Assembly: GCA_000388065.2 (NCBI GenBank)
Contig: KB932206.1
DNA from: Fonticula alba ATCC 38817
Lineage: Eukaryota > Protista > Nucleariida
DNA: 21,059 bases
Strand: one strand, 5' to 3'
This document shows positions 1 to 21,059 of this stretch, one piece after another. Below the pieces are notes generated by a model. The model saw nothing but the letters and a program-made list of their open reading frames with translations. It had not been told where the DNA came from and did not search any database. The first letter of the stretch is position 1. Every line of letters starts with the position of its first letter. The position numbers and the translations under genes were made by a program.

Positions 1-311
1 AGCGCGCCCGCGCAAGCCAACGCCCCCGGGCCGGGCAGGCCATGGAACTCCCCTCGGGCGGGCCTCGCCCGCTGGTTCTGATGTGTCGGCCCAGGTATTT
101 CACAGTGGCTGGTCCGGATATTTCCATTCGCCTGCACACAACAGTGATTTCCCTCCCCTCCCCTCCCCCTCCTCGCACCCGCGCCCCTCCTCCGTCGCCC
201 TTCTCCGCCTCCTCCCGCGCCCTCCCCCCCCCGCCGCCGCCGCCCCCTTCGTGCTCTCCCGGCCCGGATCCTCCCAAGCACCTCCCCTCCCTCCCCCCCT
301 TCCCCGCCAAA

Positions 312-2116
312 ATGTCCACCAGTCGCAACACCTCCTACGACTACCTGATTAAGCTGCTCCTCATCGGTGACAGTGGTGCGTCTTCCTGCTGCTTCATGCA
401 CATGCATGTGCACGTGTGTCCATGGTGGCCGGAAGGGCCCAAATGGTCCTTCGCGCACGCTGGTTTTCCCTCCTGTTGCCCTCCCCCCTCCCCTTCCTTC
501 CCCCATGTGGCCGGCTCCTCTCCCCACCTGGGGAACAGCTCGAAGGATGCGGAGGGGGGGGGGGGGGGGGGGCTCCACATGAGGCGCAGAGGAGCCCTTT
601 GCGGCGCACGGTCCCCCGGCTTCGCCGGGCGACCATGTCCTGGCCCATCGGTGCCCCGAGTGCTACTTTCTTTCCTCTCCCCCCTCCCATTGACACCCTC
701 TCTTTGTCTCTCCTGCTGTAGGTGTCGGGAAGTCGTGCCTGCTCCTGCGTTTCGCCGACAACTCTTTCACCCCTACCTTCATTGCCACCATTGGGTGCGT
801 CCTTTTGAGTGCCGGGCTTTCCGGCCCTCCCCCCCTTGGGGGATGCACCATCTTTTTGGTTCCCTCCCTTTGGCACTTCGTCTTTCCTTCTTTCTCTCTC
901 TTTCTCCTGTCCCTCTCTCCCTCTTTTGTCCTTCTCTCTCCCTCTTTTGTCCTTCTCCTTCCCTCTTTTGTTCTTCTCCTTCCCTCTTTTGTTCTTCTCC
1001 TTCCCTCTTTTGTCCTTCTCTTTCCCTTTTGTCCTTCTCTTTCCCTTTTGTCCTTCTCTTTCCCCTTTGCCCCCCTCTTTCCCTCCCCCTCTCTCTCCCC
1101 TCTCCTTCCCTCCTCCTCCCCTCTCCCCCTCTCAGACGCACCTACGGCTCTCTCTCCTTCTGACCCTCCTCCCGCAGTATCGATTTCAAGATTCGCACCA
1201 TCGAGCTCGATGGCAAGCGCATCAAGCTCCAGATTTGGGATACCGCCGGTCAGGATCGTTTCCGCACCATTACCACCGGTAAGTTGCCCGCCGCATCGGT
1301 CCCTGTCCTTTGCCATGCGTTTTCGTGCTCCTCCTTTCGCTCACCCTCGTGCTCCTGCTTCCCTCTCCCCCCCTCCCCCCGCCCTCCGCTCTTGCAGCCT
1401 ACTACCGTGGTGCCATGGGTATCCTCCTGGTGTTCGATCTTTCCGACCCTGTTTCTTTCCGCAGTACGTCTTTCGCCCCCTTCTTCCGATGCCCTGCCGG
1501 ACACAATCGCACATGCTTCCCCCGCCATGGTCCTAACTTCGTGACGCCCTGCCCTCCCTCCCTTGCCGCTCCCCTGCCCACCTGTTTAGATGTCAACACC
1601 TGGATGCACACCATCGAGCAGCACGCCTGCGGCAGTGTCAACCGCATCCTGATCGGCAACAAGTGCGATATCCCGGCCGACAGCCGGAAGGTCTCCACCG
1701 AGGAGGCCGAGGCTCTGGCCAAGGAGTACGGCATTCGCTACTTCGAGACTTCGGCCAAGGAGGACATCAACGTCACCGAGGCTTTCCGCACCCTGGCCAG
1801 GTACGCACGGACCCGTCCACGCCACAACACCCCCACGGGGGCGTGACACATTGCGCCTCTCTCCTCTCCGGGACGCCCCTCCCTGCCTTTTTTCTAACCT
1901 GCCCTCCTTCGCCCGTGTGTTCCCCCCTCCATATACGCGCACACGCATACACACACGCACAGCGACATCAAGACTCGCCTGATCGACAACAACCCCTCGT
2001 CGGCTGCCGGGGGTGCCGACGACCGCGCTGGCGCCGGGAAGAGCGGCAACACCGTCGACCTGCATGGCGACACCTCGGATGACGCTCCCACCCCCAAGAA
2101 CAGCAAGTGCTGCTAA
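312..2116 (+). CDS. RAB8: Rab8/Sec4-family small GTPase, 6 exons, 222 aa
   Basis: Exons 312-375, 722-794, 1178-1278, 1398-1463, 1590-1800, 1963-2116 total 669 nt, with all junctions GT-AG and in phase. The spliced protein has P-loop [51 protein letters not shown] (Rab8/Sec4-type), G4 NKCD, G5 ETSAK and a C-terminal CC prenylation motif. Confidence 0.95.
921..1070 (+). repeat. Intronic pyrimidine-rich minisatellite (19-21 nt units such as CCCTCTTTTGTTCTTCTCCTT)
   Basis: About 7 imperfect tandem copies read directly in Rab intron 2 (795-1177). Confidence 0.85.
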
Positions 2117-2138
2117 ATGCCCGCATTCTTGCGGGGCA

Positions 2139-2162
2139 TCTCTCTCTCTCTCTCTCTCTCTC
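2139..2162 (+). repeat. (CT)n microsatellite in the Rab 3' UTR
   Basis: Continuous tctctc run just after the stop codon at 2114-2116. Confidence 0.9.
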
Positions 2163-2554
2163 TGGGCTGCTGCCACCGGGCACCGCCTTCCTGCCTTCCT
2201 TGGCGCTGTCCCGCCATTCGGTGGTGATATGGCGGCCGATGCGCACCGTCTCCTTTGAGGGCATCTCCTCCCTTCCCCCTTCCCTCCTCCTCCTTCTTCT
2301 CCCCTCCCTTTCACCGCACACAAAAGTACACACCACGTTCCAATCGGTTGATTTTCAGTTTTAATCCCGTCCATGCCCGAGGAGGTGCGCGCGCCGGTGT
2401 GTTGTGTAATACCTACCACTCCGGCATGCGTGTTCCTTTCTGGCCCGGCGTGCCTCTCTCTCGGACCGAGGCAAAGGTGGCGGCGGACAGGGAACGTGGG
2501 TGTGCCGCATGCGCGCGCCATGTTCCCTCCTCCTCTCCCTCCGCCCCCCCCCCC

Positions 2555-2894
2555 NNNNNNNNNNNNNNNNNNNNNNNNNNNNNNNNNNNNNNNNNNNNNN
2601 NNNNNNNNNNNNNNNNNNNNNNNNNNNNNNNNNNNNNNNNNNNNNNNNNNNNNNNNNNNNNNNNNNNNNNNNNNNNNNNNNNNNNNNNNNNNNNNNNNNN
2701 NNNNNNNNNNNNNNNNNNNNNNNNNNNNNNNNNNNNNNNNNNNNNNNNNNNNNNNNNNNNNNNNNNNNNNNNNNNNNNNNNNNNNNNNNNNNNNNNNNNN
2801 NNNNNNNNNNNNNNNNNNNNNNNNNNNNNNNNNNNNNNNNNNNNNNNNNNNNNNNNNNNNNNNNNNNNNNNNNNNNNNNNNNNNNNNNNNNNNN
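2555..2894. other. Assembly gap (N run)
   Basis: 340 N, preceded by a poly-C run. Confidence 0.99.
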
Positions 2895-4123
2895 CTCTTG
2901 CGTCTACGCAAGAGCGAGAGCCTGTTCATGCACCTGTGCCACGAGAGAAGGGGGTCCATGTCGCGTTCGCGCGCATGCGCCTGTGCTCGTGTCATCCTCA
3001 TGTGTGTGTGTGTGTGCGTGTGTGTGTGTGTGTGTGTATGCTTCAGCACACCCAGACGGCGCCCGTCAGCTGTGCATGCATTCCGGCATCTCCCCACTCC
3101 CCATCCACCTCATGTCTCCCTCCCGGGCCCGCCTCCTTTTCTCTGTCCTTCCCCTCCCCCCTCCTCTTCTTTTTCCCTCCCCCCCAAACCCCCAAATACA
3201 AACATGCCTCTAGTTTCTGTTGGCACCATTGCATGTCTTTTCGTGCCGCGGCCCTGCATGCGCTCCCGGGGACCGGCACACACGGACGCACGCGCACACG
3301 CGCGCGCTTCCTGCCGGTCGACACACGGCTCGGTCGTGGTGTGCGAGGGTGGGCTCCGGCGCGCTAGGACAGCGAGAGGGCGAGGGACTTGCAAGATCCC
3401 CCCCCCCCCCTCCCCGGTCGGGCGAGCTAGGCTCATCTCCAGGGACAAGCTCGATCCCGCTAACGTGCCAACTGTCTGTCCCGCCCCCGCCCTCTCCTCC
3501 CCCAGCCGGGCGGGGGAAAACACGGCCCGTCCGTTCCGCGGCCGAGTCACGTGTCTGACCTGCCCTCCTCGATTTGCCCCCAATCGGGGAACTAGTCCCT
3601 CCCTCTGCGGGGCCTCGCTCCACCCGCCGGGCTGCGCTTGGGGGCATCCTCGAGAGGCGGAGGCCCGGAGCGCGGGCAGGGGGCACGGCGGGGGGCGGCC
3701 AGAATGGGCCTCTTCTTCCATGTGTCTGTTAACCAATAATAGCTGCGATCGCCAGGTGCCATTGTCGGTGGGGATGGCCTCCTTGTCGGGGAGGGGGGGG
3801 CTGGTTCCAGGGGAGAGGGGCCTCTGTGATGGTGGGGCCGTGGCTGGCGCCGGCCTGCGGCCTGGGGCTCCGGGGCCCTGTGTGTGTGCTGCTTCTTTTG
3901 AGGGGAGATGGCCGGAGCCGCGCCGACCCGGTGCAGTGGCACCCGACACATCCACCTTCTGTCCATCTGTCTGTTTGTCCTCCCTTCCCCATCCACTTTC
4001 TCCCCCCCCCCCCCTCTCCCTCGCACGCTTCGTCTCCCCGTCCGTCCTGCCGAGCTTCACCCTCCCCCCTGGTCCCCTTTGCCTCGCTCCGATCCCCGGT
4101 CCCCTCCCCACCGGCGCTGAGAG

Positions 4124-6295
4124 ATGTCCCGCTCATCCATACAGCTCATCCAGCAGCAGCTGGGCCAGGCGTTCGACCTCGACAGCGAGGGCATGCACGA
4201 TGTACGGCTTCAGCATGGTCTTCCTCGGATCCGGCTTTCCGGCCCACACTGACCCCGGCCTCCCTGCCTCGCGCCCCCCCCCCCCCCCAGGAGGCCTATC
4301 TGTCGTACCTCGACTGCCTGGTTCTCCTCTCCGAGGGTCTGAAGGACGTCATCCCGACCATCCTCGACGACGGGACGATTGCCGACGTGCAGCGTGCGCC
4401 ACCTGCCGTTCTTCTCGCGCCTCCCCGGCTGTGTGGGTCTTTTGCCCCTAACAAGCTTTTTGCCCTGCTCCTCCTCCTCCTCCGGCTGCCCCTCATGCAG
4501 CCATGAAATCCCAGCGCATCGATCAGCTCTTCTTCTTCGCGCGCGGGTGCATCGAGCGGGCCCATGAGATTGCCATCGAGCGCGGTTCCACCTCTGGCGA
4601 CAGCTTCACCTCGCCCTCCAAGCCTCGGATTGGATCCCGGACGGAGCAGCATCCGGCGGCCGTGTCGGTCCCGGCGGCCGCGCCGGCTCCGGTGGCCGCG
4701 CCGGCTCCGGTGACCGCGCCGGCTCCGGCCACCGGCCCGCAGGGGCACCTGCTCCCCGGGCAGACAATCTACGATGCCCTGCTGCCGGCGGTTCCCGGCA
4801 CGACCGACACCACGGAGGCCGGGCACGCCCGAGCCAATGCCCTGCTGGCGGCGGCGTCCGAGCACCGGCGCCTGGAGCAATATGCCCGCCAGCAGTCGGC
4901 GGCCCTGTCCAAGTGGGTAGCGCCCTCGGATGACATCTTCAGCACCCAGGCCATCGCCCTGCGCAATCAGCTGGCCACCGAGACAAGCTCCTTCAGCGCG
5001 GCCGTGCAGCGGGAGCTCACGTCCCTGCCCACGAGCGCGCTGCTTCGCTTCAAGTCCATGAATGTGGGCCAGCTGCAGGTGGCTCGAGATCGGCTGCGCG
5101 AGTATGAGCGCAAGACCGAGGGCCCCGGGTCCACGAATATGCTCTCGCCTCAGGCCCATCTGCAGAATGTGCGGCTCGTGTTCTTTTGCCGGCCGAAGGA
5201 TCCGCTCGTCTTCCGGACCACGCTAACCATTTTCCCTGGCTGCCCGGTCTTTCTCCCTCTCTGTGTGTCTGTCTTTCCCCCTGTGTGTGTCTGTCTTTCC
5301 CCCTNNNNNNNNNNNNNNNNNNNNNNNNNNNNNNNNNNNNNNNNNNNNNNNNNNNNNNNNNNNNNNNNNNNNNNNNNNNNNNNNNNNNNNNNNNNNNNNN
5401 NNNNNNNNNNNNNNNNNNNNNNNNNNNNNNNNNNNNNNNNNNNNNNNNNNNNNNNNNNNNNNNNNNNNNNNNNNNNNNNNNNNNNNNNCTCCTCCCTCTC
5501 TCTCTGTGTCTCTCCGCCTCGCCGCATCTCCCTCCGGATGCCGGTGCCTTCAGACGCGCCGACTGCTGGAGGACATCCAGATCCTGGAGTCGCGCCAGCA
5601 GCAGTGTGAGGATCAGCTTCGCCGGGCACCAACCCTCAGGCTGTCGCGCGATGTCGACATCCTCACCGTGGAGACGGTGGCCGAGCAGCTGGTCCTGTTG
5701 CTGAACAATGTCTTCCGGAGCGTGGTCGCCGCCGGTACGCGTGTCAGTCTGCCAGCCTCTCCCCCCTTGCTTGGGCGCCCTGCCTGACCTGTCGGTTCCT
5801 TTCTCGGTGTCCATGCACGCCGGCCTCCCCCGAATGGGCCTGCGCCTTGCCATGTGCTTGCATCGGTCCGCATCGCCGGGACAGACGTTGTCCACCTGGC
5901 CAAGGTCCTGGGCGACGCGCAGCTCTCCTCGGCCAGCAACACGGCCATCCCGCTGTTGGTTTTGGCTCGGCACATCCGCCGGTGGATCCAGTCGGAGATC
6001 CTGCCCAACCTCATGCAAGAGCCGGGGTCCGCGTCTGCCAGCCCCAAGGGCCGGGGTGCCATCATCGACTTCTTCTGCCGGGTGGCGGTGCATTGTTACT
6101 ACAGCCTGTCCTGCTATGAGGCCTCGGCCATCGTGTCCGAGGCGCTCCTGTCGATCCCGATCAAGCGCCTGAAGAAGTCCTGGTCCTATGTCAACCCGAA
6201 AACAAGTCAGGTGCGATGCCTGTCCCCTGTGCACGGCTGCCCTTTCTGCGGCTTTCGTTGCCGATCGCATGCGCCGCATGCGTGCGCGCGCACCT

Positions 6296-6332
<37 letters not shown>

Positions 6333-7717
6333 CCCCTGTCCGGGCATTTGCCTCTGCCGCTTTGTACTTCGCACCTTGCACTGACTGTCGATGCTTGGCC
6401 GTGTGTGCCCCGCTCCGATGCAGGCCTTCTATGCCATGCGCGACCAGATTTCCATCGAGACCAACTACGCTGGGCTTCGCCTGGACTTGAGCCAGGCCCC
6501 GCTGCCGGTCCAGGTATGTGCACATTTTGGCCAGCATCACCACGCACACAGCCGCACGGGCGAGGAGCCGAGCAGGCCGGCCAGCATGGGCGCCCCCCCT
6601 CCCTCGCCCCCCCCCCCTCCTGGCACCCTGCTGCGGTCCCTTTCGCTGGCCACTCACCTCTCGGGTTCGATTCCAGCCCTACATCGGCATGTACCTGCAT
6701 GACTATTCGCTGGCGTCGCTCAGCCAAGATGAGATGGTGTCCTTCTCGGACCATCTGGGCCGGCTGCAGCAGGTCCCCTATCACCAGCTGTCGGTGCAGC
6801 TGCTGGTGCATCACTACATCCTGACCCGGCCGACGACCAGCCCTCCGACGGCCGGGGGCTTGCCCTTCAACTTCGAGCTGGACATCTACCGGCGGTCGAT
6901 CGTGGCCGAGGCCCTGAACAAGGGGGAGACCGACTACTCGCAGTCGACCCTGGCCAAGAGTGGGTCTTTCATTTCGGACGAAATTTACGAGTCTGTGCTG
7001 GGGCGGCTGGAGCGCGCGGCGGTGCCGGCGGCGGCTCCGGCCCCGGCGCCGGGGTCCTCGCCATCTGGGCCGGCGCCGGCCGACGAGCCGCCGAGCCAGC
7101 CACTGCCAAGCTGGCTGCTGGGTGCGACGGCCTCGACATCGCCGAGCGCCGCCGGCACCGGCCATGCATCGGGCTCGTCGTCATCGTCGTCGGTGGTGTC
7201 CGCGACTGGTGCCGCCGGGAAGCCGGCGTCCAGCACCGCCGCCACCGCCGCCGCCACCACCACCACCACGGCCGCCAGTGGCGCGCCGAAGCGCATGTTC
7301 ACCACGCCGAGGATCTCCCCGCATAGCAGTCAGCTGGGCATGGAGCCGGCCGGGTCCATTCCCATGGAGCCCCTGCGTGATGTGGGGAGCATCACCCCGG
7401 CGGCGGGCTCGTCGCTGGAGGAGTGGAGCGAGCTCGGGTCCCCGGAGGCCGGGAAGCTGGAGCAGCTGGCGGCCGACGAGGCCGGGCTGGGGCCGGGCGA
7501 GTCGTCGCAGCTCCCCCCGCCGCCGAGCTACAGCCACTCGGCGCATGGGTCGCCGCTCGGGGATGAGGGGCACATGGCCGCGTCTCGCCGGGCGGCCGAT
7601 GCCGATGCCTTCGCCGCCGGGGGATCCACCGCCGAGGCTCCGGAGTTGGAGATGCTCCTGGGGCCGTCGTCCTCGTTGTCGATCAACGGCGATGCCGGCA
7701 CTGACAGCGACGAATAG
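4124..7717 (+). CDS. RasGEF (CDC25-like) domain protein with N-terminal MIT-like helical domain, 7 visible exons, about 828 aa
   Basis: Exons 4124-4201, 4291-4393, 4501-5168, 5554-5734, 5885-6210, 6424-6513, 6677-7717 total 2487 nt, are in phase, and follow an in-frame TGA at 4118-4120. CDC25 hallmarks appear in order: TVAEQLVLLLNNVFRSV, RWIQSEIL, RGAIIDFFCRVAVHC, AIVSEALLSIPIKRLKKSW, NYAGLR, PYIGMYLHD, QQVPY. The N-terminus QAFDLDSEGMHDEAYLSYLDCL...FARGCIERAHEI resembles a MIT-type three-helix bundle. The start codon is uncertain, and a small exon could be hidden in gap 5305-5488. Confidence 0.85.
4678..4730 (+). repeat. Coding 18-nt tandem repeat x3 (AAPAPV-like units)
   Basis: ccgcgccggctccggtg repeated three times, encoding AAPAPVAAPAPVTAPAPA. 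Confidence 0.85.
5305..5488. other. Assembly gap (N run) inside a RasGEF-gene intron
   Basis: 184 N. The flanking donor (5169) and acceptor (5553) are both phase 0, so no hidden exon is required. Confidence 0.99.
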
Positions 7718-8079
7718 TGCGCGTGTGTGTGTGGAGAGGCCAAGGAGGGCATTGTGTCCCGCCCTGGTCCGCTTCCTCCCCGTCCTTGTGCATGGCGAGC
7801 GAGACCCGTGGTGTTTCTCGTGGCGCGAGGGGGGGGGAGGGGCGAGAATATACATACACACCCCATGCACACGCACGCTCACGCGCAAGCATTTTTTTAA
7901 TGCATGTACCATTTGTAAATATGTGTTTTATGTCCGACGGAGGGGCGTACATGGAAAAAATGGCCCCGCCTGCGTGTGTATGCGCGCAAGGGGGCATCCT
8001 CGGGAGAGAGCATGACAGGGTCGCGTCTCCGGGGCCGGGCCGTTGCCGCCTCGTCAAGATGCCACACATCGGCGTGTGT

Positions 8080-8082
8080 ACG

Positions 8083-8118
<36 letters not shown>

Positions 8119-8141
8119 TGTGTGTGCGTGTGTGTGTCTGT
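8080..8141 (+). repeat. (CGTG)n / (TG)n microsatellite
   Basis: Tandem cgtg units followed by tg units, downstream of the RasGEF gene. Confidence 0.85.
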
Positions 8142-8923
8142 GCGTATGGGTGTGCCCGGTGGTCGCGGCGGGAAACGCCGCGCCCCCTTCGTTGGCACTC
8201 GGTGGATGGGGCAGGTGGTTGCTCGGTCAGGCAGGAGACAGGGCCCGGGGCGGGGGGGGGGGGAATGTGAAAAGGCAGGGGCCTTCGGGCCCGGGTGTGC
8301 TTCGCATCCCCAGGCATATGAGTCCGGGGTGCGTGCGTGTGTGTTTCGGCCGGGCATGCCTGGAGCTGAGGCGCCGGCGGTCGCCCTGCCGATCAGCCGG
8401 CCTGGCCAGCATTCCGTCCCGAGCTGGGGGGGTGGGTGCGGGGGCGAGGGTTGGCGGTGCGTGCGCTTCGGCCTGCCGGCCAGGGCCGGGGGAGGGATGC
8501 CAGGTGCGTGGGCGCGGCTCCGGTCCGGACAACATCGCCCCCCGGACGGCGTGTGGACCGGGATCCACATCCGACGGCGGTGCGGGCATTTTTCTCGGGC
8601 CCCTTTCCGTCTTGGGGTGGAGCCGCGCCAGGGGGCGACGGTGACGAGGCCCAGCTCGGTGGGTTCTTTTTTTCGGCCGCCTCCCCAGGCCGGGCCGGGT
8701 CCCCACCGCTCCCTGCCCCGTGCCTTGCTTTCGGCCCCTGCGGCTCGGCCATCTATGCGTGTGGCTCCTCTTCCGCGCCCCGGTGGATGGTCCCCTTGGC
8801 GCGCTGGGCGCGCCCTCCTCTCCCGGGTGTTCTGCCCGGCTTCTCTTCGGGCCGGCTGGGCATTCTGGCGCGCCTTCCGGCCCCCCTCTCGCCCCGCACA
8901 CCAGTGCGCCCCGGCCGGCGACT

Positions 8924-8949
8924 CGCGCGCGCGCGCGCGCGCGCGCGCG
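8924..8949. repeat. (CG)13 perfect alternating tract
   Basis: 26 nt of uninterrupted CG dinucleotides read directly. Confidence 0.95.
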
Positions 8950-9756
8950 GAGTGATGACTGGATGGGGTACGTGTTCGGCGCTTGAGATCGCGTCCGCGC
9001 GAGCGCCTCGAAAGGATCCCTGCATTCTCCCGGTTGCCGCGGTCAGGGGTAATTTATCGCTTTTTACGGGCCGCTGGCCCTGCGCCGCCCTCCGGGGCGG
9101 GGGGGCCGGGAGACAGGAAGGTTGCCACGGGGTCGCGCTCAATCCCGGGGCGGCGACCGCGGGTGTCGCCGCGCTGGCGCCCTGCTTTCCTGGTTGATGG
9201 CCGAGCGGCGCCGCCCGGCCTGGCGGGCGGAGTGGCCCGTTGGCATTTGTGCAACTCTCGCCCGCCAGGCACCTGGCCGCCCCCCCTCTCGCGCCGTTCT
9301 CGACCCACAGATGGACGCGTGCCCTCGCCTCGCGCGGCCTCGCCTGTGCCGTGCGGCCGGGGGCCGGCCCGACGGCGGTGATATGACGCCCCCGGGTGGG
9401 AGGCTCCCCCGCCCGCGCCCGCGCCCGCGCCCGCGCCCGGGCCGAGCCGAGACAGTCCGACGCTGGCCGGGCCTTGTCCGGGCCATGCCCGCCCCTCCGC
9501 CCGGCTCTCGCGCCGCGATCGTCGGCGTGCGGTCACGGCCCCGGGGAGGGGGGCAGGCGTGTGGCGACCCCGGGGCGGGCCTCCGTGCCCCGCTGCCGGC
9601 GGCGACCGGCCGCACGCGATCTCGCCAGCGGGCGCCCTCCGGCGAGACCCGTCGCACTGATCCCGCCGCACCGGCGCCCGATGACTCAGAGTACTTGTAT
9701 ATGAAACGCCCGGGCCGTGTGGCACGGCTGCGCCCCACACGGCCCCCGCTTCCTGT

Positions 9757-9787
<31 letters not shown>

Positions 9788-10826
9788 GCCCCCCCCGCAG
9801 CGCCCGGCGCCCGGTGGGGTCCCCTTGCCCGGCTGACATGACGGCGCCATGGCGGGGGGGTGGCCCCGGAGGACGAGCCGGCCGGTCGCAATTCCCAACG
9901 AAGCATGCTCCCCGCTCCCAGACCCGGGGCCGGCACGCGGGAGGGGGCGGCGGGGGGGGGGGGGGTTGCTCGCGCGAGCCAGAGGGGCCCGGCACACGCA
10001 GGTGTGTCTGTGTCCACGGCCGCGATTAGAGAAGGAGCGAGGCGCACACACGCGCACGGACACACACACACACATGCAGCCCGAATGCGCAGGGGCGCCC
10101 CCTCGCACATCCGCGGTGTCCCCGGTCAGTTTGCCCGACGCCCCTTTGTTTCCGCCCGCCCCCTGCAGATCGAGAGGTGCCGCAGCGGCCCGGTGGCCGC
10201 CGGTGTGGGGCTGCCGAGGCCCAGGTCGGAGGCGTTGGGGTCCATCCCCCCGGCGGGGGGGGCCGGAGGCTGGCCCAGGGAGGGTGCATGTACGGGCCGA
10301 GCCCCGGACATACGCGACGCCCGGCCGGATGGTCGCGCACCACAGGGGAATATGCCCGGGAGTGGCCTGCTCCGTCGGCCCTCCCCTCGGTTGCATCTTC
10401 GCGCACTCTCGCGACAAGACGAGTCGACGGGGGTGTTCTTTGGCTGGCGCCCCTGTGCTCTGCTGAGGTGCCCCCCCCCCGGGTCTTGGTGTGCGGGGGC
10501 ACGCGCCCCTGCCGACGCGCTGGGCAGGCGGGGCGAGCAGGGGGCGCCCCCGGGGGCACACAGGCGGCGGCCGCGGCGGCCTGGACGGCTGGTCGCCACT
10601 CGCGCCGCCAGGGGCGGCGGATCTCCACCCGGATCGGCCGCTTCTGTTTTTTGTTGTTACCACCGGGGTGCTCCGTGGCCTTTGTTGTTTGTTCCTGGTA
10701 TGCCCCTTCTTTTCTCCCTGAGCCGTCCCCCCATCATCCGGGCGACCGCTGGTTCGGGCTCCGCCGGGCCGGCGGTCCCCCCCCCCCCCCCCATTCGGGA
10801 TGCCTGCGCCGGCTGCCAGTGGCACG

Positions 10827-10864
<38 letters not shown>

Positions 10865-11108
10865 TTGTGATCCTCCCCCTCTCCTCTCTCTGGCCCCCTC
10901 TTCCCCTCCTTCTCGCTCCCTTTCCGTCGCCGGCCAGCTCTGCCCGACAGTTGAGTGGGCGTGCCCCAGTGCGTTGTCTCGGGCCAGACTCAGGCATTCC
11001 CTCTCCTCCTCTCGTGTATTCCCCTCCCCACGCGATCGTCCTAGCCATTTCTCGCCTTTCCCTGGACCCGGTCACCTTCCTTCCTTGCCCCCCCCCCCCC
11101 TCTCTCTC

Positions 11109-11518
11109 NNNNNNNNNNNNNNNNNNNNNNNNNNNNNNNNNNNNNNNNNNNNNNNNNNNNNNNNNNNNNNNNNNNNNNNNNNNNNNNNNNNNNNNNNNNN
11201 NNNNNNNNNNNNNNNNNNNNNNNNNNNNNNNNNNNNNNNNNNNNNNNNNNNNNNNNNNNNNNNNNNNNNNNNNNNNNNNNNNNNNNNNNNNNNNNNNNNN
11301 NNNNNNNNNNNNNNNNNNNNNNNNNNNNNNNNNNNNNNNNNNNNNNNNNNNNNNNNNNNNNNNNNNNNNNNNNNNNNNNNNNNNNNNNNNNNNNNNNNNN
11401 NNNNNNNNNNNNNNNNNNNNNNNNNNNNNNNNNNNNNNNNNNNNNNNNNNNNNNNNNNNNNNNNNNNNNNNNNNNNNNNNNNNNNNNNNNNNNNNNNNNN
11501 NNNNNNNNNNNNNNNNNN
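11109..11518. other. Assembly gap (N run) upstream of the ACAP start codon
   Basis: 410 N between a (CT)n tract and a poly-C tract. Confidence 0.99.
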
Positions 11519-11567
11519 CCCCCCCCCCCAGTGGTGGCGCCCTTGCGAGTGAGTTCGGTCCGACATC

Positions 11568-14500
11568 ATGGGTCGCTGTAACAAACTCAACCCCCACGAC
11601 TGCATCTCCGACACGCCCTACTTTCGGGCCCAGTTGCAGCTGGTGGAGTCGAATGTGTCCGATCTTGAGTCCTCCATCAAAGGCATCTGCCGATCGGCTC
11701 GGTCCTTGATGGAAACCGGCACCGGTGCGCTTCGGTGTCGGGATTTGTGCCCTTGTTTGCCCCTTCCCGGCCTCATACCACGATGTGCCTCCAGACCAGC
11801 CATCCAACACCCCCCCTCCGCTCACACCCCCCTTTCTCGCCCCTTCTCGCCCGTTCTGCGCCCATCTCGCTCCTCGTCCGTGCATGTGTCGGCACCGGGC
11901 CACCGGATCTCAACGCGCCTTCCTACACACGTCCACACGCGCGTCTGCACGCACACCCAGTGTACATGAACCGCAACAATGGATTTGCCGATGAGCTCCT
12001 GCGCTTTTCCGAGTATGAGCGTAGTGGCACCGACTCCATCGGTACGTTCCGGTCGGCCTGGGCCTTTGCATGTGCCTGCCATCCCCCTCCTCCAAGCCCT
12101 AACTTCTTGCCCCCCCGCCCTTCCCCCCCCCTCTGCTCTCTGCTCTCTGCTCTCTGCTCTCTGCCCGCCTTCGTCCTCCCCCAATATGCATATATCTTGC
12201 GCCCTTCGCTCGCTCCTCTTTTCTCGCCCATCGCAGAGGCCGCTCTGGTTAAATTTAGCCAGAACCTCCGCGAGCTCGAGCAGTTTCGCTCCCTCCTCGT
12301 ACGCGCAACACCCCCCTGTCCGCTCGACTTCTCGCGTGTCACTCATTATTCCCCCTTCTTCGCCCCTCCCTCCCCCCCTCCCAACACACCTTGACAAAGA
12401 TCAACGAGACCGACCTCGTCCTCGTGCAGCCAGTCGAGAGCTTCCTGCAAAATGAACTTGGCTCTGTCCATGTACGTCAGCCTCTCCCTCGCCGCTCACC
12501 TGCATGAACTGGCCCATTAACTGGAAGATGGACATCTTCCCTCTCCCTCCTTGTTCCCCCCCTCCCCCCCCCCTGCCCCCCTGCCCCCNNNNNNNNNNNN
12601 NNNNNNNNNNNNNNNNNNNNNNNNNNNNNNNNNNNNNNNNNNNNNNNNNNNNNNNNNNNNNNNNNNNNNNNNNNNNNNNNNNNNNNNNNNNNNNNNNNNN
12701 NNNNNNNNNNNNNNNNNNNNNNNNNNNNNNNNNNNNNNNNNNNNNNNNNNNNNNNNNNNNNNNNNNNNNNNNNNNNNNNNNNNNNNNNNNNNNNNNNNNN
12801 NNNNNNNNNNNNNNNNNNNNNNNNNNNNNNNNNNNNNNNNNNNNNNNNNNNNNNNNNNNNNNNNNNNNNNNNNNNNNNNNNNNNNNNNNNNNNNNNNNNN
12901 NNNNNNNNNNNNNNNNNNNNNNNNNNNNNNNNNNNNNNNNNNNNNNNNNNNNNNNNNNNNNNNNNNNNNNNNNNNNNNNNNNNNNNNNNNNNNNNNNNNN
13001 NNNNNNNNNNNNNNNNNNNNNNNNNNNNNNNNNNNNNNNNNNNNNNNNNNNNNNNNNNNNNNNNNNNNNNNNNNNNNNNNNNNNNNNNNNNNNNNNNNNN
13101 NNNNNNNNNNNNNNNNNNNNNNNNNNNNNNNNNNNNNNNNNNNNNNNNNNNNNNNNNNNNNNNNNNNNNNNNNNNNNNNNNNNNNNNNNNNNNNNNNNNN
13201 NNNNNNNNNNNNNNNNNNNNNNNNNNNNNNNNNNNNNNNNNNNNNNNNNNNNNNNNNNNNNNNNNNNNNNNNNNNNNNNNNNNNNNNNNNNNNNNNNNNN
13301 NNNNNNNNNNNNNNNNNNNNNNNNNNNNNNNNNNNNNNNNNNNNNNNNNNNNNNNNNNNNNNNNNNNNNNNNNNNNNNNNNNNNNNNNNNNNNNNNNNNN
13401 NNNNNNNNNNNNNNNNNNNNNNNNNNNNCCCCCCCCCCCGATGTCCCCATGTTGGCCACCTTTTGGTCCTCCCCCCCTTGTGCAGCTCAGCTCCAGGGCA
13501 TCCGGAAGACCTTCACACAGACCCAGTCACAGACGGATCTCCTCAAGCGGGCTCTTGTGGACCAAGCCCACAGCGAGTCCTGGTATGATCCCTCTACCAT
13601 CATCCCGAGCCCGCTGCCCCCGATCACGGTGGATGTCTCCTCGGTGACCAAGCGCCCGAGTCCCGGCAACGAGGTGGCCCCCACGGCGGCGGCGACCGCG
13701 GCGACCGCGGCGACGGCGGCCACTCCCGGCTCCCCTCCGCCCCTCCCGGCGAAGCCCACTAGCCCGCATCCGGCGCACTTCACCCCGGCCGATGGTGGGT
13801 CCAGCAGCAGTGGCAGCGGCTCGTCTCTGGCCTCAAGCACATCCTCCTTCAGTGGATCCAGCTCGTCCTCCTCGCATTCGCTGTCATCCACCGGGTCGAA
13901 TGGGTCCCTGTCGGATGCGCCCCTCGCCGGGGGCCCGGGGCCGGGCACCGACACCGGGTACTTTGCCCCCCCTCCGGGGGGGAAGCCCTTCGCCGGCGGT
14001 GCCCCCCCACCGGCGGTTTCCCCCCGGAGCAACCGCGTGTCGGTGGCCATTGCCAAGTTCAGCGGTTCGGACCCGGGCGCGGCAACGGCCCTGGGCGCTC
14101 CCCGGGGCGCTGTCCCGCCGCCGGTGGCCCCGAAGCCGATTGTTCGGACCCCGGCCGGGGGGCCCGCCAAGCCGCCGCCGCCGCCGGTGGCCCCGAAGCC
14201 CACGGCCGAGGCCGGGCCCGACGCCGCCGGGTCCCCGGGCAAGCCGCCGGCCGGGTTTGCGGCCGCCATCGCGGCGGTGGCCACGGCGCCGGCCGACTCG
14301 CCGCACCCGGCCGCGGTCACCGGTGCCGCGGCCGAAGACTCGGCCCCCAGCACGCATATCATTTCCTCGGCCGGGTCTCTCTGGAGCGAGCTCGGCTTCT
14401 CCAAGGAGGGCTACCTGAACAAGGTGCGTGCAGCATGGGCGCCGGGCCCCGGTGCTTTTTTCCTTCTCCCTCTGCGCATTTGGCCCCTTTCACCTGGCCC

Positions 14501-16577
14501 CATGGGTCCTCCCTTCCGGCGCTTACCTCTTCTTTCTTTCCCCGCCCCCCCCCCCCTCCTCTCCCCATCTGCCGCCTGTTTCACCCCACGCACAGCGTGC
14601 CCAACAGGGCGTCGCCAGCATGATGCAGTCGTGGGACCGACGCTTCTTCGCGATCAAGAATGATTTGCTCATTTACATGAACCGCAACCGGCCGGACGAG
14701 TTCCCCACGGTGGCCATCAACCTGACCATCTGCACGGTGAAGCCGGTCGACCAGCCGGATCGGCGCTTCCTCTTCCAAGTGATCTCTCCCTACAAGTGCG
14801 TGTCTTGTCCTCGGCCCCCTCCCTCCCTTCGGCAGATGGGCACCCAGCTGACCTTCCACCCCGCTCGCCCGATCGCCGGCCTGGTCGCCCGCCCGGCCGC
14901 CCGGCCGCCCGGCCGCCCGGCCGCCCGCCAACAGGTCTTACATCCTCCAGGCCGACAGCGAGGCCGACATGAACTCCTGGATCCTGGCCATCCAGGAGGC
15001 CATCGGGAATGCGCTGCAAAACTCCTCGGTCAACCCGGCAGACCTCATCCCGCGCGAGGGCCGGCGGAAGCAGGACCGCGCGGTGCAGGACCCATCCCTC
15101 CCATCGCCGATGGCCGTGGCCATCCGCGCGGCCGAGCAGGCCAACAGCGCCTCGGTGCTTGCATCGGCGCCCGGCAGCCAAACCAGCGAGGCGAGCGAGG
15201 TGCGCCCCGCGGCCGGGGCCTCGACCCCCGGGCGTCGGTTGATTGGTGGATCCTCCGGCGGCGGGTCGCTGCTGGCTTCGCTGGCATCCGGCACGGTTGC
15301 CCCCTTCTTCGGTGGGGGTGGTAGCAGCAGCAGTGCCAGCCCGGCCCCGCCGCCGGTCGCCGTGGCGACCACGTCGACCGGTGTCGGTGCCCCGGGGTCC
15401 GGCGATGCCGGTCCCTCTCGGCCGGCCCTGCCGACCAGCGTGCCGTCTCTCTCCTCCGGGGCCCTGCTGTCCTACCTGCAGGAGGTGGCCCCGGGGAATG
15501 CGGACTGCGTGGACTGCGGCCGGAATGCCCCGAATTGGTGCAGCATCAACCTCGGCGTGCTGGTGTGCATCGATTGCTCCGGGGTCCATCGGTCGCTGGG
15601 CACGCACCTGTCCAAGGTCCGGTCGCTGACGCTGGACTCGTGGGAGCCGGAGCTGGTGCTGGTTTTCTCGCAGCTGGGCAACCGGTTTGTCAATGGTCTG
15701 CTGATGAACGGCGCGCCGAAGGGCATGGAGCACGGCATCAACGCCAACTCCACCATCGCCGAGCGCGGCGAGTGGATCCAGCGCAAGTACAAGGATCGGG
15801 AGTTCTTCAACCCGCCGCTGGCGCGTGCCCAGGCTGACCAGGTGCGTGTCCGTATTCATGCCCATGCGCGTGTTTGTGCGCGTGTTTGTGCGCGTGTTTG
15901 TGCGCGTGTTTGTGCGCGTGCGCGTGCGCGTACGCGTGCGTGTGCGTGTGCCTGTGCCTGTGCTCGTGCCTGTGCTCGTGCTCGTGCTCGTGCTCGTGCC
16001 AGTGCCCGGGTCCGTGCGCGTGCGCGTGCGCGTGCTCGTGCTCGTGCCAGTGCCCGGGTCCCTGTCATACATCGGCCTATCTTTTTAGGGACCTCTTCTT
16101 TTTGCTCTTCTTCTGCGCCCCTCCCCTCCGGAGGGGGGCCTCTCCCTGCCCTGATCTTGCTCACCGGCTGTTCCCATCCATCCTCTTGCTCTCTGGCACT
16201 TGAAAAAAAAAAAGATCCTCCGCGACGTCCTCACTCGGAATGGCGATCTCCAGTCAATGTTCACGGCTTTGGTGTGTGGTGCCTCGCCAACCTTGGGTGA
16301 TCCGAGCGCCGGCGGGTTGACGCCGCTGCATTTGGCCGTGCGCACGGGCAACGCCGCGGCCCTGGAGCTTCTACTCCAGTGGACCCCGGGGGCTGTGACC
16401 GGCTCCGGGCGTGTGATCGGCGGCGAGGCCGCGCCCACGACCCCCTCGGTGGTCGATGTCTTCGATGATCAGGGCCGGACCCCGCTGTATCATGCCGTGG
16501 AGCTCGACTACAACCGATTTGTCTTCATCCTCGCCCGGCGCAATGCCAACTTCAAACTCCAGGCTAGCAATGGCAAG
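11568..16577 (+). CDS. ACAP: ACAP/centaurin-beta-type ArfGAP (BAR-PH-ArfGAP-ANK), main part; internal exon(s) missing in a gap; continues at 20632
   Basis: Exons 11568-11724, 11961-12041, 12237-12298, 12400-12471, [gap], about 13491-14423, 14596-14795, 14935-15841, 16215-16577. N-terminus HDCISDTPYFRAQLQLVESNVSDLE is an ACAP-type BAR start. PH domain: KEGYLNKRA..SWDRRFF..CTVKP..DRRFLFQVISPYKSYILQADSEADMNSWI. ArfGAP finger CVDC-x16-CIDC-x4-R (15506-15592) retains the catalytic Arg and is followed by SKVRSLTLDSW. Ankyrin motifs GLTPLHLAV and GRTPLYHAV follow. Confidence 0.92.
12131..12164 (+). repeat. Intronic 7-nt tandem repeat (CTCTGCT)n
   Basis: About 5 copies read directly. Confidence 0.8.
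12589..13428. other. Assembly gap (N run) likely hiding BAR-domain exon(s)
   Basis: 840 N. The visible BAR sequence jumps from FLQNELGSVH to LQGIRKTF, omitting roughly the C-terminal half of an ACAP BAR domain as recalled. Confidence 0.9.
14888..14928 (+). repeat. Intronic 8-nt tandem repeat (GCCCGGCC)n
   Basis: About 4-5 copies immediately before the acceptor at 14934. Confidence 0.8.
15866..16061 (+). repeat. Compound intronic repeat: (GCGCGTGTTTGT)x4, hexamer runs and a duplicated ~30-nt block
   Basis: Read directly in intron 15842-16214. The block cgtgctcgtgctcgtgccagtgcccgggtcc occurs twice. Confidence 0.85.
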
Positions 16578-16608
16578 GTATGTCCTCGATTGGGGCCCGG
16601 TCCTCTGC

Positions 16609-16643
<35 letters not shown>

Positions 16644-16702
16644 TATTGGTTGTCCTGTGTGGTCTCTCCCCGGATCCAGTGTGGTCTCTCCCTCCCTCCC
16701 TC

Positions 16703-17097
16703 NNNNNNNNNNNNNNNNNNNNNNNNNNNNNNNNNNNNNNNNNNNNNNNNNNNNNNNNNNNNNNNNNNNNNNNNNNNNNNNNNNNNNNNNNNNNNNNNNN
16801 NNNNNNNNNNNNNNNNNNNNNNNNNNNNNNNNNNNNNNNNNNNNNNNNNNNNNNNNNNNNNNNNNNNNNNNNNNNNNNNNNNNNNNNNNNNNNNNNNNNN
16901 NNNNNNNNNNNNNNNNNNNNNNNNNNNNNNNNNNNNNNNNNNNNNNNNNNNNNNNNNNNNNNNNNNNNNNNNNNNNNNNNNNNNNNNNNNNNNNNNNNNN
17001 NNNNNNNNNNNNNNNNNNNNNNNNNNNNNNNNNNNNNNNNNNNNNNNNNNNNNNNNNNNNNNNNNNNNNNNNNNNNNNNNNNNNNNNNNNNNNNNNN
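16703..17097. other. Assembly gap (N run)
   Basis: 395 N. The last 34 nt before it equal the first 34 nt after gap 20404-20474. Confidence 0.99.
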
Positions 17098-17319
17098 CTG
17101 AGGCAATGGTCTTCCCGCCAGTTTTGACACCATGTACCCCTCACAAACCAATACACACACATACATGCCTTTGCCCCTCTTCTTGTTTCAGGGCAACACA
17201 CACACACACGGTCGCCTCGGCACGGGTGATACGTGCATGTGCATGCGCACACGCACACATATGGCGCACTGCGAGAGCATCAAGAGTGCTGGATGGGCAC
17301 GAAAGCTCCAAGAGTGTAT

Positions 17320-19703
17320 TCAAATGTTGTACCGCTCGGCGCCCTTGCGCACGGGGTTCAATGAGCCGAAGAAGAGATCCTGCATGGCAGAGGGGAAGGG
17401 GGCGGGGGATGGCAGGGGGAAAGAGAGCGAAAGGAAGGGGAAGGAAAGGCCGGCATACGGGAGGCAAGTTAGACCGGCATACATGATGCGCCATGCAGGA
17501 CACCCGGGCACCATGCCCACGCACCGACACACGAACGTCATCCAGCTCGGCGGCCGAATGAAAGGCCAGACCAGGGTCCGGGGCTGGCACGCCACGCGCA
17601 CCGGAGTCCAGGTCCCCCGCCACACGAGAGCGCTTTGTGGCGCTGGCCGGAGTGCCCGGGGCGTGCCCGCGCCCCGGGGCCCCGACATCCGGCCGGGGAG
17701 ACGGATGGCCGAGGGCGGAGGAGCCGTGGTCCGCGGGGGCGGCGGAGCCACTTGCCGGGCGTGCGGCGGCGCTGGGCGGGGTCCGCGGCTCGGTGGCATC
17801 CCGAGAGGCAGCCACGGCCATGGCGGCCCCGGGGGAGGCCACCGACCGCAGGCCGTCCAAAATCCGCCGGATTTTGCCGCCCCCATTGGCAGCCCCGCCC
17901 TTGCGCGATGGACACTCCACCACCGACGGGGTCCATGCACTGGTGGAGGTGGAGTGGCTGCTGGCCGCGAGCGAGGCCAAGTTCGTCACGCGCCCGGGCG
18001 TGCCGCTGCCACCGCCCCCACCGGCTGAGCCGATGGACATGCCGGAGGCCACCGAGCTGACCGAGGCCAGGGAGATGCAAGACAGCCGCGAGCCAGCCGA
18101 GGCGTCGGTCTCCACCGAGAAGATGGAGCTCCCGCCGGAGGCCAACGACGGAGCCGGCGAGGGGAGGCTGGCGTGCTCGGCCGAGGCGTCCGGCCCGCCG
18201 AACAGCCCGGCCAGCCCGGCCAGCGAGGTGACCTGCCGCGAGGGGACCAAACTCCCGGACATGTCAAGTGCCAGGGGCTCGGCCCCGGGGAGGGGACCCC
18301 GGCGCTGCCGGGCCCCGGCACTCGGGGGACCGGGCCCGAGCCCGGGCTCCGGGCCCGGCATGCCAGGGTCACCGGGCAGCGCCAGCGGCCCCGGGCCCGC
18401 CGGCAAGCTGATGCCCGATGGCTCGTCGGAGGAATGCTGCGCGGCCACGCGGCTGTCGACCACTACCTTGACCGTTCCTTCGAGGCGCAGGTCCGCCTGG
18501 ACGGACGACGCGCCGGGCGGCACCGGGCCCGAGCCCGAGCCCGAGCCCGAGCCCGGGGCCAGGTGTTCCACATTCTTGCCGGCGATCTTCTGAATGGTGG
18601 CACTCAGCGGCCGGGCGTGCACCCGTGCCAGGAGTTGCCGATGAACCGGCCAGTTTTGCAAAACCCCACAGCTGTCATACCCGAGGCGCTGGTAGGCGAG
18701 GTGACTGCATGGCAAGGTGTTACTTTTCCCCGGCCGGTGGAAGGACCATGGCGATAGATGGGGGGGAGGGAGGGGGGGCAGGATGGCGGAAAAAAGGGGC
18801 AGCCGGCGCGGAGGGCGGGGCACATCTCAGGGCACATGTTCACGCACCGATCCAGCGAATCAAGTTCCGACAGGAAGCGACTCACCTCGACCTCCTCCTC
18901 GTCGAGTTGGCGCATCTGCCGGTTCGGGAGATGCACATGTCAGGTACAGGCATCCACACACCATCGCGGGCGCGAGAGACGACAAAGAGGGCGGAGAAAA
19001 AAGGCCCGCCCCTCGTGCAGGCGGCCGCCGCCTTGAGCACCATGCATGTGCATGGTGTGCATGGTGTGCGTGTGTGCATGTGGGCGCACCTTCTGGGTGC
19101 GATGCTCGTCCAGCTGACGCATGGTGGCCTGGTAGATGCTCTCCAGGGAGCTGCGGACAAAGTCGATGTTGCTGACGACGCTTTGCCGGCGGTTGGCGAT
19201 GCGCGCTCGTGCGAGGGCCAAAATGTCCCGGCGCTCGGCGAAGTCCAACTCAAGCTACGGACCCCGGCCGGTGGCGGTGATGGGCCCATGGTTAGCGGTG
19301 GTGGGTGCAGGGGCCCTGGCATGCTGGCCCGGCGAGGGGGATGATGGACTTCCTCGCCGGGGCGGCATCGCGCGTGTGAGCAGGCAACCGGCGCACCTTC
19401 TTCGCCTGGCGGATGACGTCCGCATAGAGAGACTGCAACTTGACCAGTTGGTGGCCGGCAGACGAGTGCGACTCGGCATGTGTGTCCGGCCGAGAATCCC
19501 CGGTGTCCATGGCGAATCGAGCATCCGGCGCGCCGAGCCGACAGAACCGACACACTGCAGGGATGTGAGCAAGGGGGCCGATGCCGGGCGGGGGGCAGAA
19601 GTGAAGAAAAAAAAAAAAAAGAAAGCCCCACCCCCCTCTCCTGGCCACTGGGCAAGCAGCACCAGCAAACAGAAGCCCCCCCCCCCCCCTACAAGGTGAC
19701 TCC

Positions 19704-19734
<31 letters not shown>

Positions 19735-20237
19735 ATCGGCAGGCAAAGGGCCCCGGGCGGCCTCCTGGAGCCTGGGCACCGGGCCGCCCACACATGTGGA
19801 CATACCTGGCTCCTGGCATGGGATGCAATAGTGCTCCACGCGCTCTTGCGGGTGCTTGACGCAGTGGGCAAAGTGCGGGTCCCCGGGCTGGACATGGAGA
19901 CGGAGGCTGTCCTGGGGGAAGCGAGCCGACTCGCCGGTGGCCGGGCCGGAGCCGCCACCGGCACCGACAACGCGCTCGGACCCGGCTCCGGGCCGGATGC
20001 GCCCGAGGAAGTTGAGGATGCGCCCATTCGGCCCGGCCGACTGCTGGGCACACACGTGGCACACCCCGGCCAAAGCCTCCGGCTCGGCCCCCAGATTGGC
20101 CTCGATGATGTCGAAGCAGTGCGAGCACACCGGCATGCCGGCAGTCTCATTCTGCGGCGCCAGGAAGAGCTCTACAATGAGCAGCGGCCGCACCCGCGAG
20201 GAGTCCTTCACCAGGAAGTCATACGATCCCTCAGACA
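17320..20237 (-). CDS. B-box2 + coiled-coil (TRIM/RBCC-like) protein, 5'-partial, at least 687 aa
   Basis: Minus-strand exons 20237-19806, 19554-19397, 19254-19090, 18915-18848, 18704-17525, 17379-17320 are all GT-AG and in phase, starting at a phase-1 acceptor whose upstream exon is absent. Spliced B-box CVKH-x8-CIPC-QEPV-CRFC...H-x4-H is followed by an amphipathic helical region (LQSLYADVIRQAKKLELDF...LSELDSLDRHL). An upstream CSHC-x17-CHVC motif and a long S/G/P/A-rich tail ending DLFFGSLNPVRKGAERYNI are also present. The last intron is less certain. Confidence 0.8.
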
Positions 20238-20340
20238 CTGGGGTGCGGCATGTTTGGCGTGGTCAGAGCCGGGGGCAGGAGGTGAGCGGAGACAAGCAGG
20301 AGCACATGCACACACATGCATATATATATATATGTGTGCA

Positions 20341-20403
20341 CATGCGCACATGTACATACATGCGCACACATGCGCACACATGCGCACACATGCGCACACA
20401 TGC
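20341..20403 (+). repeat. 10-nt tandem repeat (TGCGCACACA)n in the first visible intron of the B-box gene
   Basis: Four perfect copies at 20361-20400 plus partial copies, running into a gap. Confidence 0.9.
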
Positions 20404-20474
20404 NNNNNNNNNNNNNNNNNNNNNNNNNNNNNNNNNNNNNNNNNNNNNNNNNNNNNNNNNNNNNNNNNNNNNNN
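20404..20474. other. Assembly gap (N run)
   Basis: 71 N. Confidence 0.99.
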
Positions 20475-20490
20475 CCCGGATCCAGTGTGG

Positions 20491-20560
20491 TCTCTCCCTC
20501 CCTCCCTCCCTCCCTCCCTCTCCCTCCCTCCCTCCCTCCCTCCCTCTCCCTCCCTCCCTC
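20491..20560 (+). repeat. (CCCT)n microsatellite
   Basis: Tandem ccct units read directly. Confidence 0.9.
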
Positions 20561-20631
20561 TTCTCGGTCATATCACTTTCTTTCCCACTTCCCTCCTCTG
20601 ACGCCTCTGGTCGACCCCTCCGCCACCCCAG

Positions 20632-20752
20632 ACGCCGGTCGACATTGCCCAGACTCTGCCTCAGAATGAAATCTCCACATTCTTCCGCATCCTAGAGAGT
20701 GTGAGGAACAACCCGTCGACATCGATGACCATCACCTCAGATATGTATACAG
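20632..20752 (+). CDS. ACAP: Distal exon of the ACAP-type ArfGAP (completes the last ankyrin repeat)
   Basis: Branch-like CTGAC near 20598, acceptor ccccag at 20631 (phase 0) and donor G|gtacgc at 20753. It encodes TPVDIAQTLPQNEISTFFRILESVRNNPSTSMTITSDMYT. Joined to the phase-0 donor at 16577 it gives the ankyrin-type QASNGK|TPVDIA. Confidence 0.85.
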
Positions 20753-20866
20753 GTACGCGCCGGGCCCGAGTTGCATGTCTTCGCCGCCGCAGCCGCCGCC
20801 GCCGCCGCCGCACTCTCGCCAGGTCACTCACGTCCCGTTGCCCCTTGCACCTCCCCCCCCCCCCCC

Positions 20867-20906
<40 letters not shown>

Positions 20907-20919
20907 CCCCCCTGGCCAG

Positions 20920-21059
20920 CCGCCCACCCGGACCCCGCGGCGACGCGCCCCCCACAACACGAGCCACAGCATCGGCGGCGCCTGGCCCCGGGGCCCGGCA
21001 TAGTGCTCCACAGCTGCCGCCACCCCCCCCCTCCGGCTGGTCGTGCCTCCGCCAGTGCA
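20920..21059 (+). CDS. Possible further ACAP exon (low-complexity tail), open at window end
   Basis: Poly-C tract then ggccag at 20919. The phase-1 continuation stays open to the window end (AHPDPAATRPPQHEPQ...). There is no homology support and other acceptors are possible. Confidence 0.3.

Follow-up and report, generated by a model that had tools for sequence, protein, structure and literature searches.

A single-copy Fonticula alba gene predicted to place a helical head with an MIT-type signature before a diverged CDC25 domain that has no detectable REM

Accessory domains place Ras-family exchange factors in the cell, and a gene on contig KB932206.1 of the nucleariid-type amoeba Fonticula alba ATCC 38817 raises the question of which head and which exchange domain are joined in its product, and what such a protein might do. 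The gene lies in a stretch of 21,059 nucleotides (here called the window), and an earlier note, made from the letters of this stretch alone, had proposed an MIT-like head fused to a CDC25 RasGEF domain. The reading favoured here, to which we give as a whole a somewhat better than even chance, is that of a single-copy, expressed gene whose 828-residue protein would combine a head bearing an MIT-type signature with a REM-less, diverged CDC25 domain and would probably serve as a Ras-family exchange factor.

The gene is real and expressed, and transcripts document its exon structure and mRNA architecture. Seven exons with six GT..AG joints extend from 4124 to 7717 on the plus strand and provide 2484 coding bases, a frame of 828 codons with consistent phases, and an in-frame TGA at 4118-4120 lies directly 5' of the ATG at 4124, with no ATG within the 5' leader. 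All six joints are carried by transcript contigs of about 2.7 kb, with zero extra letters between exons; these contigs come from four runs (X1-X4) covering two samples of one study, and they extend past 7750. The exons within 4124-5168 are thus spliced to the CDC25 exons, as the earlier note had supposed, but the end that it set at 6785 falls inside exon 7 and the gene continues to 7717. Exon 1 (4124-4201, aa 1-26) is joined at 4201|4291 to exon 2 (4291-4393, aa 27-60 and the first base of codon 61), which in turn is joined at 4393|4501 to exon 3 (4501-5168, aa 61-283). The following intron, also GT..AG (5169-5553), contains an assembly gap at 5305-5488, and a CT-rich direct repeat stands immediately before this gap. 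The joint 5168|5554 was present in one contig in each of the four runs, with phase 0 on both sides, and it entirely skips the stretch holding the gap, which makes the gap intronic and the frame continuous; no hidden exon from the gap was seen in the transcript contigs spanning this joint. Exons 4 (5554-5734, aa 284-344), 5 (5885-6210, aa 344-452), 6 (6424-6513, aa 453-482) and 7 (6677-7717, aa 483-828 and the TAG stop) complete the gene. When exons 2 and 4 were searched against their own genome, each returned only its own locus, from which it follows that the joined form represents RNA. A gene-model artefact or a retrocopy was accordingly rejected, given the six joints in transcript contigs and the single copies of these two exons.

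The region centred on exon 5 is assigned, by its sequence matches, to a strongly diverged CDC25-homology domain that spans approximately aa 325-565. Exon 5, which would hold the core, matches the Pfam RasGEF profile PF00617 over 5962-6204 (E 2.1e-8 and 34.7 bits, above the cut-off of 23.1, at profile positions 45-115), and its top match among solved structures is PDB 7nzz, a yeast-type Cdc25, with E 2.5e-5, so that the CDC25 assignment made from the letters alone was confirmed. The same is true of the proposal that CDC25 stands here instead of a VPS9 domain, since the VPS9 profile PF02204 has no match in the window; four other loci in the genome match it. The domain is split over several exons, and a RasGEF profile built from nine same-genome paralogues was mapped exon by exon, placing exons 5, 6 and 7 in collinear order at positions 66-115, 124-148 and 150-160, the last of these being the first 11 residues of exon 7; exons 6 and 7 scored weakly. 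Upstream, exon 4 would supply a helical lead-in and the domain start (V-A-E-Q-L... from about aa 325), and it shows a weak match, with p 0.06, to the opening residues of the RasGEF domain of one paralogue, L017. Downstream, exon 6 carries an N-Y-x-x-R motif preceding the catalytic hairpin, and exon 7 would contribute the hairpin and the C-terminal helices (about 6677-6920) before a low-complexity tail begins.

A REM domain accompanies CDC25 in 16 of the 18 RasGEF loci of this genome, and the Pfam profile RasGEF_N (PF00618), which matches 16 other loci beside RasGEF loci, has no match in the window. A REM profile assembled from 11 same-genome paralogues gave no signal on exons 3 and 4 either, as 108 of 300 shuffles of exon 3 and 282 of 300 shuffles of exon 4 scored at least as high as the real sequence; the absence of a recognisable REM, already asserted in the earlier note, is upheld by both profiles. 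REM is not universal in Ras-family GEFs (PMC6534338). In exon 3, a putative third helix of the head (4509-4586) is followed by a disordered Pro/Ala-rich linker (4587-4754, aa 90-145) and a helical region (4755-5117, aa 146-266), as modelled by single-sequence AF2 of exon 3 at low confidence (pLDDT 48). No Pfam family was found in this exon. The long helical region that the earlier note described after the head was seen solely in that model.

Two alternatives bear on this half of the protein. The domain could be a non-catalytic scaffold, as is the case for CDC25-like domains in BCAR3/NSP proteins; the protein would then not be a GEF, though the layout favoured here would be unaffected. In support of this, the locus ranks last among about 18 RasGEF loci in the genome-wide scan (32.8 bits, the others scoring 43-193), the domain is recognised only over profile positions 45-117 in both the Pfam search and the genome scan, and no REM that would brace the hairpin was detected. 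In an alignment read by eye, the hairpin tip moreover lacks the acidic-Gly-Asn motif found in most paralogues and has a few residues less than theirs, which makes catalysis uncertain. Nevertheless, the segments on either side of the core are present, correctly ordered and of roughly the expected length, and the acidic hairpin residue varies even between active GEFs, such as those for Rap and Ral, and we consider a scaffold role unlikely. Equally, a cryptic and highly diverged REM could be buried within the helical aa 146-320, making the protein an ordinary REM-CDC25 exchange factor. REM is usually conserved less than CDC25, which is itself near the detection limit here, and the low-confidence model puts a helical stretch of roughly fitting size in the correct position; on the other hand, neither REM profile gave a signal, and the predicted helices of exon 3, at 30-36 residues, exceed the length of REM helices in that same model. 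A hidden REM thus appears improbable to us, and a CDC25 domain that would act without REM is kept as the preferred reading.

The head of the protein would comprise helix 1 and a turn from exon 1 (A-x3-D-x2-G), helix 2 together with the beginning of a long loop from exon 2 (E-A-x3-Y...), and helix 3 from the first part of exon 3. Both exon 1 and exon 2 can be aligned to helices 1-2 of the MIT domain of Vps4 from the same genome, in one ungapped register that crosses the exon boundary with 12 identities in 40 residues. The match of exon 1 to helix 1 has p 0.019, and that of exon 2 to helix 2, in a register exactly continuing that of exon 1, has p 0.0045 for score and register jointly, in a register test conceived once the alignment was known and with Vps4 as its single comparator. 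This comparator scores 44 bits against Pfam MIT and belongs to the only gene matched in a genome scan with that profile; when searched against its own genome it returned only its own locus, with no second Vps4-like MIT piece. At the level of sequence, an MIT-type signature above chance is present in helices 1-2, and an MIT fold of three helices is likely for the head. Helices 2 and 3 are separated by a loop that reads as approximately twice the usual length. As for the third helix, it is predicted as helical in the AF2 model of exon 3 alone (pLDDT 48), its comparison with the Vps4 MIT was not significant (p 0.33), and its best PDB match, the ULK1 tandem-MIT region, was likewise non-significant (E 0.6). 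The Pfam MIT profile PF04212 gave no match up to E 10 on single exons, a test weakened by the HMMER filters and by the splitting of the domain over three exons into pieces of 26-34 residues, and none of the separate PDB searches with exon 1, with exon 2 and with the first part of exon 3 returned anything significant. The MIT pattern named in the earlier note therefore stands for helices 1-2, in their likeness to Vps4, and does not extend to helix 3 or to a profile match exon by exon. A search for the pattern E-A-Y-x-x-Y-L found only two places, both unrelated, and a genome-collection scan with the Vps4 AAA exon retrieved only two bacterial-labelled contigs, so that no MIT domains were gained for a profile.

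The head could instead be an amphipathic helix pair or a TPR-like hairpin devoid of MIT-type function, its signature reflecting the common grammar of helical repeats and not homology. The exon-wise failure of the Pfam profile, the non-significant helix 3, the lack of PDB matches for exons 1 and 2 and of anything from a protein atlas, and the long loop all agree with this, and a TPR-like hairpin could yield the same signature as the Vps4 register alignment. However, two independent exon alignments that share a single exact register on an undoubted MIT domain argue in the other direction, as does the ULK1 tandem-MIT region as the top match, non-significant as it is, for the helix 3 piece, and this reading is a possible one that falls clearly short of probable. 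The earlier note had gone further than the pattern, to a possible domain swap that links ESCRT-III or endosomal membranes to Ras-family signalling; on this reading a true MIT domain would recruit the GEF to ESCRT-III polymers. The MIT-type signature of exons 1-2 speaks for it, and so, as a mere hint, does a PPSY motif at 7520-7531 in the C-terminal tail, of about 260 low-complexity residues rich in Pro, Ala, Ser, Thr and acidic residues, PPSY-type motifs being known to recruit Nedd4-type ligases on endosomal cargo; exon 7 matched no Pfam family above the cut-off over this tail. A canonical MIT profile match is lacking, and divergent MIT domains provide a caution: that of VPS9D1, which is a bioinformatic prediction only with an unsolved structure, bound no ESCRT-III protein in a systematic screen, and neither did those of NRBF2 and ULK1 (Wenzel et al. 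2022, PMC9477494). As VPS9D1 was the closest model named for the head, the step from MIT pattern to ESCRT-III binding is unsupported, and we hold recruitment to ESCRT-III to be quite unlikely; ESCRT-III would be just one of the candidate partners, and others are likelier. Still more doubtful is the broader proposal of a genuine MIT domain through which a REM-less exchange factor of the Ras family docks on ESCRT-III filaments, or else on some other machine that bears MIM motifs, the autophagy PI3-kinase complex for instance.

Relatives of the protein were sought at several levels. An exhaustive comparison of exon 3 with 1.84 billion representatives gave 0 matches, the protein itself also being absent from them, and a word search with the CDC25 part of exon 7 gave 415 candidates, none at E <=0.01, within a length window of 224-714 aa that leaves out the 828-aa protein itself. 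Exons 3 and 2 obtained no usable match from the protein atlas, and exons 2 and 4 have no paralogues in their own genome. Because no relatives were found, the gene looks like a lineage-restricted orphan, which agrees with the statement that it was not known as a described family; no description of an architecture joining an MIT-type head to a REM-less Ras-family exchange factor was found in the literature.

The favoured reading can then be laid out along the chain: a short helical head with an MIT-type signature (aa 1-89) would be followed by the linker (90-145), the helices (146-266), the CDC25 domain (about 325-565) and the tail. The protein would probably be an exchange factor for a Ras-family GTPase (Ras, Rap or Ral), its CDC25 domain acting without REM as in RalGPS, and its head, presumably a three-helix fold, may bind, as MIT domains do, a helical peptide on a partner and so set the place or the timing of action. 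A neighbouring small GTPase gene was considered as the substrate and rejected, its motifs being those of a Rab8/Sec4-type Rab and not of the Ras type.

Should the MIT-type head be genuine, it would constitute an unreported means of placing a Ras-family exchange factor, and it could point to cross-talk of the endosomal or abscission machinery with Ras signalling in a lineage near the root of the fungi; a true MIT docking would connect membrane remodelling straight to Ras signalling in this amoeba. A REM-less CDC25 domain, in a genome where most such genes keep REM, also offers a natural test of the need of the catalytic hairpin for REM. The importance of the case is tempered by the apparent restriction of the gene to its lineage and by a function that is a prediction.

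Among known systems, the yeast-type Cdc25 and SOS class (PDB 7nzz), where the CDC25 core finds its best match among solved structures, differs in the REM that braces its catalytic hairpin, none being detectable here. RalGPS1/2 (PDB 3qxl) resembles the protein in having CDC25 without REM and in being targeted by other domains, and ranks second among the PDB matches of exon 5, at a non-significant E of 0.7; in contrast, its PxxP and PH modules lie C-terminal to its CDC25 domain and it has no helical head. The MIT domain of Vps4 (PF04212) from the same organism shares the ungapped register of helices 1-2, but is followed by an AAA ATPase where the present head is followed by a GEF, and the head departs from it in its longer loop, its lack of a profile match and its non-significant helix 3. 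VPS9D1 is similar in plan, with a small helical head, predicted to be MIT-like, preceding an exchange domain for GTPases, in its case of the Rab5 type. The earlier note likened its N-terminus to the present one, with which it would have in common the A-x3-D...E-A-Y...E-R-A spacing and an extended loop separating helices 2 and 3; its exchange domain is VPS9, whereas in the Fonticula protein this position is predicted to be held by CDC25.

The protein studied here reads, by sequence, as a real, expressed and lineage-restricted variant of the Ras-family exchange factors. It lacks a detectable REM domain, its CDC25 domain is highly diverged, and its head carries an MIT-type signature. The DNA of the window is eukaryotic and GC-rich; its introns are short and of the GT..AG type, and the assembly has six gaps in it. 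Seven exons on the + strand, read from the three forward frames and seen in transcript joints, lie at 4124-4201, 4291-4393, 4501-5168, 5554-5734, 5885-6210, 6424-6513 and 6677-7717. Their phases are compatible and give a frame of 2484 bases (828 codons) that starts with the ATG at 4124, preceded by an in-frame TGA (4118-4120), and ends in a TAG stop; reading of the leader upstream of 4124 finds no further ATG. The earlier note had placed the end of the feature at 6785, a position inside exon 7, and the gene continues to 7717.

One contig of about 2.7 kb from each of four public runs (two samples of one study, 2012; the RNA nature of the runs is a guess) covers all seven exons, and in these contigs six of six joints fall at the predicted positions, with GT..AG ends and zero intervening letters. 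The joined form might have come from a retrocopy, but exons 2 and 4 each occur once in the 31.3-Mb assembly, which rules out that origin, so the joined form must derive from RNA. These joints link the N-terminal exons by splicing to those of the CDC25 domain and exclude the unspliced alternative. The joint 5168|5554 leaps over the entire stretch with the gap 5305-5488, thus placing the gap inside intron 3 and its flanks in one transcript, whose frame continues in phase 0. The gap conceals no exon of the transcript seen, and the assembled length of intron 3 may differ from its true length. At 5240-5304, directly before the gap, stands a direct repeat of about 24 bases, rich in CT, which is a probable reason for the break in the assembly. 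In its low-complexity tail the encoded protein contains a PPSY motif of the PPxY type (7520-7531, +). Motifs of this type can recruit Nedd4-type ubiquitin ligases; this one may be fortuitous, the tail being Pro-rich.

Protein searches were done exon by exon. The CDC25 domain claimed earlier stands, since exon 5 matches Pfam RasGEF with E 2.1e-8 and 34.7 bits against a cut-off of 23.1 (profile positions 45-115); its top PDB match is yeast-type Cdc25 (7nzz, E 2.5e-5), followed by RalGPS1 at a non-significant E of 0.7. A six-frame profile scan of the organism's own genome finds RasGEF matches at about 18 loci, the study gene being the weakest of them (32.8 bits vs 43 to 193 bits elsewhere). A RasGEF profile was also made from nine paralogous domains found in this genome; exons 5, 6 and 7 are collinear along it (positions 66-115, 124-148 and 150-160), the last two scoring weakly, and exon 4 opens the domain with V-A-E-Q-L, like one paralogue (p 0.06). 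Visual inspection recovers the start of the hairpin, P-Y-I-G-M-Y-L, and shows a hairpin tip that is a few residues shorter and has no acidic-Gly-Asn motif, which most paralogues carry. The collinear mapping, taken with the weak scores and the altered tip, argues for a domain that is complete in outline yet strongly diverged, with putative exchange catalysis.

The absence of a recognisable REM domain, also claimed earlier, is confirmed by two tests. Pfam RasGEF_N matches 16 loci in the genome, each immediately upstream of a RasGEF locus, and has no match in the window; the only RasGEF loci without such a match are the study gene and one on contig 8. Against a REM profile made from 11 paralogues of the same genome, exons 3 and 4 do not outscore their shuffled versions: 108 of 300 shuffles score at least as high as exon 3, and 282 of 300 at least as high as exon 4. 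A cryptic REM, too diverged for detection, may be present in the gene, because even the CDC25 domain is barely detectable. Ras-family GEFs do not all have a REM (PMC6534338). The RasGEF locus at 883539-884515 (+) of contig 8 in the organism's own assembly (G000:C8:883539-884515), with no detectable RasGEF_N upstream, is a further candidate for a CDC25 gene without REM.

The three putative helices of the head are encoded by one exon each. Pfam MIT matches none of these pieces with an E limit of 10, a weak negative since queries as short as 26 to 34 residues perform poorly, and its one match in the genome scan is the Vps4 gene. The comparator is the organism's own Vps4 MIT, likewise intron-split, whose helix 1-2 piece scores 44 bits vs Pfam MIT. 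The Vps4 intron comes after helix 2 and before helix 3, near profile position 39 (L012:3585-3929, -, a piece of contig 8, equal to G000:C8:345084-345428), and an assembly gap lies directly upstream of the first recognisable Vps4 exon. Exon 1 aligns locally to Vps4 helix 1 and the turn, with a score that 1.9% of shuffles reach, and exon 2 aligns to helix 2, starting at the Vps4 residue directly after the last partner of exon 1; its score in that exact register is equalled or exceeded in 0.45% of shuffles, in a test devised post hoc, with the alignment already seen, on one comparator. Together the two exons share 12/40 identities with Vps4 MIT, ungapped, and both landmarks, A-x3-D-x2-G and E-A-x3-Y, are among them. 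For the helix 3 piece, neither the comparison with Vps4 MIT (p 0.33) nor the best PDB match, the ULK1 tandem-MIT region (E 0.6), is significant. An AF2 model of exon 3 from a single sequence (pLDDT 48) has a helix at exon residues 3-28, a disordered stretch of about 55 residues and long helices beyond it, and is too poor as a fold-search query. Of the MIT pattern described in the earlier note, the part in helices 1-2 holds and appears real, beyond chance; helix 3 and the exon-wise Pfam searches do not bear it out. A TPR-like hairpin could give the same look as MIT helices 1-2. An MIT-like three-helix fold of the head is nonetheless the somewhat favoured prediction.

In a set of 1.84 billion representatives, exon 3 finds no relatives with an E of 0.001 or lower, and the study protein is also absent there; a word search with the CDC25 C-terminal part, whose length window leaves out 828-residue proteins, and a protein atlas search likewise yield none. 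In the organism's own genome exons 2 and 4 have no paralogues, and the E-A-Y-x-x-Y-L pattern recurs at two further places only, both unrelated. Within the databases searched, the gene appears to be an orphan except for its CDC25 core. In these data the architecture is, as supposed earlier, not a widespread annotated family, and any family built on it would be hypothetical.

The upstream neighbour is a small-GTPase gene of six exons (312-2116, +; Pfam Ras family, E 4e-23 on ORF 1310-1846). Its motifs and the CC at its C-terminus suggest a Rab of the Rab8/Sec4 type, an identity that makes it an unlikely substrate of the CDC25 domain. Downstream, a gene contains an ArfGAP domain (14969-16300, +; PF01412, E 2e-34). 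Two contigs of MAGs labelled Planctomycetaceae (L013:55-3034 and L014:124-3034) contain three consecutive intronless ORFs on one strand. The first encodes a protein with an FHA domain, the second a protein resembling Snf7/ESCRT-III (PF03357, E 1.2e-3, below cut-off), and the third an AAA ATPase of Vps4-like type that has a helical N-terminus and a Vps4_C domain; this may be either a bacterial-labelled ESCRT-III/Vps4-like cassette or a mis-binned contig.

No paper in the literature search has 'MIT domain' together with 'RasGEF', and the papers that mention an MIT domain as well as Ras guanine nucleotide exchange are, by title and abstract, not about such a fusion. The profile scan finds no VPS9 domain in the window. 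The earlier step from an MIT pattern to ESCRT-III binding is weakened by the literature, and an ESCRT-III link of the predicted MIT-like head is speculative and improbable. The MIT domain of VPS9D1 is predicted by bioinformatics and has no solved structure (PMC9477494), and in a systematic human MIT/ESCRT-III screen it bound zero ESCRT-III proteins, as was also the case for the MIT domains of NRBF2 and ULK1 (PMC9477494), so that a VPS9D1-type head, the putative likeness proposed in the earlier note, would speak against an ESCRT-III partner and not for one.
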